Positions 1 to 64,000 of a DNA stretch of 64,000 bases are shown here, piece by piece. The stretch is from an uncultured Mucilaginibacter sp. (GTDB lineage: Bacteria; Bacteroidota; Bacteroidia; Sphingobacteriales; Sphingobacteriaceae). Numbering within the stretch: the stretch's first letter is position 1; every line of letters begins with the position of its first letter. A program made the translations under genes and the position numbers. The notes under the pieces are model-generated. The model saw only the letters and a program-made list of their open reading frames with translations, had not been told where the DNA came from and did no database searches. The stretch lies in NCBI GenBank assembly GCA_903863845.1, contig CAIPDP010000071.1, positions 27,617 through 91,616 of the forward strand, read 5' to 3'.

Positions 1-158
1 AGGATATGCTTCAACTTATTGGCATAAGGACGCAACTGCAAAATAGCATTGGTAGCACGCTTCAGCTTTGCCGCCGAAACCATTTTCATGGCCTTGGTGA
101 TCTGCTGGGTCGATGTTACCGACGCGATACGGTTTCTTACTTCTTTTAAATTAGCCAT
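1..158 (-). CDS. atpG: F1 ATP synthase gamma subunit, 5' end only (gene runs off the left edge)
   Basis: The reverse complement of 1-158 starts with ATG and reads [52 protein letters not shown], the conserved gamma N-terminal helix. It lies directly downstream of atpA on the minus strand. It is absent from the ORF track because it is truncated. Confidence 0.85.
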
Positions 159-165
159 TCTTTTT

Positions 166-235
166 GAAGTCTTAAGTCCTGAGTCTTAAGTCTTGAGTCA
201 ATACCTTGACTCAAGACTTAAGACTTCAGACTTTG
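166..235. repeat. Word-repeat stem-loop in the atpA-atpG spacer (GTCTTAAGTC / GTCTTGAGTC words)
   Basis: GTCTTAAGTCTTGAGTCA (183-200) is the exact reverse complement of TGACTCAAGACTTAAGAC (207-224). That gives an 18-bp perfect stem, extendable by 1-2 pairs, around a 6-nt loop. Both arms are built from tandem 9-10 nt words. Confidence 0.8.
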
Positions 236-241
236 AACTAA

Positions 242-1816
242 TTAATATTTACCTGCCAGTTCTTTTGCTACTGTTTCCAGTACAGTGGTTATCTCGTCAT
301 CCAACTTACCGGCTTTTAAAGCAGCCAGGGTCTCAGGGTGACGTACTTCCAACTGGGTAGTATATTCGCTTTCAAATTCCTTGATCTTGTTAACCGGCAC
401 GTTACGCATCAGGTTTTTTGTACCTGCGTAAACGATAGCTACCTGCTTTTCAACTGTTACCGGCGAATACTGACCTTGTTTCAATACTTCCACGTTACGC
501 GCACCTTTGTCGAGTACGTTTTTAGTAGATGCATCGAGGTCGGAACCGAATTTCGAGAAAGCTTCCAGTTCGCGGAATTGAGCCTGATCGAGTTTCAAAG
601 TACCGGCAACTTTCTTCATCGATTTGATCTGGGCGTTACCACCTACACGTGATACCGAGATACCTACGTTGATCGCCGGACGAACACCTGCGTTGAATAA
701 ATTCGACTCCAAAAATATCTGACCGTCAGTGATTGAGATCACGTTGGTAGGGATATAGGCAGATACGTCACCAGCCTGGGTTTCGATGATCGGCAATGCG
801 GTCAATGAACCACCACCTTTAACGATGCCTTTGATCGACTCCGGCAGGTCATTCATTGCCTGTGCAATCGAATCGTTGGCGTTGATCTTAGCGGCACGTT
901 CAAGCAAGCGGCTGTGCAGGTAAAATACGTCACCAGGATATGCCTCGCGGCCCGGTGGACGACGCAGCAACAACGACACCTCACGGTAAGCAACTGCCTG
1001 TTTCGACAAATCATCATAAATGATCAATGCCGGACGTCCGGTATCACGGAAGTACTCGCCAATAGCAGCACCTGCAAATGGCGCGAAGAACTGCATTGGT
1101 GCAGGATCGGCAGCGCTGGCAGCTACAACGATAGTATATGGCATAGCGCCGTTCTCTTCCAGTACACGAACGATGTTAGCTACGGTAGAAGCTTTCTGAC
1201 CGCAGGCAACATAGATACATATTACCGGTTGACCGGCTGCATAAAATTCTTTCTGATTGATAATGGTATCGATACAAACCGCTGTTTTACCAGTCTGACG
1301 GTCGCCGATCACCAACTCACGCTGACCGCGGCCGATAGGGATCATTGCGTCGATAGCTTTGATACCGGTTTGCAGAGGTTCAGTAACTGGCTGGCGGTAA
1401 ATTACACCCGGTGCTTTACGCTCCAAAGGCATTTCATAAAGCTTACCGGCAATAGGTCCTTTACCGTCGATCGCTTCGCCTAATGTATTTACTACACGGC
1501 CCAGCATGCCTTCACCGACATTGATCGATGCGATCTTTTTGGTACGCTTGATGGTATCACCTTCCTTAACTTCATCTGATTGGCCGAGTAACACGATACC
1601 TACGTTATCCTCTTCAAGGTTCAATACGATACCTTGCAGGCCATTTGCAAATTCAACCAGCTCACCTGATTGTACTTTAGTTAACCCGTAAGCGCGGGCA
1701 ATACCGTCACCCACCTGGAGTACGGTGCCTACTTCTTCTAATTCAGATGCTGACTTGAAGCCTGATAATTGCTGGCGCAATATGGCTGATACTTCGTCTG
1801 GTCTAACCTCTACCAT
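242..1816 (-). CDS. atpA: F1 ATP synthase alpha subunit
   Basis: 524-aa ORF. Walker A GDRQTGKT, and typical alpha motifs ([27 protein letters not shown]). Confidence 0.97.
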
Positions 1817-1846
1817 TTTCTATTTTATTAGAGTTTTGTTTTTAAA

Positions 1847-2395
1847 TTATTCGTTTATCCCTTTGGCAAAATCGGCTTTCAATCTCAGCAAGCTGTTTGA
1901 AATACTGGTATCTACCTGGCGGTCACCTATCGTCAGGATAAATCCTCCGATAAGTTTATGATCTACTTTAGCATGCAATTCAATGGTAGCACCGGTAGCG
2001 GCTTCCAATTCATCGATGATCTGCTTTCTGTTGCTATCAGACAAAGGAGAAGCCGTGATCACCTGTGCACGTTTGATCTTTTTGATCACATTGTACTGGT
2101 TGATGAATTCAGCCGAGGTGGCGTATAATAAGCCGGCACGGCTTTTATTTACCATGATCTTAAAAAAAGCGTCTGTTATCGCGCTGATCTTCTTGCCGAA
2201 AATGGCGTCGAGTATCTTAATTTTCCGGCTATGACCAACAATAGGGTTGGCCAACACTGCCTGAAGCTCATGATTAGCTTTCACGGTTTCCGAAAAAAGG
2301 CCCATATCATTCCTGATCTCTTCCAGAACTTTCTTTTCCTGGGCCAGATCAATGATCGACTTCGCGTAACGGGTTGCAACTGTTAATTCAGACAT
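1847..2395 (-). CDS. atpH: ATP synthase delta (OSCP) subunit
   Basis: 182-aa ORF between atpF and atpA. The N-terminus ATRYAKSIIDLA and the C-terminal LIGGFILTIGDRQVDTSI are typical of OSCP/delta. Confidence 0.9.
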   Translation of the reverse strand: MSELTVATRYAKSIIDLAQEKKVLEEIRNDMGLFSETVKANHELQAVLANPIVGHSRKIKILDAIFGKKISAITDAFFKIMVNKSRAGLLYATSAEFINQYNVIKKIKRAQVITASPLSDSNRKQIIDELEAATGATIELHAKVDHKLIGGFILTIGDRQVDTSISNSLLRLKADFAKGINE

Positions 2396-2473
2396 TTTTT
2401 ATATTTCGAATTTTATTCGTCTCTCTGGTTCCAACACAAATAAAATATTGTATCGGAATTTCGGGATCTGAAA

Positions 2474-2968
2474 TCATTTCAACTTAACTTCTTTCAGCAG
2501 GTCGGCTACTAAAGCATCCTGTTTCTTCTGATCTTCGAATTGCTTGCGCAATACTTTCTCAGCAATTTCCAACGACAAGGTGGCTACCTGATTTTTTACA
2601 TCGGCCATCGCTATCGCTTTCTGATTATCAATTTCAATACGGGCACGTTCGATGATCTTGGTACCTTCAGCTTGTGCCGATTCTTTGGCTTCGTTGATGA
2701 TATTGTCTTTGATCTGTTTTGCTTCCTTCAATATCTGGTCGCGTTCGGCACGGGCCTGTTTCAATAACAGTTCGTTCTCGTTAGTTAAACGGGCCATTTC
2801 TTCTTTAGCAGCTTCTGCTTGTAAAAGTGCACCTTCAATTGATTTTTCGCGTTCGCTGATCGATGCCAGGATAGGCTTCCAGGCAAATTTGCCTAACAGG
2901 AACAACAGGATACCGAAACAAAGTGTGGTCCAGAAAACTAACCCAATGCTGGGGGTAACTAATTCCAT
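2474..2968 (-). CDS. atpF: ATP synthase F0 subunit b
   Basis: 164-aa ORF with a single N-terminal TM helix followed by a long charged coiled coil. Its operon position is between atpE and atpH. Confidence 0.9.
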   Translation of the reverse strand: MELVTPSIGLVFWTTLCFGILLFLLGKFAWKPILASISEREKSIEGALLQAEAAKEEMARLTNENELLLKQARAERDQILKEAKQIKDNIINEAKESAQAEGTKIIERARIEIDNQKAIAMADVKNQVATLSLEIAEKVLRKQFEDQKKQDALVADLLKEVKLK

Positions 2969-3045
2969 AAATCAGAATATTATAATTAATAATGTGATCA
3001 AATTTAAATAACCCGGAGCCAAACGCCCCGGGTATTTTGTTTTCC

Positions 3046-3300
<255 letters not shown>

Positions 3301-3340
3301 TTAATTTAAAACGTGTATATTAATAGATAATTAATTCAAA

Positions 3341-4414
3341 TTAATGATGCTCTTCTATCGCCATCCCGATAAACAGGGCCGAGAGCAGTGTAAATATGTA
3401 AGCTTGTAAAAATGCTACCAGTAACTCAATAGCGTCCATAAACACCACAAATACTACTGATACAGGTGATACCCAAATGGTATTCAAAATAAAGATCAGC
3501 GATATTAAGCTCAGGATCAAAATGTGACCTGCAGTGATGTTGGCAAACAAACGTATTGTTAATGCCACTGGTTTAGAAATGATACCCACTACCTCAACCG
3601 GGATCATGATAAAGAACAACCACCATGGATTAGGCACGAAAATGTGTTTCCAGTAATGCTTGTTACCATTAAGGTTAACAACAAATAAAATAACAGCCGA
3701 AAGCGTTGCGGTAACTGCAATATTACCGGTAAGGTTATAACCACCCGGAAAGAATGGGATCATCCCCATCAGGTTATTGATCAGGATGAAGAAGAATATG
3801 GTTAGCAGCAAAGGCATGAAACGAGCGTACTTATGACCCATATTCGGCACTGCGATATCGTCGCGGACAAAGAGGATCAAAGGCTCAAGGAATGATTGCA
3901 AGCCTTTCGGTGCTTTACCCTGACGCTTTCTGTATGACGAAGATATACTGAAGAAAACGATCAGCAGAATGGCGATCGACATAAATAAACTGATCACATT
4001 GCGTGTGATCGAGAGGTCCCAAACTTTCTTGCTTGCGGCTTCATTTACCGCTCCGGAAGCATCAACAACTTTAATGTGATTAGCTTCCAGTTTATAGCTG
4101 TAAAATTTACCTGCATAAACTGCGCCTTCCTCCTGGATCTTGTCCGATCCGAAAACTTCGAGACCCTTGTCGGTATAGAGAATAACCGGAAGCGAAAGGA
4201 ATTTTTCTTTTACAAATGGAAATGCCACCGGCCATGAATGCGAGTCACTGATGTGCTCCAGGATCATTGCTTTAGCGTCAAACTTGGTTTTAGACGTATC
4301 CGGGCCGTTTTCAGCGGCTAAAGTTACTTTCGGAAACAGGCCTGCTGTTAAAAAAAACGCGCAAATGAAGAAAATTCTAAAAAGTTTTGAGTTCAAAATC
4401 GTGCCGCTTGTCAT
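3341..4414 (-). CDS. atpB: ATP synthase F0 subunit a
   Basis: 357-aa polytopic membrane ORF with the conserved RLFANITAGH stator arginine segment, immediately upstream of atpE. Confidence 0.92.
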   Translation of the reverse strand: MTSGTILNSKLFRIFFICAFFLTAGLFPKVTLAAENGPDTSKTKFDAKAMILEHISDSHSWPVAFPFVKEKFLSLPVILYTDKGLEVFGSDKIQEEGAVYAGKFYSYKLEANHIKVVDASGAVNEAASKKVWDLSITRNVISLFMSIAILLIVFFSISSSYRKRQGKAPKGLQSFLEPLILFVRDDIAVPNMGHKYARFMPLLLTIFFFILINNLMGMIPFFPGGYNLTGNIAVTATLSAVILFVVNLNGNKHYWKHIFVPNPWWLFFIMIPVEVVGIISKPVALTIRLFANITAGHILILSLISLIFILNTIWVSPVSVVFVVFMDAIELLVAFLQAYIFTLLSALFIGMAIEEHH

Positions 4415-4429
4415 CTAAAATGGTGTTTT

Positions 4430-4816
4430 CTACCCTGAATTTTTGTGCCGCAAGTTACGCAACAGAATATAAACTTCAAAGGCCATATTTAATAAATACA
4501 AATAAAAAAAGTCGCCCACAAATGCGTACTTATTTACTTTGTTTTTTGCCACAAAAACGAAGATAAATATCAGGCAGGCGAGGATTTTTACTGTGGTTCC
4601 GGCAAGGAAAACCTGGGCATAATAATCGCTGTTTTTGCGCTGAACCCACAATATTGCGCCCAGGATCAGCAACGTAAGCCCCGAAATAAAGCCGTAAAAG
4701 AGCCAGAAATTGGGCACCAGCCAATCAGAATAGCCAAGTTGCTCAACCAAAACCGGTGGTATAGCTACAAAAATTATAAAACCGATAAAGAGGATGATGG
4801 ACGCGGAAGGTTTCAT
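4430..4816 (-). CDS. Small four-TM membrane protein of the atp operon (function unknown)
   Basis: 128-aa hydrophobic ORF lying 15 nt upstream of atpB on the same strand. No motif recognised. Confidence 0.6.
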   Translation of the reverse strand: MKPSASIILFIGFIIFVAIPPVLVEQLGYSDWLVPNFWLFYGFISGLTLLILGAILWVQRKNSDYYAQVFLAGTTVKILACLIFIFVFVAKNKVNKYAFVGDFFYLYLLNMAFEVYILLRNLRHKNSG

Positions 4817-4876
4817 TGGTTGTTGGGTATTGGGTATTGGGTATCGGTTATTAGTTATCAGTTATTAGTTATTAGG
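4817..4876. repeat. Heptamer word-repeat spacer (GGGTATT x3 then AGTTATT/AGTTATC x4)
   Basis: Reads TGGTTGTTGGGTATTGGGTATTGGGTATCGGTTATTAGTTATCAGTTATTAGTTATTAGG, directly upstream of the 4430-4816 ORF. Confidence 0.8.
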
Positions 4877-4907
4877 TCTTGGCCCTTTATTTAGTAAAAA
4901 ATACTGC

Positions 4908-4958
4908 AACGTTCCAACGTTTCAACATCCCGATAGCTATCGGGACAACGCTTCAACA
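4908..4958. repeat. REP-like element: 18-bp perfect palindrome TCCCGATAGCTATCGGGA flanked by CAACGYTTCAACA direct repeats
   Basis: The palindrome at 4928-4945 is self-complementary. CAACGTTTCAACA (4915-4927) and CAACGCTTCAACA (4946-4958) flank it. A second copy in inverted orientation lies at 10389-10429. Confidence 0.75.
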
Positions 4959-4964
4959 AAAATC

Positions 4965-5195
4965 TCAGCGCCGCAAAGATATAATAAGAAAGTATAAAGA
5001 AATACCTATACCTGCCACAGAAAAAATAGCTGCTACCCAATTGGTATGGTGTCCGGCATGTTCATCTATCCGATAACCGGCATATCCCAATAAACCAACT
5101 GTCGCCACCATCTGAAACCCGAGGCCTGCGTATTTCCCATAGGCATTCATTCCTTGTTTGCCGTTTTCATCAGGTTCATTTTTAGCCATCTGCAA
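4965..5195 (-). CDS. AtpZ/AtpI-family small membrane protein (first gene of the atp operon)
   Basis: 76-aa ORF with two TM helices (GLGFQMVATVGLLGYAGYRID ... WVAAIFSVAGIGISLYFLI), as in AtpZ/AtpI proteins, at the head of the atp gene string. Confidence 0.7.
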   Translation of the reverse strand: MQMAKNEPDENGKQGMNAYGKYAGLGFQMVATVGLLGYAGYRIDEHAGHHTNWVAAIFSVAGIGISLYFLIISLRR

Positions 5196-5260
5196 ATTTA
5201 TTGATCCTATTGCATACTATTTAGTAAATTAGCAAAGCTTTTATAAACAGTACATCTACC

Positions 5261-8092
5261 TTGAAGCGAATACCTGCAATAGCTGTTACCAAAAAAATAT
5301 TCTCCACGTTTTTAGTGTTTTTGGCGATTGGTTGTGCGCTTGAAAAACAAAGCGGCTTTAACCGGGCCATGCAAAACCTCACTGCTCAATATAATATTGT
5401 ATTCGATGCGAACGAAATTCTCAGGCAAAAACAGGAAAGCTATGCGGTGTCGTTCATAGATGCTTATAACGAGCTGTTGAGCGTTTACCAGGATACAACT
5501 GCCAGGCTTTCGGCACCAGACAAAGATCTGGAAGAAGTAAAAGCCAAGGGTGGCAAGATCATCAATATTAAAGAACAAAGCCATTATATCGGCGATGCCT
5601 ACCTGATCATGGCAAAAGCCGACTACCTGGAGGGCGATTATTTTAGCGCAAATGAGTATTTTACCTATGTTACCCGCTCATTTCCTCAGCAACAAAAATT
5701 AGTAGAAGAAGCCCTGGTTTGGAAAACACGAACGCTGATCAAACTTAATTTGCTGCCAAATGCTAAGCTAGCAATCGATTCAGCGTTGAATAACATCACC
5801 AAAAAAACACCCAAAAGCATCATTTCGGCTATTTACGCTACTCGTTTGCAATACGATATAAACGTGCAGGAATACGCCGATGGCGAAGTTATGGCTGTAA
5901 ATGCCATTAAATACTCGCACGATCAATCCCAACGGCTCCGCCTTACATTCATATTGGCTCAATTGCAGGAACTGAACAACAAAAATGCTGACGCTTATAA
6001 AAACTATACCAGCATCGTTAACAGCAATGCGTCTTTCGAGATGGCCTTCAACGCTAACCTCAACAGGATCCGCATCGAGCAATTAGGTACCGGCGCCAAA
6101 GTAAGCCGACTGGCCCGCTTGCAGGCCCTGCTCAAAAATGATAACAATAAAGATTTTGCCGATCAGATCTATTATCAGATCGCCCAATTGTATTACGCTG
6201 ATAAAAATATTGACCTGGCTATCAAAAATTATCGCCTTTCTTTGCGTCGCAGCAGGAAGAACGAAAACCAGAAGGGTCTATCCTACCTTCGCCTTGCCGA
6301 TCTGTTTTTTAAAGACAAGGCCGACTATGTAAGTGCTAAAAAATACTACGATAGTACGTTGATGAACCTGTCGCCCGGCTATTCCGGCTACCAGATCATC
6401 CAGAAAAAAAGCAATAACCTGCAATTACTGGCCGACAGGTTTGGGCTTATCATACGGGAAGAACTATTGCAGTCTTTAGCCAGGCTGGATGAAACCAGCA
6501 GGAATGCGCGTATAGATTCGTTAGTTAACGCCGAAATATTGCAGCGGCAGAATCAGGCTGCTACTGATATCGACTCGCGAACTAATTCACCGATAGACGG
6601 ACCTGGTGCCGGTGCAACCAGCAGCTTCTATTTTTATAATGCCAATGCCATCAGCCAGGGCTTGAACGATTTTAAACGAAGATGGGGCAATCGCAAACTC
6701 GAAGACAATTGGAGAAGGAGTAATAAATCAGGTGGTGACAATACCAGCAATTCGGCCCGAAGCATTGACCCGGATGCCCCTGTCGATGAAGCGAATAATA
6801 AAGGTGTACCTACAGCGTCCGATTTTCGCAAGCAATTGGTTCAAAATCTGCCGCTAAGTCCCGATTTGTTGGCGAAATCGAATACTAAGATATACAACGC
6901 GTATCTTGATATTGCTAACTATTACCGCGACGTACTGGGCGATCGGAAAGAAGCAATTGCAACTTATGAATTGCTATTGAGCCGCTTTCCTGCCATTAGC
7001 GATAAACCTGCAATCTATTACAATTTATACCGGCTGTATAGCGATGAAAACCAAAGCGCCAAAGCTGATGAATATAAAAACCTTTTGCTGACAAATTACC
7101 CTGAATCGGCCTTTGCCAAAATCATTGTCGACCCCGAATATGCCAAAAAGGTAAACGATGCTGATGCCGAGAGCACTGCTCAGTATAACTCCGTGTATGA
7201 TGCCTTTGACCAAAAAGACTATGCCAAAGCGATCAGCCTCGCTGATGGTGTACTTAAACAAAAACCTGGCAATAAATGGGCCTCACAACTAGCGTACTTA
7301 CGGGCGATATCTGCCGGGCATTTAGAAAAATTCGACCCATTTAAAGCCGATTTGCAACAAATTGTAACAAAATACCCTAAAGACAAGCTGATACTGCCGC
7401 TGGTAAAACAACATTTGGCCTATATTGATTCCAATAAAGTTGCGCTATCCCAAAGGCTATTTGTTCTCACTGACAAAGATCCAAACGAGGCCCCTTTTGT
7501 TGAACAGATGAGTGATGAGCAAAAAGCCGCTATCAAATACAATAACCTGATAGCTGACAGGCAGGCTGCAGCAGTAAAACTGGCTCAGGCTTATAAAGAT
7601 TCGGTGGCGCTAGCCGAAGCCAGAATCTCTGCCGCTAAACAAGCAGCTTTAGACAAGGCTGCAGGCATCAACAAACCCGTAGTTGTGCAGACGCCGGTTG
7701 ATGGGCAGCCAGTTAAGACAGAATCCTCGTTTTTCTCGATGCGCGACAGCACGAATTATTATTTTGTCGTTAATGTGAGCACGTCTACCATCGATCTGGC
7801 TTCTTCGCGCTTCGGCATTGGGCAGTTTAACCGGGCAAATTTTCCCAACGGATCGATAAAACACCAATTGACGGCGGTTGGCGACGATAATCAATTGATA
7901 TTTGTCGGACGCTTTTTTAGCCTGGCTGACGTTAAGGATTATGCACGTGCGATCGTACCGCTATTGCCTGATATTATGAAGGTGCCGAAAGAACAGTATA
8001 GCTTTTTTATCATCACCCAGGAGAATTTGAATAAACTGAATAATAAAATGATGCTTGACAATTACGTCGAATATTATCAAAATACCTATTGA
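5261..8092 (+). CDS. Large TPR-repeat lipoprotein, candidate type IX secretion/gliding protein PorW/SprE
   Basis: 943-aa ORF. The TTG at 5261 is the only start that preserves the signal peptide and lipobox (FLAIGC). TPR-like repeats run throughout, and the post-lipobox segment NRAMQNLTAQYNIVFDAN resembles my recollection of SprE/PorW N-termini. gldKLMN lies 4 kb away. The CDS is confident; the name is not. Confidence 0.5.
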   Translation: MKRIPAIAVTKKIFSTFLVFLAIGCALEKQSGFNRAMQNLTAQYNIVFDANEILRQKQESYAVSFIDAYNELLSVYQDTTARLSAPDKDLEEVKAKGGKIINIKEQSHYIGDAYLIMAKADYLEGDYFSANEYFTYVTRSFPQQQKLVEEALVWKTRTLIKLNLLPNAKLAIDSALNNITKKTPKSIISAIYATRLQYDINVQEYADGEVMAVNAIKYSHDQSQRLRLTFILAQLQELNNKNADAYKNYTSIVNSNASFEMAFNANLNRIRIEQLGTGAKVSRLARLQALLKNDNNKDFADQIYYQIAQLYYADKNIDLAIKNYRLSLRRSRKNENQKGLSYLRLADLFFKDKADYVSAKKYYDSTLMNLSPGYSGYQIIQKKSNNLQLLADRFGLIIREELLQSLARLDETSRNARIDSLVNAEILQRQNQAATDIDSRTNSPIDGPGAGATSSFYFYNANAISQGLNDFKRRWGNRKLEDNWRRSNKSGGDNTSNSARSIDPDAPVDEANNKGVPTASDFRKQLVQNLPLSPDLLAKSNTKIYNAYLDIANYYRDVLGDRKEAIATYELLLSRFPAISDKPAIYYNLYRLYSDENQSAKADEYKNLLLTNYPESAFAKIIVDPEYAKKVNDADAESTAQYNSVYDAFDQKDYAKAISLADGVLKQKPGNKWASQLAYLRAISAGHLEKFDPFKADLQQIVTKYPKDKLILPLVKQHLAYIDSNKVALSQRLFVLTDKDPNEAPFVEQMSDEQKAAIKYNNLIADRQAAAVKLAQAYKDSVALAEARISAAKQAALDKAAGINKPVVVQTPVDGQPVKTESSFFSMRDSTNYYFVVNVSTSTIDLASSRFGIGQFNRANFPNGSIKHQLTAVGDDNQLIFVGRFFSLADVKDYARAIVPLLPDIMKVPKEQYSFFIITQENLNKLNNKMMLDNYVEYYQNTY

Positions 8093-8128
8093 TTAACTAA
8101 TATTGCTTCCTTTTAAGTATCGAAGAAA

Positions 8129-10384
8129 ATGATCGTTGTTAAATTATCGGCCCAGGATATCAAGAGGTATAATGGCTATATCTGGAAGTTCTTCGGTGGC
8201 TGTTTCCTGTTGCTGGTATTGCTTATTGTAGCCACTTACCTGGGTTTGTTTGGCGCATTGCCCTCCTTTCGCGACCTGGAGAACCCCAAAAGTAACCAGG
8301 CTTCGGAAATTATCTCGTCAGACAAACAGATACTCGGCACCTATTATGTCGAGAACAGGTCGAGTGTAACTTATAAAGAAATTTCGCCCAATGTGATCCA
8401 CGCACTTGTGGCAACTGAAGACGAACGATTTTACCAGCATTCAGGCATCGATTTTCGCCGTATGTTCAGCATCCTTTTACTTAATATTTTTAAAAGACAA
8501 GGCGGTAGTACGATAACGCAGCAGCTGGCCCTGAACCTTTTTTCGGAGCGCTCACATAATAAATTTGTGCGTTTCACCCAAAAAATGAAGGAATGGATCA
8601 CTGCCGTTGAACTGGAGAAACGGTATACCAAGGAAGAGATCATAACGATGTACCTTAATACCGTCGACTTTGGTGCTTATAATACCTTTGGTATCAAATC
8701 GGCCGCACGTACCTATTTCAGCACCACACCTGATAAGCTGACACCCGACCAGGCAGCATTGCTGATCGCGATGATCAACGGTCCCGGTTACTATTCGCCG
8801 ATCAATCACCCGGATAGGGCATTAACTCGCAGAAACAATGTGGTACTTACCCTGATGGAAAAAATGGGCTACCTGACAGAGGACGAATTGGCAACTTACA
8901 AAGCTAAACCACTTGGGCTTGATTTTAACCCGATAACCCATAATGATGGGCCGGCACCTTATTTCAGGATGGTATTAAAAAGGGAGATCCAAAAGGTATT
9001 CAAAGAGGAGAACATTGTAAGGGCGGATGGATCGCCTTATGACCTCGGCCGCGATGGGCTGAAAATATACACCACGATCAATTATACCATGCAGAACTAT
9101 GCCGAAGAGGCCCAGGCCGAATATATGCGCCAGCTGCAGGTACAGTTCAATAATCATTGGAAAGGATACAGCTTGTATAAAAGCATTAAAAACTTTAAGC
9201 TGTTGTTAGAACAGGGCATGCACCGGTCTGACCGATACAAGGCGGATACCTTGCAGGGCATGTCGCCCGATGAGATCAAAAAGGATTTTAATACGCCGAC
9301 ACAGGTTGACCTTTTTACCTGGAAAGGCGATACCACCATGACGATGAAACCCATCGACTCTATTGTGTACTCCAAATTGCTGCTGCGTAATTCGCTGATG
9401 AGTATGGACCCAACAACGGGCTATATCAAAGCATGGGTAGGCGGCATCAATTTTGAGCATTTTAAGTACGACCAGGTTAAATATGGCACGCGCCAGGTGG
9501 GTTCAACAGCAAAACCCTTTACTTATACTGTTGCAATAGATAATGGTTATTCGCCCTGCTTAAAGGTTGAGAATGTACCGGTCTCTATCCCGGTTGCCGG
9601 GCAACCCGATTGGATACCGAAACAGTCATCATACGACCTGCAGCCCGGCTTTATTACTTTGCGTACGGCATTAGCTTATTCACAAAACTATATTGCAGCT
9701 TATGTGATGAAACAAGTAGGGCCTGAACCGGTAGTGAACCAAATCAAAAAAATGGGCATTACCAGCGAAGTAAACCCTTACCCCTCCATTTGTCTGGGAG
9801 CTTTCAATGCTTCGGTATTTGACATGACGGGAGCTTACTCGGTATTCGCCAACCATGGTATCTGGACAGAGCCTACTTTTATATTACGTATTGAGGATAG
9901 AAAGGGTAACGTTCTTTATACCCATAAACCACGGGTAGTACAAGCCATGAACGAGCAAACCGCTTATGTAATGACCTATATGTTAAAAGGCGTTATTGAA
10001 AACGGTACAGGCTCAAGGCTTACCTATAAATACCATATCACTAACCCCGTTGCCGGCAAAACCGGGACCACACAGGACAACTCTGACGGATGGTTCATTG
10101 GTGCAACACCGCAACTGGTTACCGGTGTTTGGACAGGCTGCGAGGACCGTGATATCCACTTCCGCTCAACCACGCTTGGCGAAGGAGCCAATACGGCATT
10201 ACCTATTTTTGCTTTGTATATGCGCCGCGTGTATGCCAACCCTGAACTGGGGATAAAAAAGGATGTCGACTTTGACCTGCCAAAGGCACCATTGACCATT
10301 ACTATCGACTGCGGGGCCTACGACCAACAGCAACAGCCCGGCGAAAAGCCCGCTTCGGATGTAGAGAAGAAGCTGGGATATTGA
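8129..10384 (+). CDS. Class A penicillin-binding protein (PBP1A, transglycosylase plus transpeptidase)
   Basis: 751 aa. GT51 motifs ATEDERFYQHSGID and RQGGSTITQQ. Transpeptidase motifs STAK (SxxK), SQN and KTGTT. Confidence 0.93.
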   Translation: MIVVKLSAQDIKRYNGYIWKFFGGCFLLLVLLIVATYLGLFGALPSFRDLENPKSNQASEIISSDKQILGTYYVENRSSVTYKEISPNVIHALVATEDERFYQHSGIDFRRMFSILLLNIFKRQGGSTITQQLALNLFSERSHNKFVRFTQKMKEWITAVELEKRYTKEEIITMYLNTVDFGAYNTFGIKSAARTYFSTTPDKLTPDQAALLIAMINGPGYYSPINHPDRALTRRNNVVLTLMEKMGYLTEDELATYKAKPLGLDFNPITHNDGPAPYFRMVLKREIQKVFKEENIVRADGSPYDLGRDGLKIYTTINYTMQNYAEEAQAEYMRQLQVQFNNHWKGYSLYKSIKNFKLLLEQGMHRSDRYKADTLQGMSPDEIKKDFNTPTQVDLFTWKGDTTMTMKPIDSIVYSKLLLRNSLMSMDPTTGYIKAWVGGINFEHFKYDQVKYGTRQVGSTAKPFTYTVAIDNGYSPCLKVENVPVSIPVAGQPDWIPKQSSYDLQPGFITLRTALAYSQNYIAAYVMKQVGPEPVVNQIKKMGITSEVNPYPSICLGAFNASVFDMTGAYSVFANHGIWTEPTFILRIEDRKGNVLYTHKPRVVQAMNEQTAYVMTYMLKGVIENGTGSRLTYKYHITNPVAGKTGTTQDNSDGWFIGATPQLVTGVWTGCEDRDIHFRSTTLGEGANTALPIFALYMRRVYANPELGIKKDVDFDLPKAPLTITIDCGAYDQQQQPGEKPASDVEKKLGY

Positions 10385-10388
10385 TTGG

Positions 10389-10429
10389 TTTGAAAGTTGT
10401 CCCGATAGCTATAGGGATGTTGTAAAGTT
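10389..10429. repeat. Second copy of the REP-like element (TCCCGATAGCTATAGGGA core, inverted orientation)
   Basis: The core at 10400-10417 differs from the 4928-4945 palindrome at one position. Its flanks, TTTGAAAGTTG and TGTTGTAAAGTT, are reverse-complement versions of the CAAC..TTCAA flanks. Confidence 0.7.
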
Positions 10430-10464
10430 TTAATGATGTTTGCTTGAGCAGCAATGGGTGAGTG

Positions 10465-12273
10465 ATGACAAATAATTTTGATTACAGGGAGGCATTAAAG
10501 AAAATTCCGCATAAGCCGGGGGTATACCAGTTTTGGGATACCGATAAAGAATTGATCTATATCGGGAAAGCCAAAGACCTGCGCAACCGTGTAACCTCTT
10601 ACTTTAACAAGGACAACCAGTTTAATGCTAAAACCAAAGTACTGGTATCCAAAATACGCGATATCACTTTTACTATAGTTGATACCGAGATCGACGCGTG
10701 GCTGCTGGAAAACGCCATGATTAAAAAGCATCAGCCACGGTATAATGTGATGCTGAAAGATGACAAGACCTATCCCTGGATCATCATCAAAAATGAAAAT
10801 TTCCCGCGTTTGTTCTGGACCAGGAAGATCATCCGTGATGGCTCTAAATATTTCGGCCCCTATGCCTCGGTTAGTATGATGCATGCGATACTCGACCTGA
10901 TCAGGGAAACCTACCCGTTGCGCACCTGCAGTCTGCCACTCAGCCGCCAGAATATCGACGCAGGAAAGTTTAAAGTTTGCCTGGAGTACCAGTTGGGTAA
11001 CTGCAAGGGACCCTGCCAGAATTTTCAATCCGAAAGCGAATACGACCAGAGTATAACCGAGATCAAAGATATTTTAAATGGGAAGATCGGCGCAGTGCTT
11101 CGGAATATGAAGGCTGATATAGATGCAGCAGTATCCAACTTGAATTTCGAGCTGGCGCATAAACTTAAAAGTAAATTTGACCTGCTTGAGAAATATCAAA
11201 GCAAATCAACTGTCGTAAATTCATCCATTACTGATGTGGATGTATTTAATATCGCCTCCGACGAAAAATATGCCTTTGTCAACTTCCTGAAAGTGATGAA
11301 CGGCACCATCATTCAAACACAAACCATCGAGCTTCGTAAACGACTGGATGAGAGTGACGAAGAACTGTTAACCCTTGCGATATCCGAATTCAGGACACGG
11401 TATAACAGCCAGTCGAAAGAAGTTATTGTACCTTTTCATCCTGATATTGACGACGATCAGATCAAGTTTACGATACCTAAACAAGGCGAGAAAAAGAACC
11501 TGCTTGACCTGTCGCACAAAAATGTATTGTTCTTCAGGAAAGAAAGGATAGATCAATACGAAAAACTGAACCCTGAGATACGAACCGAGCGTTTGTTGAG
11601 CAATATGATGAAGGATCTGCGGATGAACCAGCTCCCCCGTCATATTGAATGTTTTGATAACTCCAACTTCCAGGGCAAATACCCGGTTTCGGCCATCGTC
11701 GTATTTAAAGATGGTAAACCATCAAAAAAGGATTACCGGCACTTCAATGTCAAAACCGTAGAAGGGCCAAATGATTTTGCCACGATGGAGGAAGCCGTAT
11801 TCCGCCGTTACCGCCGTATGCTGGACGAAGGAGGCGAATTACCCCAACTGATCATCATTGATGGTGGCAAAGGACAGTTGTCGTCGGCTTTAAAAAGTCT
11901 AAAATTGCTTGGGATCGAAAAACAAATGACGGTGATCGGCATCGCTAAAAGATTAGAAGAGCTTTATTATCCTGGCGACCAATACCCACTATATCTTGAT
12001 AAAAAATCAGAAACGCTCAAGATCATTCAGCAATTGCGCGACGAGGCTCACCGATTTGGTATCACTTTCCACCGCAAAAAACGCGACAAAGGAACACTGG
12101 CCACCGAATTGGAACTGATCGAAGGTATCGGCAAGACCTCAGCTGAAAAATTGCTCAAGTACTTTAAATCGGTGAAAAAGATACGCGAAGCTACCGGCGA
12201 AGAATTGCAGGAGGTGGTGACTTTAAAGCAGGCAAATGCGATAAGAGCGTATTTCCGGGAGTTATTGCATTAA
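10465..12273 (+). CDS. uvrC: Excinuclease ABC subunit C
   Basis: GIY-YIG N-terminus (KPGVYQFWDTDKELIYIGKAKDLRNRVTSYF), UvrBC-interaction region, and C-terminal HhH. The ORF track begins at a GTG at 10462; the ATG at 10465 is used here. Confidence 0.95.
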   Translation: MTNNFDYREALKKIPHKPGVYQFWDTDKELIYIGKAKDLRNRVTSYFNKDNQFNAKTKVLVSKIRDITFTIVDTEIDAWLLENAMIKKHQPRYNVMLKDDKTYPWIIIKNENFPRLFWTRKIIRDGSKYFGPYASVSMMHAILDLIRETYPLRTCSLPLSRQNIDAGKFKVCLEYQLGNCKGPCQNFQSESEYDQSITEIKDILNGKIGAVLRNMKADIDAAVSNLNFELAHKLKSKFDLLEKYQSKSTVVNSSITDVDVFNIASDEKYAFVNFLKVMNGTIIQTQTIELRKRLDESDEELLTLAISEFRTRYNSQSKEVIVPFHPDIDDDQIKFTIPKQGEKKNLLDLSHKNVLFFRKERIDQYEKLNPEIRTERLLSNMMKDLRMNQLPRHIECFDNSNFQGKYPVSAIVVFKDGKPSKKDYRHFNVKTVEGPNDFATMEEAVFRRYRRMLDEGGELPQLIIIDGGKGQLSSALKSLKLLGIEKQMTVIGIAKRLEELYYPGDQYPLYLDKKSETLKIIQQLRDEAHRFGITFHRKKRDKGTLATELELIEGIGKTSAEKLLKYFKSVKKIREATGEELQEVVTLKQANAIRAYFRELLH

Positions 12274-12388
12274 GGCTACTTCAACACACGTACCTGCCTT
12301 CATGCGCTTGCCACGTCGCCTCCCCAAGCCAAAGTCTGCGCTGGCTCCTCGCAATTACAGGACTTTTACAACTTCCTGCTCAAAAAAA

Positions 12389-12416
12389 AAGTCCCAAACC
12401 GTAAGGTTTGAGACTT
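12389..12416 (-). terminator. Rho-independent terminator of the gldKLMN operon (possibly bidirectional with uvrC)
   Basis: AAGTCCCAAACC GTAA GGTTTGAGACTT hairpin with one mismatch, preceded on the plus strand by A9. That is a U-run after the hairpin on the minus-strand transcript. It sits 21 nt past the gldN stop. Confidence 0.65.
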
Positions 12417-12436
12417 CCTATATAATTTTCTTCAGA

Positions 12437-13396
12437 TCAATACTGCCACAAATTCAGTTCCCAATCCATCAGCTCTTTTTTGATCCTTTCAGATTCAGCA
12501 AGCCTGTCGATACCCTGAGCGTAGTCTTTGATACGCTCGTCTCTATCGTTGGATACTTTAACAATGTAGCTGGTGAAGATACGTTTCAGGAAAATATCGT
12601 CGAAACTTAAGCCTGTGTTATCGTTACTGCGGTTAACGGCTTCTTTGGTAGCCAATATAGGGCGCAGATCAGGGAAACGCACCCAGAATGCTGGTTGATA
12701 ATCGAGGTTTAGTCCGTTTATCTTTTGTTTCTTCATTGGAGCTATGCCGATGATGCGAGGTTCAAAAATTGAACGCTGACGATCAAACACCCAATCTTCC
12801 TTGATGCGGAATTTGATGATACTATCCGGGATAAATTCACCGGGCTGCATGGTTGACCCTATTTTCTCACCTGTATTCTTATCGAATTTATCTACCAATA
12901 CGCTATCCGCCATTTGACCTTTAGCCTGAGCCGGGGTAAGCGGCTTGTAAAAAGCATCCCCATCCGGGTCGTTATCTTTATCAGGTGTTGCATCATAGGC
13001 CGTTAATTCGCCTGCTGCAACTGCGTCCATGATGATGTCGATCAAACGCTGTTTAGGCGAAGCCAGAAACTGGTTCATCTTTTCACGTACATCTATCTCG
13101 CGCCAAACGCGTTTCACATAGGAAGCGTCCGATTCGCGGATATTGGCATACGGCATCGGTTTTGACAGCGTGATGTTGGATTTTTTGAAATAACCATCTA
13201 ACGGCCGGTTATATTTCTTTGCCGGAGCCGCAGCTACTTGTTGCTTTTTTGTCGTATCTACAGCCGGCTTGGTAGTAGCCACAGGCTGCGTTGTAGCCGG
13301 TTTGGCTGCTGGTCGCCTTCTCCTGCGAGTGGTGTTCTGTGCGATGGCACTTACTGTAACCAGGCAAAGCAAAACGATCAAAAATCTTCTTTTCAT
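12437..13396 (-). CDS. gldN: Gliding motility / T9SS protein GldN
   Basis: 319 aa with a signal peptide. Last gene of the K-L-M-N string, with a conserved C-terminal region ending ELMDWELNLWQY. Confidence 0.9.
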   Translation of the reverse strand: MKRRFLIVLLCLVTVSAIAQNTTRRRRRPAAKPATTQPVATTKPAVDTTKKQQVAAAPAKKYNRPLDGYFKKSNITLSKPMPYANIRESDASYVKRVWREIDVREKMNQFLASPKQRLIDIIMDAVAAGELTAYDATPDKDNDPDGDAFYKPLTPAQAKGQMADSVLVDKFDKNTGEKIGSTMQPGEFIPDSIIKFRIKEDWVFDRQRSIFEPRIIGIAPMKKQKINGLNLDYQPAFWVRFPDLRPILATKEAVNRSNDNTGLSFDDIFLKRIFTSYIVKVSNDRDERIKDYAQGIDRLAESERIKKELMDWELNLWQY

Positions 13397-13403
13397 ATCC
13401 CTT

Positions 13404-14936
13404 TTAATTTGCAGATAATACTATCTGATCCAATCCGCGTTGTGAACCATCAGGACCAACTGCGACGATATTTTTAAATATTACAAATGAACCCGGACTG
13501 ATAGAATTCAACAACGAACGCATCGCTGGTGTAATATCCGGACCGTTTGCGTCTAAGGCGATCGGGTCCTGGCGGGGTTTAACCACTACCAGTGTAAAAC
13601 GTGTTACGTTAAATTTGGCATCAAAGTCAAAATTATCCAATTTAGCAAATACCCTGTCTTGCGCTTTGATATTTCCCGTAGCAACGGCACCGCCACTTTT
13701 ACCCGCAAACTGCGGCTTTGGATCTGGTATACGTTTTACGCGGAATTTGGTTGAGCCTAAGGTTAAATTTTTCCCTTCAACCGTACCTGATACGGTAACA
13801 ACATCATTATCGCTCAAGGTAGTTACCTTGGCAACGTAATGGCCAGCAGAACCAGATACTGCACCCTGCGCTATATTGATGCGTATATTTTCTTTTGGTA
13901 TACCAGGAGCAGATACTGATAATGGATTATCAACACCGATATACAATACATTCATTTTATCAGCAGAAACCACAGCCGAAGGTTTGGCAACTTCGTACTC
14001 GCCTGAAATAGGATAAGGTTTTTCCGGGCCATCAACCTGCTTTACATATAAAGTACCTGTCCAGGTATGTTTACCCTCTCCGCTTGTAATTACAGAATAT
14101 TTACCGATACCAGCATTTGCAGGCACATTCTGTCCATCAACCACGATCCTTGGATTAGAATTTTGGTCGTAAGCGGTCAGGTAAATATCCGCCGTATACG
14201 GTTGTCCGGCGATAATATAACTTGATGGAGCAACGCCAACGGCTTTGAACTGATTCAAAGTTACTTGTGCAACGTCGATCTCACCTAATATCCTTTTAAC
14301 TGTTTGGTTTTCGGCACTTTTATTATCGGCCTGTATTTTTGCCAGCGTAGTTAGGGCAGCACCCAGAGGCACACCCTCACCAAAATTTGCTTCCTGCCAG
14401 GTTTTGTTAGGCTCGCCGGTGCGGCCTGCCGGGTCAGCAGTCTCTAAAGAAAAATTAATATCCTTACTTAATTTAGGACCAAGCAGTGCTAGTAATTCCT
14501 TTTTAGTATTCTCAATTTTTGTTCTCAGTGTATCTGCTTTCTTACCATCGATCATCACATGTGGTGCTATATCGAGGTTATCACGTGCATCAACGTCGTT
14601 GATCGTTGGGTTTATACCACCACCGGCTTTGATCAGCAGCGTGCGCAAATTAGTGATGTATTTATCCAGATCGCCTGCCAAAGCACTTGCTTTTTCAGAC
14701 TTGCTTAGCAATGCCTGAGCTTTCTCGGGCTGTTCTTTTAATTTTGTAGCTTTAAAGGCATCATACGTAGTCTTCAGACTCGTATTTACATCCTTTGTCG
14801 ATTGATCAAGGCTGTCCTTAATATGTTTAAATGAATCGAGTAATTGCTCGGGTACGTTCAGGGCAATTAAGCCTAAAAGCACGAGGTACAATATACCTAT
14901 CATTCGTTGTCTTGGGGTTTCTTTACCGCCGGCCAT
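13404..14936 (-). CDS. gldM: Gliding motility / T9SS protein GldM
   Basis: 510 aa. N-terminus MAGGKETPRQRMIGILYLVLLGLIALNV (single TM) is typical of GldM/PorM, followed by a large periplasmic domain. Confidence 0.92.
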   Translation of the reverse strand: MAGGKETPRQRMIGILYLVLLGLIALNVPEQLLDSFKHIKDSLDQSTKDVNTSLKTTYDAFKATKLKEQPEKAQALLSKSEKASALAGDLDKYITNLRTLLIKAGGGINPTINDVDARDNLDIAPHVMIDGKKADTLRTKIENTKKELLALLGPKLSKDINFSLETADPAGRTGEPNKTWQEANFGEGVPLGAALTTLAKIQADNKSAENQTVKRILGEIDVAQVTLNQFKAVGVAPSSYIIAGQPYTADIYLTAYDQNSNPRIVVDGQNVPANAGIGKYSVITSGEGKHTWTGTLYVKQVDGPEKPYPISGEYEVAKPSAVVSADKMNVLYIGVDNPLSVSAPGIPKENIRINIAQGAVSGSAGHYVAKVTTLSDNDVVTVSGTVEGKNLTLGSTKFRVKRIPDPKPQFAGKSGGAVATGNIKAQDRVFAKLDNFDFDAKFNVTRFTLVVVKPRQDPIALDANGPDITPAMRSLLNSISPGSFVIFKNIVAVGPDGSQRGLDQIVLSAN

Positions 14937-14974
14937 TTCCTATGAAATCTAGTTTTAAGGTTTTTTGTTAATTG

Positions 14975-15784
14975 TTAGGCGCGAGGCTGACTCATTGCCG
15001 ACAGCATGTTACCATAAATAGAATTTAATGAACTCAAATTCTTGGCGAGTTTGGTAACCTCTGTTTTAAATGACTGTGAGTCTTCGAGCGATTCATTGAA
15101 ATTCTGCATCGTCGTAGCCATATTCTGGTAAAATTTATTCATTGATTTCAGGTGCGCGCTTGAATCCTGCAGTTCTAATTCATAAACTGCGTTCAAAGCC
15201 GACAGGTTTTTGGCGAGATTATTTACCTGTTCGTGGTACGCTTTTGAATCAACATTGCTTGAAGCAAGTTCGGATAAATTAGCTGATGCGGTTTCAAAGG
15301 CATTGCTCAGTTTATCGTAGCTTGAAGCAGCTGTTTTTAATTTTGAAGTAAACTCGTTAGTGGCGGTGCCGGCATCAGCAACGGTAGAAATTGTTGCTAC
15401 CTTATCGCCAAATGTTCTTAAACCTTCACCCAGGCTTCCGATCAATTCAGGACCGATCTTCGCGTCTTCCAGCATTTTGTCTAATGCCGCTGTGCTCGAA
15501 ACGCCACTGCCGCTGCCACTGCTTCTCAGGGTAGCTTTTGGCAGGTCGCCGGTAAAATCTTCTGCTAATTCAGGATATACACGGGTCCAGTCGATATGTT
15601 GTTCATGTGCTTCACGCTGAAAACCCAGCAAGCCGAACAAAATAGCTTCAGTGCCCAATCCTAAAGTGATAAAGTAAGTAGCTCCGGTCCAGTGCTGGAT
15701 CTTAAACAACAATCCAATGATAACAACGGTTGCTCCCCAGGATACGATGTTGTTAATCCCGTAAGGTTTTTTCTTTCCTGACAT
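14975..15784 (-). CDS. gldL: Gliding motility / T9SS protein GldL
   Basis: 269 aa. Two N-terminal TM helices (WGATVVIIGLLFKIQHW ...), then a coiled-coil cytoplasmic region. Positioned between gldK and gldM. Confidence 0.92.
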   Translation of the reverse strand: MSGKKKPYGINNIVSWGATVVIIGLLFKIQHWTGATYFITLGLGTEAILFGLLGFQREAHEQHIDWTRVYPELAEDFTGDLPKATLRSSGSGSGVSSTAALDKMLEDAKIGPELIGSLGEGLRTFGDKVATISTVADAGTATNEFTSKLKTAASSYDKLSNAFETASANLSELASSNVDSKAYHEQVNNLAKNLSALNAVYELELQDSSAHLKSMNKFYQNMATTMQNFNESLEDSQSFKTEVTKLAKNLSSLNSIYGNMLSAMSQPRA

Positions 15785-15827
15785 AATAGTTTAAAAGTTG
15801 AGTAGTGAAATGTTTAAGTTTTTGTTT

Positions 15828-17153
15828 TTAGTGCTTATCCTTAATATCGCGACCGAGGTAACTGGTTACACAACGGAAGCCTATATATGATTTTGCTGTA
15901 TCCTGGTATTCGTATGAACGTGATGAATTTTGCAGGAAATAACCCACATCTTTCCATGAACCACCGCGCACCACTTTACGTTTCAACACCGGCGGATCAT
16001 TTGGTTTGGCGTCGTAGCTATAATCTGGCGCCAGATCATGGGTAAAGGTAGAAGCTGATTCGTCATAGGCCGAGCTCGTCCATTCAGCAACGTTTCCTGC
16101 CATGTTATACAGACCATAATCATTCGGGAAATAAGAACGAACGTTTACAGTATATGCGCCACCGTCATCGGCATAATTACCACGACCCGGTTTGAAATTA
16201 GCCATCAGGCAACCCTTAGCATTTTTGATATATGGACCACCCCATGGATAGTCGGTACCAACCCTGCCACCACGAGCAGCGTATTCAAACTGTGCCTCGT
16301 TAGGCAAGCGATAGTATGAACGCGGCGGCAAACCGCGAGATTGTTTATAATTTTCGTTGTAACGGGTACGCCATACGTTAAAGGCCCTTGCCTGACGCCA
16401 GGTTACCCCAACAACAGGGTAGTTCCGGTAGGCAGGATGCGAAAAGTAACCTTCAACCATCGGTTCATTGGCGGCATATGAAAAATCACTCAGCCAAACC
16501 AGGGTATCCGGATAAACTGGTACAGTATCGCGAACAATGAAATCAGAACGTTTTTTTGATTTGTCATTATGGTAATCCGCAGCTTCGCGCAATGACACGG
16601 TAGAGAAGTTATATTTCAATAAACGTACATCCAGTTCGTTACGATCAAAAATCCTGTCATCGCCCTGGTAAAACATACCGGATAGCTTGGCGATGTTAGG
16701 ATTGTTTCCTTTTTTATTGGCATCGAACGATAGTGGATAATGCTTTACATAAGCCCAGTTAATATATTTTTTACCGTTATTTAAAGCATTTGAAGCTTTG
16801 GGTTTTAAGAAGTACTTAGGATCGTTCAGGTAATTAGTAATGGCTACCGAGTCGCGCACCCATTGTACAAATTGTTTGTACTTGGTATTGGAAACCTCGG
16901 TTTCGTCCATGAAAAACGCAGGTATCGTTACCTGTTTGGTTTGAGCTAATTGTGAAAAAGTAATATCCTGATCAGTTTGGCCCATTAAAAAGGTACCCGA
17001 TGGAATGTAAACCATTCCGTATGGCACCTCAGCTCTGAACGAGCGTTGTGCAATACCAGTTAATTCGCCTCTGTCACCACTACCCCTGCCCGCGCAACCG
17101 CTTAGCATGATGCCTACGGCTAAAACCATTATTAGATAGTAAATCTGCTTCAT
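15828..17153 (-). CDS. gldK: Gliding motility / T9SS lipoprotein GldK (FGE-sulfatase/SUMF1 fold)
   Basis: 441 aa. Lipobox LSGC, SUMF1-like segments (GMVYIPSGTFLMGQ, YPVVGVTWRQA, RGGSW, GFRCV). First gene of the gld string. Confidence 0.93.
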   Translation of the reverse strand: MKQIYYLIMVLAVGIMLSGCAGRGSGDRGELTGIAQRSFRAEVPYGMVYIPSGTFLMGQTDQDITFSQLAQTKQVTIPAFFMDETEVSNTKYKQFVQWVRDSVAITNYLNDPKYFLKPKASNALNNGKKYINWAYVKHYPLSFDANKKGNNPNIAKLSGMFYQGDDRIFDRNELDVRLLKYNFSTVSLREAADYHNDKSKKRSDFIVRDTVPVYPDTLVWLSDFSYAANEPMVEGYFSHPAYRNYPVVGVTWRQARAFNVWRTRYNENYKQSRGLPPRSYYRLPNEAQFEYAARGGRVGTDYPWGGPYIKNAKGCLMANFKPGRGNYADDGGAYTVNVRSYFPNDYGLYNMAGNVAEWTSSAYDESASTFTHDLAPDYSYDAKPNDPPVLKRKVVRGGSWKDVGYFLQNSSRSYEYQDTAKSYIGFRCVTSYLGRDIKDKH

Positions 17154-17301
17154 TTTTTAAATCAATCAGTTATTAAATTATAACGCAATATGACCTGTAC
17201 TAAGATATCAAATTACATTTAGTAAACCCAAAAATGTTTTTTAATTACAAACATTCTGCCACATTCGATAGCAAAAATATAAATTAATAGTTTATTGCCA
17301 T

Positions 17302-17343
17302 AAAAAAACGAAATAACTTATAATTAAGTATTTAGCTATTTCG
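17302..17343 (-). terminator. Rho-independent terminator after the HemD-like gene
   Basis: On the minus strand, CGAAATAGCT...AAGTTATTTCG forms a stem of about 10 bp including one G-U pair, followed by T7 (A7 at 17302-17308 on the plus strand). Confidence 0.65.
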
Positions 17344-17416
17344 GGCGCTATTTAACAGGCCATTATACGGTTTGCTGACTGTTAAAGTTGCATGCACCCC
17401 TATAAAATGCTATTAA

Positions 17417-18175
17417 TTATTTGTTTACCATCTTTACGTATTGCTCGATGGCCATCGTCATTGATGGAGCACCTGGCGTAGGTGCAGGGATATCTAAAAT
17501 AAGACCCGCGTCGAGCACAGCCTTGTGTGTAGTTGCCCCAAAAGCAGCTAAACGGGTATTGTTCTGTTTGAAATCCGGAAAATTCTTGTAAAGTGATTGT
17601 ATACTGGACGGACTGAAAAAGGCGATCACATCATAAAACACCTCGGCAAGATCCGACAAATCGCTGCAAACTGTACGGAAAAGTACTGCCGGCGTAAAAT
17701 TATAGCCATTATCAAGCAAAAATTTCTGCGTTTCTTCAGCAGCCACATCCGAACAAGGATATAAAAATTTTTCGCTTGAGTGTTTTTTGAGTACTTCAAC
17801 CAGGTCGGATGCCGTTTGTTTACCGAAGAATATCTTGCGCTTGCGGTATTGAATGTATTTTTGAAGGTATAAGGCGATCGTTTCGGAAAGACAGAAATAT
17901 TTCATGTCAACCGGCACTTCGAAACGCATTTCTTCGCAGATGCGGAAAAAATGATCGGCCGAGTTCCTGCTGGTAAAAATAACGGCAGAAAAATCCGCCA
18001 GGTTGATCTTCTCTTTCCTGAAATCTTTGGCAGGCACCCCCTCAACATGTATAAAAGAACGAAAATCGATCTTTAAATTATATTTCTTCGCCAATTCGGC
18101 GTAGGGGTTTTTGTCATTTTCGGGTTTGGGTAAGGTAACCAGAATACTTTTAACCTTTTTCTTTCTGTCTTCCAA
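17417..18175 (-). CDS. hemD: Uroporphyrinogen-III synthase (HemD)-family protein
   Basis: SILVTLPKPENDKNPYAELAKKYNLKIDFRSFIHVEG matches the usual N-terminus of Bacteroidota HemD-like proteins. The track ORF extends to a TTG at 18256 and overlaps the upstream gene by 55 nt. The TTG at 18175 gives MEDRKKKVKSILV and no overlap. The exact start is uncertain. Confidence 0.75.
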   Translation of the reverse strand: MEDRKKKVKSILVTLPKPENDKNPYAELAKKYNLKIDFRSFIHVEGVPAKDFRKEKINLADFSAVIFTSRNSADHFFRICEEMRFEVPVDMKYFCLSETIALYLQKYIQYRKRKIFFGKQTASDLVEVLKKHSSEKFLYPCSDVAAEETQKFLLDNGYNFTPAVLFRTVCSDLSDLAEVFYDVIAFFSPSSIQSLYKNFPDFKQNNTRLAAFGATTHKAVLDAGLILDIPAPTPGAPSMTMAIEQYVKMVNK

Positions 18176-18201
18176 AATTCTATACAATAAAAAGCCTACT
18201 C

Positions 18202-19176
18202 CTAAATATTCAGCGCCTTGATTAAAATCAATATGGGGCAGATTTCGAGGGCACAAAGATACACAATTAAATAAAATTTATAAAATAGAATGCTAGAAAT
18301 GATTTCTACGCTCCCGCGAAGGTATTGCCATACCACAATTGCAGCTATCAATACCCAGGCAAACAGCAAAACAAATCGTATCAGGGGATCAGGTAGCAGG
18401 CTAAAGCAGATAGAAACCGGCAGGAAAACAAAACCTATGTTAAAATAGGTGAGGTAGGAAACCGAAAGGTACTCGCTTACCAATTTATTGATCCCGAACA
18501 CGAACCCCAGGAATTTTACCAGTACAAACTTGACCGCAAAAAGCACGAGAATGATCAGCGTAAGCGAGATAAAAAGCGAGAACCCACTGACACTATAGTA
18601 ATAAACATGGCGGTAAACCGAAAACTGGTATAAGAACAAGCCAAAGGTGAGTGCAAACAGGAGGAATAATGCCAACAGTGTCCATGAGTTGATCACGCCA
18701 TCCTGTTTGCTGAGTTGATTCATTACCCGTTTACTGTAAAAGGACATCCATATACTTTCAAGGTCCTTGCTCATTACCCTATTTAAGATCGCAGCGTAAA
18801 TAAGCAAAGCCAGCAATACACCAATTACCCATGGATCGCGGGAGGTACGGCTACTACCCTCTTTTAGCGTACTTTTCGCAGTGGCGTGGATATCAAGGAA
18901 ATCGTTGCCTGTATACAGGACCCTTTTAAGCAATGTATCAACCAAAGCATCGTGCCGGCTTGCAGCTGCCGGCCTGATGAAAACGGTAGCCAGCGAATCC
19001 TGCACCATTTGCTCATGTTGCTGCAGTGATTGTGCGACAGAATCCAAAAAAGGCAGGCGATCATTAGGGATATGTCCGGCGACCGTATCTGCCCGATGCC
19101 CGGTCGACGTATCGGTCATGGCGAAAGCACCGTAACAAATCACCATTAAAAACAAACAAACCGCGATCAGACGCAT
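18202..19176 (-). CDS. DUF4271-type polytopic membrane protein
   Basis: 324 aa with a signal/anchor and about six C-terminal TM helices. The pairing with a downstream HemD-like gene matches a DUF4271-hemD arrangement as I recall it from Bacteroidota; this is not verified. Confidence 0.7.
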   Translation of the reverse strand: MRLIAVCLFLMVICYGAFAMTDTSTGHRADTVAGHIPNDRLPFLDSVAQSLQQHEQMVQDSLATVFIRPAAASRHDALVDTLLKRVLYTGNDFLDIHATAKSTLKEGSSRTSRDPWVIGVLLALLIYAAILNRVMSKDLESIWMSFYSKRVMNQLSKQDGVINSWTLLALFLLFALTFGLFLYQFSVYRHVYYYSVSGFSLFISLTLIILVLFAVKFVLVKFLGFVFGINKLVSEYLSVSYLTYFNIGFVFLPVSICFSLLPDPLIRFVLLFAWVLIAAIVVWQYLRGSVEIISSILFYKFYLIVYLCALEICPILILIKALNI

Positions 19177-19259
19177 GTATTATATCATCCTATTTTACCG
19201 GGCAAAAATACCGGATTATTTATCTGTTTGCGCGAAAATTTTGCAGCGATCGGAATTGA

Positions 19260-19299
19260 TTGGCGCAGGGCGGTTTTACCCGATCAAACCCTGCGCCAA
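19260..19299. terminator. 11-bp perfect hairpin just downstream of the cysteine desulfurase gene
   Basis: TTGGCGCAGGG (19260-19270) pairs with CCCTGCGCCAA (19289-19299) around an 18-nt loop. A U-run follows only in the plus-strand reading, so its role as the minus-strand operon terminator is plausible but unproven. Confidence 0.45.
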
Positions 19300-19304
19300 C
19301 TGAA

Positions 19305-21638
19305 TTATTTTTTGCGGTTACCTGCCAGCCTGTACAGCGTTGCGATCAACACATCAATTTCGGCACAAGTATTGTAAAAGGCCAGGGAAGGCCTGACAGT
19401 AGATTCAACCCCGAAACGTCTCAATATCGGCTGTGCACAATGATGACCCGACCGAACGGCTATGCCTTCTTTGTTCAATTCTGTCCCAACCTGCTCGGTG
19501 GTATAGCCATCGAGAACAAATGACATTACGCTTGCCTTGTCCGGAGCCGTACCGATCAGGTGCAGGCCGGGTACACTTTTTAATAATTGCGTAGCATAAA
19601 GCAACAGGTAATGTTCATATTGAGCGATGAGATCGATGCCTAATTTGCTGACATAATCCAGGGCGGCGCCTAAACCTACGGCATCTGCAATATTGCCGGT
19701 ACCTGCCTCAAAACGCAAGGGTGCTTTATGGTATTGGGTATATTCAAAGGTTACGTCTTTGATCATATTTCCCCCACCCTGCCAGGGCTCGGTCTCGTTC
19801 AATAAATCTTCTTTGCCATAAAGTACACCAATGCCGGTCGGACCAAAAACCTTGTGGCCCGAAAATACAAACCAATCGGGATCAAGCGCCCGAACGTCTG
19901 TACGGATATGTGATACCGATTGTGCACCATCCAACAACACCTTAGCACCGGCCTGGTGCGCCATGTCGATCACTTGTTTAGCAGGAGTTATGGTACCCAA
20001 TGCATTAGAAACCTGTGAAAAAGACACCAGTTTTGTTTTAGGTCCCAGTAATTTCGCGTATTCACCGAGTAGCAGCTGCCCGTCATCATCAACCGGGATG
20101 ACCCTTATCTTCAAACCTTTTTTTGCTGCCAGTTGCTGCCATGGAACAATGTTAGCATGATGCTCCAAATGGCTCAATATGATCTCGTCGCCAGGCTTCA
20201 GATTTTGTTCGCCCCAGCTTTTTGCTACCAGGTTGATGGCTTCAGTAGTACCGCGAACAAATACGATCTCATTGACGGAGCCGGCATTGATAAAGGTCTG
20301 GACCTTTTTCCGGGCATCCTCGTAGGCATCGGTGGCCCTTGCTGCCAGCTCGTGCGCTGCGCGGTGAACGTTTGAGTTTTCGTGCTCGTAAAAATAACTA
20401 ACCCGATCGATCACCTGCTTAGGTTTTTGTGTTGTGGCCGCGTTATCTAACCATATCAGCGGCTTGCCGTTAACGGTTTCTTGTAAGATCGGAAAATCGA
20501 GCTTTACGCGATTCACGTCAAATGTGCTGCCATCACTACTTTTGAATTCGTTCGGAACCAAACCTGCTGCCTGAACAAAAGTTTTTAAATGGTTTTTTTC
20601 GTTGAGAAAATAAAAGCTGCTTGCCGATGGTACAAAACCAGGCAACTGCGGTGCAAATGGAACTGATGGGATATTTTTTAAAAGATCGGTAAGCCCGGAG
20701 TCAAACGGCTGGCTTGAACCAAAGGGCAGGTAATCAAATGACGAAGGCAAGGCATAATTACTTTCGATGTCGAGCGGCGTTTTGCCACCGGGCAAAAAAG
20801 CGTTGATATCATTCAGATAAGATGCAAATTCGTTTTCAGACCCTGAATTGGCATTATTTGAGCCGTATTTCCGGGAGTTATTTGGATCCGGAAAACTGGT
20901 TTGCGGATTTGCCATATCAACCGCATTATGTTGTTCTACGGCCGAAGGGGATATGCCACTACCTGCAACTGACTCGGGAACATTGCCCAAACCTGTATCG
21001 TTTGCTCCCGGCAAACTGGGTGCATTGCCCGGTATTTGTTCAGCGTTTACCTGCTCCAAAGCCGAAGGGGATCTCCCTCCGCCAGCAACCGATTGTGGTA
21101 TATGACCGAGTCCCTGATGATTGGGATCAGGAAGGCTGGTTTGAGGATTTTTGATATCAACCCCATTGCCCTGATGACCTGCTGAAGGAGATATACCGCT
21201 GCCGGCTACCGACTGCGGAACTTCGTGTGAGCCAAAGGCACTTGTGCCGGATAAAAAACTATGTCCATCCCGCAGATCGATCGAATCAGGCAAAGGCGAG
21301 GCCGGAACAGATGCACCAACGCCACCCAATGCAGGCGGATTGAAACCCGATCCGGCCGGCAGTATAGGTTGCAAGCCGGGTATTGACTGGGGCGAATCAA
21401 TACCGTTAAGTACCGATCCTGCAGACGGTGGCAATGCAGCATAACCAGTTGAAGCCGGCAGATTACCTGCGCCAAGCGGGTTCGACTGGTTAATGTCAAA
21501 ACCTTGCGGCACTGCATAATTTCCAGTATTCAGCCCTGTTACGCTGGTATCACCAGGCAAGGCCTTGAAAAACTGGTTGGCCAGTTCCTGCAATTCGGCT
21601 ATACCCGGGAAACCTTCTGGTAAATCACTTGTAGTCAT
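19305..21638 (-). CDS. SufS-like cysteine desulfurase with a roughly 370-aa disordered N-terminal extension (predicted encapsulin cargo)
   Basis: The C-terminal ~400 aa is a class V aminotransferase. PLP lysine in FSGHKVFGP, catalytic cysteine in RSGHHCAQP, and WLDNAATTQKP. The N-terminal ~370 aa is Pro/Gly/Ser/Asn-rich and starts with the IAELQELANQFF motif. The gene overlaps the upstream shell gene. Confidence 0.9.
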   Translation of the reverse strand: MTTSDLPEGFPGIAELQELANQFFKALPGDTSVTGLNTGNYAVPQGFDINQSNPLGAGNLPASTGYAALPPSAGSVLNGIDSPQSIPGLQPILPAGSGFNPPALGGVGASVPASPLPDSIDLRDGHSFLSGTSAFGSHEVPQSVAGSGISPSAGHQGNGVDIKNPQTSLPDPNHQGLGHIPQSVAGGGRSPSALEQVNAEQIPGNAPSLPGANDTGLGNVPESVAGSGISPSAVEQHNAVDMANPQTSFPDPNNSRKYGSNNANSGSENEFASYLNDINAFLPGGKTPLDIESNYALPSSFDYLPFGSSQPFDSGLTDLLKNIPSVPFAPQLPGFVPSASSFYFLNEKNHLKTFVQAAGLVPNEFKSSDGSTFDVNRVKLDFPILQETVNGKPLIWLDNAATTQKPKQVIDRVSYFYEHENSNVHRAAHELAARATDAYEDARKKVQTFINAGSVNEIVFVRGTTEAINLVAKSWGEQNLKPGDEIILSHLEHHANIVPWQQLAAKKGLKIRVIPVDDDGQLLLGEYAKLLGPKTKLVSFSQVSNALGTITPAKQVIDMAHQAGAKVLLDGAQSVSHIRTDVRALDPDWFVFSGHKVFGPTGIGVLYGKEDLLNETEPWQGGGNMIKDVTFEYTQYHKAPLRFEAGTGNIADAVGLGAALDYVSKLGIDLIAQYEHYLLLYATQLLKSVPGLHLIGTAPDKASVMSFVLDGYTTEQVGTELNKEGIAVRSGHHCAQPILRRFGVESTVRPSLAFYNTCAEIDVLIATLYRLAGNRKK

Positions 21639-22542
21639 GATAGTGGCCTACTTCAACGTCTTCCAAAACCGCGATCGCATCGTCAACCAAAACTGCCAGA
21701 GAGCAGTATAGGGAAACAAGGTACGAGGCTATTGCTTTATTGTTGATACCCATAAAACGTACTGACAAACCGGGCGATTGTTCGCCTGGCAGTCCTGGCT
21801 GGAACAAACCTACCACGCCCTGGCGACTTTCGCCAACACGCAGCAGGATGATCTTGGTTTTACCGTTAACAACAGGTACTTTGTCTGAAGGTACCAGCGG
21901 AATGCCGCGCCAGGTCAGAAATTGCGACCCCAACATCGAAACTGTTGGCGGAGGCACTCCTCTTCGGGTGCATTCGCGTCCAAAGGCAGCAATTGCCTGC
22001 GGATGTAACAGGAAAAAACCGGGTTCTTTCCAAACCTTGGCGATCAGGTCATCAAGATCATCCGGTGTAGGTGCACCGGTACGGGCCTTTATATGTTGTG
22101 AGGGCGCTATACTATGCAGTAAACCGTAATCTTTATTGTTGATCAGCTCACTTTCCTGACGTTCTTTAATTATTTCGATGGTCAGGCGCAATTGCTCGCT
22201 GATCTGGTTATAAGGTTTGCTGTAAAGGTCAGATACTCGTGTGTGAACGTCAACTACCGTATTTACTGCGCTCAGGTTGTATTCACGCGGATTCTCCACA
22301 TAATCAACAAAGGTTGCTGGTAAGGGTCGCTCATCACGCGCTGAACAATCGACTTCGACATTTTCGGCGTGCTTAACTTTATTTAATCTGTAAACGCCAG
22401 ATTCTACCGGGATCCAGTTCATCAAATGCGTTAACCACCTTGGGGTAATAGATGAAAGCTGCGGTACCGTACGTGTTGCGATCGCCAGCTGCCTTGCTGC
22501 TACGTCGCCTAAAGCAGTTTGCTTGGGTTGTTGCTCGGCCAT
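21625..22542 (-). CDS. Family 2A encapsulin shell protein (SrpI-like, HK97 fold, no cNMP-binding insertion)
   Basis: 305 aa. Segments DVAARQLA, TRTVPQL, ITPRWL, NPREY, SAVNTVVDVHTR, EQLRLTIEIIKERQESELIN, AIAAFGRECTRRGVPPPTV, GKTKIILLRVGESRQGVVGL and SVRFMGIN...ASYLVSLYCSLAVL match my recollection of SrpI-type shells. It is paired with an N-terminally extended cysteine desulfurase. Confidence 0.85.
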   Translation of the reverse strand: MAEQQPKQTALGDVAARQLAIATRTVPQLSSITPRWLTHLMNWIPVESGVYRLNKVKHAENVEVDCSARDERPLPATFVDYVENPREYNLSAVNTVVDVHTRVSDLYSKPYNQISEQLRLTIEIIKERQESELINNKDYGLLHSIAPSQHIKARTGAPTPDDLDDLIAKVWKEPGFFLLHPQAIAAFGRECTRRGVPPPTVSMLGSQFLTWRGIPLVPSDKVPVVNGKTKIILLRVGESRQGVVGLFQPGLPGEQSPGLSVRFMGINNKAIASYLVSLYCSLAVLVDDAIAVLEDVEVGHYHDYK

Positions 22543-22656
22543 TAATTTGATAGATTTAATTACGAGACAAAATAAGACAAAAACATGCTTAATTAACTAA
22601 CAGTCAGCCTTAAAATTGTTAACATTAAGTTCTGTTTAGTTTGCATTTATTGTAGT

Positions 22657-22684
22657 ATATATTAAATCTATAGATTTAATATAT
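22657..22684. promoter_or_regulatory. 28-bp perfect palindrome (candidate operator) next to a TAnnTTTG-type -7 box upstream of the encapsulin operon
   Basis: ATATATTAAATCTATAGATTTAATATAT is exactly self-complementary. On the minus strand, TATATTTG (22688-22695) lies just upstream of it. The half-site ATAGATTTAAT recurs at 22550-22560, 8 nt upstream of the shell-gene ATG. Confidence 0.4.
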
Positions 22685-22790
22685 TATCAAATATAGCACA
22701 TTTCCATTTCATTTTTGAAGTTAGAATTAAATTGGTCTGCTTACTTTTGAGTGATTAGGTTACATTCAATTAAAACAGGATTCAATTGCT

Positions 22791-25541
22791 ATGCGGCGGA
22801 TGCTCGTACTCTTATTGATTGCCATTAGCAGTGATGTTACTGCCCAGTTAAAAGTGGATATTGTTCTATGTGAGAATAAACCGCATCCGCTTGGCGTTTC
22901 CTGTAAAAGTCTTCATTTCGGTTGGGAAATCAGTTCGCCGAAAAATTCAGCAAAACAAAGTGCTTTCGAACTGGTTATTTCGAGTTCTGAAAAAAATTCC
23001 GAACACGGAATATATGATGTTTGGAACTCTTCTGTTGTTAACAGCAAGCAATCGGTATTGGTAGCTTACCGGGGAAAAATATTACGGTCGGCCACCCAGT
23101 ATTATTGGAAAGTGAAAGTTTGGGATCAATTTGGCAAGCCATCCAAATGGAGCAAACTATCGTCTTTTTGTACCGGTTTGGAAAACAAAAGTGATTGGAA
23201 CCAGGCCCGCTGGATCGGATACGAGGGCCTTGCGGATTCGCTGCGTTTAGCCCCCGGGGCTGATGACTCAAATGCTGATAAAATCAAAAACAACCCCCTG
23301 AAAAGGCCCGTTACCCCACTTATCAGAAAAGAATTTAAAATCGCCAAAACGGTCAAAAGTGCCTACGCATTTATCAGCGGGCTCGGTCAGTACGAACTTC
23401 TCATTAATGGCAAAAAAGCAAGCAATGGCTTTTTGACACCCGGTTGGACCTACTATGATAAAAGTTGCCTTTATAATGTGCTTGACATTACACCGCTATT
23501 AAAAAATGGCAATAATTGTATTGGCGCGATTCTGGGTAATGGCTTTTTTAACATCAACCGCGAACGGTATTCTAAATTGGTCGATGCATTTGGAATGCCG
23601 AAAATGATCTGCCGGGTGCTGATCCGTTATAACGATGGCACTGAAAGCGACCTTTGCAGCGATGCCAGCTGGAAAGTATCTCCATCGGCCATATTGTTTA
23701 ATAGCATATACGGCGGCGAAGACTATGATGCAAACCTTGAACAGGGGCATTGGGCCGAACCGGGATTTGACGACAGGCATTGGAAAAATACAGAATTGGT
23801 AAAGGCTCCGGCAGGTCATCTGTTAGCCGACATGGATTACCCTGTAGCAGTGATGGACACTTTCCAGGTTAAAAAGATAACGGAACCTGCACCAGGCATT
23901 TTTGTTTATGATTTTGGGCAAAATTCCTCCGGAATCGTAGCGCTGAAGATCAGGGGACATAAAGGGCAAAAGGTTAAACTGATCCCGGCGGAGATATTAA
24001 ACCAGGAAAAACTGGCCAATCAAAATGCTACCGGTAATCCCTATTATTTCTCTTATATTATTAAAAGCGACAGCACCGAAACCTGGGTGCCCCAATTTAC
24101 TTACTATGGATTCAGGTATGTGCAGGTTGAAGGTGCGCGGCCGGATACTTCAGTTTCAAATTATCTTCCGGTTATTTTACAACTTACTGCCCTTCATACA
24201 CGTAATGCTGGACCTTCCAATGGCTCATTTGAATGCTCGAACGAGCTATTTAACCGGATTTTTACCCTGATCAACTGGGCTATCAAAAGCAATTTACAAA
24301 GTGTAGTAACCGATTGCCCTCACCGCGAAAAACTAGGATGGCTAGAACAGGACTATTTAATGGGTACTTCAATCCATTATAATTTTGACAATTATAGTTT
24401 ATATCGCAAACTTGTTTTTGACCTGATGGATGCCCAGCAGGCAAACGGCCTTGTACCAGACATTGCCCCGGAATATGTACAGTTTGACGGCGGCTTTCGT
24501 GATTCGCCCGAATGGGGCAGCAGTTCAGTAATACTACCCTGGCTTTTATATCAATGGAATGGCGACCGCGACATCGTTGAAAAAGCTTTCCCGATGATTA
24601 AAAAATACGTTGCTTACCTGGAAAGTAAATCAAATCATCATATCCTTGACTACGGCTTAGGCGACTGGTACGACTATGGCCCTGCAGCCCCGGGTTATGC
24701 GCAGTTAACCCCGCGGGCGCTGACAGCAACTGCTATTTATTATGATGATGTAGTGCTTGCCGGTAAAATGGCGGCGGTACTGAAACGATACCGGGATGAA
24801 AAAGCGTTTGATGATCTGGCTGGCCAAATTAAACTCGCTTTTAACAATCGTTTTTTTGACACGGCTACTAACACCTATTCCACTGGCAGTCAAACCGCTA
24901 TGGCAATGCCGCTAAGCGTAGGTTTGGTTAATGAAAAAAATCGCCGCGTGGTTTTACAAAACCTGGTCGACTCTATCAAAACCCATCATTACGCGCTGAC
25001 TGCCGGGGATATTGGTTTCCATTTTTTAGTAGATGCATTGGATAAGGGTGAACGGGGGCAGATTATTTACGATATGAATAACCGCGACAATGTGCCGGGC
25101 TATGGTTACCAGTTGAAAAAAGGAGCAACCTCCTTAACCGAATCCTGGGCCGCACTGGAAGAAGTGTCCAACAATCACTTGATGCTCGGACATATCATGG
25201 AGTGGTTTTATAGCGGATTGGCAGGCATCAGCCAGGAAAGCGGTTCGGTAGGTTTTCAAACACTTAAAATCAAACCCCAACCTGTAGGCGATATCAATTA
25301 TGCCAAAGGAAGTTTTCATACCCCTTATGGCTGGGTAAAAACATCCTGGACCAAAAACAAGGGCAGTTTCCGGTTAAAGGTTGAAATCCCCGCAAATTCG
25401 AATGCAAATATCTATCTTCCAGCACATAGGTATTCAAAAATATACGAGAACAATAAATTAGTCAGAAAAATGGGCTCGTATGAAAACGGCAGGGCAATGC
25501 TAAGTGTTGCATCGGGCATTTATCAGTTTGAGGTTAAATAA
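22791..25541 (+). CDS. Alpha-L-rhamnosidase (glycoside hydrolase family 78)
   Basis: 916 aa with a signal peptide. N-terminal rhamnosidase domain (QYYWKVKVWD, ARWIGY) and catalytic (alpha/alpha)6 region with DCPHREKLGWLEQDY. Confidence 0.9.
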   Translation: MRRMLVLLLIAISSDVTAQLKVDIVLCENKPHPLGVSCKSLHFGWEISSPKNSAKQSAFELVISSSEKNSEHGIYDVWNSSVVNSKQSVLVAYRGKILRSATQYYWKVKVWDQFGKPSKWSKLSSFCTGLENKSDWNQARWIGYEGLADSLRLAPGADDSNADKIKNNPLKRPVTPLIRKEFKIAKTVKSAYAFISGLGQYELLINGKKASNGFLTPGWTYYDKSCLYNVLDITPLLKNGNNCIGAILGNGFFNINRERYSKLVDAFGMPKMICRVLIRYNDGTESDLCSDASWKVSPSAILFNSIYGGEDYDANLEQGHWAEPGFDDRHWKNTELVKAPAGHLLADMDYPVAVMDTFQVKKITEPAPGIFVYDFGQNSSGIVALKIRGHKGQKVKLIPAEILNQEKLANQNATGNPYYFSYIIKSDSTETWVPQFTYYGFRYVQVEGARPDTSVSNYLPVILQLTALHTRNAGPSNGSFECSNELFNRIFTLINWAIKSNLQSVVTDCPHREKLGWLEQDYLMGTSIHYNFDNYSLYRKLVFDLMDAQQANGLVPDIAPEYVQFDGGFRDSPEWGSSSVILPWLLYQWNGDRDIVEKAFPMIKKYVAYLESKSNHHILDYGLGDWYDYGPAAPGYAQLTPRALTATAIYYDDVVLAGKMAAVLKRYRDEKAFDDLAGQIKLAFNNRFFDTATNTYSTGSQTAMAMPLSVGLVNEKNRRVVLQNLVDSIKTHHYALTAGDIGFHFLVDALDKGERGQIIYDMNNRDNVPGYGYQLKKGATSLTESWAALEEVSNNHLMLGHIMEWFYSGLAGISQESGSVGFQTLKIKPQPVGDINYAKGSFHTPYGWVKTSWTKNKGSFRLKVEIPANSNANIYLPAHRYSKIYENNKLVRKMGSYENGRAMLSVASGIYQFEVK

Positions 25542-25609
25542 AAATGCATTACAACGCGATATTTATGGTGATGGTTCAACTCTTTAGCTTATTCAATTTA
25601 GCGTAAAAT

Positions 25610-25682
25610 ATGGCAGGAATTGAATATTGCGATGATAACCAACAACTTACAAATTGAAAGTAACAAATAAGTAACAAAGTGG
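25610..25682 (+). repeat. 73-nt direct repeat, copy A (left flank of the orphan lipoprotein gene)
   Basis: ATGGCAGGAATTGAATATTGCGATGAT...GAAAGTAACAAATAAGTAACAAAGTGG. An ungapped alignment by eye with 26789-26861 gives 60 of 73 identical positions. Confidence 0.75.
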
Positions 25683-25811
25683 ATTAACGAAAGTTGTCAA
25701 AATAATGGCCCGTTTATATTGCATGCAAGAGCTCATCGGTTCGACCCCGATAATATAATTCAATCGAAATTTGTTCGATATATTTTGTAAGTTTAACAGA
25801 AAACGGTGCTT

Positions 25812-26549
25812 ATGAAAAAACTCATTTTTGTTGTTCTATTTTTGGGATTTTATTCAATTGCATGCAAACAGATTTCAACCAAACCAAAATATGTACAATC
25901 CCCGGCTAAAAAGGGACCAATTGCGGATACTGATTTTATTTCTAGAGAAGTTACCAAAGAATATTATCACGCTGTCTTTATAGAACATAATCGGCAATCG
26001 ATATTTTATACTGACCTTCTCGATTTCAAGATGGACGAGTATGAAAATGATGAATATAAACAAGAATATAAAGTATTAAAAAAGCGCAGCTCTTCTCCCT
26101 TTAAGATTTATGATCTTACCGGTTTGTCCAAAGAATGGATACCCCTATATAAATATAGAAATAAGTATTATATCTACTATCCATCAGATCGGGGTAACGC
26201 TGGTAGGAGAATTATTTCAGATAGTACAATGGTATATCGTTTTATGGATGGCGTCCGAATTGAACCATTTATGGCGGTGAAAAAAGTCGACAACCATACC
26301 TATAGTTTTAATCTCCGTTCACTATTCATCGATACTGGGATTTCACAAATTACTATCCACATAATTGATCCTAAAAATAATATTGTAGTTTGGGAAGATT
26401 CATCACCATATTCGGGGCACTTTCAATTATTCATTGCAAGAGAAAACGCAAAAAACTTCGATATGGTTGTTAATTATTGTAAAGAAATTAAAACAGAGGA
26501 ATTTCAATTTGATGACATCGAATTTGCGAGTCTTTTAAAGGTTCACTAA
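25812..26549 (+). CDS. Hypothetical lipoprotein in the AT-rich islet
   Basis: ORF with signal peptide and lipobox-like SIAC (MKKLIFVVLFLGFYSIAC). Lys/Tyr/Asn-rich, no recognised motif. ATG at 25812; the track starts at a GTG at 25806. Confidence 0.6.
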   Translation: MKKLIFVVLFLGFYSIACKQISTKPKYVQSPAKKGPIADTDFISREVTKEYYHAVFIEHNRQSIFYTDLLDFKMDEYENDEYKQEYKVLKKRSSSPFKIYDLTGLSKEWIPLYKYRNKYYIYYPSDRGNAGRRIISDSTMVYRFMDGVRIEPFMAVKKVDNHTYSFNLRSLFIDTGISQITIHIIDPKNNIVVWEDSSPYSGHFQLFIARENAKNFDMVVNYCKEIKTEEFQFDDIEFASLLKVH

Positions 26550-26788
26550 TAGGTTTTTAGTTTACCTAAAGGCGAAGCAGCCGTATCCAGAATTACTTCG
26601 CCAGGCCCGATCTTTTTGATCAGCCCCACAACCAATGGCAAACAAAGAAGTATCCTCTCATTTTGAAGGCGGGACCGACAACCATCACACTTAAATTTCC
26701 CACTGCCATTTTTAACAAAAAATTGATTTAACGCTTGTTTCATTTTTAAACAATCCCTGGCTTACTTTTGCATTTTAAGAAAACCCCG

Positions 26789-26861
26789 ATGGCCGGAATT
26801 GAATATTGCAATGATTTACAAATAGTTACAATCGAAAAGTAACAAATAAGTAACAATGTGG
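26789..26861 (+). repeat. 73-nt direct repeat, copy B
   Basis: ATGGCCGGAATTGAATATTGCAATGAT...GAAAAGTAACAAATAAGTAACAATGTGG. Same length as copy A, starting 1179 nt downstream of it. Confidence 0.75.
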
Positions 26862-26891
26862 CTTAAAATCCGGTCTAATAAATGCTCATGC

Positions 26892-26928
26892 AAAAAAAGA
26901 GGCCGATCAGATTATAATACAGCCTCTT
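26892..26928 (-). terminator. Rho-independent terminator after the immunity-like gene
   Basis: On the minus strand, AAGAGGC ... GCCTCTT forms a 7-bp stem with a long loop, followed by a T7 run (the A7 at 26892-26898 on the plus strand, which overlaps the stem base). It sits 11 nt past the stop at 26939. Confidence 0.5.
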
Positions 26929-26938
26929 GTTGTATAAT

Positions 26939-27394
26939 TCAGCCACACTTACTAAAAGCCAACTCTAACGCTACAATAATCTCCTGATTTGCAGCTCGAT
27001 ATTTGATAGAAACAGACTCGCTTTCATCTTTATGCAAAAACCCTTTATGTGGCTTTTCAGCAGGCCTCGATGGAGTAAAAGTTATTTGCAATCCATCTTC
27101 CGCAATTGTTACGTATTTATTTAAGTGGTTGTCTAATTCTTTCATAGTTTTCAAGCCTATTTGTTTTAGAAAGTCCTTTCCTGATTGCTTCCAATCTTTC
27201 GGATCAGGTATTCTTTTATTATCGTCATTACAAAGAGAAGCCTTAATGGCATTACCAATTAGATCGGCATTAGCTTCTGTTTCTGAAATATTGAAATAAG
27301 GTTCTGATGCTACTCTGAAGCCGCTTACTGGTTTGCTTTTCCCAAATACTATATATCCTCTATTAGGTATCTTATAAATAGATGCTGTTTTCAT
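26939..27394 (-). CDS. Putative immunity protein for the adjacent Rhs-CT toxin remnant
   Basis: Intact 151-aa ORF whose ATG (27394) lies 1 nt after the stop (27396) of the decayed toxin reading frame, the classic toxin-immunity layout. The family was not recognised from sequence. Confidence 0.5.
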   Translation of the reverse strand: MKTASIYKIPNRGYIVFGKSKPVSGFRVASEPYFNISETEANADLIGNAIKASLCNDDNKRIPDPKDWKQSGKDFLKQIGLKTMKELDNHLNKYVTIAEDGLQITFTPSRPAEKPHKGFLHKDESESVSIKYRAANQEIIVALELAFSKCG

Positions 27395-27395
27395 T

Positions 27396-28253
27396 TTATT
27401 TAACAAATTGTAGTTTGAAATCTATATTATTATCCTTTGCATATTTCATAAAGTTACTAATTTGCGCCCAATGACTTGAAGTGGCTTTCCCGGGCTGTAT
27501 TCCCACTTCAAAAACTTTGCTTGTTAAATCACCACCTTCAACTGAAAAATTCCCGCTGGTAGCGCCTTGGAAACCATCTAAATTATTAACATAGCTCTTT
27601 AATATGTTAAATAAACCGTTTCCTTTAGTGTAAGAATCGACAGTTACATCAATACTTTTTATGCTCGTCGCAACCCCCGTTTCAGGATTAAATTTGTCAA
27701 TAACAGGAAAACCATAGGGAAGATTACCACCTAATATTTGTTCAACTGCAAAGCCTCGTTCCTAAGTATCCAACTCCCAAACAGAATTACTCGTTACAGT
27801 AGTGCCAAAAGTACTGGCAAATCGCCCGATCAAGCCATCGGTCATGACCATAACTGCCCCAGTGAGAACGTATCCCTTCAATCCTCTTTTTGCTTCAGCT
27901 CTTTTTACTGAATCTTCGCTAAATGCCTAATGTGAGTTTTCATCACTCCAAAATTCGAAAAAAGTTGCAATAAGCTTATTGGAATTTTAGCAGCAGCCTT
28001 GGAAATTTTTAAAGTAGCTGGAAAAAGTATTGGCCCGCAACATCTACTACCTTGCGTTTCCCTCCCATCAGGATCTATGTTTAAAATAGGGTTATCCTCT
28101 CCATAATTATAGGACAAAATTTGACTTCTCCGCCAACGGATCCACACTCGTCCACCTTGCTATCACCGGATCGTAGAACCTCGCGCCGTAATCGTATGCA
28201 CTACCACAACTATTTGGGATTTTTCCAGGGTTTTTGGCTGCATTTTTTAGGTG
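27396..28253 (-). pseudogene. Orphan, decayed Rhs-family C-terminal toxin cassette (RHS core end plus nuclease-like CT)
   Basis: Minus-strand translation gives NSCGSAYDYGARFYDPVIARWTSVDPLAEK. A frameshift then leads to ILSYNYGEDNPILNIDPDGRE, the RHS repeat-associated core signature. After a further frame change and an in-frame TAG comes ERGFAVEQILGGNLPYGFPVIDKFNPETGVATSIKSIDV...FVK-stop. A stop lies just upstream, and no RHS repeats or N-terminal domain are present. Confidence 0.7.
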
Positions 28254-28722
28254 CTATAAAGAACGTTTAGGTGTGACCAAATATAACGGATAATTTAGAT
28301 GGTACTATGCAGCAGGTTGGCCGTTTTTTTTCACGGCATTTTCGCACTGAATAATTTGGAGTAAAGTGTGTTTTCCTTAAAGGATAAACTGTTCCTCGGT
28401 TTTACCAATAACTACTTTACCTGGATATTTGACAATTGTTTTGCCCCCTGTTCGCCGGCATTCCGCGCGACACACACCAGGTCATCAACCATCATACGGC
28501 CATTCAAAAGATACAGCCCAATAAAGCCAAAACTCACTTAAATATGAAAAGGTTTTTGTAATTCTTTCATGGTTATAGGCTACCTCAAAAACGGCACTCT
28601 TGCTCAAATATCCAATAACGCAAATTGAAAAACTTTTCTCCTATGAACAAATTTCAAATGATTTGAATCTATAACACTTATAAATCTAACCTTAGCTTAC
28701 CTTTGCACATTATTAATCCCAG

Positions 28723-29844
28723 ATGGCCGGTATATATATCCACATTCCATTTTGCAAACAAGCGTGCCATTATTGCGATTTCCACTTCAGCACTTCGCTG
28801 GCTTATAAAGATGATCTGTTACTGGCCTTGCATCAAGAGATCGGCTTACAAAAAAACTATCTTGGATCTGAAACAATAGAAACTATTTATTTTGGCGGGG
28901 GCACTCCTTCTCTGCTCAATTCGGGCGAGATCAACGCCATTATTGATACGATCGCCAGATCACATTCGATATCCTCCACAGCCGAGATCACTTTAGAGGC
29001 AAACCCGGATGACCTCGACAAAAAAAAGGTGGAGGTGATCAAAGGCACCGCAGTAAATCGTTTTAGCATTGGCATTCAAAGTTTTTTTGATGAGGACCTG
29101 AAATGGATGAACCGGGCCCATCAGGCCGGGGATGCTGACTCGTCGGTAAAAAGAGCCCAGGATGCAGGATTTGAGAACATTACTATCGACCTGATCTATG
29201 GTTATCCCCTGCTCACCGATGGCAAGTGGAAAACTAATATCTACAACGTGTTTGAATTGGACGTTCCGCATGTTTCAGCTTATTCGATGACGGTTGAGCC
29301 TCGTACGGCCCTGGCTGCTTTTATAAAAAAGAAAATAGAGCCTGCGTTGAACGAAGAGCAAAGCGCATCACAATTTTTATACCTGATGGATACGATGAAG
29401 CAACAAGGTTTTGAGCATTACGAAATATCGAATTTCAGTAAGCCGGGAAAATATTCGCGGCACAATACTAATTATTGGAAGGGTGTCAAATACCTGGGAA
29501 TCGGCCCGTCGGCGCATTCATATAATGGCGATAGTAGGCAATGGAATATCAGTAATAATGCAAAATATATTAAAAGTCTTCTTGAGGCGAAAATACCGGC
29601 AGAAACTGAAATATTGACCGAAACTAATAAACTGAACGAATACATCATGACCTCGCTCAGAACCCAATGGGGCCTTGATCTTCAAAAGCTTAATGCGATT
29701 TCGGCTGGAGCTTCAACTGTTGTTTTAAAGTCGGCCAACGAGTTTTTTGAAAAACAATGGATATGCAGGGAAAATGAGATCATTTACCTAACCCAAATCG
29801 GCAAACTATATGCCGACCACATTGCTTCCAACCTGTTTTTCTGA
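28723..29844 (+). CDS. hemW: Radical SAM heme chaperone HemW (HemN-like)
   Basis: 373 aa. N-terminus GIYIHIPFCKQACHYCDF carries the CxxxCxxC radical-SAM cluster motif in the HemW context. Confidence 0.88.
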   Translation: MAGIYIHIPFCKQACHYCDFHFSTSLAYKDDLLLALHQEIGLQKNYLGSETIETIYFGGGTPSLLNSGEINAIIDTIARSHSISSTAEITLEANPDDLDKKKVEVIKGTAVNRFSIGIQSFFDEDLKWMNRAHQAGDADSSVKRAQDAGFENITIDLIYGYPLLTDGKWKTNIYNVFELDVPHVSAYSMTVEPRTALAAFIKKKIEPALNEEQSASQFLYLMDTMKQQGFEHYEISNFSKPGKYSRHNTNYWKGVKYLGIGPSAHSYNGDSRQWNISNNAKYIKSLLEAKIPAETEILTETNKLNEYIMTSLRTQWGLDLQKLNAISAGASTVVLKSANEFFEKQWICRENEIIYLTQIGKLYADHIASNLFF

Positions 29845-29987
29845 GGTTTAATATTCCCGCGTAGCTACGTGAAAAAGCTGGATCTGGTTTTAAATAGCTT
29901 AAAACCTGTAGCTATTGGATTTACAGTATTCCTAAAAACTATAGCTCTGATGCTGCCGTATCTTCCCCCAAACAAACATCAATTAAA

Positions 29988-30536
29988 ATGAAAAAAATAA
30001 TCATCGCGGCCTTTGCTTTAGCAGCTATTGCATTTGCGCCGAAATCATTCGCTCAAACAAAAATGGTAGGCGGAGCAGCAATGTATCCAACCAAAAACAT
30101 TGTTGAAAATGCCGTTAATTCAAAGGACCATACTACTTTGGTGGCGGCAGTAAAGGCAGCCGGACTGGTAGAAACACTGGAAAGCGCAGGACCATTCACT
30201 GTATTTGCGCCAACCAACGAAGCATTTGACAAATTGCCAGCAGGTACCGTAGATAACCTGGTAAAACCAGAAAACAAAGCTACGCTAACCAAAATATTGA
30301 CCTATCACGTTGTTGCTGGGCGCCTGAGCTCGGCTGACCTGGTTGCGAAGATCAAAGCAGGAAACGGCAAAGCTGAACTTACTACTGTACAGGGCGGCAC
30401 GCTTACTGCCTATTTAAAAGGCAAGAAAATTTACCTGGTTGACGAAAAAGGCGGCAAATCATGGGTTACAATTGCCGATGTTAACCAAAGTAATGGTGTG
30501 ATCCATGTTGTTAATGCGGTATTAATTCCTAACTAA
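29988..30536 (+). CDS. Secreted fasciclin (FAS1) domain protein
   Basis: 182 aa with a signal peptide. FAS1 motifs TVFAPTNEAFDKLP and NGVIHVVNAVLIP. Confidence 0.88.
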   Translation: MKKIIIAAFALAAIAFAPKSFAQTKMVGGAAMYPTKNIVENAVNSKDHTTLVAAVKAAGLVETLESAGPFTVFAPTNEAFDKLPAGTVDNLVKPENKATLTKILTYHVVAGRLSSADLVAKIKAGNGKAELTTVQGGTLTAYLKGKKIYLVDEKGGKSWVTIADVNQSNGVIHVVNAVLIPN

Positions 30537-30611
30537 ACTGGCCTCACTGCAGCTTGCATGATGGTCGTTTTAGAGAAGTGTGTATACTAACCATAGCAAT
30601 AAACTGCATAG

Positions 30612-30648
30612 AAGCCCGTTCGCAAACACGAACGGGCTTTGCTTTTTT
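30612..30648 (+). terminator. Rho-independent terminator after the fasciclin gene
   Basis: AAGCCCGTTCG (30612-30622) pairs with CGAACGGGCTT (30629-30639) in an 11-bp stem with a 6-nt loop, followed by TGCTTTTTT. Confidence 0.8.
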
Positions 30649-30789
30649 GCCTGGCAATGTCCATTTGCTGAGCCCGGACGCTGCTATTTTATTAATCGCG
30701 TCAAAGCCGTAACTTTGCCCAATCGGCCGTTACCAAGCAGGGACACATTTTTCCCGGAGTATCAATTGAAAGCCGAAAGCAATATTTCA

Positions 30790-31671
30790 ATGAGTTTTAT
30801 ACTTTCACCTATAGATACGGTTGATACGATCAGTCCAGAAGATTTTGCTAAAGACTATCTGAAACCTCGCCGTCCGCTGGTTATTAAAGGCTTGACAAAA
30901 GATTGGCCCGCACGCGAAAAATGGACAGCCGAGTATATGAAAGGAGTGGTGGGCAGCAAGATAGTTCCGCTGTACGACAACTCCAAAGCCGATCCATCGA
31001 AGCCGATCAACGCCAGTGCAGCTGAAATGCCTTTTGATCAATATATTGACCTGATCATGTCGCAGCCTACAGAATTACGTATCTTCTTCTTTAATATATT
31101 TAAATACGCCCCACAACTGCTGGATGATATAGTATTGCCTAAAGACCTGATGGGCGGCTTCCTTGAAAGTATGCCGGGAATGTTCTTCGGCGGTTCTGAT
31201 TCGGTAACGTTTCTTCATTATGATATCGATCTGCCGCATATTTTTCATACCCATTTTGTAGGACGCAAACATGTTATCCTGTTCGAAAATAAGTGGAAAC
31301 GCCGACTGTACTGTATACCTAATACTACTTATGCGCTTGAAGATTATGATGTACTCAATCCTGATTTCGTCAAATTTCCAGCGTTAGAAGGCGTAAGGGG
31401 TACTGAAGCATTCCTGGAACACGGCGACACCCTGTTTATGCCAACAGGCTACTGGCACTGGATGAAATACCTCAGTGGTTCCTTCTCTCTCAGCTTACGC
31501 GCCTGGGACGCCTCCTTAACCCGCAAAGCAGCAAGCCTCTACAACCTGGCCGTAAAAGGCGGGGTAGATAGTCTGCTGAAAATGACTTTTAAGGCCGATT
31601 ATGCCCGCTATCGCGAGAAAGTGGCAATTAAATGGGCGGATAAAGCACTGGCGGCGGGGAAGCCTATGTAG
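30790..31671 (+). CDS. JmjC/cupin-8 family Fe(II)/2-oxoglutarate oxygenase-like protein
   Basis: MSFILSPIDTVDTISPEDFAKDYLKPRRPLVIKGL is a typical cupin-8 start. HxD in FLHYDID, with a distal His in GYWHWM. The track ORF begins at 30580 but would read through the terminator at 30612-30648, so the ATG at 30790 is preferred. Confidence 0.8.
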   Translation: MSFILSPIDTVDTISPEDFAKDYLKPRRPLVIKGLTKDWPAREKWTAEYMKGVVGSKIVPLYDNSKADPSKPINASAAEMPFDQYIDLIMSQPTELRIFFFNIFKYAPQLLDDIVLPKDLMGGFLESMPGMFFGGSDSVTFLHYDIDLPHIFHTHFVGRKHVILFENKWKRRLYCIPNTTYALEDYDVLNPDFVKFPALEGVRGTEAFLEHGDTLFMPTGYWHWMKYLSGSFSLSLRAWDASLTRKAASLYNLAVKGGVDSLLKMTFKADYARYREKVAIKWADKALAAGKPM

Positions 31672-31702
31672 TCCTGAGTCTTGAGTCAGTAGTCTTGAGT
31701 CA
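31671..31702. repeat. GTCTTGAGTCA word repeat, same word family as 166-235
   Basis: GTCCTGAGTCTTGAGTCAGTAGTCTTGAGTCA lies between convergent genes. Compare GTCCTGAGTCTTAAGTCTTGAGTCA at 176-200. Confidence 0.75.
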
Positions 31703-31726
31703 ACATAGACTAAAGTGTCGGCGCGG

Positions 31727-32149
31727 TTACGACGTATGATCAAAAACGATCTTCCATTCGCCATTGATCTTACGGAACCACAAAGTAAAATAACCGCCCG
31801 GTGTTTGTCCGTTTTCGAGTTTGAGGCCCCATCCGCCCAAAACAAAGGCGTTATGATCATCAAGGACATCGACTTTTAAAATAGTAAAAGTCAGTTCGCC
31901 CATACCTGCTTTGCCGGGATAGGCTTTTTTATACCTTTCGATTGTAGCTTGCCAGCCGTACAGCGGGGCACCTTTAGTAACAAATACCAGGGAGTCTGAC
32001 TTCCAGTAGCCCTGCATAAATCCTTCGATATCGCCCTTGTTCCAGGCAAGCTGCTGAGTTGAGAGCACTTTAATAACTGCTTCCCGGTCCTGCGCAAAGC
32101 AGAGCGAGCAGCATAGCAAAAACAAACCGACCAGTAAAAGCTTTTTCAT
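31727..32149 (-). CDS. Secreted SnoaL/NTF2-like (DUF4440-type) protein
   Basis: 140 aa with a signal peptide. WNKGDIEGFMQGYW and a C-terminal GGYFTLWFRKINGEWKIVFDH are typical of the NTF2-like fold. Confidence 0.7.
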   Translation of the reverse strand: MKKLLLVGLFLLCCSLCFAQDREAVIKVLSTQQLAWNKGDIEGFMQGYWKSDSLVFVTKGAPLYGWQATIERYKKAYPGKAGMGELTFTILKVDVLDDHNAFVLGGWGLKLENGQTPGGYFTLWFRKINGEWKIVFDHTS

Positions 32150-32209
32150 GCTGAAAAATAGGAATTTTTTTTCTTACAAATCCTTTTAGCTTTGCATCAA
32201 ACCTATAAA

Positions 32210-33094
32210 ATGAGCAAGTACGTATTATGTTTTGGCGAGGTGCTTTGGGACACCTTCGAAGATGGTAAAAAACCGGGCGGCGCACCCATGAATGTGGCTA
32301 TGCACCTGGTACAGCAGGGCGTTGATGTGGCTTTTGCCAGTCGCATTGGCGAGGACGCCTCGGGCGATGAACTGGCCGAATACCTGAAGAAAAACAATTT
32401 GTTGACAGATCTGGTACAGCGCGACCCTAATTTGCCTACTTGTGAAGTTACTGTCGAACTGGATGAGCATCAACACGCTACCTATATCATACCTCAGCCG
32501 GTTTCATGGGATAATATTCAGCCGGAAGTCGCTTTGGTCGAAAGTGCCAAAAATGCCTCAGCTATTGTGTTCGGCAGCCTGGCTTGCCGCGATGAGATCA
32601 CCCGCGATACCTTGCTCAATGTGTTGAATGAAACCCATGCATTGAAAATATTTGATGTAAACCTTCGGGCACCACACTACACGCTGAACACGATCGAAAC
32701 GCTGGCAGCAAGAGCGCATGTAGTAAAAATGAACGAGGACGAAGCAGCCTTACTGATCGGTGGCAGTAAACATAGCCTCAAAGAACAGATCGCTGAATTC
32801 AGGTCGAAATTTCACACCACGACTATCTGCGTAACCCGCGGCGAAAATGGCGCCATTGTATGGCACGATCATGAATTTTATGAAAGCCCGGGCCTGCCGG
32901 TGCAGGTGGGTGATACTGTAGGTGCAGGTGATTCATTCCTTGCAACCTTTATTGCCGGTCTTTTAGCAAACGAACCAATGCAGTCAGTTATTGATAAAGC
33001 CTGCGCCGTAGGGTCGTTCGTAGCCAGTAAACGTGGTGCAAATCCGCCTTACGACGAACGAATTCTGACTTTATTAGGCCTGCCTGTAAAATAA
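32210..33094 (+). CDS. PfkB-family carbohydrate kinase (fructokinase-like)
   Basis: MSKYVLCFGEVLWD start, GGAPMNVA, and the catalytic DTVGAGDSF motif. The ATG at 32210 is preferred over the track's TTG at 32192. Confidence 0.85.
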   Translation: MSKYVLCFGEVLWDTFEDGKKPGGAPMNVAMHLVQQGVDVAFASRIGEDASGDELAEYLKKNNLLTDLVQRDPNLPTCEVTVELDEHQHATYIIPQPVSWDNIQPEVALVESAKNASAIVFGSLACRDEITRDTLLNVLNETHALKIFDVNLRAPHYTLNTIETLAARAHVVKMNEDEAALLIGGSKHSLKEQIAEFRSKFHTTTICVTRGENGAIVWHDHEFYESPGLPVQVGDTVGAGDSFLATFIAGLLANEPMQSVIDKACAVGSFVASKRGANPPYDERILTLLGLPVK

Positions 33095-33207
33095 ATTGAT
33101 CCCCGCGCAAGCCGGTAACTCTACGCAATAACCCTGCAGCAGGCATTGAAAAAAATGTCATGCTTAACTAACATTTCCCGGACTAAGGGGGCATTTCCAG
33201 ACTTTAA

Positions 33208-34344
33208 ATGAAAATAAGCCTTACCTTTATATCCGAAAGGATAACTATGCGCGGTTACGGGTTCTCGAAAAAAATCCCAAAGCAAATACCTAAAGGAGGC
33301 TTTGACGAACTTCTTAAACTATTTCTCGAACTATTGAATTATACGTCGGGAGATGCTGGCGAAGCTTTGGCCTGGATGAACGAACTCGACAAGCAATATA
33401 ACGTCACCAATGACCAGTACGGTATGGGTGATTTTATAGACGAGCTGAAGCAAAAAGGCTACCTCGACGAAAACAACGAATCGGGCGAATTCAAGATCAC
33501 TGCTAAAACTGAACAAAGTATACGCCAGTCGGCTTTGGAAGAGATTTTCGGCAAACTGAAACGATCGGGTAAAGGCAATCACCGCACGCCGCAATCGGGT
33601 CAGGGAGATGAAAGAAATTCAGAGCGTCGCGAATATGAATTCGGCGATAGCCTTGAACAGATCGACATTACCCAGTCCATACATAATGCGCAGATCAACC
33701 ATGGCATCAACGATTTCATGATGACGGAACGTGATCTGGAAGTGGAAGAAATGGATTATAAAACCCTTACTTCTACGGTCCTGATGATCGACATCTCGCA
33801 TTCCATGATCCTGTACGGTGAGGATCGCATCACACCGGCAAAAAAGGTGGCCATGGCTTTGGCCGAACTAATCCGTACCAAATACCCTAAAGACACGCTT
33901 GACATTGTGGTATTTGGCAACGATGCCTGGCCTATCAGTTTAAAGGACCTGGCTTACCTGCAGGTTGGCCCTTACCATACCAATACTTATGCTGGCTTAG
34001 AACTGGCAACAGATATTTTGCGTCGTCGGAAGACACATAATAAGCAAATATTTATGATCACAGACGGCAAGCCTACCTGCCTTAAAGAAGGGACCCGCTA
34101 CTATAAAAACAGTATCGGGCTCGACCGCAAAGTGGTCAACAAAACACTGAACATGGCGGCACAGTGTAAGAGACTAAAAATACCGATCACAACGTTTATG
34201 ATCGCAAAAGACCCCTACCTGCAGCAGTTTGTACGTAAATTTACCGAAACCAACGGCGGCAAAGCATTTTACAGCTCACTGAACGGATTGGGGGAATATA
34301 TTTTTGAAGACTATATCAAAAACAGAAGAAGAACGGTGAGGTGA
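33208..34344 (+). CDS. von Willebrand factor A (vWA) domain protein
   Basis: 378 aa. MIDAS residues DISHS (DxSxS), a T in YHTNTYAG, and ITDGKPT. An alternative ATG at 33247 is possible. Confidence 0.85.
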
Positions 34345-34350
34345 TTGGAT

Positions 34351-34460
34351 AATTTGAAGATTTGTTAATTTGAAGATTTGAAAATCGGGGGCGCTCATCA
34401 AATTTTCAAATTACCAAATTTTGAAATCTTCAAATTGTCAAATTACCAAATTTTCAAATT
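34351..34460. repeat. Word-repeat inverted structure (TTTGAAGAT / ATCTTCAAA, CAAATTTTCAAATTACCAAATT words)
   Basis: The left arm AATTTGAAGATTTGTTAATTTGAAGATTTGAAAAT faces right-arm copies of its complement (AAATCTTCAAATT, ATTTTCAAATT) across a GC-rich centre, CGGGGGCGCTC. It fills the vWA to AAA+ spacer. Confidence 0.75.
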
Positions 34461-34466
34461 AAAGAA

Positions 34467-35969
34467 ATGAACTACAATTTAACAATAAAGACTTTAGGTG
34501 AACTAAAACAATCGGGATATCAAAGCCGATCGGTCAAAGATGAGCTGCGTGAAAATCTGATCGCTCAATTGCAGGAAAAAGAAGGTGGCTTTGAAGGCAT
34601 TATCGGCTTTGAAGATACCGTTATTCCCGATCTGCAAACGGCCATTTTATCACGCCACAATATATTGCTGCTGGGTTTACGCGGACAGGCCAAAACCCGT
34701 ATCGCCCGCTTAATGGTCAATTTACTGGACGAATATATTCCCTATATTGAAGGATCGGAACTTTATGATGATCCATTCAACCCGATCTCCTGGTTCGGCC
34801 ATCACGAAATAAACGAAAAAGGCGATAATACGCCAATAGCGTGGCTGCATCGCTCAGAACGTTATACTGAAAAACTGGCTACTCCGGATGTTACCGTTGC
34901 TGATTTGATCGGTGATGTGGATCCGATCAAAGCGGCAACCTTAAAATTGCATTATTCGGATGAACGGGTGATCCACTTTGGCCTTATCCCAAGGGCGCAC
35001 CGGGGAATTTTTGTGATCAACGAGTTGCCCGACCTCCAGGCACGCATTCAAGTGGCACTATTTAATATTTTGCAGGAAAAAGACATACAGATCCGCGGCT
35101 TTAAACTACGTTTACCGCTCGACCTGCAATTTGTATTTACCGCCAACCCTGAAGACTATACCAATCGCGGCTCTATTGTTACGCCATTGAAGGACCGTAT
35201 CGAGAGCCAGATATTAACGCATTATCCCCGTTCGATACAAGTTTCACGCAAGATTACCCAGCAGGAGGCCATTATTGCTCCGGCACAAAAGCTGGCGATT
35301 GAGGTTGATGGCCTGGTCAAAGATCTGATCGAACAAATTGCGTTTGAAGCCAGAGCTTCAGAATACATCGACAAAAAATCGGGTGTATCTGCCAGGCTGA
35401 CCATTTCAGCCTATGAAAACCTGGTTAGCAATGCCGAGCGCAGGATGATCATCAACAAAGAGACTTCGACATTTGTACGCATAACCGACTTTTTAGGTGT
35501 TATCCCGGCAATTACCGGCAAAATAGAACTGGTATATGAAGGTGAACTGGAGGGACCAGCTAAAGTGGCTAACCTGCTGATTGGCAAAGCGATCAAAACT
35601 TTATTGCTGCAATTCTTTCCTGATCCTGAGAAAGTTAAAAAAGCAAAAGGTGCCAACCCTTATGCCGAGATCATCAATTGGTTCGGCGACAGCAATACTT
35701 TGTTGTTAGATGACAACTCTCCTTTCAATGAATATAAAAAGAGCCTGAATTCGGTGCCAGGTTTGAAAGAACTGGTCAAAAAACTGCATCCAACTTTAAG
35801 TAACAACCAACAGCTTTTGCTGATGGAATTTGTTTTGCATGGACTTGCAGAATTCTCACAACTGAACAAAGGTTTCCTTGATAACGGATTTGCTTTTTCG
35901 GATATGTTCAACAGCCTGTTTAACCTGGAACCGGATGACGATCTGGATCTGGACGACGACCGTTATTGA
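34467..35969 (+). CDS. AAA+ ATPase of the Mg-chelatase (ChlI/BchI)/MoxR class
   Basis: 500 aa. Walker A LLGLRGQAKTR, Walker B-like IFVINELPD, and the second region of homology LQEKDIQIRGFKLRLPLDLQFVFTANPEDY. It is paired with a vWA protein as in chelatase and MoxR systems. Confidence 0.8.
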   Translation: MNYNLTIKTLGELKQSGYQSRSVKDELRENLIAQLQEKEGGFEGIIGFEDTVIPDLQTAILSRHNILLLGLRGQAKTRIARLMVNLLDEYIPYIEGSELYDDPFNPISWFGHHEINEKGDNTPIAWLHRSERYTEKLATPDVTVADLIGDVDPIKAATLKLHYSDERVIHFGLIPRAHRGIFVINELPDLQARIQVALFNILQEKDIQIRGFKLRLPLDLQFVFTANPEDYTNRGSIVTPLKDRIESQILTHYPRSIQVSRKITQQEAIIAPAQKLAIEVDGLVKDLIEQIAFEARASEYIDKKSGVSARLTISAYENLVSNAERRMIINKETSTFVRITDFLGVIPAITGKIELVYEGELEGPAKVANLLIGKAIKTLLLQFFPDPEKVKKAKGANPYAEIINWFGDSNTLLLDDNSPFNEYKKSLNSVPGLKELVKKLHPTLSNNQQLLLMEFVLHGLAEFSQLNKGFLDNGFAFSDMFNSLFNLEPDDDLDLDDDRY

Positions 35970-35986
35970 TCAGGTTTAACAATCAA

Positions 35987-37267
35987 ATGGAAAAACAAGC
36001 GCTACCTGTATTTTTTATTTGCCTTGGCATATTGGCATTAGATTTCTATGTGATCAGAGGCGTACGCTTCGGATTGCGCAAATGGAAATTCAGTCAAAAA
36101 CCTGCCTTTACAAACCTGTACTGGGCCATCTCGATCCTGGTCAGTCTGGGCATTTTTATCAGCATTTTTGCCCGTACAGGTTTGAGCTTCCGCGCGGCTT
36201 TTATGCTGGTGTTTTTCCTGCTTACTATTACAAAATTGATTTTTTTGCCATTCCTGCTCGCCGACGATGTCCGAAGGCTGATCAAATGGCGAAAGGCAAA
36301 AACCAACCCCACTATTCCCGAAGCTGAAAAACCGGCGTTGAATGCAATCAGCCGTTCGGAATTTATTACTAAGGCGGGATTGATCGCCGGTTCGATACCA
36401 ATTGCTGGAATGCTTTATGGCACGATGTCGGGAGTATATGATTACCGTGTAAAACATGTTAAGCTTTACCTGCCCAATCTGCCGAAAACATTTGACGGGA
36501 TTAAGCTTGGGCAGATATCTGATATACACTCCGGCAGTTTTTATAACAAAAAGGCAGTAGCAGGCGGCGTGGAAATGTTGCTGCGTGAGAAGCCGGACCT
36601 TATATTTTTTACCGGCGACCTGGTAAACACCCTCGCCAATGAAATGAATAATTACCAGGATATTTTCAGTAAAGTGAAAGCACCTCTGGGGGTTTATAGT
36701 TCATTGGGAAATCACGACTATGGCGATTACAAAGAAAACTGGGGCAGTTGGGAAGCCAAAATAAAGAACTTTGAAGACATACTTGCCACGCACAAGAATA
36801 TGGGCTGGGATCTGCTTCGTAATGAAAACCGCAGGTTAAAAGTAAACGGTGAGGAAATCGGCATTTTAGGGGTCGAGAATTGGGGATCGATCAGTCGCTT
36901 TGGTCATCGTGGCCGACTTGATCTGGCTACTGCCAATACTGATGATCTCCCTGTAAAATTGCTATTATCTCACGACCCATCTCATTGGCGAGCCCAGGTA
37001 TTGCCGGGGTATCCACAAATAGATGCAATGTTTTCAGGACATACACATGGCATGCAGTTTGGTATCCGCACCGAAAATTTTCAATGGAGCCCTATTAAAT
37101 ATATTTACCCTGAATGGGCGGGTTTGTATCGTGAAGGCAAACAGCAATTATATGTAAATGTTGGCTATGGTTTTTTGGGTTATCCGGGACGCCTTGGAAT
37201 TTACCCGGAGATTACGATATTTGAATTGAAAGCATCTGCCGACCCTTCCCTAACAAAAAATGCCTGA
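35987..37267 (+). CDS. Membrane-anchored calcineurin-like metallophosphoesterase
   Basis: N-terminal TM helices, then the phosphoesterase motifs ISDIHSG, TGDLVN, GNHDY and SGHTHG. The track ORF starts at a TTG at 35966, overlapping the upstream stop; the ATG at 35987 is used here. Confidence 0.85.
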   Translation: MEKQALPVFFICLGILALDFYVIRGVRFGLRKWKFSQKPAFTNLYWAISILVSLGIFISIFARTGLSFRAAFMLVFFLLTITKLIFLPFLLADDVRRLIKWRKAKTNPTIPEAEKPALNAISRSEFITKAGLIAGSIPIAGMLYGTMSGVYDYRVKHVKLYLPNLPKTFDGIKLGQISDIHSGSFYNKKAVAGGVEMLLREKPDLIFFTGDLVNTLANEMNNYQDIFSKVKAPLGVYSSLGNHDYGDYKENWGSWEAKIKNFEDILATHKNMGWDLLRNENRRLKVNGEEIGILGVENWGSISRFGHRGRLDLATANTDDLPVKLLLSHDPSHWRAQVLPGYPQIDAMFSGHTHGMQFGIRTENFQWSPIKYIYPEWAGLYREGKQQLYVNVGYGFLGYPGRLGIYPEITIFELKASADPSLTKNA

Positions 37268-37297
37268 GGGCGCCGGAATGTCCTTTTCTTATGATCG

Positions 37298-38185
37298 ATG
37301 AGAAAAATACTGCAGAACGGTTTTGATTTTTTGCTCTTTAGTAACTGTTTTATGGCCCTGTGCGCCGTTGCACAGGGATCGCTTACTTTTTATCTGATTG
37401 GGTCTAAACCAATTCAACCAGTGCTGGGCCTATTATTCATAGCCACTATTGCCATCTATAATTTTAGCATCCTGTTAAGTAAACCCCAAAAACCCGAAAA
37501 TTCGGCGCAAAAGCGAGTTCGCTGGTTTTTTTCGCATTACAGGCTGATGGTTACACTAACCGTTGTCCCCATCTTATTGCTGGCACCCCTGTTTTTTTTA
37601 GTGTCGGTGCCGGCTCGCATCTTACTAATTTTCCTCGCTGTGCTTTCTTTTGCATACGGATTGCCTCTTTTCGCTTTGGGCGACAGTAAATTCGGGCTGC
37701 GAAATATTCCAGGCTTAAAAATATTCCTGATCACACTGGTATGGACCATGAGTTGTGTATTATTACCTATCCTTGAGGCCCAGGCAAGGCAAATGGTAAC
37801 TTTATCGCTCTATGACACTACGATATTCATGGCCAAAGCATTCCTCTTCATAGGGGCTCTGGCCATCCCATTTGACATTCGCGATATATTTGAAGATAAG
37901 CAATCAGGACTGAAAACAATCGCCGTGGCATGGGGAGAAAAAAATGCCTATTTCTTTTGCGAGGCATTGCTATTGGGATATATCGCATTGCTTTTGTTTT
38001 TCCGCGTTGACGGCTTTGGAGCTAATTTTTGGGCACTGATCGTCAGTGTCGTAATAACAGGTTGGCTAATTTTACGATCGAAATGGGAAAAGAATGAGTA
38101 TTACTATTTCTTTTTTCTCGATGGGATACTCATCCTCCAATATATTTTTGTGATCGGTTTAAACAAGTTGAGCATTTTATTTTAA
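37298..38185 (+). CDS. Polytopic membrane protein, UbiA-prenyltransferase-like
   Basis: 295 aa with about 8 TM helices. FDIRDIFEDKQSGLKTIAVAWG resembles the second Asp-rich motif of UbiA enzymes. I could not find the first NDxxDxxxD motif. Confidence 0.4.
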   Translation: MRKILQNGFDFLLFSNCFMALCAVAQGSLTFYLIGSKPIQPVLGLLFIATIAIYNFSILLSKPQKPENSAQKRVRWFFSHYRLMVTLTVVPILLLAPLFFLVSVPARILLIFLAVLSFAYGLPLFALGDSKFGLRNIPGLKIFLITLVWTMSCVLLPILEAQARQMVTLSLYDTTIFMAKAFLFIGALAIPFDIRDIFEDKQSGLKTIAVAWGEKNAYFFCEALLLGYIALLLFFRVDGFGANFWALIVSVVITGWLILRSKWEKNEYYYFFFLDGILILQYIFVIGLNKLSILF

Positions 38186-38751
38186 TGGAACAGTTTTACG
38201 ACCAACTGTTCGAAAAAAACGATTATCGGACAGCACCCTTAAAACCCGCTGAATACGAAAACTGCAGCTTTAAAAATTGCGATCTCCTGGAAGCTGATCT
38301 ATCCGGCTTTCGCTTTATAGATTGCCATTTTAGCAACTGTAATCTTAGCCTCGCTAAATTCAGGAAAACGGCTTTTCAGGATGTAAAATTCAAAGACTGC
38401 AAAATGCTGGGGCTGCGTTTTGAACACTGCGATCCCTTTAATTTATCCTTAGGATTCGATACCTGCCAGCTCAATCATTCTTCTTTTTTCCGTTTAAAGC
38501 TAAAAAAGACCCATTTCAAAAACTGCCAGTTGCATGAATCAGACTTTACCGATTGTGATCTATCGGGAGCCCTATTGGAAAATTGTGACCTTGCCCGGTC
38601 AACTTTTGAAAATACCAACCTTGAGAAAGCCGACCTGCGCAGCGCTTATAATTATGTAATTGATCCGGAACTAAACCGGATCAAAAAGGCACAATTTTCT
38701 TTACAGGGCATTCCCGGGCTGCTCATTAAGTATGATATAACGATAGAATAA
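38185..38751 (+). CDS. Pentapeptide-repeat protein
   Basis: 188 aa of A(D/N)LXX-type repeats (CDLLEADLSGFRFIDCHFSNCNLSLAKF...). Its ATG shares a TAATG overlap with the upstream stop. Confidence 0.85.
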   Translation: MEQFYDQLFEKNDYRTAPLKPAEYENCSFKNCDLLEADLSGFRFIDCHFSNCNLSLAKFRKTAFQDVKFKDCKMLGLRFEHCDPFNLSLGFDTCQLNHSSFFRLKLKKTHFKNCQLHESDFTDCDLSGALLENCDLARSTFENTNLEKADLRSAYNYVIDPELNRIKKAQFSLQGIPGLLIKYDITIE

Positions 38752-38758
38752 GCCAAAT

Positions 38759-40591
38759 TTATTCACCGGCAACCGGCAAAGCTATACTTGAAGCAGCACC
38801 AACCGTATGGTAGATGTACTCGGTAGCTTTCACATAATCTTCGGCTTTTGCTTTGTAAATATTTGGCACATATTTCTGCGGATTACGATCTATGATCGGG
38901 AACCATGTGCTTTGTACCTGAACCATGATCTTATGCCCCTTTTTAAATACGTGATCGATACCATGCAGATCGATGTCATATCGTTCAACCTTACCTGGTA
39001 TTGCAGGTTCAGGTTTGGTAAAACCTTTGCGGTACCGTCCTCTTAAAACATCAGCGGCTATCATTAATTCATAGCCTGACATTTTTAGTTCTTTTTTGTA
39101 TTCCTGCGGATAAACATCGATCAACTTTACCACCCAATCCGCATCGGTGCCCGAAGTGGCCGCGTATAATTTGGCGAGCAGATTTCCTGTTACTGTTATA
39201 TCACTGGTCAGCGTATCGGTTTGCCAGGTTAAAACATCGGGCCTATTGTCAACAAAACGCTGATCCTCAGTCAGCCAGAAATACCAGCGGGAACCCGGTC
39301 CGTAGGTTTCCTCAATCGGCCTCGCGCGATAGGGTACCGGCCTCGCAGGGTCAGAAACATAGCTATCAAACTTGCTTTCAGCTGCGGTAGGCGGATTGAA
39401 CGATAATTTACCATTTGCATGAAAATAAATATTTCTAATGGTCGATTCTTTTGGTGGCCAGGCTGCATAATTTTTCCATGTATTTGAACCGGTCTGAAAG
39501 CTGATGGCTTCAGCAAAATTTCCATCCCCTTTGCCTTTCAGGTACCAGGCAAACCATTTAGCCTGTATCTCCTTACGGAAATAGGATGCCGTATTCTGCC
39601 CATCAAACTTAATATTGCCCAGGCTGCTCCCGTCGCCACCAGCCCAGCCTCCGTGCCTCCATGGTCCGAGTACTATGAAATTTCGGTGGTGCCTATCATT
39701 TTTTTCGAGTGCCTGGTATGCAGACTGCGGCCCAACCATATCCTCCTGGTCCCACCAACCACTTACATGCTGAATAGCCAGGCGGGGTGAATCCAAACGA
39801 TAGGTGAGTGATTGCCGTTTCCAAAAATCATCATAATCAGGGTGAGCTATATAATTGTTCCAGCTGGGAAGTTTACCATGAATATATTTATCATTTAAAT
39901 TAGACAAGGGCCCGAGCTTCAGGTACCAATCGTAGGTATCGTAATTACCAAACTGGAACAGCGAATCGGTTTTTGAAATTTCCTCCATAAAGGCATACTC
40001 AAATGCATAACTGAGGCGGAAGGCCCCATTATGGTGCAGGTCATCATTCAAAAACATATCAGAAGGCGTTGCCTGCTCAGAGGCAGCAACCATGGCCGGA
40101 TGGGGATCACAGGCAGCGATAATAGTGGTCCATCCGTCGTAAGAGATCCCGTAAAGGCCGGCTTTACCATTGTTATTCGACACATTTTTTAACAGCCAGT
40201 CGATCGTATCGTAGGTATCGCTACTTTCGTCAATGGCCTTCGGATCTTTTTTATCACGGCTCATCCGCATCATCTCATACTTCCCCTCAGACAGGTAACG
40301 ACCGCGAATATCTTCAAACACGAAAATATACCCTTCTTCGGCCATGTCTTTGATATATCCAAACTTTTCGGGGCTGGGATATTCATTGACACCGTATGGT
40401 GTACGTTCGATCAGGAAGGGTAACTTTTCTGTTTGATTTTTTGGCGTAAAAATCACCGCATGCAGCTTAATACCGTCACGCATGGGTATATAAACTTCTT
40501 TGCGGATATATTTATCTGTATCAGGTTTTATACTTGCAAACGCAATTGTGCAGGTTAGCACTATGACCGTAAAGGCAAACAATTTTTTCAT
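38759..40591 (-). CDS. CocE/NonD-family serine hydrolase (S15 Xaa-Pro dipeptidyl-peptidase-like)
   Basis: 610 aa with a signal peptide. RTPYG, nucleophile elbow GISYDG, and a C-terminal jelly-roll region typical of CocE/NonD. Confidence 0.85.
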   Translation of the reverse strand: MKKLFAFTVIVLTCTIAFASIKPDTDKYIRKEVYIPMRDGIKLHAVIFTPKNQTEKLPFLIERTPYGVNEYPSPEKFGYIKDMAEEGYIFVFEDIRGRYLSEGKYEMMRMSRDKKDPKAIDESSDTYDTIDWLLKNVSNNNGKAGLYGISYDGWTTIIAACDPHPAMVAASEQATPSDMFLNDDLHHNGAFRLSYAFEYAFMEEISKTDSLFQFGNYDTYDWYLKLGPLSNLNDKYIHGKLPSWNNYIAHPDYDDFWKRQSLTYRLDSPRLAIQHVSGWWDQEDMVGPQSAYQALEKNDRHHRNFIVLGPWRHGGWAGGDGSSLGNIKFDGQNTASYFRKEIQAKWFAWYLKGKGDGNFAEAISFQTGSNTWKNYAAWPPKESTIRNIYFHANGKLSFNPPTAAESKFDSYVSDPARPVPYRARPIEETYGPGSRWYFWLTEDQRFVDNRPDVLTWQTDTLTSDITVTGNLLAKLYAATSGTDADWVVKLIDVYPQEYKKELKMSGYELMIAADVLRGRYRKGFTKPEPAIPGKVERYDIDLHGIDHVFKKGHKIMVQVQSTWFPIIDRNPQKYVPNIYKAKAEDYVKATEYIYHTVGAASSIALPVAGE

Positions 40592-40655
40592 CGAAATTAT
40601 ATTAAGCTGTTTGCATTAAATATACCAACATTAGCTTAATTTAAGCAAACAAACA

Positions 40656-41273
40656 ATGTCTGCAAACTACAATAACTCAGTCTGGTTCTATGATTTCCTA
40701 ACGGGATTGGTTTTTGGCAAGACGCTATTCAGGGCACAGGTATATTTATTGAACAACATCAAGCCGGGCAATAAAATTTTAATTGCAGGTGGCGGTACCG
40801 GCAAAATTTTAGAAGCAATTACCAGTATTCATCACGCTGGCTTAAAGATCACCTATGTTGATGTTTCCGAAAAAATGATAGCCGCGTCGAACAAAAGAGA
40901 CACCGGAAAAAATAAGGTGACTTTTATCAACGCTGCTATCGAAAGCAGCAAGCTGCCGGATAATTTTGATGTTGTTATTACACCATTCCTGCTGGATAAT
41001 TTTACGGAGGAAAACCTCCAAAAAATCTTCTCCCGGATCGATCAATTACTGCTACCCGGAGGCCTGTGGCTCAATACTGATTTTCAGTTAACCGGCAAAC
41101 GGTGGCAAAAAATCATGGCCGGATCGATGCTGATTTTTTTCAGGATCATTTGTGCGATAGAAGCGAAAAAATTGCCGGATATCCAAAACTGTTTCAACAA
41201 CAATGGTTACCGGATCGTTGAACAAAAAACCTATTGGGGCGATTTTATTATTACAACCGCCTACCAAAAATAA
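40656..41273 (+). CDS. Class I SAM-dependent methyltransferase
   Basis: 205 aa. Motif I ILIAGGGTGKILE. Substrate unknown. Confidence 0.8.
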   Translation: MSANYNNSVWFYDFLTGLVFGKTLFRAQVYLLNNIKPGNKILIAGGGTGKILEAITSIHHAGLKITYVDVSEKMIAASNKRDTGKNKVTFINAAIESSKLPDNFDVVITPFLLDNFTEENLQKIFSRIDQLLLPGGLWLNTDFQLTGKRWQKIMAGSMLIFFRIICAIEAKKLPDIQNCFNNNGYRIVEQKTYWGDFIITTAYQK

Positions 41274-41309
41274 TTCCGCATTTCAAATTCCAAGTTCCTA
41301 AATCAGTAT

Positions 41310-42002
41310 TCAGCCTTCATAAAAAAACTTATACCCTATCCCCCTTACCGTTTGGAGGTACTGCGGTGAGTCGGGGTTATTCTCGATCTTTTTCCTTAAA
41401 CGCACGATATGCATATCCAATGTTCGCGTATTAACATCGGCATTGTATCCCCAAACTTCCATCATCAGCTCTTCACGGTTGATCACCTTATTTTTGTTTT
41501 TCAGGAAATACAATAAAATACGGTTCTCCAGTATCGTCAATTCTATTTTTTTGCCTTCCTTTATCAGCAAATGCATGTTGGGGTGGTGTTCCATATTGGC
41601 AAAACGCTGCGATTCTGACTTTTCGCTATTGAGCGAGAATTTGATCTTGTTATCTATCAGTGCTACCAGTACATCCATGTTAAAAGGCTTGGTGATGTAA
41701 TCTGACACACCAAAATTATATGCTTCGATCTTATCAATGTCCTGCGATTTAGCCGTCATCATGATCACCAATTTATCAAATCCCTTATTCCTGATTGCGG
41801 CACAAACGTCGGCACCTTGTTTACCCGGCAACATCCAATCGAGCAAAACAATTGGTGGCTGCTCGGCCAATATCATCGCTTCAGCGTCATCGCCATTATC
41901 GGCTTCCAGTACCTTATAACCTTCTGATTGCAGGCGCTCGGCCACCAGAAAACGTAAGTTTTCATCGTCTTCAACCAGCGCAATTTTTATTTCTTTTTCC
42001 AT
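41310..42002 (-). CDS. OmpR/PhoB-type response regulator
   Basis: 230 aa. Receiver residues EDD, the phospho-acceptor D in VLLDWMLPG, and K in MMTAKS. C-terminal winged helix (LQTVRGIGYKF). Confidence 0.92.
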   Translation of the reverse strand: MEKEIKIALVEDDENLRFLVAERLQSEGYKVLEADNGDDAEAMILAEQPPIVLLDWMLPGKQGADVCAAIRNKGFDKLVIMMTAKSQDIDKIEAYNFGVSDYITKPFNMDVLVALIDNKIKFSLNSEKSESQRFANMEHHPNMHLLIKEGKKIELTILENRILLYFLKNKNKVINREELMMEVWGYNADVNTRTLDMHIVRLRKKIENNPDSPQYLQTVRGIGYKFFYEG

Positions 42003-42011
42003 AGCTTTTGT

Positions 42012-43670
42012 TCATTTACCCATCGGTTCATAGGGTAGCTTAACTGTAAACACCGATCCTTCTTTTATTTTTGATTTTACAACGATCTCACCTTCCATAA
42101 AATTAACTAATTCCTTGCAAAACGCCAGCCCAAGGCCTACGCTCCCATTCTGATTGTATTGATTTTCTATGCGGTAAAACTTTTTAAATATATGAGTTAT
42201 CTCATCCTTAGCAATGCCGATTCCCTTGTCGGCAAATGAGAAAGTGATATTTTTTTTATTGATGATGGTATCAATATGCAATTCCTTTTTGCCCGGATTT
42301 GAATATTTGTAGGCATTCTCCATCAGGTTTTGAAATACACTACCTAATAAAACCGGGTCGCAATAAAAACTACCCGACCCGTGCATTTGATAGCTTAACT
42401 TAAAGTCGGGATATTTTATTTTAAAGGTGTCAATATAACCCTTCACAAAGTCCTCAGCCTCAACTTCCTGGATCTTTAAATTTATTGCATTATTTTCAAG
42501 CTGGGTCAATGATAGCAACTTGTTCATCAGATCGTTGAGTTTATCTGCCTCTTCGTCCAAAATCTTCCCATAATGTTTACGTTGCCTTTCACTCAGCTCG
42601 GCATCGCCACGCAAGTTAGACCCTGCGATCTTTATAACGCTTAAAGGCGTTTTAAATTCATGTGTAAAATTATTGATAAAGTCGTACTGGAGCTTAAAAA
42701 GGCGCATGTTCACATTCAGATTCCGGTAAATAAGCCAGCTAATGGTGACCAGGAAAACATAAATAAGCAGCACCATGGCTCCTATTGGTAAAAATCGCCG
42801 ATCGACTTCTGTATCAAGGTAAAATTTTGGCGAGCTTAAATAAAGCTTATAATTTGAGAATGCCCCGGACAAGGGCGATTCGGTAGTAATATTACTGTTT
42901 TCATTCTCAATCGGGTCATAAACCACCGGCCTGATCGATATATTTTTGTAGAGTTCAGGATGCGGGTTCCGCACTTTTAACAAGCTTTGATCCAGGTCGA
43001 ACGTAAGCATGTTCTGCTTGTAAACCGAAGCCGGATTGTTGCCTTTCTGCAAATCTCGGTAAAGCTTAACTTCCTCCCTGCTCAATATATTCAGATAGCT
43101 GATCTTTCTCGACTGGATGCCATAAAATGTCGTGAATTTATCGTCCTGAGTGGGCTCGCGCGAGGTATCGGCAACGGTAACGAAGTTATTCAGTTTATCG
43201 GCCATGGTCTCAAAATCACTATAGTCCTCCGGCCGACCTTTCCGTGTAACAACAAGCTTCCCGTCTTTCAAACTATATTCATAAATCGATTTTAGGTTGA
43301 TGCCTAATTGACGTCCTTCTAATTCGCTATTGATCGGTTTACTTATCGCTACATCGTAAAATACTATGCGGGTAACAAATGGGTAATCCTTGAAAACAGA
43401 GTTTGCATAACGGGAGGCAGAAGCAGAATCAAGAAATCCGTGATAAAAAGTAATTTCAGGTATCCTGTTCTGAAAAAAATCGTTGTAAGATTTGATCGTT
43501 TGTTCCTGCACATCGATCTTTTTAGCTGCGAATTCATTTTCCACATAACGATCGGTCAGGCTATAGCTGATAAAAAGTGCAATGATAAACGTAACCGAGA
43601 TCAATACCAGGAAAGCAATTATCAACGAGAAATTTTTCCGGTATACGGTGCTTGATTCATGCATAGCCAA
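42012..43670 (-). CDS. Sensor histidine kinase with a ~260-aa extracytoplasmic domain
   Basis: 552 aa with two TM helices. H-box FTHEFKTPLS, N-box NLMENAYKYS, G1 DKGIGI, and G2 GSVGLGLAF. Confidence 0.92.
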   Translation of the reverse strand: MAMHESSTVYRKNFSLIIAFLVLISVTFIIALFISYSLTDRYVENEFAAKKIDVQEQTIKSYNDFFQNRIPEITFYHGFLDSASASRYANSVFKDYPFVTRIVFYDVAISKPINSELEGRQLGINLKSIYEYSLKDGKLVVTRKGRPEDYSDFETMADKLNNFVTVADTSREPTQDDKFTTFYGIQSRKISYLNILSREEVKLYRDLQKGNNPASVYKQNMLTFDLDQSLLKVRNPHPELYKNISIRPVVYDPIENENSNITTESPLSGAFSNYKLYLSSPKFYLDTEVDRRFLPIGAMVLLIYVFLVTISWLIYRNLNVNMRLFKLQYDFINNFTHEFKTPLSVIKIAGSNLRGDAELSERQRKHYGKILDEEADKLNDLMNKLLSLTQLENNAINLKIQEVEAEDFVKGYIDTFKIKYPDFKLSYQMHGSGSFYCDPVLLGSVFQNLMENAYKYSNPGKKELHIDTIINKKNITFSFADKGIGIAKDEITHIFKKFYRIENQYNQNGSVGLGLAFCKELVNFMEGEIVVKSKIKEGSVFTVKLPYEPMGK

Positions 43671-43675
43671 TGGGC

Positions 43676-45571
43676 TTACTGGTTATCCCGCAAATTTTTA
43701 TCCAGGAATTTTTCTATTTCGGTGTACATATCCACCCGGTTTTCTTCATTCCTGAAAATTTTACGCTCGTTTTGTCTTAAAAAATAGGTTACCGGAACGT
43801 TATGCTTCTTTAATTCGCGCACGAACTGATTCAATTCGCTAATGTTAGCGCTTTCATCTTTCGCACCCTGGAAGATCAGCAAAGGAGCCTTGATCTTATC
43901 GGTATGAAATACCGGCGATATAGCCCGCAATTGTTCGGCATCTGATTCAGGATTGCCGATCATCTCGTACATCATTTGCAAGCGTGGTTTCAAATAGGGT
44001 GGCACATCTTTGAAATAGGTAAAGAAATTGATCAGCCCATATTTAACAATAACCCCGCTATAAAGCTCAGGATGCGATGAAACCCCATATAGCGCAGAAA
44101 ATCCGCCGAAACCGCCCCCAAAAATTGCGATTTGTTTCGGCTCGGCAATACCTTCATTGATCAGCCAATTAACGCCGTCAGTAATATCGTCCTGTATCTT
44201 ACCCCCTGCCTGCTTAAAACCAGCACTGTTGAAAGCCTTACCATAACCGGATGAACCTCGGTAGTTCACCTGGAATACGGCATAGCCCCTGTTGGCCAGA
44301 AACTGAACCTCATCGCTATAGCGCCAGGTGTCGCGGCTCCGCCAGGGTGCATCATGCGGTATCACAACTATAGGAAAGCCCTTGGTCTTGTCGCCTAGCG
44401 GCAGCGTAAGGTATCCATTTAATAAAAGTCCGTCGCGTGCTTTAAAGGTGATCGGCTTCATCGGACAAAGCTCGGCTTGTTTCAAGCTTGAATTGATGTC
44501 GCCAAGTTTAGTGATCTTTGCCCCAGCGGTTTCGTAAAGGTAATAGGAGCCCGGGTTCCTATCGGTATAGGTAAATATGATGAATTTATCTTCACTGCTA
44601 TCCCGCCCCACAATATTGATCTCGGACCCGGGAAACCGATGAGATAACAAGTTGTAAATATCTTCTATCCCTTTACTAAGGAAATGTTTAGTTGGTTTTT
44701 CTTCCTCGCAAACCGCCAGCTCAAGCCGATTCTTATACCTCGAATAATCTACCCGGGCAATATCCGCTTTCCTGCAATTCAATAACAGCTTTAGTTCTTT
44801 GCCAGATTCGGCATCGATCTCAACCAGCGAGGTTTTATCCTGGTTAACATTAGAAAGGGCGTAAAAATGATCTTGTCCGGCAATAAAAGCTATCGGGTCA
44901 ACCCTGTTCCTGAAATTATTGGTAATGATAGGTTTAAACGGTGTTTCGTCATTGACACGGTAAAGTATCGTTTCGTTAACGCCATCCGAGGCCTTCACCA
45001 ATCTTATCCGGCCGTCATCATCCGGATACCACTCTGTAAGGTTACCGGGGTTGATGATATAGGGTTTTAGTTCGCCGGTTTTAATGTTCAGTTTATATAC
45101 ATCAAAATTTGCCGGATCCCGCTTATTCATACTCACCGTTATCACATCCGGTTCGGCTTTATTCCGATTATTTAATATCCTTATTCTCCCTTTTTCAAGC
45201 GAAAGCAGGTTGGTGATCTTTGAAGTTGCGACATCCAAAACAAACATTTTGTATTCGTCCAGCTCGATCACATCCTGGATAAAAACGATCTGATTATTGT
45301 ACGTCCAGGAATATTCGCGAACCGGGTAATCATCAAATCCAGTAGCCATAAATTCATGCCCGGTTTGAAGTGAGCGAATTGCGATGTTTTGTTTCCCTTT
45401 GTAGGGCTTTAGGTACGAAATATACTTTCCGTCATTTGATAACCTGAAAACGCTTTCCTCCGGTGTTTTGAAAAAGTCCTTAATTGGTATCTGTCTCACT
45501 TCCGTAGGTTTACAGGCGTGAATCGAGCACACGATAAGGGCAAAAAATATGACTCTCAGGCTCTTCAGCAT
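43676..45571 (-). CDS. S9 (prolyl oligopeptidase)-family homologue lacking the catalytic Ser and His (predicted pseudo-peptidase)
   Basis: N-terminal beta-propeller-like region plus a C-terminal alpha/beta-hydrolase domain. The nucleophile elbow reads IAIFGGGFGGF, with GGT (44112-44114) where Ser is expected. The His position reads NERKIF instead of EGHGF. The Asp region QGAKDE is retained. The ATG at 45571 is preferred over the track's TTG at 45616. Confidence 0.8.
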   Translation of the reverse strand: MLKSLRVIFFALIVCSIHACKPTEVRQIPIKDFFKTPEESVFRLSNDGKYISYLKPYKGKQNIAIRSLQTGHEFMATGFDDYPVREYSWTYNNQIVFIQDVIELDEYKMFVLDVATSKITNLLSLEKGRIRILNNRNKAEPDVITVSMNKRDPANFDVYKLNIKTGELKPYIINPGNLTEWYPDDDGRIRLVKASDGVNETILYRVNDETPFKPIITNNFRNRVDPIAFIAGQDHFYALSNVNQDKTSLVEIDAESGKELKLLLNCRKADIARVDYSRYKNRLELAVCEEEKPTKHFLSKGIEDIYNLLSHRFPGSEINIVGRDSSEDKFIIFTYTDRNPGSYYLYETAGAKITKLGDINSSLKQAELCPMKPITFKARDGLLLNGYLTLPLGDKTKGFPIVVIPHDAPWRSRDTWRYSDEVQFLANRGYAVFQVNYRGSSGYGKAFNSAGFKQAGGKIQDDITDGVNWLINEGIAEPKQIAIFGGGFGGFSALYGVSSHPELYSGVIVKYGLINFFTYFKDVPPYLKPRLQMMYEMIGNPESDAEQLRAISPVFHTDKIKAPLLIFQGAKDESANISELNQFVRELKKHNVPVTYFLRQNERKIFRNEENRVDMYTEIEKFLDKNLRDNQ

Positions 45572-45720
45572 TTTTGGTTGGTCGAAATAGAATACGAGCA
45601 TGATAAACTTAGACAAAATACCCTATTAGTTCAAAATGTCACTACAATTTTACTGCCGCCTATTTTATTCAGAAATTGACGGGCGGCAATTACCATTGCA
45701 TTTCGCTATTTTTGAACATA

Positions 45721-47532
45721 ATGAGGCATTTCGCAATATTTAGTTTCTTCCTTTTAGTATTGAATTATGCTGCCTTTGCCCAGGTTGACGACTTGCAACT
45801 GGCAAAACAATTAACCGCATCGGGCGATCTGCAAAAAGCACTTGATATATACCAAAAATTATACAAACAAGATAATGAAGCAAATTTTGGCAATTACGTT
45901 GGCGCGTTGCTGAGCGTAAAGAAATTTGATGATGCGGAAAGCCTGACCCGCAAAATGATACGCAAACATCCAGGCGAAGCACGTTATGCCATTACGATGG
46001 GGAAAATATATACGCAAAAAGGCGATATTGATAAAGCAAATCTGGTTTTTGACGAACTCATCAAAAATTTGCCCGCCGATCCGGGTGCTATTGCCAACCT
46101 TGCTACACAGTTTTACCAGGCCGAAAATGCCGATTATGCAATAAAAATATTTTTGCAGGGCCGCAAACTTTTGAACAACAATAAATTATACACTTACGAG
46201 TTGCTGAGTTTGTATCGATTCAAGCGAAATAAAGCTGCCCTGGTAGAGGAGTACCTGAACTTTTTACCCGATAATCCTTCCTTTATCACTCAGGCAGAAA
46301 CAACGCTTTCGTCAATGTTTGAAGGCCCTGCGGATTACGACCTGCTGAAAGTTGCTTTATTTAAAAAGATCCAGAAATTTCCGCAGGAAGCTATTTTTAT
46401 CGATCTGCTGACCTGGCAGTTTATGCAGCAAAGGGAGTATGACCAGGCGTTGAACCAGGCGCTTGCCTTAAACCGGCGACAGAATGATGATGGTAACAGT
46501 GTTTTCGAACTTTGCCAAACCCTGGTTGCTGACGAAGCTTACGAAACAGCGATACGCGGATACGAATTTGTGATCGGCAAAGGTAAAGGACAGGCACTAT
46601 ATGTGCCTGCCAAGATCGAGTTGATCAATACCAAAAACTTGCTGGTTACTGCCGGCAAATACACCCAGGCCGACTTGCTAAGTCTGGAAAAAGACTACCG
46701 GGACCTGCTGGAGGAATTTGGCAAAAACAATAGTACCGTGTTTGCTATGCAACGCCTGGCAAAATTGGAAGCCTATAAATTGCACAATTTGCCTGAAGCC
46801 CAAAAATTATTGGAAGATGCCATTAATATCCAAAATGTGAATTTGGGTTTGCAAGCCTCCTGTAAACTCGATCTCGGTGACATCTACTTATTGACCGGTC
46901 AACGCTGGGAAGCTGCATTGGCTTATGAGCAGGTTGAAACCGCCAACCGCGGTACCAATATCGGGCAGGAAGCTAAATACAGGGATGCAAGGCTAGCCTA
47001 TTATACCGGCGACTTTACCTGGGCAAAGGGACAGTTGGATGTACTAAAAGCAGCAACATCGCAATTAATAGCCAACGACGCATTAAACCTTTCATTACTG
47101 ATCTCGGACAACATACAGGTTGATACGGCAGGTGATGCACTCAAGATGTATGCACGTGCCGACCTGCAAATATTTGCAGAACAACCCGGAAAAGCTATCG
47201 CTATACTCGACAGCATCGATGTAAAATATCCGAACAATGCTTTGAGTGACGACATCCTGATGGCCAAAGCCCGTATCCTGATCCAGGAAAAAGACTTTGC
47301 CGCTGCTATCATTCCTCTTAAAAAAATAGCCGAAGATCATCCCAATGATCTCTGGGCCGATGATGCAGTTTTCATGCTTGGCGATCTGTACGAGAACAAA
47401 CTCAACAATAAAGAGCAAGCCAAAATTTATTACCAAAAGATCATTACCGACTATGCCGGCAGCTTATGGATCAATGAAGCCAGAAAACGTTTCAGACTAT
47501 TGAGAGGCGATAAACCTGATGGGGAATCATGA
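45721..47532 (+). CDS. Secreted TPR-repeat protein
   Basis: The ATG at 45721 gives the signal peptide MRHFAIFSFFLLVLNYAAFAQ, followed by tandem TPR-like helices. Function unknown. Confidence 0.8.
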   Translation: MRHFAIFSFFLLVLNYAAFAQVDDLQLAKQLTASGDLQKALDIYQKLYKQDNEANFGNYVGALLSVKKFDDAESLTRKMIRKHPGEARYAITMGKIYTQKGDIDKANLVFDELIKNLPADPGAIANLATQFYQAENADYAIKIFLQGRKLLNNNKLYTYELLSLYRFKRNKAALVEEYLNFLPDNPSFITQAETTLSSMFEGPADYDLLKVALFKKIQKFPQEAIFIDLLTWQFMQQREYDQALNQALALNRRQNDDGNSVFELCQTLVADEAYETAIRGYEFVIGKGKGQALYVPAKIELINTKNLLVTAGKYTQADLLSLEKDYRDLLEEFGKNNSTVFAMQRLAKLEAYKLHNLPEAQKLLEDAINIQNVNLGLQASCKLDLGDIYLLTGQRWEAALAYEQVETANRGTNIGQEAKYRDARLAYYTGDFTWAKGQLDVLKAATSQLIANDALNLSLLISDNIQVDTAGDALKMYARADLQIFAEQPGKAIAILDSIDVKYPNNALSDDILMAKARILIQEKDFAAAIIPLKKIAEDHPNDLWADDAVFMLGDLYENKLNNKEQAKIYYQKIITDYAGSLWINEARKRFRLLRGDKPDGES

Positions 47533-47613
47533 ATAGTTAGTGAATGAGTGAGTTTTTGAATGAGTGAATGAGTGAATGAATGAGTGAGTGAATGAAATGG
47601 TGATTTAGTGAAT
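47531..47613. repeat. Octamer word repeat (TGAATGAG / TGAGTGAG) spacer
   Basis: GAATAGTTAGTGAATGAGTGAGTTTTTGAATGAGTGAATGAGTGAATGAATGAGTGAGTGAATGAAATGGTGATTTAGTGAATT lies immediately after the TPR gene stop. These are direct repeats only, with no inverted partner. Confidence 0.8.
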
Positions 47614-47643
47614 TATTGAGGGACGTATTTGTATTTTTGCAGC

Positions 47644-47958
47644 ATGCTTATTTTTAACGAAACCTTTATTATTGATGACGCGATAGCTACCGAGTGGCTA
47701 TCCTGGATAAAAAGTGACCATATTCCTGCCGTTTTGAATACCGGCGACTTTGACAGTTATAAGCTGTTTACCATTTTAGATTCCCCTAACGAAGGTATAA
47801 CCTATTGCCTGCAGTTCAACACAGACAAAATAGAACGCTACAGCGATTTCTTTTATAAACACATGGACGGAATACATGCTGCTCACAACCAACAGTTTGA
47901 GGAAAGATTTGCATTGTTCCACACCTTAATGGAAACGGTAGAGGGACTTTCGGACTAA
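47644..47958 (+). CDS. DUF4286-family protein
   Basis: MLIFNETFIIDDAIATEWLSWIKSDHIPAVL matches my recollection of the DUF4286 N-terminus. ATG at 47644. Confidence 0.7.
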   Translation: MLIFNETFIIDDAIATEWLSWIKSDHIPAVLNTGDFDSYKLFTILDSPNEGITYCLQFNTDKIERYSDFFYKHMDGIHAAHNQQFEERFALFHTLMETVEGLSD

Positions 47959-48713
47959 AAACGAAGTTCCCCAGGCATCCTGCCGTATAGTAAAAATTTG
48001 GCCCACTTTTCATTGCCATTTTTCAGCGCCGCAGCTGATGCTTTATTCCAGTCGTAAGTACAAAGTACCTGTTCGATATTTACCTCGTTGCCGGCTACTT
48101 TTACAATTGCATATTTGGCATGCGGGGTATTTGATTCCATCGAAAAGCGATACTTTCCGATGCCAAGGTAGGCAGGCAGACCTACGCTACCCGGATTCAG
48201 TATGATCTTTTCATTCGACAAATAGATCACACGGTTAACGTGCGAATGACCGCATAAAATTATTCGTTCCGAAATTTGCCTTGTCTTTTCAACCAGGTAT
48301 TCGTCATTATAAACAAAAACCCCATGTTCGGTAACCTGCTCCAGCAAATACTCATCATCACTTTCAGGGGTTCCGTGGCAGGCAAAAAACACATCATCTA
48401 TACGCAATGTCTTTGGCAGTACACGCAGCCAGGCGATACTTTCTACTGATAGGTCGGCCCGTACACCGTCCATACCCGCTTTGTAAAAGCCCTCATCAAT
48501 ACTTTGCAGTATTTCACGGTCGGTATTGCCGCTGATGCTTTGCATCGGATTTTCGTGGAGCATTTCAGCTACCTCCTCTGGTTCGAGGGCACCAAAAAAA
48601 TGGTCGCCAAGATTAATAATCGTGTCAATGTCTCTCGACTTTATATCATCCAGTACAGCGCGCAATGCTAGCGAATTGCCATGAATGTCTGAAATGATAG
48701 CATAGGTGCTCAT
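47955..48713 (-). CDS. Metallophosphoesterase (YfcE/MJ0936-like)
   Basis: 252 aa. Motifs ISDIHGN, LGDHF, CHGTP and CGHSH. Confidence 0.85.
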   Translation of the reverse strand: MSTYAIISDIHGNSLALRAVLDDIKSRDIDTIINLGDHFFGALEPEEVAEMLHENPMQSISGNTDREILQSIDEGFYKAGMDGVRADLSVESIAWLRVLPKTLRIDDVFFACHGTPESDDEYLLEQVTEHGVFVYNDEYLVEKTRQISERIILCGHSHVNRVIYLSNEKIILNPGSVGLPAYLGIGKYRFSMESNTPHAKYAIVKVAGNEVNIEQVLCTYDWNKASAAALKNGNEKWAKFLLYGRMPGELRF

Positions 48714-48749
48714 TACAATTGAAAAAGAAAAAAGGTAAACAACCCTAAA

Positions 48750-49577
48750 TTATTGCTTGATCAAATCGTATATCTCGTCCAATTTTGGCGTAAGAACAAT
48801 TTCGATCCGACGATTTTTAGCCAGTGCTTCCGGTGTCTCACCTTCATCAACAGGTTGAAACTCGCTCTTGCCCGTTGCGGTTAAACGATGAGGGTCAACA
48901 CCCTGCGTTTCGGTCAGGAATCGCGTTACTGAAGTGGCCCGTAAAACACTTAAATCCCAGTTATCTTTGATCTGACCAAGGTTGATCACTTTTTTATTAT
49001 CTGTGTGACCTTCTACAGCAATGTTGATATCAGGCTCTTTATTCAATACTACTGCCAGTTGTATCAAAGCGTCTTTACCATGCTGGTCGATTACAATACT
49101 GCCCGTTGGGAAAAGCAGCTTATCGGCCATAGAAACATAAACCTTCCCATCTTTAATAGCTACACTCAACCCGTTGTTTTGAAAACCAAGCAATGCCTTT
49201 TGCAATTTCTCTTTCAGCGCCGAAGAAGCGGCATCGCGTTTCTTCAAGGCTTCTTCTACTTCTTTAAGCCGTTGTTCGCGTTTTTTCAGATCTGTTGCCA
49301 ACTCATTCACCTTAGTTGATGAGTTGTTATAGTTATCGTTAAGTTTACTATAATTTGAATTAAGCGTATTGTAGCTATTTTGCAGATCGGCGAGCTGCCT
49401 GTGCAGGTGCATTGTATCAGCCTGTAATGCTGATATCTCGGCTTCAAGTGTATTGGTACGCGTGCTAAGCGAATCACGATCGGCCAATAAGGCTTTATAT
49501 TTTTTAGGGGATAATACCACGCAGGAGTGAAGAGTGGCACATAAGATGCCAGCTAAAAGAAGGTATTTTAATTTCAT
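48750..49577 (-). CDS. OmpA-family lipoprotein with an N-terminal coiled coil
   Basis: The ATG at 49577 gives MKLKYLLLAGILCATLHSC (lipobox). Heptad-rich middle region and a C-terminal OmpA domain (NWDLSVLRATSV, NRRIEIVL). Confidence 0.88.
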   Translation of the reverse strand: MKLKYLLLAGILCATLHSCVVLSPKKYKALLADRDSLSTRTNTLEAEISALQADTMHLHRQLADLQNSYNTLNSNYSKLNDNYNNSSTKVNELATDLKKREQRLKEVEEALKKRDAASSALKEKLQKALLGFQNNGLSVAIKDGKVYVSMADKLLFPTGSIVIDQHGKDALIQLAVVLNKEPDINIAVEGHTDNKKVINLGQIKDNWDLSVLRATSVTRFLTETQGVDPHRLTATGKSEFQPVDEGETPEALAKNRRIEIVLTPKLDEIYDLIKQ

Positions 49578-49590
49578 GATAGGACGGTAA

Positions 49591-50256
49591 TTAGGATATT
49601 GCATTGTTTAAAAATACATTTAAAGGATATATCGCACTGCATAGATCGCCTATTTGCTGAATGATCCCTTCTGTTGACATTTCAAGGTCTGTGAATTGAT
49701 GCATCGCCACAAAACTTTTCAGCTTCAATAAATCGATATTAGGATTATTTGCGTCATATCCCTGTGGAACAGTTTTCAACTGTTCTTGTTTTCTAAAATC
49801 ACCAAATAATTTAAAAAATGCCGGTTCATCAATAATTTGTTTCAGGCCCGAGGGGTTATAATCAATTTCCTGCCTTATCAATTTCAACTGATCATTTTCC
49901 GGCATCCAGCTGCCACCGCCAATAAATGAATCACCCGGCTGGATATGAACATAATAACCAATATAAGCGGAGCCCTTGCCTGAGCTAAGTTTACCGATGC
50001 CAAAATTGTTTTTGTAAGGAGTTTTATCAGCACTGAAACGTACATCACGATAAATACGCATCACGCATTTTTTCGGGTCTATGCTGGCATCAAGGGTTGG
50101 ATCAACCTTGCTGATCTCTTTGATCAGTTCAGCTGCAAATGCTATTACGTTTTCTTTAGCCTTATCATGCTCAGCTTTGTGGGCCATGAACCAATCACGG
50201 TGATTGTTTGCAGCCAGGTTCTTTAAAAACTCAAAGGTTTCGGGGTAGATCTTCAT
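49591..50256 (-). CDS. DUF2461 (TIGR02453) family protein
   Basis: 221 aa. FEFLKNLAANNHRDWF and IYRDVRFSADKTPYKNNFG are typical DUF2461 segments. Confidence 0.8.
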   Translation of the reverse strand: MKIYPETFEFLKNLAANNHRDWFMAHKAEHDKAKENVIAFAAELIKEISKVDPTLDASIDPKKCVMRIYRDVRFSADKTPYKNNFGIGKLSSGKGSAYIGYYVHIQPGDSFIGGGSWMPENDQLKLIRQEIDYNPSGLKQIIDEPAFFKLFGDFRKQEQLKTVPQGYDANNPNIDLLKLKSFVAMHQFTDLEMSTEGIIQQIGDLCSAIYPLNVFLNNAIS

Positions 50257-50386
50257 CAGGCAATCGTATTGTTAGCGGATAATTTCTGTAACAGCAATTT
50301 CATAAATATCCGCAACCTGGTCATTTATACGATACCAGCCGGGAATATTTAATTTGAACCCGATCGGCTTAAAGCCAAAACAAGCA

Positions 50387-50662
50387 TCAATTCAGATTTA
50401 ATTTTTCGCGGGGAACTTCCATTGGGATGCTCTTGCGGCGGAATTTGCGATACCAGATAATACCCCCAGCTCCGGCAAGGAGGTAGGGCACTCCTAACAA
50501 AAACAAGATGCCACTATTTAAACCCTTAGTGGTACTTGCTCCGCTTTTATTATTTGATTCTACTGCGGTAGTACACATAGCGCATTGCGCTTTAACTTGC
50601 GCCGCATCGAACAACATCAGGGCAAACACACTAACTATCAATACCTTTCCCATGCTTTTCAT
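50387..50662 (-). CDS. Small secreted/anchored CxxC protein at the distal end of the oxidase cluster
   Basis: 91 aa. Signal peptide, CAMC immediately after the predicted cleavage site (VKAQ-CAMC), a C-terminal TM helix and a basic tail. It lies 43 nt downstream of the DUF420 gene. Confidence 0.55.
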   Translation of the reverse strand: MKSMGKVLIVSVFALMLFDAAQVKAQCAMCTTAVESNNKSGASTTKGLNSGILFLLGVPYLLAGAGGIIWYRKFRRKSIPMEVPREKLNLN

Positions 50663-50705
50663 AAAGCAAAAATAGCTATATTTTAAATCAGCTTTAAATT
50701 AAATG

Positions 50706-51278
50706 CTAAAAATGATAATACGGAGATATCATCAGGTACACAATAACCCCTGTAATGGTTACGTACAACCAGATCGGGAATGTCCATCTAACCAACTGCT
50801 TGTGCTTTTCAACCTGCATTTGCAATCCGCGGTAAAAACTCAATAAAATCAGAGGCAAAACAGTTGCTGCCAGGATGATATGGGAAGTAAGGATAACCAG
50901 GTAGATAGAACGTACCGGGCTTGCTGCTGCACGCTCAACATCGGTTAACACACCATCGCCATTCAAATCGCCATAGATCGTTTCCGGTTTCAGGTAATGA
51001 AATAAAATATAGGATACCAGGAACAGTGAAGACAGACAAAATGTAAAAATATTAAGCCTTTTATGCACTTTAATATTACCATGCAAAATAAAGTAGAGCG
51101 ATATCAGCAGTAAAATACTGCAGGTACCATTCAATATCGCATTTAGCTTAGGCAGATATTGCACAAAAGAGGGAACAACTGCGGGAGCTGGGATCAAATG
51201 CCTGTTAAGCACCACTACCACCACAAACACAAATACCGACACAGCGGCAACAAAACGGAAAATTAATTTATCAGTCAT
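50706..51278 (-). CDS. DUF420 membrane protein
   Basis: 190 aa with 4-5 TM helices. As I recall (not verified), DUF420 genes often accompany SCO and heme-copper oxidase genes. Confidence 0.7.
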   Translation of the reverse strand: MTDKLIFRFVAAVSVFVFVVVVVLNRHLIPAPAVVPSFVQYLPKLNAILNGTCSILLLISLYFILHGNIKVHKRLNIFTFCLSSLFLVSYILFHYLKPETIYGDLNGDGVLTDVERAAASPVRSIYLVILTSHIILAATVLPLILLSFYRGLQMQVEKHKQLVRWTFPIWLYVTITGVIVYLMISPYYHF

Positions 51279-51285
51279 ATCAATC

Positions 51286-51987
51286 TTAATACATAGGTGT
51301 GTCTTTTTCCAGCAATTCCTGTTTCACCAACACCTTTATCTCGTCATTTAATCTGCTTACATCATTAAGCGAAGCTCCGGCATAATACCCTCTGATCCTA
51401 CCATGCGAATCAACAAGTACCATTTTGTCTGAATAAATAAATTCACCATTGCCGGCATCAAGCGCATTTACGAGGAAACCTTTGCGCGCTAAATTATAAA
51501 TATTAGCAGTATCTCCTGTCAGGAATTTCCATTTTGAATCCCTATCTGCAAACTGCTTCGCATAATTGCAGAGAACGCCAACGGAATCCCTTTTTGGATC
51601 AACAGTTATGGACAAAAAATAAACCATCTTACTTTTAGCATAGTTCCTGTCGAGGCTATCAATATACCCGTTGATGGTATTACAAAGCGTGGGACAATGA
51701 CTATAAAAGAAAGCGGCTACAAATACTTTATCGTGAAAGAAATTCGCAGAAACTGTTTTTCCATCCTGATCGGTCAGGTGAAAGTCGCCAATGGTATGAA
51801 AAATAGTATCAACCTGGCTTTTACCGCTGCTGCTGTCCAGTTTTTGCGTAACAGTTTTCGGACCAAAAATACGGAGGGCGTGGTATCTGTTCTGGCCCTT
51901 CAGGGTGAGCAAATAATAGAAAAATCCTGGTATAAACAGAATAAATACCAGGATCAATATTTTTTTTATTAAGCGAAATTTTATCAT
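51286..51987 (-). CDS. SCO1/SenC-family copper chaperone
   Basis: 233 aa with an N-terminal anchor, a thioredoxin fold, and the CxxxC motif in FFYSHCPTLC. Confidence 0.88.
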   Translation of the reverse strand: MIKFRLIKKILILVFILFIPGFFYYLLTLKGQNRYHALRIFGPKTVTQKLDSSSGKSQVDTIFHTIGDFHLTDQDGKTVSANFFHDKVFVAAFFYSHCPTLCNTINGYIDSLDRNYAKSKMVYFLSITVDPKRDSVGVLCNYAKQFADRDSKWKFLTGDTANIYNLARKGFLVNALDAGNGEFIYSDKMVLVDSHGRIRGYYAGASLNDVSRLNDEIKVLVKQELLEKDTPMY

Positions 51988-52332
51988 TTACAACCTCAAA
52001 TCAATCCAGTGGTGGCTTTCGTTAGTAAGCACCAGGATCAATCCGATTATGAACAGCACCGGTACGATTATCGCTATTATCAGTCCCGCCTTTTCAAACT
52101 TCAGGTGCATAAAATAACCCACAATAAAAAAAGCTTTTAAAAGGGTTAAAACAATATAAATAGGGTTAGCAACATGGTATGTCATTACCTGGTGGGGAAC
52201 AAGATACAGTGCTATAAAAAATTCAACGGCTGTGATGGCCAGTAAGATATAAAACACATTCCAGATGCGCTTTTTGGTCATTCCTTCATGCTCTTCGGCA
52301 TGGTCTTCGGTATGTGCAGGATGTGATGACAT
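51988..52332 (-). CDS. Cytochrome c oxidase subunit IV-family protein
   Basis: 114 aa with three TM helices, directly downstream of the subunit III genes. Confidence 0.75.
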   Translation of the reverse strand: MSSHPAHTEDHAEEHEGMTKKRIWNVFYILLAITAVEFFIALYLVPHQVMTYHVANPIYIVLTLLKAFFIVGYFMHLKFEKAGLIIAIIVPVLFIIGLILVLTNESHHWIDLRL

Positions 52333-52342
52333 AAGCTTGTTT

Positions 52343-53065
52343 TTAAACGAGATAAAAGAAAGTGAACACGAATACCCAAACCAGGTCTACAAAGTGCCAG
52401 TAGAGGCCAATTTTTTCAACCATCAAATAACTACCGCGTTTCTCGTAGGTACCCTTTAAAACATTGATAGTAATAATAATATTGATCACCACCCCGCTAA
52501 AAACGTGGAAGCCGTGAAAACCGGTTATCGTAAAAAATAAATTAGCAAACTGATGTCCGTAAGTGATCATCGTTTGATCAGAAGGATTACCGTGAAATAG
52601 CGCCTTCAATTCTTCCATTTTCGGAATACTTCCCCACCAAAAACCTTCGCTATGTAAATGCGACCATTCCAGGGCCTGGCAACCCAAAAACATAAATCCA
52701 CCGATAATAGTACCGATCATCCACCATACAACTTCTTTCTTTGCGCCACGGTGACCCGCTTCTACCGCCAATACCATAGTCACCGAACTCATAATGAGTA
52801 TAAAGGTCATTAAACCAACAAACACCAGTGGTGCGCCATGTTCAATCAGGCCGGGAACCGACTGAAAGATCAGGTCTGGTGCAGGCCATGCAGCAGAACT
52901 AAAGCGCAGTGCGCCGTAAGCTATTAGTAATGACGAGAAAGTGAACGCGTCAGAGAGCAGGAAAAACCACATCATTATTTTCCCGTACTCGACAGAAAAC
53001 GGCGAAGTGCCGCCTGCCCAGGGTGTGGTTTTAACCTCGTCGATTTGTGATACAGCTGTACTCAT
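52343..53065 (-). CDS. Cytochrome c oxidase subunit III
   Basis: 240 aa, polytopic. Motifs FFTITGFHGFHVFSGV and YWHFVDLVWVFVF. Confidence 0.88.
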   Translation of the reverse strand: MSTAVSQIDEVKTTPWAGGTSPFSVEYGKIMMWFFLLSDAFTFSSLLIAYGALRFSSAAWPAPDLIFQSVPGLIEHGAPLVFVGLMTFILIMSSVTMVLAVEAGHRGAKKEVVWWMIGTIIGGFMFLGCQALEWSHLHSEGFWWGSIPKMEELKALFHGNPSDQTMITYGHQFANLFFTITGFHGFHVFSGVVINIIITINVLKGTYEKRGSYLMVEKIGLYWHFVDLVWVFVFTFFYLV

Positions 53066-53086
53066 TTGTACTGGATTGGAGGATTA

Positions 53087-53668
53087 TTAATTTTGGTTCA
53101 AAAGTAAAAAAACATATAAATAAATCCATATAATATCGACAAAATGCCAAAATATTGCGGCAAGGTCCATATGATACAGGTTAATTGCTTGTGGTTTATT
53201 GCGATAGCTGCCAATTAAGGCCACTATAAGGAAAATTACGCCCGCAAAAATGTGTACCAAATGCAGCCCCGTAAATACATAAAGGAATGAACGGGAAGCA
53301 TTCGGGTTAACAAAAAAGATACCCATTTTATACGCAAGGATATACCAGGCATAAATCTGGATCGCAAAAAAAGTAAGTCCTAGTAACATTGTCAGCCAAA
53401 GAAACAGGCGCTGCTTAGCAAATTCAAGACGCTTTGCTGCGCGACTAGCTAAAAACAATGTAAGACTACTTAAAATAATTGCAGTTGTGCTGTACATAAA
53501 TGCATCAGGTAACTGAACATTCAATCCATGTCCTTTACCGCCTGCATATACCATAAAGCCGCTGGTTAAAGCGGCAAAAATCATAAACGATGCAAACACA
53601 AACAACCACAAGACAAATTTCTTGGGTGCCAGGTTAAGTCTATCGTTTTCTTGTTGTATCTGTGCCAT
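53087..53668 (-). CDS. Cytochrome c oxidase subunit III-family protein (second, shorter paralogue)
   Basis: 193 aa. Motifs FTGLHLVHIFAGV and FWHFVDIIWIYLYVF. Confidence 0.85.
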   Translation of the reverse strand: MAQIQQENDRLNLAPKKFVLWLFVFASFMIFAALTSGFMVYAGGKGHGLNVQLPDAFMYSTTAIILSSLTLFLASRAAKRLEFAKQRLFLWLTMLLGLTFFAIQIYAWYILAYKMGIFFVNPNASRSFLYVFTGLHLVHIFAGVIFLIVALIGSYRNKPQAINLYHMDLAAIFWHFVDIIWIYLYVFLLLNQN

Positions 53669-53671
53669 CTA

Positions 53672-54532
53672 TCACTTTCCTTTAAATCCAAATAAAAATA
53701 TCAATTGAACAACCGGCAGGTAAAAGAATGAAGCAAACATTACCTTACGTGCCGACAAAATATCACGCCTGATCAATAACATCAAAGCGAGATACAAAAA
53801 TACTAAACTGCAGACTAATGAAACATAGCCTACCCAAAGCGCTGCATGCTGGTAAACATTGGGCAGCAAACTTACTGGTACCAGCACCAATGTAGCTGCG
53901 CAGGTAAATATAGCGCTTACAAGGTCGCGTTTACCGGTTGGCAGCAGCCTGAATCCAGCCAGCTTATAATCATCATCCAAAACCCAGGCAATCGCCCAAA
54001 AATGCGGAAACTGCCATACAAACTGTATAGCAAAAACAATCAGGGCAATATCATCTATTTTCCCATAACCGGCAACATACCCGATCAATGGAGGTAAAGC
54101 ACCCGGTATAGCGCCAACAAAAACTGCTATTGGTGTAATTCGCTTCAGCGGTGTATAGGCGAACGCATAAAAGAGGATCGAAAATACTGACAATAAGCCG
54201 GTAAGCAGATTTAAACTTCCAAGCAAATATGTTCCGGCCAATCCCATTAGCAAACCAAAAATAAGCGCCTGGCCGGTGGTTAAATGTCCGGAGGGGATAG
54301 GCCTGTCCATGGTCCGCTTCATTAGCTTGTCAAGGTCTTTCTCGATGATCTCGTTAAAACAATTTGCAGCTCCAGTCACTAAAAACCCGCCAATGATCAG
54401 TTTGCCCCAATTTACCCAGTTTATATCGTTACCGCCTACCCGACTGCCTAACAAAAACGTGATAGATGCCGAAAACACCACCAGGAAAGTAAGTCTGAAC
54501 TTGATTAATTTAGAAAAATCCTGCCAATTCAT
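53672..54532 (-). CDS. cyoE: Protoheme IX farnesyltransferase (heme O synthase)
   Basis: UbiA-family motifs NCFNEIIEKDLDKLMKRTMDRP and a second Asp-rich region DDDYKLAGFR. The ATG at 54532 forms an ATGA overlap with the ctaA stop. The track ORF extends to 54607. Confidence 0.9.
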   Translation of the reverse strand: MNWQDFSKLIKFRLTFLVVFSASITFLLGSRVGGNDINWVNWGKLIIGGFLVTGAANCFNEIIEKDLDKLMKRTMDRPIPSGHLTTGQALIFGLLMGLAGTYLLGSLNLLTGLLSVFSILFYAFAYTPLKRITPIAVFVGAIPGALPPLIGYVAGYGKIDDIALIVFAIQFVWQFPHFWAIAWVLDDDYKLAGFRLLPTGKRDLVSAIFTCAATLVLVPVSLLPNVYQHAALWVGYVSLVCSLVFLYLALMLLIRRDILSARKVMFASFFYLPVVQLIFLFGFKGK

Positions 54533-55587
54533 CGGCGCACCTCCGCAACAGATGCCGACTTGTACAAGTTCAGCAATAAATACAACTGGGCACCAAACAT
54601 TAGGCACGCTAAAACAACATGGGCAATTTCAGCAAGCGGAGGCAAGGAAAGATAAGAGAGCAATATACCGGTAACGATCTGCAGCATGATAATCAGAAAT
54701 GTAAAACTCATCAATTGCTGCTGAACCGAATGACGGTTGAAATGTCTCCGTACCAGGGCATACAGCATAACGTTGGTCAGCAAAACGATGATCGCAAGGT
54801 CGCGGTGCTCAAAAAATATATCGCCCACACTATTTATCCATCCATTCCGATAATCGCTTAAACGGGCCGCTACTACATCTACACGCTCACGCACATCTGT
54901 GCCAAATACAATTTGAAGCACACTGATCGCTAAAGCGATATAGGTTATCACACGTACAATTGGCGTAATATTGAGCCAATTTTTACCATGCACCTTAGCC
55001 AGATGATAGGTAACAATGGCAATGGCGAGTACTGCCAGCGCCAATAACATATGTACAGTTACGATCCAGGGAACGAGGTTTGTTGAAACGACAATAGATC
55101 CCAACCAACCTTGAAAACCTACTACTACCAGGTTAAGCAGACTTAGGATAGCCAACCATTTATTTTGGCTCCAGTACCTGAATGCAAAAACTGCTGTCAA
55201 TATCATACCCAGGCCTGCTGCAACACCTAAAAGCCGGTTAATATATTCGGTCCAGGTTTTGGCGGCATTAAAAGACTCGGGCACCAAAATGGATTTATCC
55301 TGCCTTAAGCGAATCGCGAGGTCGTTATACCCAAACAAATCGAGTGTTTTTGCAAAACGCAGGTTTTTCTTCACCCGGTCGGCCACATATTTCTCCTTGT
55401 AACCGGCAGGTAATTGGGAAACATCTGTAGGGGGTATGATACAGCCAAAGCAACGTGGCCAGTCGGGACAGCCCATGCCCGAACCGGTACTTCGCACAAC
55501 CGCTCCGGCCATTATCACCACAAAAAGAAGGATGATGGTGATCTTATTGGCTTTTTGGAACCTGTTCTTTGGAGCTGCTTTATTCAT
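54529..55587 (-). CDS. ctaA: COX15/CtaA-family heme A synthase
   Basis: 352 aa, 8 TM helices. The Cys pair in GCPDWPRCFGC and conserved His residues in TM helices. Confidence 0.88.
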   Translation of the reverse strand: MNKAAPKNRFQKANKITIILLFVVIMAGAVVRSTGSGMGCPDWPRCFGCIIPPTDVSQLPAGYKEKYVADRVKKNLRFAKTLDLFGYNDLAIRLRQDKSILVPESFNAAKTWTEYINRLLGVAAGLGMILTAVFAFRYWSQNKWLAILSLLNLVVVGFQGWLGSIVVSTNLVPWIVTVHMLLALAVLAIAIVTYHLAKVHGKNWLNITPIVRVITYIALAISVLQIVFGTDVRERVDVVAARLSDYRNGWINSVGDIFFEHRDLAIIVLLTNVMLYALVRRHFNRHSVQQQLMSFTFLIIMLQIVTGILLSYLSLPPLAEIAHVVLACLMFGAQLYLLLNLYKSASVAEVRR

Positions 55588-55603
55588 CTAAAATCTCTAA
55601 AAA

Positions 55604-55649
55604 TTTAGGGTATCTGCTATGGAACAATTTCCGGCACAGATACCCTAAA
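55604..55649 (-). terminator. Strong stem-loop with U-run between coxI and ctaA (terminator or attenuator)
   Basis: TTTAGGGTATCTG (55604-55616) pairs with CAGATACCCTAAA (55637-55649) in a 13-bp perfect stem with a 20-nt loop. On the minus-strand transcript it is followed by TTTTTAGAGATTTT. Confidence 0.65.
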
Positions 55650-55669
55650 AGATCAGCGAAAAAAATATC

Positions 55670-57556
55670 TTATTTTACTTCTTCATTGGGTCTGTTAACC
55701 TTTACCCATGCATTGAACTGATCAAGACCAGCAGGATTATCTTCAAAATCATGTTCCTGGTTCGAACTCATTGTTTGCGATAAAGGAACTGTCTGTGGTA
55801 TGAAATCTTCTTCCGCACCTGGCTTGCTGTAGTCATAAGGCCAACGGTAAACAGTTGGGATCTCTCCTGGCCAGTTTCCATGAATATGTTCGATAGGAGC
55901 TGTCCATTCCAGCGTGTTAGCATTCCATGGATTTTGGGTAGCCTTTTTACCAAAAAATATCGAATGGAAGAAATTATACAGGAAAGCTACCTGTGCCAAT
56001 GCAGCAACAATCGCAGCCCAAGTGATAAATGTATTAACTGATAACCATTGACTAAATGCAGGGAACTCAGTCGTTGCGTAGTAACGACGTGGTACACCAT
56101 CAAGGCCCATAAAGTGCATTGGGAAGAACACCAGGTAAGCACAAACAAAAGTTGCCCAGAAATGCAGGTAACCTAATTTTTCATCCATTAAGCGTCCCGC
56201 AAATAATTTAGGGAACCAATGGTAAACCCCAGCAAGCATACCGAATATAGCAGCCGATCCCATTACAAGGTGGAAGTGAGCTACGACAAAATAAGTATCG
56301 TGCAAAGGTATATCCAGTGCAGCGTTACCAAGGAAGATACCGGTAACACCACCCGAAATAAAGAAAGAGACAAGCCCGATAGCAAATAACATTGCTGGTG
56401 TGAAGCGGATATTTCCGCGCCAGATAGTTGCTAACCAGTTAAAGGTTTTTACTGCTGAAGGTACCGCAATGATCAACGTAGTGATCATAAACACACCGCC
56501 CAGGAAAGGATTCATCCCGGTAACAAACATGTGGTGACCCCATACGATAAATGAAAGGGTACTGATACCGATCAGTGAGTAAACCATTGCATGGTACCCA
56601 AATATTGGCTTACGTGAATTTACCGATATAACCTCAGATGAGATACCCATTGCAGGCATGATAACGATATATACTTCCGGGTGACCCAGGAACCAGAACA
56701 AGTGCTGGAACAGGATCGGGCTACCACCTGAATAAGGCAATAACTTTCCGTTTAAAACAATATCTGACAAATAGAAACTTGTACCAAAACTGCGGTCAAA
56801 AATCAGCAATACTACACCTGCTACCAATACTGGGAAAGACAAGATACCCAGGATAGCGGTTAGGAAGAATGCCCAAACAGTAAGCGGCATTTTCCAAAGG
56901 TCCATACCTTTGGTACGCATGTTCAATACCGTACTTACATAGTTGATACCACCCATCAATGAGGAGGCCACAAATAATACCATACTGATCAGCCAAAGCG
57001 TCATCCCCAATTCAGAACCTTTCATCGCTTTCGGCAGCGCCGACAAAGGCGGATAAATGGTCCATCCCGCTCCTGCGGGTCCTTTCTGAATAAAGAATGA
57101 GGAAAGCATGATGATACTGGCAATAAAGAAGAACCAGTAGGAAAGCATATTCACAAAAGGTGAAGCCATATCGCGTGCTCCAACCTGCAATGGAATAAGT
57201 AAATTACTAAAGGTACCGCTCAAACCGGCAGTTAGAACAAAGAATACCATGATGGTACCGTGAATGGTAACCAGCGACAGGTAAAACTCAGGATCAAGGC
57301 GTCCGTTAGGGGCAAAACGTCCTAAAAGTGTAGTTAATAAAGGAAAAGACTTATCCGGATACGCCAACTGGATCCTGAAAAGGATTGACAAAAGCATAGC
57401 TATAACTGCCATTGTAATACCTGTGATCAGGAATTGTTTGCCGATCATCTTGTGATCCTGGCTAAACACGTATTTCGTTAGAAAAGTTTCGTGATGATGA
57501 TGTTCGTGATCATGATCATGAGACACGGCGTGATCTTGAACTGCTAATGTTGACAT
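55670..57556 (-). CDS. ctaD: Cytochrome c oxidase subunit I (heme-copper oxidase, aa3 type)
   Basis: 628 aa. Canonical motifs WFLGHPEVYI, HHMF, and VAHFHLVM. Confidence 0.96.
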   Translation of the reverse strand: MSTLAVQDHAVSHDHDHEHHHHETFLTKYVFSQDHKMIGKQFLITGITMAVIAMLLSILFRIQLAYPDKSFPLLTTLLGRFAPNGRLDPEFYLSLVTIHGTIMVFFVLTAGLSGTFSNLLIPLQVGARDMASPFVNMLSYWFFFIASIIMLSSFFIQKGPAGAGWTIYPPLSALPKAMKGSELGMTLWLISMVLFVASSLMGGINYVSTVLNMRTKGMDLWKMPLTVWAFFLTAILGILSFPVLVAGVVLLIFDRSFGTSFYLSDIVLNGKLLPYSGGSPILFQHLFWFLGHPEVYIVIMPAMGISSEVISVNSRKPIFGYHAMVYSLIGISTLSFIVWGHHMFVTGMNPFLGGVFMITTLIIAVPSAVKTFNWLATIWRGNIRFTPAMLFAIGLVSFFISGGVTGIFLGNAALDIPLHDTYFVVAHFHLVMGSAAIFGMLAGVYHWFPKLFAGRLMDEKLGYLHFWATFVCAYLVFFPMHFMGLDGVPRRYYATTEFPAFSQWLSVNTFITWAAIVAALAQVAFLYNFFHSIFFGKKATQNPWNANTLEWTAPIEHIHGNWPGEIPTVYRWPYDYSKPGAEEDFIPQTVPLSQTMSSNQEHDFEDNPAGLDQFNAWVKVNRPNEEVK

Positions 57557-57570
57557 AATCGCTATACTTA

Positions 57571-58752
57571 TTAATTATTTAATGCTATCTTATTTTCTGC
57601 TGCGCCAACTTTGTTACCAGCATCGGCAAGCTTCCACTCTTTCCTGATCAGGTCATTTACGTATGGTTTCTGATGAGAAAGCCATACGCGGTATTCAGCA
57701 GGAGTAACTACCATAACCACTTTTTGCATATTATAGTGACCACCGCCGCATATTTTATTGCAATACAGCAAGTAATTGAAGCTTGGGTCATCCAACCTGT
57801 TGCGCATATCGGCAGTTGTAATGGTTGGGGTAAATTTGAAAAATGTTGGTAATCCTGGAACCGCATTCATCTGCAACCTGAAGTGTGGCATGAAAACGCT
57901 ATGGATCACGTCTTGTGCATGGATATTTAACCTGATCGATTTACCTACCGGCAATACCAATGTATCAGCTCTCAGGTCATCATAGCTGCTTTTGTCTTTC
58001 GAGCTAACAGCCAGATTATTACTTTGAGAATAATAGGTTTGATAATCAGTTGTACCAAGCTTACCATCATTACCAGGATAACGCAACTCCCAGGCAAACT
58101 GGTGAGCCGTAACATCGATATTGATGTCTCCCTTTACCTCGGTGGTATTAGTGATCTGGCGCCAGATGAAGAAACCGAACACTACTAACACTGTCAAAAC
58201 TATCGCCGGAACAATCGTCCAGATTTTCTCAATGGTATTGTTGTGAGGATAATAATAGGCCTTGCGTTTTTCAGAACCACGGTATTTAAATAAAAATCCA
58301 AACAACAAAATCTGTGTGATGATAAACACAAAGGTTGTTATGGCGGTAGTTGTCCAAAACATCTGGTCGATCTTCACGCCATGCTCAGAAGCTGGTTCAG
58401 GCAATATTTGTTGACCTTGTACGGTAAATGACCAATAGGCGCCATACAAACCAGCTACCAGGAATACTACACAGACATAACCAATAAAGTTATTCCAGTT
58501 TATCCCTTTTTTACCCTGCATTTTCAGCGTCAGCTCGTATATCTTCAAAATTTTTCCAATAACAGCAACTATTACGCATACCAGCAGGAAAAGCAAAACA
58601 TAATATCCTACTCCCAGCCATTCGCTGCCAGAGTCTGCAGCCGGGGCACCTGCAGCAGGTGTTTCGGCAAACAGACTGCCAGTCCCCATCAGCAAAAACA
58701 TAGCGAAAAAGGAACTTAATTTTTTAGAATCTATTAATTTTTTGAATCCCAT
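57571..58752 (-). CDS. coxB: Cytochrome c oxidase subunit II (CuA domain, no fused cytochrome c)
   Basis: CuA ligands in HSVFMP and CNKICGGGHYNM. No CxxCH motif. The ATG at 58752 (MGFKKLID) is preferred to the track's TTG at 58788. Confidence 0.9.
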   Translation of the reverse strand: MGFKKLIDSKKLSSFFAMFLLMGTGSLFAETPAAGAPAADSGSEWLGVGYYVLLFLLVCVIVAVIGKILKIYELTLKMQGKKGINWNNFIGYVCVVFLVAGLYGAYWSFTVQGQQILPEPASEHGVKIDQMFWTTTAITTFVFIITQILLFGFLFKYRGSEKRKAYYYPHNNTIEKIWTIVPAIVLTVLVVFGFFIWRQITNTTEVKGDINIDVTAHQFAWELRYPGNDGKLGTTDYQTYYSQSNNLAVSSKDKSSYDDLRADTLVLPVGKSIRLNIHAQDVIHSVFMPHFRLQMNAVPGLPTFFKFTPTITTADMRNRLDDPSFNYLLYCNKICGGGHYNMQKVVMVVTPAEYRVWLSHQKPYVNDLIRKEWKLADAGNKVGAAENKIALNN

Positions 58753-58800
58753 TTTTATATCAGTTTGGTATTCCTTATCAGTTAGCAAATTTAGTTAATA

Positions 58801-60069
58801 TTAAATGTGGTGGTGTAAGCTCTCGTCCAGGAATGGGTGATTCTTCGGTATAAGAGACTTAAATTTACTCAGCGCAGACAAGGCGAGGAATGTAAATAAA
58901 CCAGCGAAACCAATAAACACTCCGGGCTCAACCCATGAAATAACACCCCAGTACCAATGTTCGTGCGGAGCTATCGTGTTAGGTGCGATCATTTGGAAAT
59001 AATCAAGCCAGTGACCAAGGATGATGACAACAGCCATTACCTGCAGCGTACCAACATAACGTTTCGAATCGCGCTGCATTAATACCAATAAAGGTGCGCC
59101 AAAGTTGATCACGATATTCAGCCAGAACCAAACTTTGAAATCGGGCTCCCAACGACGGAAAAAATAAGCAGATTCTTCAGGTATATTGGCATAATAGGTA
59201 AGCAGGAATTGTGCGAACCATAAGTAAGTCCAGAATACCGAGAACGCAAACATGAATAAACCCATGTTGTGCAAGTGATTCTCTGTTACCCATGAAAGCT
59301 GACCTTGTTTACGCAGATAAATAATAATCAGGGTCATAGCAGCTAAACCGCTTACCCAAAGACCGGCAAGGTTGTACCAACCAAACATGGTCGAGAACCA
59401 GCGAGCCTCCAATGACATGATCGTATCAAAAGCAAATACCGGAACAGTAAAACCAAATAAAACCAGGAAGATAGCAGAGATAACAATGCTTTTGTTATAA
59501 TATTTCATTCCACCCAACTCGTCTTCATCACGGGAGTATTTTGCAAACAACCAGCCAAAAAAGCTGTAAACTGCAAGCATACCGATGATACGAAACAAAA
59601 AGTAAGGTACATTCAGATAACCCGCTTTGCCTGCGATCACAGAATCATAAATTCCGCTGTCTTTAATACGCAGATCAGGGGTTGCCCAACGTGCATATAA
59701 ATATGGTTCGATATGATTTTTTCCATCTACATTTACAGTGTGGGTCATTTTTAGCCCGGCAATGATAATAACTACCAGGATCAAAGCTGCTATAGGCAAT
59801 ACCTTACCAAATGCCTGAGGTACACGCAGGATCGATGCCGACCAGCCTGCCTGAGCCGCATACTGGATGCCGCAAAACATCACACCGGCTGCGCAGACGC
59901 AAGTAAAATAATAGCCCATCAGCAACAGGTTTGAAAACGTCCGCTGCTCGTGGTGAGTTAAAAACCCGGCCACAATGGTTACAACACCGATAACAATAGC
60001 GATCAAGCTCCAGGTTTTTACTTTACCTGTAAATTGATATTGCTCGTCAAAACTATTATGAGTCTTCAT
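58801..60069 (-). CDS. actF: Alternative complex III subunit ActF (NrfD-like quinol-interacting membrane subunit 2)
   Basis: 422-aa polytopic ORF. Last act gene, positioned between the monoheme ActE and coxII as in published ACIII clusters. Confidence 0.75.
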   Translation of the reverse strand: MKTHNSFDEQYQFTGKVKTWSLIAIVIGVVTIVAGFLTHHEQRTFSNLLLMGYYFTCVCAAGVMFCGIQYAAQAGWSASILRVPQAFGKVLPIAALILVVIIIAGLKMTHTVNVDGKNHIEPYLYARWATPDLRIKDSGIYDSVIAGKAGYLNVPYFLFRIIGMLAVYSFFGWLFAKYSRDEDELGGMKYYNKSIVISAIFLVLFGFTVPVFAFDTIMSLEARWFSTMFGWYNLAGLWVSGLAAMTLIIIYLRKQGQLSWVTENHLHNMGLFMFAFSVFWTYLWFAQFLLTYYANIPEESAYFFRRWEPDFKVWFWLNIVINFGAPLLVLMQRDSKRYVGTLQVMAVVIILGHWLDYFQMIAPNTIAPHEHWYWGVISWVEPGVFIGFAGLFTFLALSALSKFKSLIPKNHPFLDESLHHHI

Positions 60070-60077
60070 TTAAAATA

Positions 60078-60662
60078 TTATTGTTTTTGTAATTGGTGTA
60101 CATACTGAACCACTTTCCAGCGTTCTGTCGGCGAAAGCTGCGAAGCGTATGAACCCATAGCATTCACGCCATAAGTGATGGTATGATAAATTTTTCCATC
60201 AGTAAGATCTTTCATATTACCACCTCTTGAACTTTGGCCTGTCGAATAAGATGGCGGCGGCGGATAACCATGCTGTACCACCAAACCATCACCTTGTCCA
60301 CCTAAACCATGGCAGGGTGAGCAAAAGCTGATAAATAACTGTTTACCATCTTCAAGGTTATCAGCAGTTTCGGCAAGCGGACTTTTCACCTCGGTACCAG
60401 CTAACTCATAACCATCTTTGCTATTCGGATAATCAAAAGTTGTAAATCCAACCGGAATTGTACCGGCAGGTGCTTTCTGAGCAGTTTTACCGTCCTTAAA
60501 ATTAGGGTTCGGCTGGTCAGGGTCATACGCAATATGCTCATACATATTGGGGGCGTATTCCCAGCCAGTGCTTCTTTTATCCTTGCACGAGCTTACTGCG
60601 ATAGCAGCTGCAACGGCAACTGACGCAAGTCCCAATATCTTTGTTTTATTCATAGCTAACAT
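60078..60662 (-). CDS. actE: Alternative complex III monoheme cytochrome c lipoprotein ActE
   Basis: Signal peptide with lipobox (AVSSC) and a single CSPCHG heme-binding motif. The start is either 60662 or the ATG at 60653. Confidence 0.8.
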   Translation of the reverse strand: MLAMNKTKILGLASVAVAAAIAVSSCKDKRSTGWEYAPNMYEHIAYDPDQPNPNFKDGKTAQKAPAGTIPVGFTTFDYPNSKDGYELAGTEVKSPLAETADNLEDGKQLFISFCSPCHGLGGQGDGLVVQHGYPPPPSYSTGQSSRGGNMKDLTDGKIYHTITYGVNAMGSYASQLSPTERWKVVQYVHQLQKQ

Positions 60663-61182
60663 ATTTTCTGTCGTTATGCTTAATTTCTACAGCTCCGGCT
60701 TCACGCAGGATATTAGTGATATCCTCATGTGGAACATTTCCTTTGGCATCTATCGCGATCACAAAACGATCGTCAGTTGCCCGCAGATCCATCACCCGTG
60801 GCGCACGTCCAGGGAAAAGGTGTGTAGCAAAAAAGAAAGTTATGGTCATACCAAATGCGGTAAACAATACGGTCCACTCGAAAGTTGCCGGGATAAAATC
60901 CGGAACAGCGAATGCAGGCTTACCACCAATATTCATCGGCCAGTCATGTACCAGGGTATAATACACGATACTAAAAATTGTTGTTCCACCCAAAATACCG
61001 AACATAAAGGCTGCATAACCCAAACGTGAAGGTTTTACACCCAGCTTATCTTCAATACCGTGAATAGGCATCGGGGTATAAACGTCATAAATCGGAACGC
61101 TGTTCTTTTTCAATTCGTCGATCCCATGCAGCAAGACATCCGGATCGTCAAAAAGCCCCAATATAAATTTAGTGCTGCTCAT
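60646..61182 (-). CDS. actD: Alternative complex III subunit ActD (DUF3341)
   Basis: 178 aa with two central TM helices, positioned between ActC and ActE. Confidence 0.78.
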   Translation of the reverse strand: MSSTKFILGLFDDPDVLLHGIDELKKNSVPIYDVYTPMPIHGIEDKLGVKPSRLGYAAFMFGILGGTTIFSIVYYTLVHDWPMNIGGKPAFAVPDFIPATFEWTVLFTAFGMTITFFFATHLFPGRAPRVMDLRATDDRFVIAIDAKGNVPHEDITNILREAGAVEIKHNDRKYVSYE

Positions 61183-61188
61183 TATTTC

Positions 61189-62658
61189 TTATTTTTTATA
61201 GTCTGCCAGTTCTACACTGTCAAATTTCGTTAACGACTCTTTATAGAATTCAACCTGTTGAGGCTCTAGGTGTCCCTCAGCCATCAATTTCTTCTTAGCC
61301 TGTTCACTAGATGATTTCAGCAATAGTTTCACTTCTGCCATTGCAATTGAAGGAAGCACCCTGATGAATAAAAGGAACATGGTAAAGAATAAACCGATTG
61401 AACCGATAAATATACTTACGTCGATCCATGTTGGATAAAACATCGCCCAGCTCGAAGGGATAAAATCGCGGTGCAGTGAAGTTACAATGATCACGAAACG
61501 CTCGAACCACATACCAATGTTTACTACAATAGATAATACCCATGAAACATGAATGTTGGTCCTGATTTTTTTGAACCACATCAATTGGGTCATCAATACG
61601 TTACAACCATACATCATACAACCTGCCCACCAGTAAGGGCCGATAAAGCGATTTAAGAAAGTATATTGCTCATATTCACCACCTGAGTAGTAAGCGATAA
61701 AGAATTCAGTTAAATAAGCCACGCCAACGATAGAGCCTGTAACAAGGATGATCTTGTTCATAGCTTCGATATGGAACATGGTGATATAGTTCTCCAACCC
61801 TAATACTTTACGTACAACAAGCAATAGGGTCTGCACCATAGCGAAACCAGAGAAAATAGCTCCGGCAACGAAATATGGAGGGAAAATGGTCGTATGCCAG
61901 CCCGGCTCAAGCGATGTAGCAAAGTCCATAGATACGATGGTGTGTACCGAAAGTACCAGCGGGGTTGAAACACCAGCCAGGATCAAACATACCGTCTCAA
62001 AACGCTGCCATGTTTTTAATGAACCTGTCCATCCGAAAGAAGCAATTGAATAGATCCTGCGGCGGATACCAGTTGCACGGTCGCGAATCGTTGCCAGATC
62101 GGGTAATAAACCAGTATACCAGAACAATAAGGATACCGAGAAGTAAGTTGATATCGCAAATACGTCCCAGATCAAAGGCGAGTTAAAGTTAACCCATAAT
62201 GAACCGTATTGGTTTGGCAATGGTAATGAATATACTGCCATCCACGGGCGACCCATGTGACAAACAATATAACTGGCCGCACAAATTACCGCGAAGATGG
62301 TCATCGCTTCTGCCGACCGGTTGATAGAGTTACGCCAGTTTTGACGGAACAGTAATAAGATAGCAGAAATAAGCGTACCAGCGTGACCAATACCTACCCA
62401 CCAAACGAAGCCGGTGATATCCCATGCCCAACCTACTGTTTTATTTAAACCCCAGGAACCTATACCGTACCAAAAAGTCCAGCTTACTGCAAATACCCAA
62501 AGGAGTGCACCCAGGGATGCCACCGTAAAACCGATCCACCACGCCTTATTTGGCATGTTTTCTACGGGTTTTAAAATATCATCTGTCACTTTCGCGTAGG
62601 TGATATTCTCGCCGGTTACCAACGGTTCCCTTATTATTGATTCATGATGAGATGCCAT
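61189..62658 (-). CDS. actC: Alternative complex III subunit ActC (NrfD/PsrC-family quinol-binding membrane protein)
   Basis: 489 aa with about 10 TM helices, downstream of the Fe-S subunit. Confidence 0.85.
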   Translation of the reverse strand: MASHHESIIREPLVTGENITYAKVTDDILKPVENMPNKAWWIGFTVASLGALLWVFAVSWTFWYGIGSWGLNKTVGWAWDITGFVWWVGIGHAGTLISAILLLFRQNWRNSINRSAEAMTIFAVICAASYIVCHMGRPWMAVYSLPLPNQYGSLWVNFNSPLIWDVFAISTYFSVSLLFWYTGLLPDLATIRDRATGIRRRIYSIASFGWTGSLKTWQRFETVCLILAGVSTPLVLSVHTIVSMDFATSLEPGWHTTIFPPYFVAGAIFSGFAMVQTLLLVVRKVLGLENYITMFHIEAMNKIILVTGSIVGVAYLTEFFIAYYSGGEYEQYTFLNRFIGPYWWAGCMMYGCNVLMTQLMWFKKIRTNIHVSWVLSIVVNIGMWFERFVIIVTSLHRDFIPSSWAMFYPTWIDVSIFIGSIGLFFTMFLLFIRVLPSIAMAEVKLLLKSSSEQAKKKLMAEGHLEPQQVEFYKESLTKFDSVELADYKK

Positions 62659-62683
62659 ACGTTATCTATCTCTTGTTTTATTA

Positions 62684-64000
62684 TTAAGCTTCAGTTTCTA
62701 CAGTATTCCTAACCTTTACCTGGTAACCAATACCTGGTTGTACGTTAAGTTCTTCCAATACATAATATGTTCTTTCGCTGTCCAGCAATTTGGCAACTTC
62801 AGAGTTCTTATCGTTCCTGTTACCAAATACGATGGCGTTGGTCGGACAAGTTTGCTGGCAGGCAGTTTTAATATCACCGTCAGCAACAGGGCGTTTTTCG
62901 ATCTTGGCTTTCAGTTTACCCGCCTGGATACGCTGAATACACATAGAGCATTTTTCCATTACCCCACGGAAACGAGTAGTAACATCCGGGTTTAGCACCA
63001 AATGGGTATGCTCATTTATCAGGTAGTTATCAAAACGCGAATCGTTCCAATAGTTGAACCAGTTAAAGCGACGCACTTTATATGGACAGTTGTTAGCGCA
63101 ATAACGGGTACCGATACAACGGTTATAAGCCATGTGATTCAAACCTTCGCTTGAGTGTACCGTTGCTAATACCGGACATACTGTTTCGCATGGTGCGTGA
63201 TCGCAATGCTGGCAAAGCATTGGTTGATAAACAACCGATACATTGTCCAAGTCCTTCAGGTCCTGAATTTCTTTTTCTTCGGTTACTGATTTACCTCCAT
63301 CGTTGAAGCTGTAGTAACGGTCGATACGGATCCAGTGCATTTCACGGCGGCGGCGAACTTCATCGCGGCCGACCACCGGTATATTATTTTCAGCGCTACA
63401 TGCTACCACGCAGGCGCCGCAACCGGTACAGGCGTTCAGGTCGATCGCCATTACCCAGTTGTATTGAGGATGATCATAGTCATCCCATAAAGTTTCGTAT
63501 TCTTTATGTTTAAGGGAACCACCGCTATTTGAAGTTGGGTCCTTAACGAAGTCTTTCAAAGTAGTTTCACGGATCACATTACGACCTTCGATCGAATGGT
63601 GGGTCTGTGTTTGCGCCAGAATGATCTGGTCACCAGTAGGTGTAATTTTTGCAACTGTACTGTTCTGGAAGGTTCCGTTCTCTGCGATCTGCAGCGGGTA
63701 CACATTCTTACCAGCACCCAAGCCCACCGGACCAACTTCAGTACGACCGTAACCAACAGCGATCGAGATAGTACCCTGAGTTTGACCAGGCTGAGCAAGT
63801 ATAGGTAAGGTAACTGTTTTCTGACCGTCGACAGCAATCGTGATCACATCGCCCTGCACATAGCCCGCATTTCTGATATCAGTTGGCGACATGGCAGCAA
63901 AGTTATCCCAGGTAACTTTAGATACCGGATCAGGCATTTCCTGTAACCATGGGTTATTGGCACGTTTACCATCACGCAATGCAACCGATTGGTAAAGTTG
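62684..64000 (-). CDS. actB: Alternative complex III subunit ActB, C-terminal part (molybdopterin-oxidoreductase-like plus 4Fe-4S ferredoxin domains); gene continues beyond the right edge
   Basis: Fe-S motifs CTGCGACVVAC, CQHCDHAPCETVC, CIGTRYCANNCPYK, CSMC and ACQQTCP. The reading frame stays open to the window edge, so the M at 63979 is not the true start. Confidence 0.85.
   Translation of the reverse strand, partial: QLYQSVALRDGKRANNPWLQEMPDPVSKVTWDNFAAMSPTDIRNAGYVQGDVITIAVDGQKTVTLPILAQPGQTQGTISIAVGYGRTEVGPVGLGAGKNVYPLQIAENGTFQNSTVAKITPTGDQIILAQTQTHHSIEGRNVIRETTLKDFVKDPTSNSGGSLKHKEYETLWDDYDHPQYNWVMAIDLNACTGCGACVVACSAENNIPVVGRDEVRRRREMHWIRIDRYYSFNDGGKSVTEEKEIQDLKDLDNVSVVYQPMLCQHCDHAPCETVCPVLATVHSSEGLNHMAYNRCIGTRYCANNCPYKVRRFNWFNYWNDSRFDNYLINEHTHLVLNPDVTTRFRGVMEKCSMCIQRIQAGKLKAKIEKRPVADGDIKTACQQTCPTNAIVFGNRNDKNSEVAKLLDSERTYYVLEELNVQPGIGYQVKVRNTVETEA

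Follow-up and report, generated by a model that had tools for sequence, protein, structure and literature searches.

Several family 2A encapsulins with a cysteine desulfurase (CD) as cargo have been described. The orthologous shells of S. elongatus, A. baumannii and mycobacteria are T=1 assemblies of 60 HK97-fold subunits, about 24 nm in size. [quoted passage not shown] Two motifs, LARLANEFFS and AASPYYFLDG, were published for this domain (PMC8049743), and five motifs are given as logos in figure S6A of PMC10836720. In A. baumannii the sequestered product is crystalline elemental sulfur, S(0) (PMC10836720), turnover is acceptor-independent, and the system is induced by sulfur starvation (PMC10836720; review PMC12746231). 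Only A. baumannii and S. elongatus have been shown to accumulate elemental sulfur and to induce the system upon sulfur starvation (PMC10836720, PMC8049743); sulfur storage has also been described for M. smegmatis (PMC11659603).

All catalogued operons of this kind encode the shell and the CD, with rhodanese and serine O-acetyltransferase (SAT) genes as optional members, which results in four organizations (PMC10836720). With 111 family 2A desulfurase operons, Bacteroidetes are the third-largest host phylum (PMC8346489). Our literature searches found no experimentally characterized member from Bacteroidota. A preliminary description of the locus analysed here had likewise known of none, and had framed the locus as novel and its role, substrate and product as open. 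This framing was overstated or out of date, because the 111 Bacteroidetes operons (PMC8346489) and the product formed in A. baumannii (PMC10836720) had already been published; the claim of novelty fails.

Identification of the operon

The window, i.e. the whole stretch of DNA that was analysed (64 kb), comes from a Mucilaginibacter (Sphingobacteriaceae, Bacteroidota). Two of its genes, encoding proteins of 305 and 777 aa, were found exactly where the preliminary description had placed them (Table 1), and by homology we identify them as an operon of the family 2A "desulfurase encapsulin" type, located on the chromosome and composed of a shell and its cargo cysteine desulfurase. Nothing was found against this identification. 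The ATG of the cargo gene at position 21638 lies inside the last codons of the shell gene, and the resulting 14-nt overlap probably reflects translational coupling. At least 499 relatives were detected in reference genomes. The comparative counts given below refer to the best 80 of these, almost all from Bacteroidota, and, for the cargos, to the 78 that were examined. The order shell–CD with an overlapping start was observed in 78 of the 80 loci, with an overlap of about 14–17 nt in most of the related loci, and the contigs of the remaining two end just past the shell gene.

Table 1. Features of the encapsulin locus and of the region upstream of it (positions in the window; residue numbers refer to the respective protein)
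Feature	Position	Strand	Basis or description
Family 2A encapsulin shell, SrpI/Mmp1 orthologue, 305 aa	21625..22542	-	Pfam, NCBIfam and PDB matches
Encapsulin cargo cysteine desulfurase (loading domain and SufS-type class-V PLP enzyme), 777 aa	19305..21638	-	NCBIfam, Pfam and PDB matches
Overlap of shell 3' end and cargo start codon, 14 nt	21625..21638	-	Sequence
N-terminal cargo-loading domain, aa 1-370, S/G/P-rich, putatively disordered	20529..21638	-	Composition; no Pfam domain
Loading motif 1, IAELQELANQFF, aa 13-24	21567..21602	-	Counterpart of published LARLANEFFS (LANxFF)
Three tandem 40-aa repeats, aa 139-258	20865..21224	-	Unit VPxSVAGSGxSPSA...NPQTS(L/F)PDPN; self-comparison
Loading motif 2, SASSFYFLNE, aa 338-347	20598..20627	-	Counterpart of published AASPYYFLDG (FYFL)
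Catalytic SufS-like desulfurase domain, aa 371-777	19305..20528	-	Identity to A. baumannii and S. elongatus enzymes
PLP Lys596	19851-19853	-	In SGHKVFGP
Persulfide Cys734	19437-19439	-	In SGHHCAQP
AT-rich divergent intergenic/promoter region between shell and rhamnosidase genes	22543..22790	.	Sequence
Perfect palindrome ATATTAAATCTATAGATTTAATAT, candidate operator	22659..22682 (core 22664-22677)	.	Sequence and cross-locus enrichment

Shell protein

In an HMM comparison with family-2 encapsulin models, the 305-aa protein matched NCBIfam NF041162 with 534.4 bits (cutoff 380), positions 1–295 of the model corresponding to residues 11–304. It also matched the SrpI-like Pfam family PF19307 (E = 3.8e-107, 357.5 bits, cutoff 22.8). 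Residues 6–304/305 aligned without gaps to the cryo-EM chains 8t6r_A (E = 6e-154) and 6x8m_A (E = 3e-153), and the full-length identity (tblastn) was 73.8% to the A. baumannii and 73.1% to the S. elongatus shell. The protein is, as judged by these alignments, a full-length orthologue of the S. elongatus SrpI, A. baumannii Enc and mycobacterial Mmp1 shells. Because of its homology to 8t6r_A and 6x8m_A, we assign to it an HK97-type fold with the family-2 N-arm and C-terminal extension. Given the 73–74% identity to three orthologues that assemble, it is expected to self-assemble into a closed T=1 icosahedral particle.

The preliminary description had placed the shell in the SrpI-type family 2A and not in 2B, and the profile searches agree with this placement. 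The match to NF041162 was end to end and above the cutoff, whereas the 2B model NF041163 was matched at positions 210–450 of 450 only (the C-terminal 240), and 2B structures (9bje and others) aligned to residues ~55–300 only. The insertion that defines 2B is absent: no match to the cNMP-binding domain PF00027 was found by Pfam in the 305 residues.

Cargo desulfurase

The SufS-like desulfurase recognized in the preliminary description is of the type dedicated to encapsulins: the 777-aa protein scored 881.6 bits on NCBIfam NF041166 f2_encap_cargo1, above the cutoff of 800. It also matched TIGR01979 sufS (541.8 bits, cutoff 475) and PF00266 (E = 1.4e-144), and its best PDB match was M. smegmatis Enc-CD (8kg1, E = 1.4e-182). 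In its catalytic domain it shares 68.9% of the residues with the CD of A. baumannii and 71.4% with CyD of S. elongatus. SGHKVFGP with K596 and SGHHCAQP with C734 are both present, as had been quoted before. Cys734 aligns to A. baumannii C609 within an identical VRSGHHCAQPILR context; the Ser mutant of C609 served as the active-site control in sulfur assays (PMC10836720).

In the N-terminal 370 residues, Pfam detected no domain, and their composition is dominated by Ser (12.8%), Gly (12.0%) and Pro (11.5%). The length is near the top of the range of 140–425 aa observed among the relatives. The preliminary description of this part as about 370 low-complexity residues rich in Pro, Gly and Ser was right in length and composition, but the extension is not featureless, since it carries three 40-aa repeats and the SASSFYFLNE motif. 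By analogy with the characterized systems, we infer that it serves cargo loading (PMC8049743, PMC10836720, PMC11659603). LARLANEFFS, to which the preliminary description had referred, agrees with the motif as published (PMC8049743), and its counterpart IAELQELANQFF is found close to the N-terminus; in the A. baumannii cargo it reads IARLANEFFS. The strict pattern of this motif was present in 55 of the 78 relatives' cargos, and most of the others have a closely similar sequence in its place. The second motif was present in 75 of the 78, and its type occurs also in the cargos of A. baumannii (two copies) and S. elongatus.

A search of a database of 5.8 billion proteins returned 166 homologues of the NTD, and every homologue with genomic context stands behind an SrpI-like gene. 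The occurrence of the NTD on other enzymes, i.e. on an alternative cargo, was considered and rejected, since all 166 are cysteine desulfurases (class-V aminotransferases) or fragments; the sole candidate on a long contig, P0007, turned out to be a CD with a frameshift, preceded by an SrpI-like gene.

Repeat module of the loading domain

Alignment of 96 repeat units from the relatives resulted in a conserved consensus with two conserved blocks, VPxSVAGSGxSPSA and (D/N)PQTS(L/F)PDP(H/N)F. The copy number varies from 0 to 5 across Bacteroidota and is three in the protein analysed here. The cargos of S. elongatus and A. baumannii contain no such repeat. None was found by tblastn in a plasmid/chromid collection rich in Enc-CD operons of proteobacteria and cyanobacteria, a search in which the low-complexity filter may lower the sensitivity. 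TRF detected no tandem repeat at the DNA level under the protein repeats, and the three copies are 52–64% identical in DNA, indicating that the repetition is old, exists at the protein level and did not arise by a recent expansion. The module, to all appearance specific to Bacteroidota, is a new detail, which may coincide with one of the five motifs of PMC10836720.

Genomic neighbourhood

The pair is followed by genes for a DUF4271 protein and HemD and preceded by a divergent alpha-L-rhamnosidase gene, all three as listed in the preliminary description; gldKLMN also lie nearby. That description had likewise noted the absence of sulfur-related neighbours, which was borne out. Searching the 64-kb window with tblastn revealed no homologues of SAT, CysK, rhodanese or the Rrf2 regulator of pANL (the SAT and rhodanese queries were Bacteroidota, S. 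elongatus and A. baumannii references), and Pfam profiling, confined to ORFs of at least 200 aa within 1–47.5 kb, found no sulfur-metabolism families. With neither rhodanese nor SAT in the window, the operon has the minimal Enc+CD organization. A SAT gene adjoins the pair in 49 of the 80 closest loci, and in one relative (L004) it occupies the same chromosomal site; we conclude that the linked SAT gene was lost secondarily, and recently, in this lineage. In some of the 80 loci, CysK-like or Na+/H+-exchanger-family genes are located by the pair.

Upstream region

Matches to sigma-70 promoters and terminators were not above the shuffled expectation, with a tool that does not cover Bacteroidota promoters. 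An Rfam scan of the whole window at gathering thresholds returned no family, hence no known riboswitch precedes the shell gene. The region contains a perfect palindrome, which we consider a candidate operator. It is the single site in the window, where 0.64 would be expected at up to two mismatches, and alone it is not beyond chance. What supports it is the enrichment across loci: among the relatives, the 300-nt stretches that precede shell genes contain 19 sites vs 35 in the other 1.17 Mb, i.e. the palindrome is ~27-fold denser before shell genes. The conserved palindrome has the form AAATCTATAGATTT.

In loci of Mucilaginibacter, additional copies of the palindrome precede redoxin genes. The operon of several relatives from this genus adjoins genes for DsbD_N and redoxin proteins, which have the upstream palindrome in common with it, and this suggests a connection with thiol or oxidative stress. 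A divergent 148-aa gene that neighbours the operon in other Mucilaginibacter was considered as a possible Rrf2-type regulator binding the palindrome and rejected, since Pfam identified its product as a DsbD_N thiol:disulfide protein.

Proposed function and alternatives

Taken as a whole, the locus is very probably a minimal family 2A operon whose shell would be loaded with the desulfurase and would store sulfur in its lumen. What is proposed on assembly, loading, sulfur deposition and regulation is transferred from ~70%-identical orthologues of other phyla. By comparison with these, the shell and the cargo would be co-translated from the overlapping junction, and the putatively disordered NTD would bind the inner surface of the shell discontinuously, so that desulfurase dimers would be loaded during assembly. 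L-Cysteine would enter via the shell pores, and the confined enzyme would build polypersulfide or elemental sulfur, stored in the lumen and shielded from cytosolic reductants; the build-up would follow from there being no acceptor protein inside. Expression would probably respond to the sulfur or thiol status via the conserved upstream palindrome.

The same compartment could, however, serve mainly for something other than S(0) storage, namely gated channelling of persulfide to an external acceptor, an idea proposed in PMC8346489, or protection of an oxidation-sensitive desulfurase, as Enc-CD was protected against oxidation in M. smegmatis (PMC11659603). The DsbD_N and redoxin neighbours that share the palindrome in several Mucilaginibacter relatives would fit such a role. 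We regard it as unlikely, given that neither rhodanese nor another candidate acceptor lies near the pair in the window and that the A. baumannii enzyme, to which the desulfurase is 69% identical, was directly shown to deposit S(0) and to turn over independently of an acceptor (PMC10836720); these roles and storage are, moreover, not mutually exclusive.

Two further explanations dispute the identity of one of the components. If the 777-aa protein were the general SufS of the cell, with a housekeeping role in Fe-S cluster assembly and an unusual extension, the neighbouring shell gene would have no functional meaning for it. It does pass TIGR01979 (542 bits vs a cutoff of 475), but it scores higher on the encapsulin-cargo model NF041166, which it also passes, it has both published loading motifs in its extension, and no suf genes were found among the profiled neighbours. 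Together with the retention of the overlapping shell–CD pair in 78 of the 80 reference-genome loci and the invariable position of NTD homologues with context behind an SrpI-like gene, this makes the housekeeping role highly improbable. The 305-aa protein could in turn be the major capsid protein of a remnant prophage, as the HK97 fold is common to encapsulins and tailed-phage capsid proteins. This origin can practically be discounted: the flanking genes (gldKLMN, hemD, DUF4271, rhamnosidase) include no phage genes, the protein is 83–98% identical across many Bacteroidota genera, always together with the desulfurase, and its match to a curated encapsulin equivalog model spans the whole length.

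In analogy to CsoS2 of carboxysomes, whose repeated peptides bind the shell, the 40-aa module might be a Bacteroidota-specific multivalent shell-binding element whose copy number tunes tethering or packing of the desulfurase, with AAATCTATAGATTT marking an undescribed sulfur-storage/periplasmic thiol-redox regulon in Sphingobacteriaceae. We put this combined proposal forward tentatively, as possible but on balance doubtful.

The annotation of the locus is little changed: it is an ordinary two-gene desulfurase encapsulin, of a kind that was structurally solved in three bacteria and is named automatically by NCBI models. With it, one more soil genome of Bacteroidota joins the hosts of this widespread system for sulfur storage. 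The new details are small, i.e. the variable-copy 40-aa module, the loss of SAT and the enriched upstream palindrome, and with the palindrome shared with thiol-redox genes they provide modest leads on cargo loading and regulation.

Comparison with known systems

The A. baumannii 118362 Enc-CD system (PDB 8T6R; PMC10836720) resembles the operon described here in its shell (73.8%), its CD (68.9%, C609 corresponding to C734), the S/G/P-rich disordered NTD with LANxFF and YYFL motifs, and the position of the CD gene directly after the shell gene. Its operon, however, comprises four genes (rhodanese, SAT, shell, CD) instead of two, and its NTD, of about 225–250 aa, carries two YYFL-type motifs and no SVAGSG/PQTSLPDP repeat, whereas the NTD in the window has 370 aa and three repeats.

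S. elongatus PCC 7942 SrpI/CyD (PDB 6X8M/6X8T; PMC8049743) is similar in its shell (73.1%), CD (71.4%) and FYF(I/L) motif. Its loading was found to be NTD-dependent (PMC8049743), as is predicted for the counterpart in the window. The S. elongatus genes are located on the plasmid pANL in the order cysK-SAT-srpI-cyd-rhodanese, with an Rrf2 regulator nearby, none of which applies to the window, and 234 nt separate the shell and CD genes, which overlap in the window. Motif 1 of the S. elongatus cargo is degenerate and duplicated (ERSLEQLTQTVLQD / ERSLAQLAQAVLQD), and the cargo lacks the 40-aa repeats.

The Mmp1 and Enc-CD proteins of M. smegmatis and M. leprae (PDB 8WOL, 8WON, 9KSL, 8KG1; PMC11659603) are related to those of the window in the shell (E ~1e-136) and the CD (8kg1), and the disordered N-terminal region of the mycobacterial enzyme needs multiple short motifs for loading (PMC11659603). 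They differ in the length of this region (~155 aa), in its own set of motifs, in the actinobacterial host and in a decameric alternative assembly that was reported (PMC11659603).

The closest counterparts are those of other Bacteroidota. They differ from the window in having SAT in 49 of 80 loci, and CysK-like or Na+/H+-exchanger-family genes in some. The same pair, with shells 83–98% identical, is present in Mucilaginibacter, Puia, Chitinophaga, Dyadobacter, Flavobacterium (including F. johnsoniae), Chryseobacterium and Pedobacter. In relatives, NCBI PGAP names the enzyme 'family 2A encapsulin nanocompartment cargo protein cysteine desulfurase'.

Identification of the shell and cargo genes

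The six-frame ORF listing returned two co-directional ORFs on the minus strand, of 305 and 777 aa, exactly where the preliminary description had placed them, and the peptide strings quoted there (SGHKVFGP, SGHHCAQP and IAELQELANQFF) were all found. The 305-aa protein had been assigned to the shells of encapsulin family 2A rather than 2B, and a comparison with family 2 encapsulin models had been proposed. The protein matched the NCBIfam equivalog of the family 2A shell (NF041162) end to end with 534 bits (curated cutoff 380) and the Pfam SrpI-like family PF19307 with E 3.8e-107, whereas the family 2B model was matched over the C-terminal 240 of 450 positions only and no cNMP-binding domain was found in the shell by Pfam and NCBIfam profile searches. 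Among solved structures, residues 6-305 aligned without insertion to the Acinetobacter baumannii shell (8t6r, E 6e-154) and to Synechococcus elongatus SrpI (6x8m, E 3e-153), followed by chains of the mycobacterial shell Mmp1 (E about 1e-136); the match to 2B shells was confined to the HK97 core. The protein therefore belongs to family 2A, as claimed.

The description of the adjoining gene as a SufS-like cysteine desulfurase with a long N-terminal extension was likewise borne out: the cargo protein scored 881.6 bits against the dedicated NCBIfam cargo model NF041166 (cutoff 800) and also matched the SufS subfamily model TIGR01979. The NF041166 match was limited to residues 332-771, because the N-terminal 186 positions of the model are a poorly conserved disordered region. 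The best PDB match was the encapsulin cargo desulfurase of Mycobacterium smegmatis (8kg1, E 1.4e-182). The catalytic residues are intact; the PLP lysine is K596, and C734 aligns, in an identical VRSGHHCAQPILR context, to C609 of the A. baumannii cargo, a residue whose replacement by Ser gave the active-site control for sulfur-accumulation assays (PMC10836720).

Reading of the junction showed that the cargo gene starts (ATG, 21638) 14 nt before the end of the shell gene (TGA, 21627-21625), so that the genes overlap. In most of the 80 best relatives' loci from reference genomes (L001-L080, one genome per species), the cargo start codon is located about 14-17 nt inside the shell gene. This conserved short overlap suggests translational coupling of shell and cargo genes in Bacteroidota. 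The GC content rises locally to 0.495 at 20001-22000, coincident with the Pro/Gly/Ala/Ser-rich codons of the loading domain and with the shell gene; the rise is due to protein composition and is by itself no evidence of foreign origin.

Coordinates of the features discussed, in the window unless the locus of a relative (L number) is named
Feature	Position	Strand	Basis or remark
Shell ORF, 305 aa	21625-22542	-	six-frame ORF listing
Cargo desulfurase ORF, 777 aa	19305-21638	-	six-frame ORF listing
Shell/cargo gene overlap	21625-21638	-	sequence read
Three tandem 40-aa repeats, cargo aa 139-258	20865-21224	-	between the two loading motifs
Palindrome AAATCTATAGATTT, candidate operator	22659-22682 (core 22664-22677)		density enrichment before shell genes
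Upstream palindrome in relatives	L001, L002, L004, L005, L008, L009, L012-L014, L017-L019, L021, L038, L040, L045
Complete gldK-gldL-gldM-gldN cluster (T9SS/gliding motor core)	12437-17153	-	adjoins hemD/DUF4271 on the downstream side; same direction as the encapsulin pair
PF00999 gene in relatives	L009 11669-12940; L026 6723-7997; L032; 12 other loci

Distribution and genomic context

Sixteen public metagenome contigs encode the exact shell protein and share the synteny of the window, and at least 499 stretches of reference contigs (one genome per species) encode a relative. The best 80 of these relatives are 83-98% identical, the top one being from an uncultured Mucilaginibacter MAG (98%), and almost all belong to Bacteroidota (Mucilaginibacter, Puia, Chitinophaga, Ferruginibacter, Dyadobacter, Flavobacterium including F. 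johnsoniae, Chryseobacterium and Pedobacter). In 78 of the 80 loci the next gene after the shell gene encodes the desulfurase, and the pair usually has the short overlap seen in the window; the remaining two loci are contigs ending just past the shell gene. Two outliers in this set deserve mention. The shell of Iodobacter violaceini (Betaproteobacteria) is 86% identical to Bacteroidota shells, compared with 72-74% in other Proteobacteria, and this much greater closeness suggests a recent inter-phylum transfer. A MAG contig labelled Bifidobacteriaceae (L066) is probably mis-binned.

One survey put the number of family 2A desulfurase operons at 1281, of which 111 were from Bacteroidetes (PMC8346489). 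Another listed 1462 operons in 11 phyla, with Bacteroidetes among the four main ones, and distinguished four operon organisations that have only shell and desulfurase in common (PMC10836720). The preliminary description was correct in its identification; its observation is confirmed and its interpretation supported, for a kind of system that was already known. Its view of substrate and product as open questions no longer applies to family 2A desulfurase encapsulins. Literature searches turned up no experimental study of a Bacteroidota member, and so did not contradict its statement that none has been characterised.

The flanks were also as described, with DUF4271 and HemD genes downstream of the pair and a divergent five-domain alpha-L-rhamnosidase gene upstream; genes for GldK-like, GldL, GldM and GldN proteins lie further downstream. 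Between 1 and 47.5 kb, the large ORFs had Pfam matches to housekeeping and gliding/T9SS functions only. In agreement with the claimed lack of sulfur-assimilation or rhodanese neighbours, tblastn found in the window no homologue of the S. elongatus rhodanese, serine O-acetyltransferase (SAT), CysK or Rrf2 regulator, nor of the A. baumannii upstream genes. A low-GC patch at 25806-28000 (0.356 versus about 0.43 for the window), with ORFs of 247 and 155 aa that gave no Pfam match, may be a small acquired island.

A SAT gene stands beside the pair in 49 of the 80 relatives, in most cases as the next gene after the desulfurase; Flavobacterium loci have it upstream instead, together with a cysteine-synthase-like PALP enzyme. 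In 15/80 Bacteroidota loci a gene for a Na+/H+-exchanger-family (PF00999) membrane protein, which we did not find named as an operon component in the encapsulin papers cited here, is found near the shell-desulfurase(-SAT) cluster, and in some loci only about 20 nt separate its end from the shell gene that follows. None of these three genes is present in the window. The loci L001, L002 and L004 share the chromosomal site of the window, upstream of DUF4271-HemD-GldK, and L004 retains SAT 6 nt after the desulfurase gene, followed by DUF4271-HemD-GldK (compare window 19177-19304). Since SAT is still present there at the same site, the most likely reading of the two-gene state is that the lineage comprising the window, L001 and L002 lost SAT recently, rather than that this architecture is ancestral or unusual.

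The N-terminal loading domain

Cargo residues 1 to about 370 contain 12.8% Ser, 12.0% Gly and 11.5% Pro, consistent with the Pro/Gly/Ser-rich extension reported earlier. The motifs 'LARLANEFFS' and 'AASPYYFLDG' occur in most N-terminal domains of SrpI-associated desulfurases (PMC8049743); IAELQELANQFF at aa 13-24, previously likened to the cargo-loading motif, matches the former type, and aa 338-347 read SASSFYFLNE. Both motifs recur at equivalent positions among the cargos of 78 reference-genome loci with a recoverable cargo gene. The FYFL-type pattern matched 75 of these cargos; 55 fit the strict LANxFF-type pattern, and most of those remaining have a near variant of it. A search of a 5.8-billion-protein database with the whole domain yielded 166 homologues, all class-V aminotransferases/desulfurases or fragments, and no use of the domain by another cargo type was found among them; the sole long-contig candidate was rejected because it is a desulfurase with a frameshift, located next to and behind an SrpI-like gene. 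In one assembly (L089, GCA_037975565.1, 52-3082), the desulfurase after the shell gene is broken into two pieces, a 307-aa N-terminal one and a 222-aa Aminotran_5 one, which is a frameshift, pseudogene or assembly error.

The three repeat copies of the window cargo (EVPQSVAGSGISPSAGHQGNGVDIKNPQTSLPDPNHQGLG, HIPQSVAGGGRSPSALEQVNAEQIPGNAPSLPGANDTGLG and NVPESVAGSGISPSAVEQHNAVDMANPQTSFPDPNNSRKY) are 42-65% identical as protein and 52-64% as DNA, and are therefore not recent duplications. The 96 units collected across relatives share the consensus blocks (V/I)PxSVAGSGxSPSA and (D/N)PQTS(L/F)PDP(H/N)F, with variable residues between them. Copy number ranges from 0 (e.g. Flavobacterium) to 5 (L002) and correlates with the length of the domain (r = 0.61; range 140-425 aa). 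The module is conserved across Sphingobacteriales, Chitinophagales and Cytophagales, and had no tblastn match in a plasmid/chromid collection containing many proteobacterial operons.

A candidate operator upstream of the shell gene

Within the 248-nt intergenic region, ATATTAAATCTATAGATTTAATAT forms a perfect palindrome whose core occupies the stretch 122-135 nt ahead of the shell ATG, and a half-site-like AATTAAATCTATCAAATTAAT adjoins the start codon. The palindrome is the single site in 64 kb, where 0.64 would be expected at up to 2 mismatches, and alone it is not significant. Across the 80 relatives, 19 core sites fall in the 300 nt upstream of shell genes versus 35 in the remaining 1.17 Mb (0.81 versus 0.030 per kb, about 27-fold). 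Several Mucilaginibacter loci carry more perfect copies in the promoter region of a divergent redoxin/AhpC-TSA gene adjoining a DsbD_N-domain gene. From the enrichment before shell genes and the copies before redoxin genes, we infer a shared candidate operator that would be bound by a regulator. The -7 promoter element of Bacteroidetes is TAnnTTTG. Judged from this element, the presence of TAGATTTA in both halves of the palindrome means that the site may overlap the promoter. Sigma-70-type promoter scans of the window were at chance level, and no Rfam family matched anywhere in it.

Proposed mechanism and comparison with known systems

The analysis shows both proteins to be orthologous to the characterised encapsulin/desulfurase pair. 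The catalytic residues are intact, the two loading motifs are present, and the overlapping gene junction is conserved. By analogy with characterised systems (PMC10836720, PMC8049743, PMC11659603, PMC12746231), the shell would form a T=1 particle, and the disordered N-terminal domain would touch its interior surface at several discontiguous points, loading desulfurase dimers. Cysteine would enter by diffusion through pores, and the confined desulfurase, without an acceptor, would turn over repeatedly and deposit polypersulfide or elemental sulfur, which would be shielded from cytosolic reductants. Expression of the operon would be expected to rise under sulfur limitation. As to recovery of the stored sulfur, no rhodanese is linked to the pair in the window.

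The variable-copy 40-aa module and the conserved palindrome are the only elements for which we found no description in the main text of published papers. As leads, they would allow multivalent cargo loading and regulation in this family to be tested in a new phylum. The window shell is 73.8% identical to that of A. baumannii and 73.1% to S. elongatus SrpI (tblastn), and the catalytic domains of the cargos are 68.9 and 71.4% identical, respectively. The A. baumannii cargo carries IARLANEFFS and two YYFL/FYFL motifs, and the S. elongatus cargo GSGFYFIDE. Both cargos lack the 40-aa module, of which the window cargo has three copies, and the S. elongatus shell and desulfurase genes are 234 nt apart, whereas those of the window and of most Bacteroidota loci overlap.

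Follow-up and report, generated by a model that had tools for sequence, protein, structure and literature searches.

An uncultured Mucilaginibacter sp. encodes a cysteine desulfurase whose N-terminal tail, predicted to be disordered, contains three tandem units of 40 amino acids; these probably serve as redundant, multivalent docking modules for the interior of an encapsulin shell, the shell being their presumed binding partner. The host is a soil bacterium in which the enzyme is presumably packed into a sulfur-handling compartment. The analysis covers a contiguous stretch of 64,000 nucleotides, referred to here as the window; the features considered are collected in Table 1.

The cargo gene is identified, on profile scores and on its position beside a shell gene, as a family 2A encapsulin cargo cysteine desulfurase with a SufS-type catalytic domain, as the first-pass annotation of this DNA had proposed. 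The protein scores 881.6 bits on the NF041166 model (cut-off 800), with a match limited to residues 332-771, corresponding to profile positions 187-623; the N-terminal part of the model does not align to the cargo tail. The Pfam Aminotran_5 domain covers residues 395-764 (E 1.4e-144), and in the AlphaFold2 model the catalytic domain has pLDDT values mainly of 70-95. The stop of the shell gene overlaps the start of the cargo gene by 14 nt. The shell protein belongs to the SrpI-like Pfam family and matches PDB entries 8t6r and 6x8m with E about 1e-153; its alignment to the 2A model is uninterrupted over positions 1-295, without the insertion of family 2B. Shell residues F263 and Y274 align with F262 and Y273 of SrpI and are invariant in all the 14 shells compared.

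The tail contains both of the motif classes defined for family 2A cargo, LARLANEFFS and AASPYYFLDG (Nichols 2021, PMC8049743), in the form of ELQELANQFFKAL and SASSFYFLNE, respectively, and the three units at residues 140-259 stand between them. Alignment of related proteins (A3) revealed that L19, A20, N21 and F24 of the first motif are nearly invariant, while Y343 and F344 of the second are invariant. AlphaFold2 assigns pLDDT values below 50 to residues 32-364 and no secondary structure to residues 26-269, a model that agrees with the disorder suggested earlier for the repeat region; a folded repeat domain was rejected, residues 60-259 having pLDDT of about 26-35 and no secondary structure. 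Residues 1-370 match no Pfam family at E<=10 and contain no cysteine. A search of the PDB with the unit profile gave nothing significant, the best hit (E 0.49) being a chance identity of eight residues with PsbX.

Table 1. Position of the cargo and shell genes and of the tail features in the window
Feature	Position	Strand	Description
Cargo gene	19305..21638	-	family 2A encapsulin cargo cysteine desulfurase, 777 aa
SufS-type catalytic domain	19308..20528	-	aa 371-777; PDB 8kg1, 612 bits over residues 371-772
YYFL-type motif, N-terminal to catalytic domain	20601..20621	-	aa 340-346, SSFYFLN
Repeat unit 3	20862..20981	-	aa 220-259; core A VPESVAGSGISPSA, block B VDMANPQTSFPDPNN; unit HMM 64.2 bits
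Repeat unit 2	20982..21101	-	aa 180-219; core A IPQSVAGGGRSPSA, block B diverged; unit HMM 43.7 bits
Repeat unit 1	21102..21221	-	aa 140-179; core A VPQSVAGSGISPSA, block B VDIKNPQTSLPDPNH; unit HMM 70.1 bits
Two probable degenerate units	21222..21461	-	aa 60-99 and aa 100-139, same 40-aa register as units 1-3
LANxFF-type motif	21564..21602	-	aa 13-25, IAELQELANQFFK; AlphaFold2 helix 13-25
Shell gene	21625..22542	-	family 2A encapsulin shell protein, 305 aa; NF041162, 534 bits (cut-off 380)

The module is bipartite, and its 40 residues comprise a near-invariant 14-residue core A, [VI]PxSVAGSGxSPSA, and a block B of moderate conservation, [VF]D[IL]xNPQTSLPDP[HN]. Unit 2 differs by a GGG[KR] variant, which is position-specific and kept in orthologues. 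The translated reading frame contains the three repeats, starting at residues 140, 180 and 220, that had been noticed on first reading of the sequence; the codons then listed for the VAGSG core match exactly, and NPQTS(L/F)PDPN is indeed common to units 1 and 3, while the coordinates 20871-21230, which correspond to residues 137-256, delimit the right stretch with an offset of three residues from the units. Chance does not account for the repeat, by a wide margin: the highest-scoring ungapped self-diagonal of residues 1-370 reaches 214, at offset 40, followed by 192 at offset 80 and 71 at offset 120, and 200 shuffles of the same residues gave a mean of 38.2 (sd 5.3) and a maximum of 57. Pairwise identity among the units is 52, 65 and 42 % for the protein and 52, 63 and 52 % for the DNA, and Tandem Repeats Finder reported no DNA-level repeat. 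In the genome of origin the module is present in one place only.

The self-score at offset 120 also exceeds the shuffle maximum, and two further units are probably present upstream in degenerate form. Residues 60-99 and 100-139 align by MAFFT with units 76 and 116 of a related protein (L004), each being identical at 14/40 positions; against the unit profile, these two units of the relative reach 41 and 33 bits, while the window segments, taken alone, reach 2.5-3.0 bits on the unit HMM. Thus, the protein probably has three good and two degenerate copies.

Among relatives the module occurs in one to six copies, most frequently three (44/121 homologues), and copy number differs by whole units, as seen from an exact gap of 40 residues with respect to L004. 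Neighbouring units are spaced by 40 residues in 138/267 pairs and by 39-41 in 208/267. Most positions of the core are 89-100 % conserved over 231 distinct units, positions 2, 4 and 7 being fixed by the regular expression with which the units were picked; in one alignment (A1) five of the 22 rows start with M, a leading GTG having been taken as start codon, which affects only column 1 of the profile. The presence of repeats in orthologues, proposed at the outset as a check, was looked at and orthologues do carry them, although the count of 121/121 homologues is partly circular, these proteins having been found by similarity of the N-terminal domain and the profile having been built from units picked by regular expression. 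A search with this profile among 1.84 billion representatives returned 56 proteins at E<=0.001. The 54 new matches include eight with an Aminotran_5 domain and 44 short pieces without any Pfam domain; the remaining two are a chance match to Calx-beta and a weak low-complexity match. A LANxFF-type motif is found by regular expression within the first 80 residues of 39/54.

When genomes were picked by their shell (uninterrupted family 2A, over the cut-off), the module was found in the adjoining cargo gene in five cases out of six. In the exception, G047, the shell is present and the cargo has a degenerate single copy, SPVSGFGVSPSV, missed by the profile; therefore, the module is not required in every Bacteroidota system. 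The 40-residue unit was not found in eight named cargo desulfurases from cyanobacteria and proteobacteria. On sequence comparison, the module is restricted to Bacteroidota cargo desulfurases, in which a loading system known from elsewhere would have varied in a lineage-specific way; this assignment is based on 13/13 organism-labelled matches, on the named loci among the six from the array search and on the absence from the eight cargos above. A VAGxG motif shared with proteobacteria was considered and rejected, since Variovorax has PHAVAGNGVPD, but its Paraburkholderia counterpart reads PHAAAQNGLPD. Shell proteins, for their part, have 13 positions specific to Bacteroidota.

Comparison of the units revealed that synonymous sites are saturated, with pS of 0.72-0.86 over 36 codons and 0.68-0.81 over the 14-codon core, while pN in the core is 0.03-0.15. 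Between orthologues, pN of core A (0.056, 0.121 and 0.086) is close to that of the catalytic domain (0.037, 0.076 and 0.072), and the N-terminal domain outside core A gives 0.19-0.55. In a tree of units from 12 related proteins the units cluster by position, with supports of 100/99 for the u2 clade and 98/93 for the u3 clade; the tree requires two label changes, whereas shuffled labels require 17.6 on average and equal the observed value in 0/200 shuffles. Since units group by position across these proteins, the copies predate the species that carry them. The saturated synonymous sites and the clustering by position lead to the rejection of a recent duplication for the units of the window and, together with the low pN of the core, uphold the first-pass view that the motif is maintained by selection on the peptide. 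In another relative (L002), units 1 and 3 share about 85 nt of almost identical sequence, which represents gene conversion.

As proposed above, the units probably dock the cargo to the shell. Each module would be a short linear element that binds a conserved patch of the inner shell surface, and several weak, redundant contacts would add up, so that the enzyme is loaded and held. In SrpI the cargo density is located at the threefold axis, near F262 and Y273 (Nichols 2021, PMC8049743); in family 2A short motifs joined by linkers bind discontiguously (Benisch 2024, PMC10836720), in M. smegmatis single motifs are insufficient for loading but one half of the tail, whichever it is, is enough (Tang 2024, PMC11659603), and the repeated loading peptides of family 2B bind redundantly (PMC11071394, PMC13739066). 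Some considerations count against docking: the universal LANxFF and YYFL motifs, also present in this cargo, might load it without the units, and the published residues of the threefold site are unchanged in lineages with cargo devoid of the module. The match to threefold symmetry put forward earlier is not supported in its strict form, because copy number varies among relatives and the window protein itself probably exceeds three copies.

The alpha-carboxysome protein CsoS2 is intrinsically disordered and binds the inner shell face through repeated short motifs; it is a dedicated scaffold protein, whereas the tail of the window is located on the cargo enzyme. A bolder version of docking, which seems rather improbable, would make the module a bipartite shell-threading unit, with a fixed period that corresponds to the spacing of equivalent sites along the interior of the T=1 shell; the tail would then run as a CsoS2-like thread and aid assembly, and copy number would set the number of enzymes per shell. 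If so, the tail would do more than passively address the cargo, since it would help shell assembly to nucleate or make it more stable. CsoS2 is also cited in the family 2A literature (Benisch 2024, PMC10836720). The likeness to the window tail would be one of working and not of homology, and the tail, with no Pfam family in its first 370 residues, is not assigned to the CsoS2 type.

The modules might bind a partner other than the shell. Candidates include a sulfur acceptor, the desulfurase domain and further cargo molecules, in which case cargo would condense while the shell assembles or earlier. A near-invariant core indicates that a specific partner exists and leaves its identity undefined, and the tail is multivalent and disordered, as in scaffold-driven condensates, an alternative that the first-pass annotation had already raised. 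However, the genes beside the cargo-shell pair in the window (DUF4271, HemD, an FGE-sulfatase-type gene and a rhamnosidase) include no separate partner; furthermore, in three family 2A systems that have been studied GFP enters shells when fused to nothing more than the N-terminal domain (Nichols 2021, Tang 2024), and the extra density is found on the inner shell face (Benisch 2024, Nichols 2021). A non-shell partner is considered unlikely.

Two other readings concern the function of the array itself. The very regular period and the variation by whole units would also suit a spacer or tether between the shell-bound LANxFF/YYFL motifs and the enzyme, with units that make no specific contacts; such a role is distinctly improbable, because a spacer needs neither a 14-residue core so highly conserved nor a pN as low as that of the catalytic domain, and disordered linkers normally conserve composition and not sequence (Nichols 2021, PMC8049743). 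That the modules take part in the sulfur chemistry of the compartment, perhaps by templating or nucleating stored sulfur, appears very improbable: desulfurase encapsulins do store elemental sulfur (Benisch 2024, PMC10836720) and the tail would line the lumen, but the tail is devoid of cysteine, its removal in M. smegmatis leaves the catalytic rate unchanged (Tang 2024, PMC11659603) and sulfur-storing proteobacterial systems lack the module.

In line with the novelty claimed at first reading, no description of this 40-residue module in family 2A was found in the literature searched; however, repeated motifs in family 2B and discontiguous multi-motif binding in family 2A had already been published. 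In the accessible text of these reports, family 2 loading is known as blurry density and "several weak motifs" (Benisch 2024, Nichols 2021 and the family 2B papers), and the portion of the family 2 encapsulin literature covered contains no atomic model that shows how a tail contacts the shell. A sharply defined core with a second block, occurring naturally in one to six copies at almost fixed spacing, is a ready-made series that could show how motif number sets cargo load; a homogeneous repeated ligand might also give better density and reveal the motif site on the shell, and engineered nanocompartments may gain from the module a loading tag that is compact and tunable. The general understanding of the system remains unchanged by the module.

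Among the closest known systems is the SrpI/CyD pair of S. elongatus, where a shell gene is likewise paired with a SufS-type cargo that has a disordered N-terminal loading domain with LARLANEFFS- and AASPYYFLDG-type motifs (Nichols 2021, PMC8049743). In the window cargo, the motifs of these two types lie at aa 13-27 and 338-347. SrpI is 73 % identical to the window shell, with F262 and Y273 of the threefold site conserved; conversely, CyD has no match to the 40-residue unit (best i-E 4.8) and its sole internal repeat is a weak LANxFF-like duplication, with a self-score of 55 where the best shuffle gave 45; the corresponding values for the window cargo are 214 and 57. The cargo-loading domain of A. 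baumannii shares short conserved motifs, Pro/Gly/Ser-rich disorder, discontiguous contacts and flexible linkers; its five short motifs are described as mutually different, with no tandem array in the text available (Benisch 2024, PMC10836720). Neither the main text nor the supplement of that paper uses the word "repeat"; the logos of its fig. S6A stand outside the comparison, so a distant likeness to one of the motifs is possible; the A. baumannii cargo, taken from a plasmid-collection record, gave no unit match. In M. smegmatis Mmp1/Enc-CD single motifs fail, while the leading or the middle tail region loads (Tang 2024, PMC11659603), a behaviour that points to redundant multivalent binding; its tail is shorter (155 aa), the motifs are distinct and the consulted part of the report mentions no tandem repeat.

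Family 2B terpene cyclases provide a further parallel: 2-MIBS has multiple GPxGLGT motifs and GeoA two repeating loading peptides, i.e. glycine-rich motifs repeated in a disordered region with redundant binding, and the bound motifs give density at the threefold axis, where it covers hydrophobic residues conserved in the shell (PMC11071394, PMC13739066). Shell subfamily, cargo enzyme and motif all differ from the window system, and the accessible parts of these papers describe neither a regular 40-residue period nor a bipartite unit. The regular expression GP.G.GT has 0 matches in the window cargo, which therefore lacks the family 2B motif (consensus GPxGLGT / GPxGxGTxxL); the GLG[HN][IV]P sequences at the unit junctions bear a faint resemblance to it.

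The cargo desulfurase scores 881.6 bits with NF041166 ('family 2A encapsulin nanocompartment cargo protein cysteine desulfurase'; cut-off 800), and its residues 395-764 form a full Aminotran_5 domain. The NF041166 alignment is limited to residues 332-771 (profile positions 187-623); thus, the N-terminal third of the cargo is unlike the tails behind that model, and residues 1-370, here called the tail, retrieve zero Pfam families at E<=10. The shell matches PDB entries 8t6r and 6x8m with E of about 1e-153, and the last 14 nt of its gene overlap the start of the cargo gene. The pair is isolated in the window, the neighbours (15828-19176 and 22791-25541) being an FGE-sulfatase-type gene, HemD, DUF4271 and an alpha-L-rhamnosidase, unlike the cyanobacterial and proteobacterial loci compared, where cysE/epsC, cysK or rhodanese genes adjoin it.

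Shell, cargo and antisense reading frames of the locus (window coordinates)
Feature	Position	Strand	Length	Remarks
Cargo ORF, cysteine desulfurase	19305..21638	minus	777 aa	NCBIfam NF041166 + Aminotran_5
Family 2A shell	21625..22542	minus	305 aa	directly upstream of cargo; NF041162 534 bits, Pfam SrpI-like
Antisense ORF over repeat region	20822-21154	plus	110 aa	
Antisense ORF over repeat region	20848-21105	plus	85 aa	

The three 40-residue repeats proposed in the first-pass annotation are real: VPQSVAGSGISPSA, IPQSVAGGGRSPSA and VPESVAGSGISPSA begin at cargo residues 140, 180 and 220, and the best ungapped self-match of the tail scores 214 for an offset of 40 and 192 for one of 80, far above 200 shuffles of the same residues (mean 38.2, sd 5.3, maximum 57). 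The codons quoted there for the VAGSG core agree with the sequence, and NPQTS(L/F)PDPN is indeed common to units 1 and 3; Tandem Repeats Finder reported no repeat in the DNA. When the cargo is aligned by MAFFT with four Mucilaginibacter orthologues, its segments 60-99 and 100-139 pair gaplessly with two units of the six-unit relative L004 (14/40 identity each to the partner unit); the offset-120 self-score of 71 exceeds all 200 shuffles, and unit junctions of the G-x-G-x-h-P type occur at residues 56, 176 and 216. From these alignments, the array is probably longer than the three units first seen, with 60-99 and 100-139 as decayed units, which are graded only as probable because, taken singly, they score 2.5-3.0 bits on the unit profile.

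This profile derives from 247 units (231 distinct) that a loose regular expression picked out of the window protein and its top 120 homologues, and it matches across all 40 positions, beyond the 14-residue motif. A unit comprises core A, six variable residues, block B and about five residues, often G-x-G, leading to the next unit. Core A reads [VI]-P-x-S-V-A-G-S-G-x-S-P-S-A, and most of its positions are 89-100 % conserved in the 231 distinct units, positions 2, 4 and 7 being fixed by the picking expression and the remaining ones free; block B, [VF]-D-[IL]-x-N-P-Q-T-S-L-P-D-P-[HN], shows a per-position conservation of 36-66 %. AlphaFold2, run with a 59-sequence alignment, predicts a well-folded catalytic domain and a helix at 13-25, corresponding to the LANxFF motif; pLDDT is below 50 over residues 32-364, and residues 26-269, which include the array, are without secondary structure. 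The prediction agrees with the disorder originally assigned to this domain and rules out a folded repeat domain, indicating that the units are, in the model, linear motifs within a disordered tail. No meaningful match to the PDB was obtained with the unit profile.

A search with residues 1-375 returned 344 proteins at E<=0.001; among the best 120, all 13 organism-labelled matches belong to Bacteroidota (Mucilaginibacter, Ferruginibacter, Chitinophaga, Flectobacillus, Danxiaibacter, Cytophagales and Sphingobacteriales). At least one unit at i-E<1e-3 is present in 121/121 proteins (the window protein plus these 120), a frequency biased by selection for tail likeness; orthologues do carry the repeats, as the first-pass annotation had asked to be checked. 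One to six units were counted in 5, 29, 44, 27, 11 and 5 proteins, respectively, some of the counted units being partial, and neighbouring units are spaced by exactly 40 residues in 138 of 267 pairs and by 39-41 in 208. In a shell-first survey of 401 phylum and 401 class genomes, six (G000, G047, G159, G195, G448 and G473) have a family 2A shell that is uninterrupted and scores over the cut-off, and in five of them the module lies in the gene adjoining the shell; the cargo tail of the sixth, G047, has one degenerate copy only, SPVSGFGVSPSV. The system is sporadic, since in the class sample none of five other same-genus and none of 12 same-family genomes related to G000 has the shell, a pattern that points to horizontal acquisition or to frequent loss. 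At the Larkinella humicola locus L007, a scripted scan found no shell ORF of >=250 aa upstream of the cargo, while the sister locus L006 has one; the L007 shell gene may be frameshifted or interrupted. Family-2B-like shells occur in 45/87 genomes of one Bacteroidota family in the phylum sample (f24, loci L017-L024), usually as two matches per genome, with the model match split at position 48/49 and open frames of about 476-547 aa; the 40-residue module is absent from the f24 genomes with these shells.

An exhaustive search of 1.84 billion representative proteins with the unit profile gave 56 matches, and no enzyme family other than the cargo desulfurase was found to carry the module. Among the 54 new matches, eight have Aminotran_5 and 44 are short pieces without a Pfam domain, and a regular expression finds a LANxFF-type motif within the first 80 residues of 39; the other two are a chance Calx-beta protein and a low-complexity match. 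In the window's own genome the module occurs at one place only. Eight non-Bacteroidota cargos beside family 2A shells were taken from a plasmid collection (S. elongatus pANL, A. baumannii, Variovorax, Azospirillum, Aliarcobacter, Ralstonia, Paraburkholderia and Methylosinus); a ninth record, Nonomuraea, yielded no cargo ORF. The profile matches none of the five searched (best i-E 3.8-4.8), and no self-repeat comparable in strength to that of the window protein is seen in any of the eight tails (best self-scores 26-77 vs shuffle maxima 45-70). The S. elongatus CyD tail (cyd, L028:4156-6036; self-score 55 vs shuffle maximum 45) contains two LANxFF-like copies, ERSLEQLTQTVLQD and ERSLAQLAQAVLQD, 63 residues apart, and a YYFL-type motif occurs twice in the A. 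baumannii cargo; the available text of the published accounts makes no mention of either doubling.

Synonymous differences between the three units are saturated (pS 0.72-0.86), with a pN of only 0.03-0.15 in the 14-codon core. Between the window and three 3-unit orthologues, where synonymous sites are saturated throughout, pN is 0.056, 0.121 and 0.086 in core A, 0.037, 0.076 and 0.072 in the catalytic domain, and 0.19-0.55 in the rest of the tail. When 36 units from 12 three-unit proteins are placed in a maximum-likelihood tree, they group by position: u2 and u3 each form one clade (100/99 and 98/93), and the two label changes are the minimum possible (shuffled mean 17.6; as low in 0/200). Judged from this tree, the three copies are older than the species concerned and have been maintained separately; together with the substitution rates, it bears out the earlier proposal of selection on the peptide rather than recent DNA duplication. 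Distinctive of the middle unit are a conserved GGG[KR] variant and a block B that has diverged. Copy number shifts by whole units, the extra L004 unit being an exact 40-residue alignment gap. In the orthologue of a Mucilaginibacter MAG (L002:3501-3860), a stretch of about 85 nt differs at a single site between units 1 and 3, whose flanks are unrelated, a recent gene-conversion event inside the array; L002 unit 1 adjoins the u3 clade, and homogenisation between units does occur now and then.

According to the available text of the published accounts, extra density lies on the inner face of SrpI at the threefold axis near F262 and Y273 (Nichols 2021, PMC8049743). In the A. baumannii shell, three unconnected densities, located at the threefold and fivefold regions, were taken to suggest that short conserved motifs bind discontiguously through linkers, 'reminiscent of CsoS2' (Benisch 2024, PMC10836720). 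In M. smegmatis single motifs fail to load, and the leading or middle tail region alone suffices (Tang 2024, PMC11659603). Family 2B 2-MIBS tails have multiple GPxGLGT motifs, and GeoA has two repeating loading peptides with redundant binding (PMC11071394, PMC13739066). Since a conserved module makes up the middle of this tail, and since the window shell keeps F263 and Y274, equivalents of the SrpI residues, the units most likely serve as multivalent modules that dock redundantly to the shell; that such a conserved linear motif binds the shell is a step we infer.

The same conserved, disordered units could instead engage another binding partner or drive cargo condensation, the latter already raised in the first-pass annotation, a reading to which we assign little probability. 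That the array is a pure spacer, its regular 40-residue period set beside the low core pN, is quite unlikely, and a role in sulfur deposition is the most doubtful. Within the docking interpretation, a match of three repeats to threefold symmetry, as first suggested, is weakened by the range of one to six copies and by the decayed units.

The available text of Nichols 2021, Benisch 2024 and Tang 2024 describes family 2A tails with two, five or three to eight motifs, each of them distinct, and reports a tandem array in none; neither the main text nor the supplement of Benisch 2024 contains the word 'repeat' (0 occurrences), the fig. S6A motif logos being images outside the text count. Full-text literature searches gave no description of tandem repeats in an encapsulin desulfurase cargo, nor of an encapsulin cargo-loading domain termed multivalent. 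As far as these searches reach, the array is undescribed for family 2A cargo, as supposed at the outset. The principle is known: for family 2 tails, loading by several short motifs, redundant and in some cases repeated, has already been published. The two antisense ORFs over the repeats look like by-products of a repetitive, GC-balanced coding strand.
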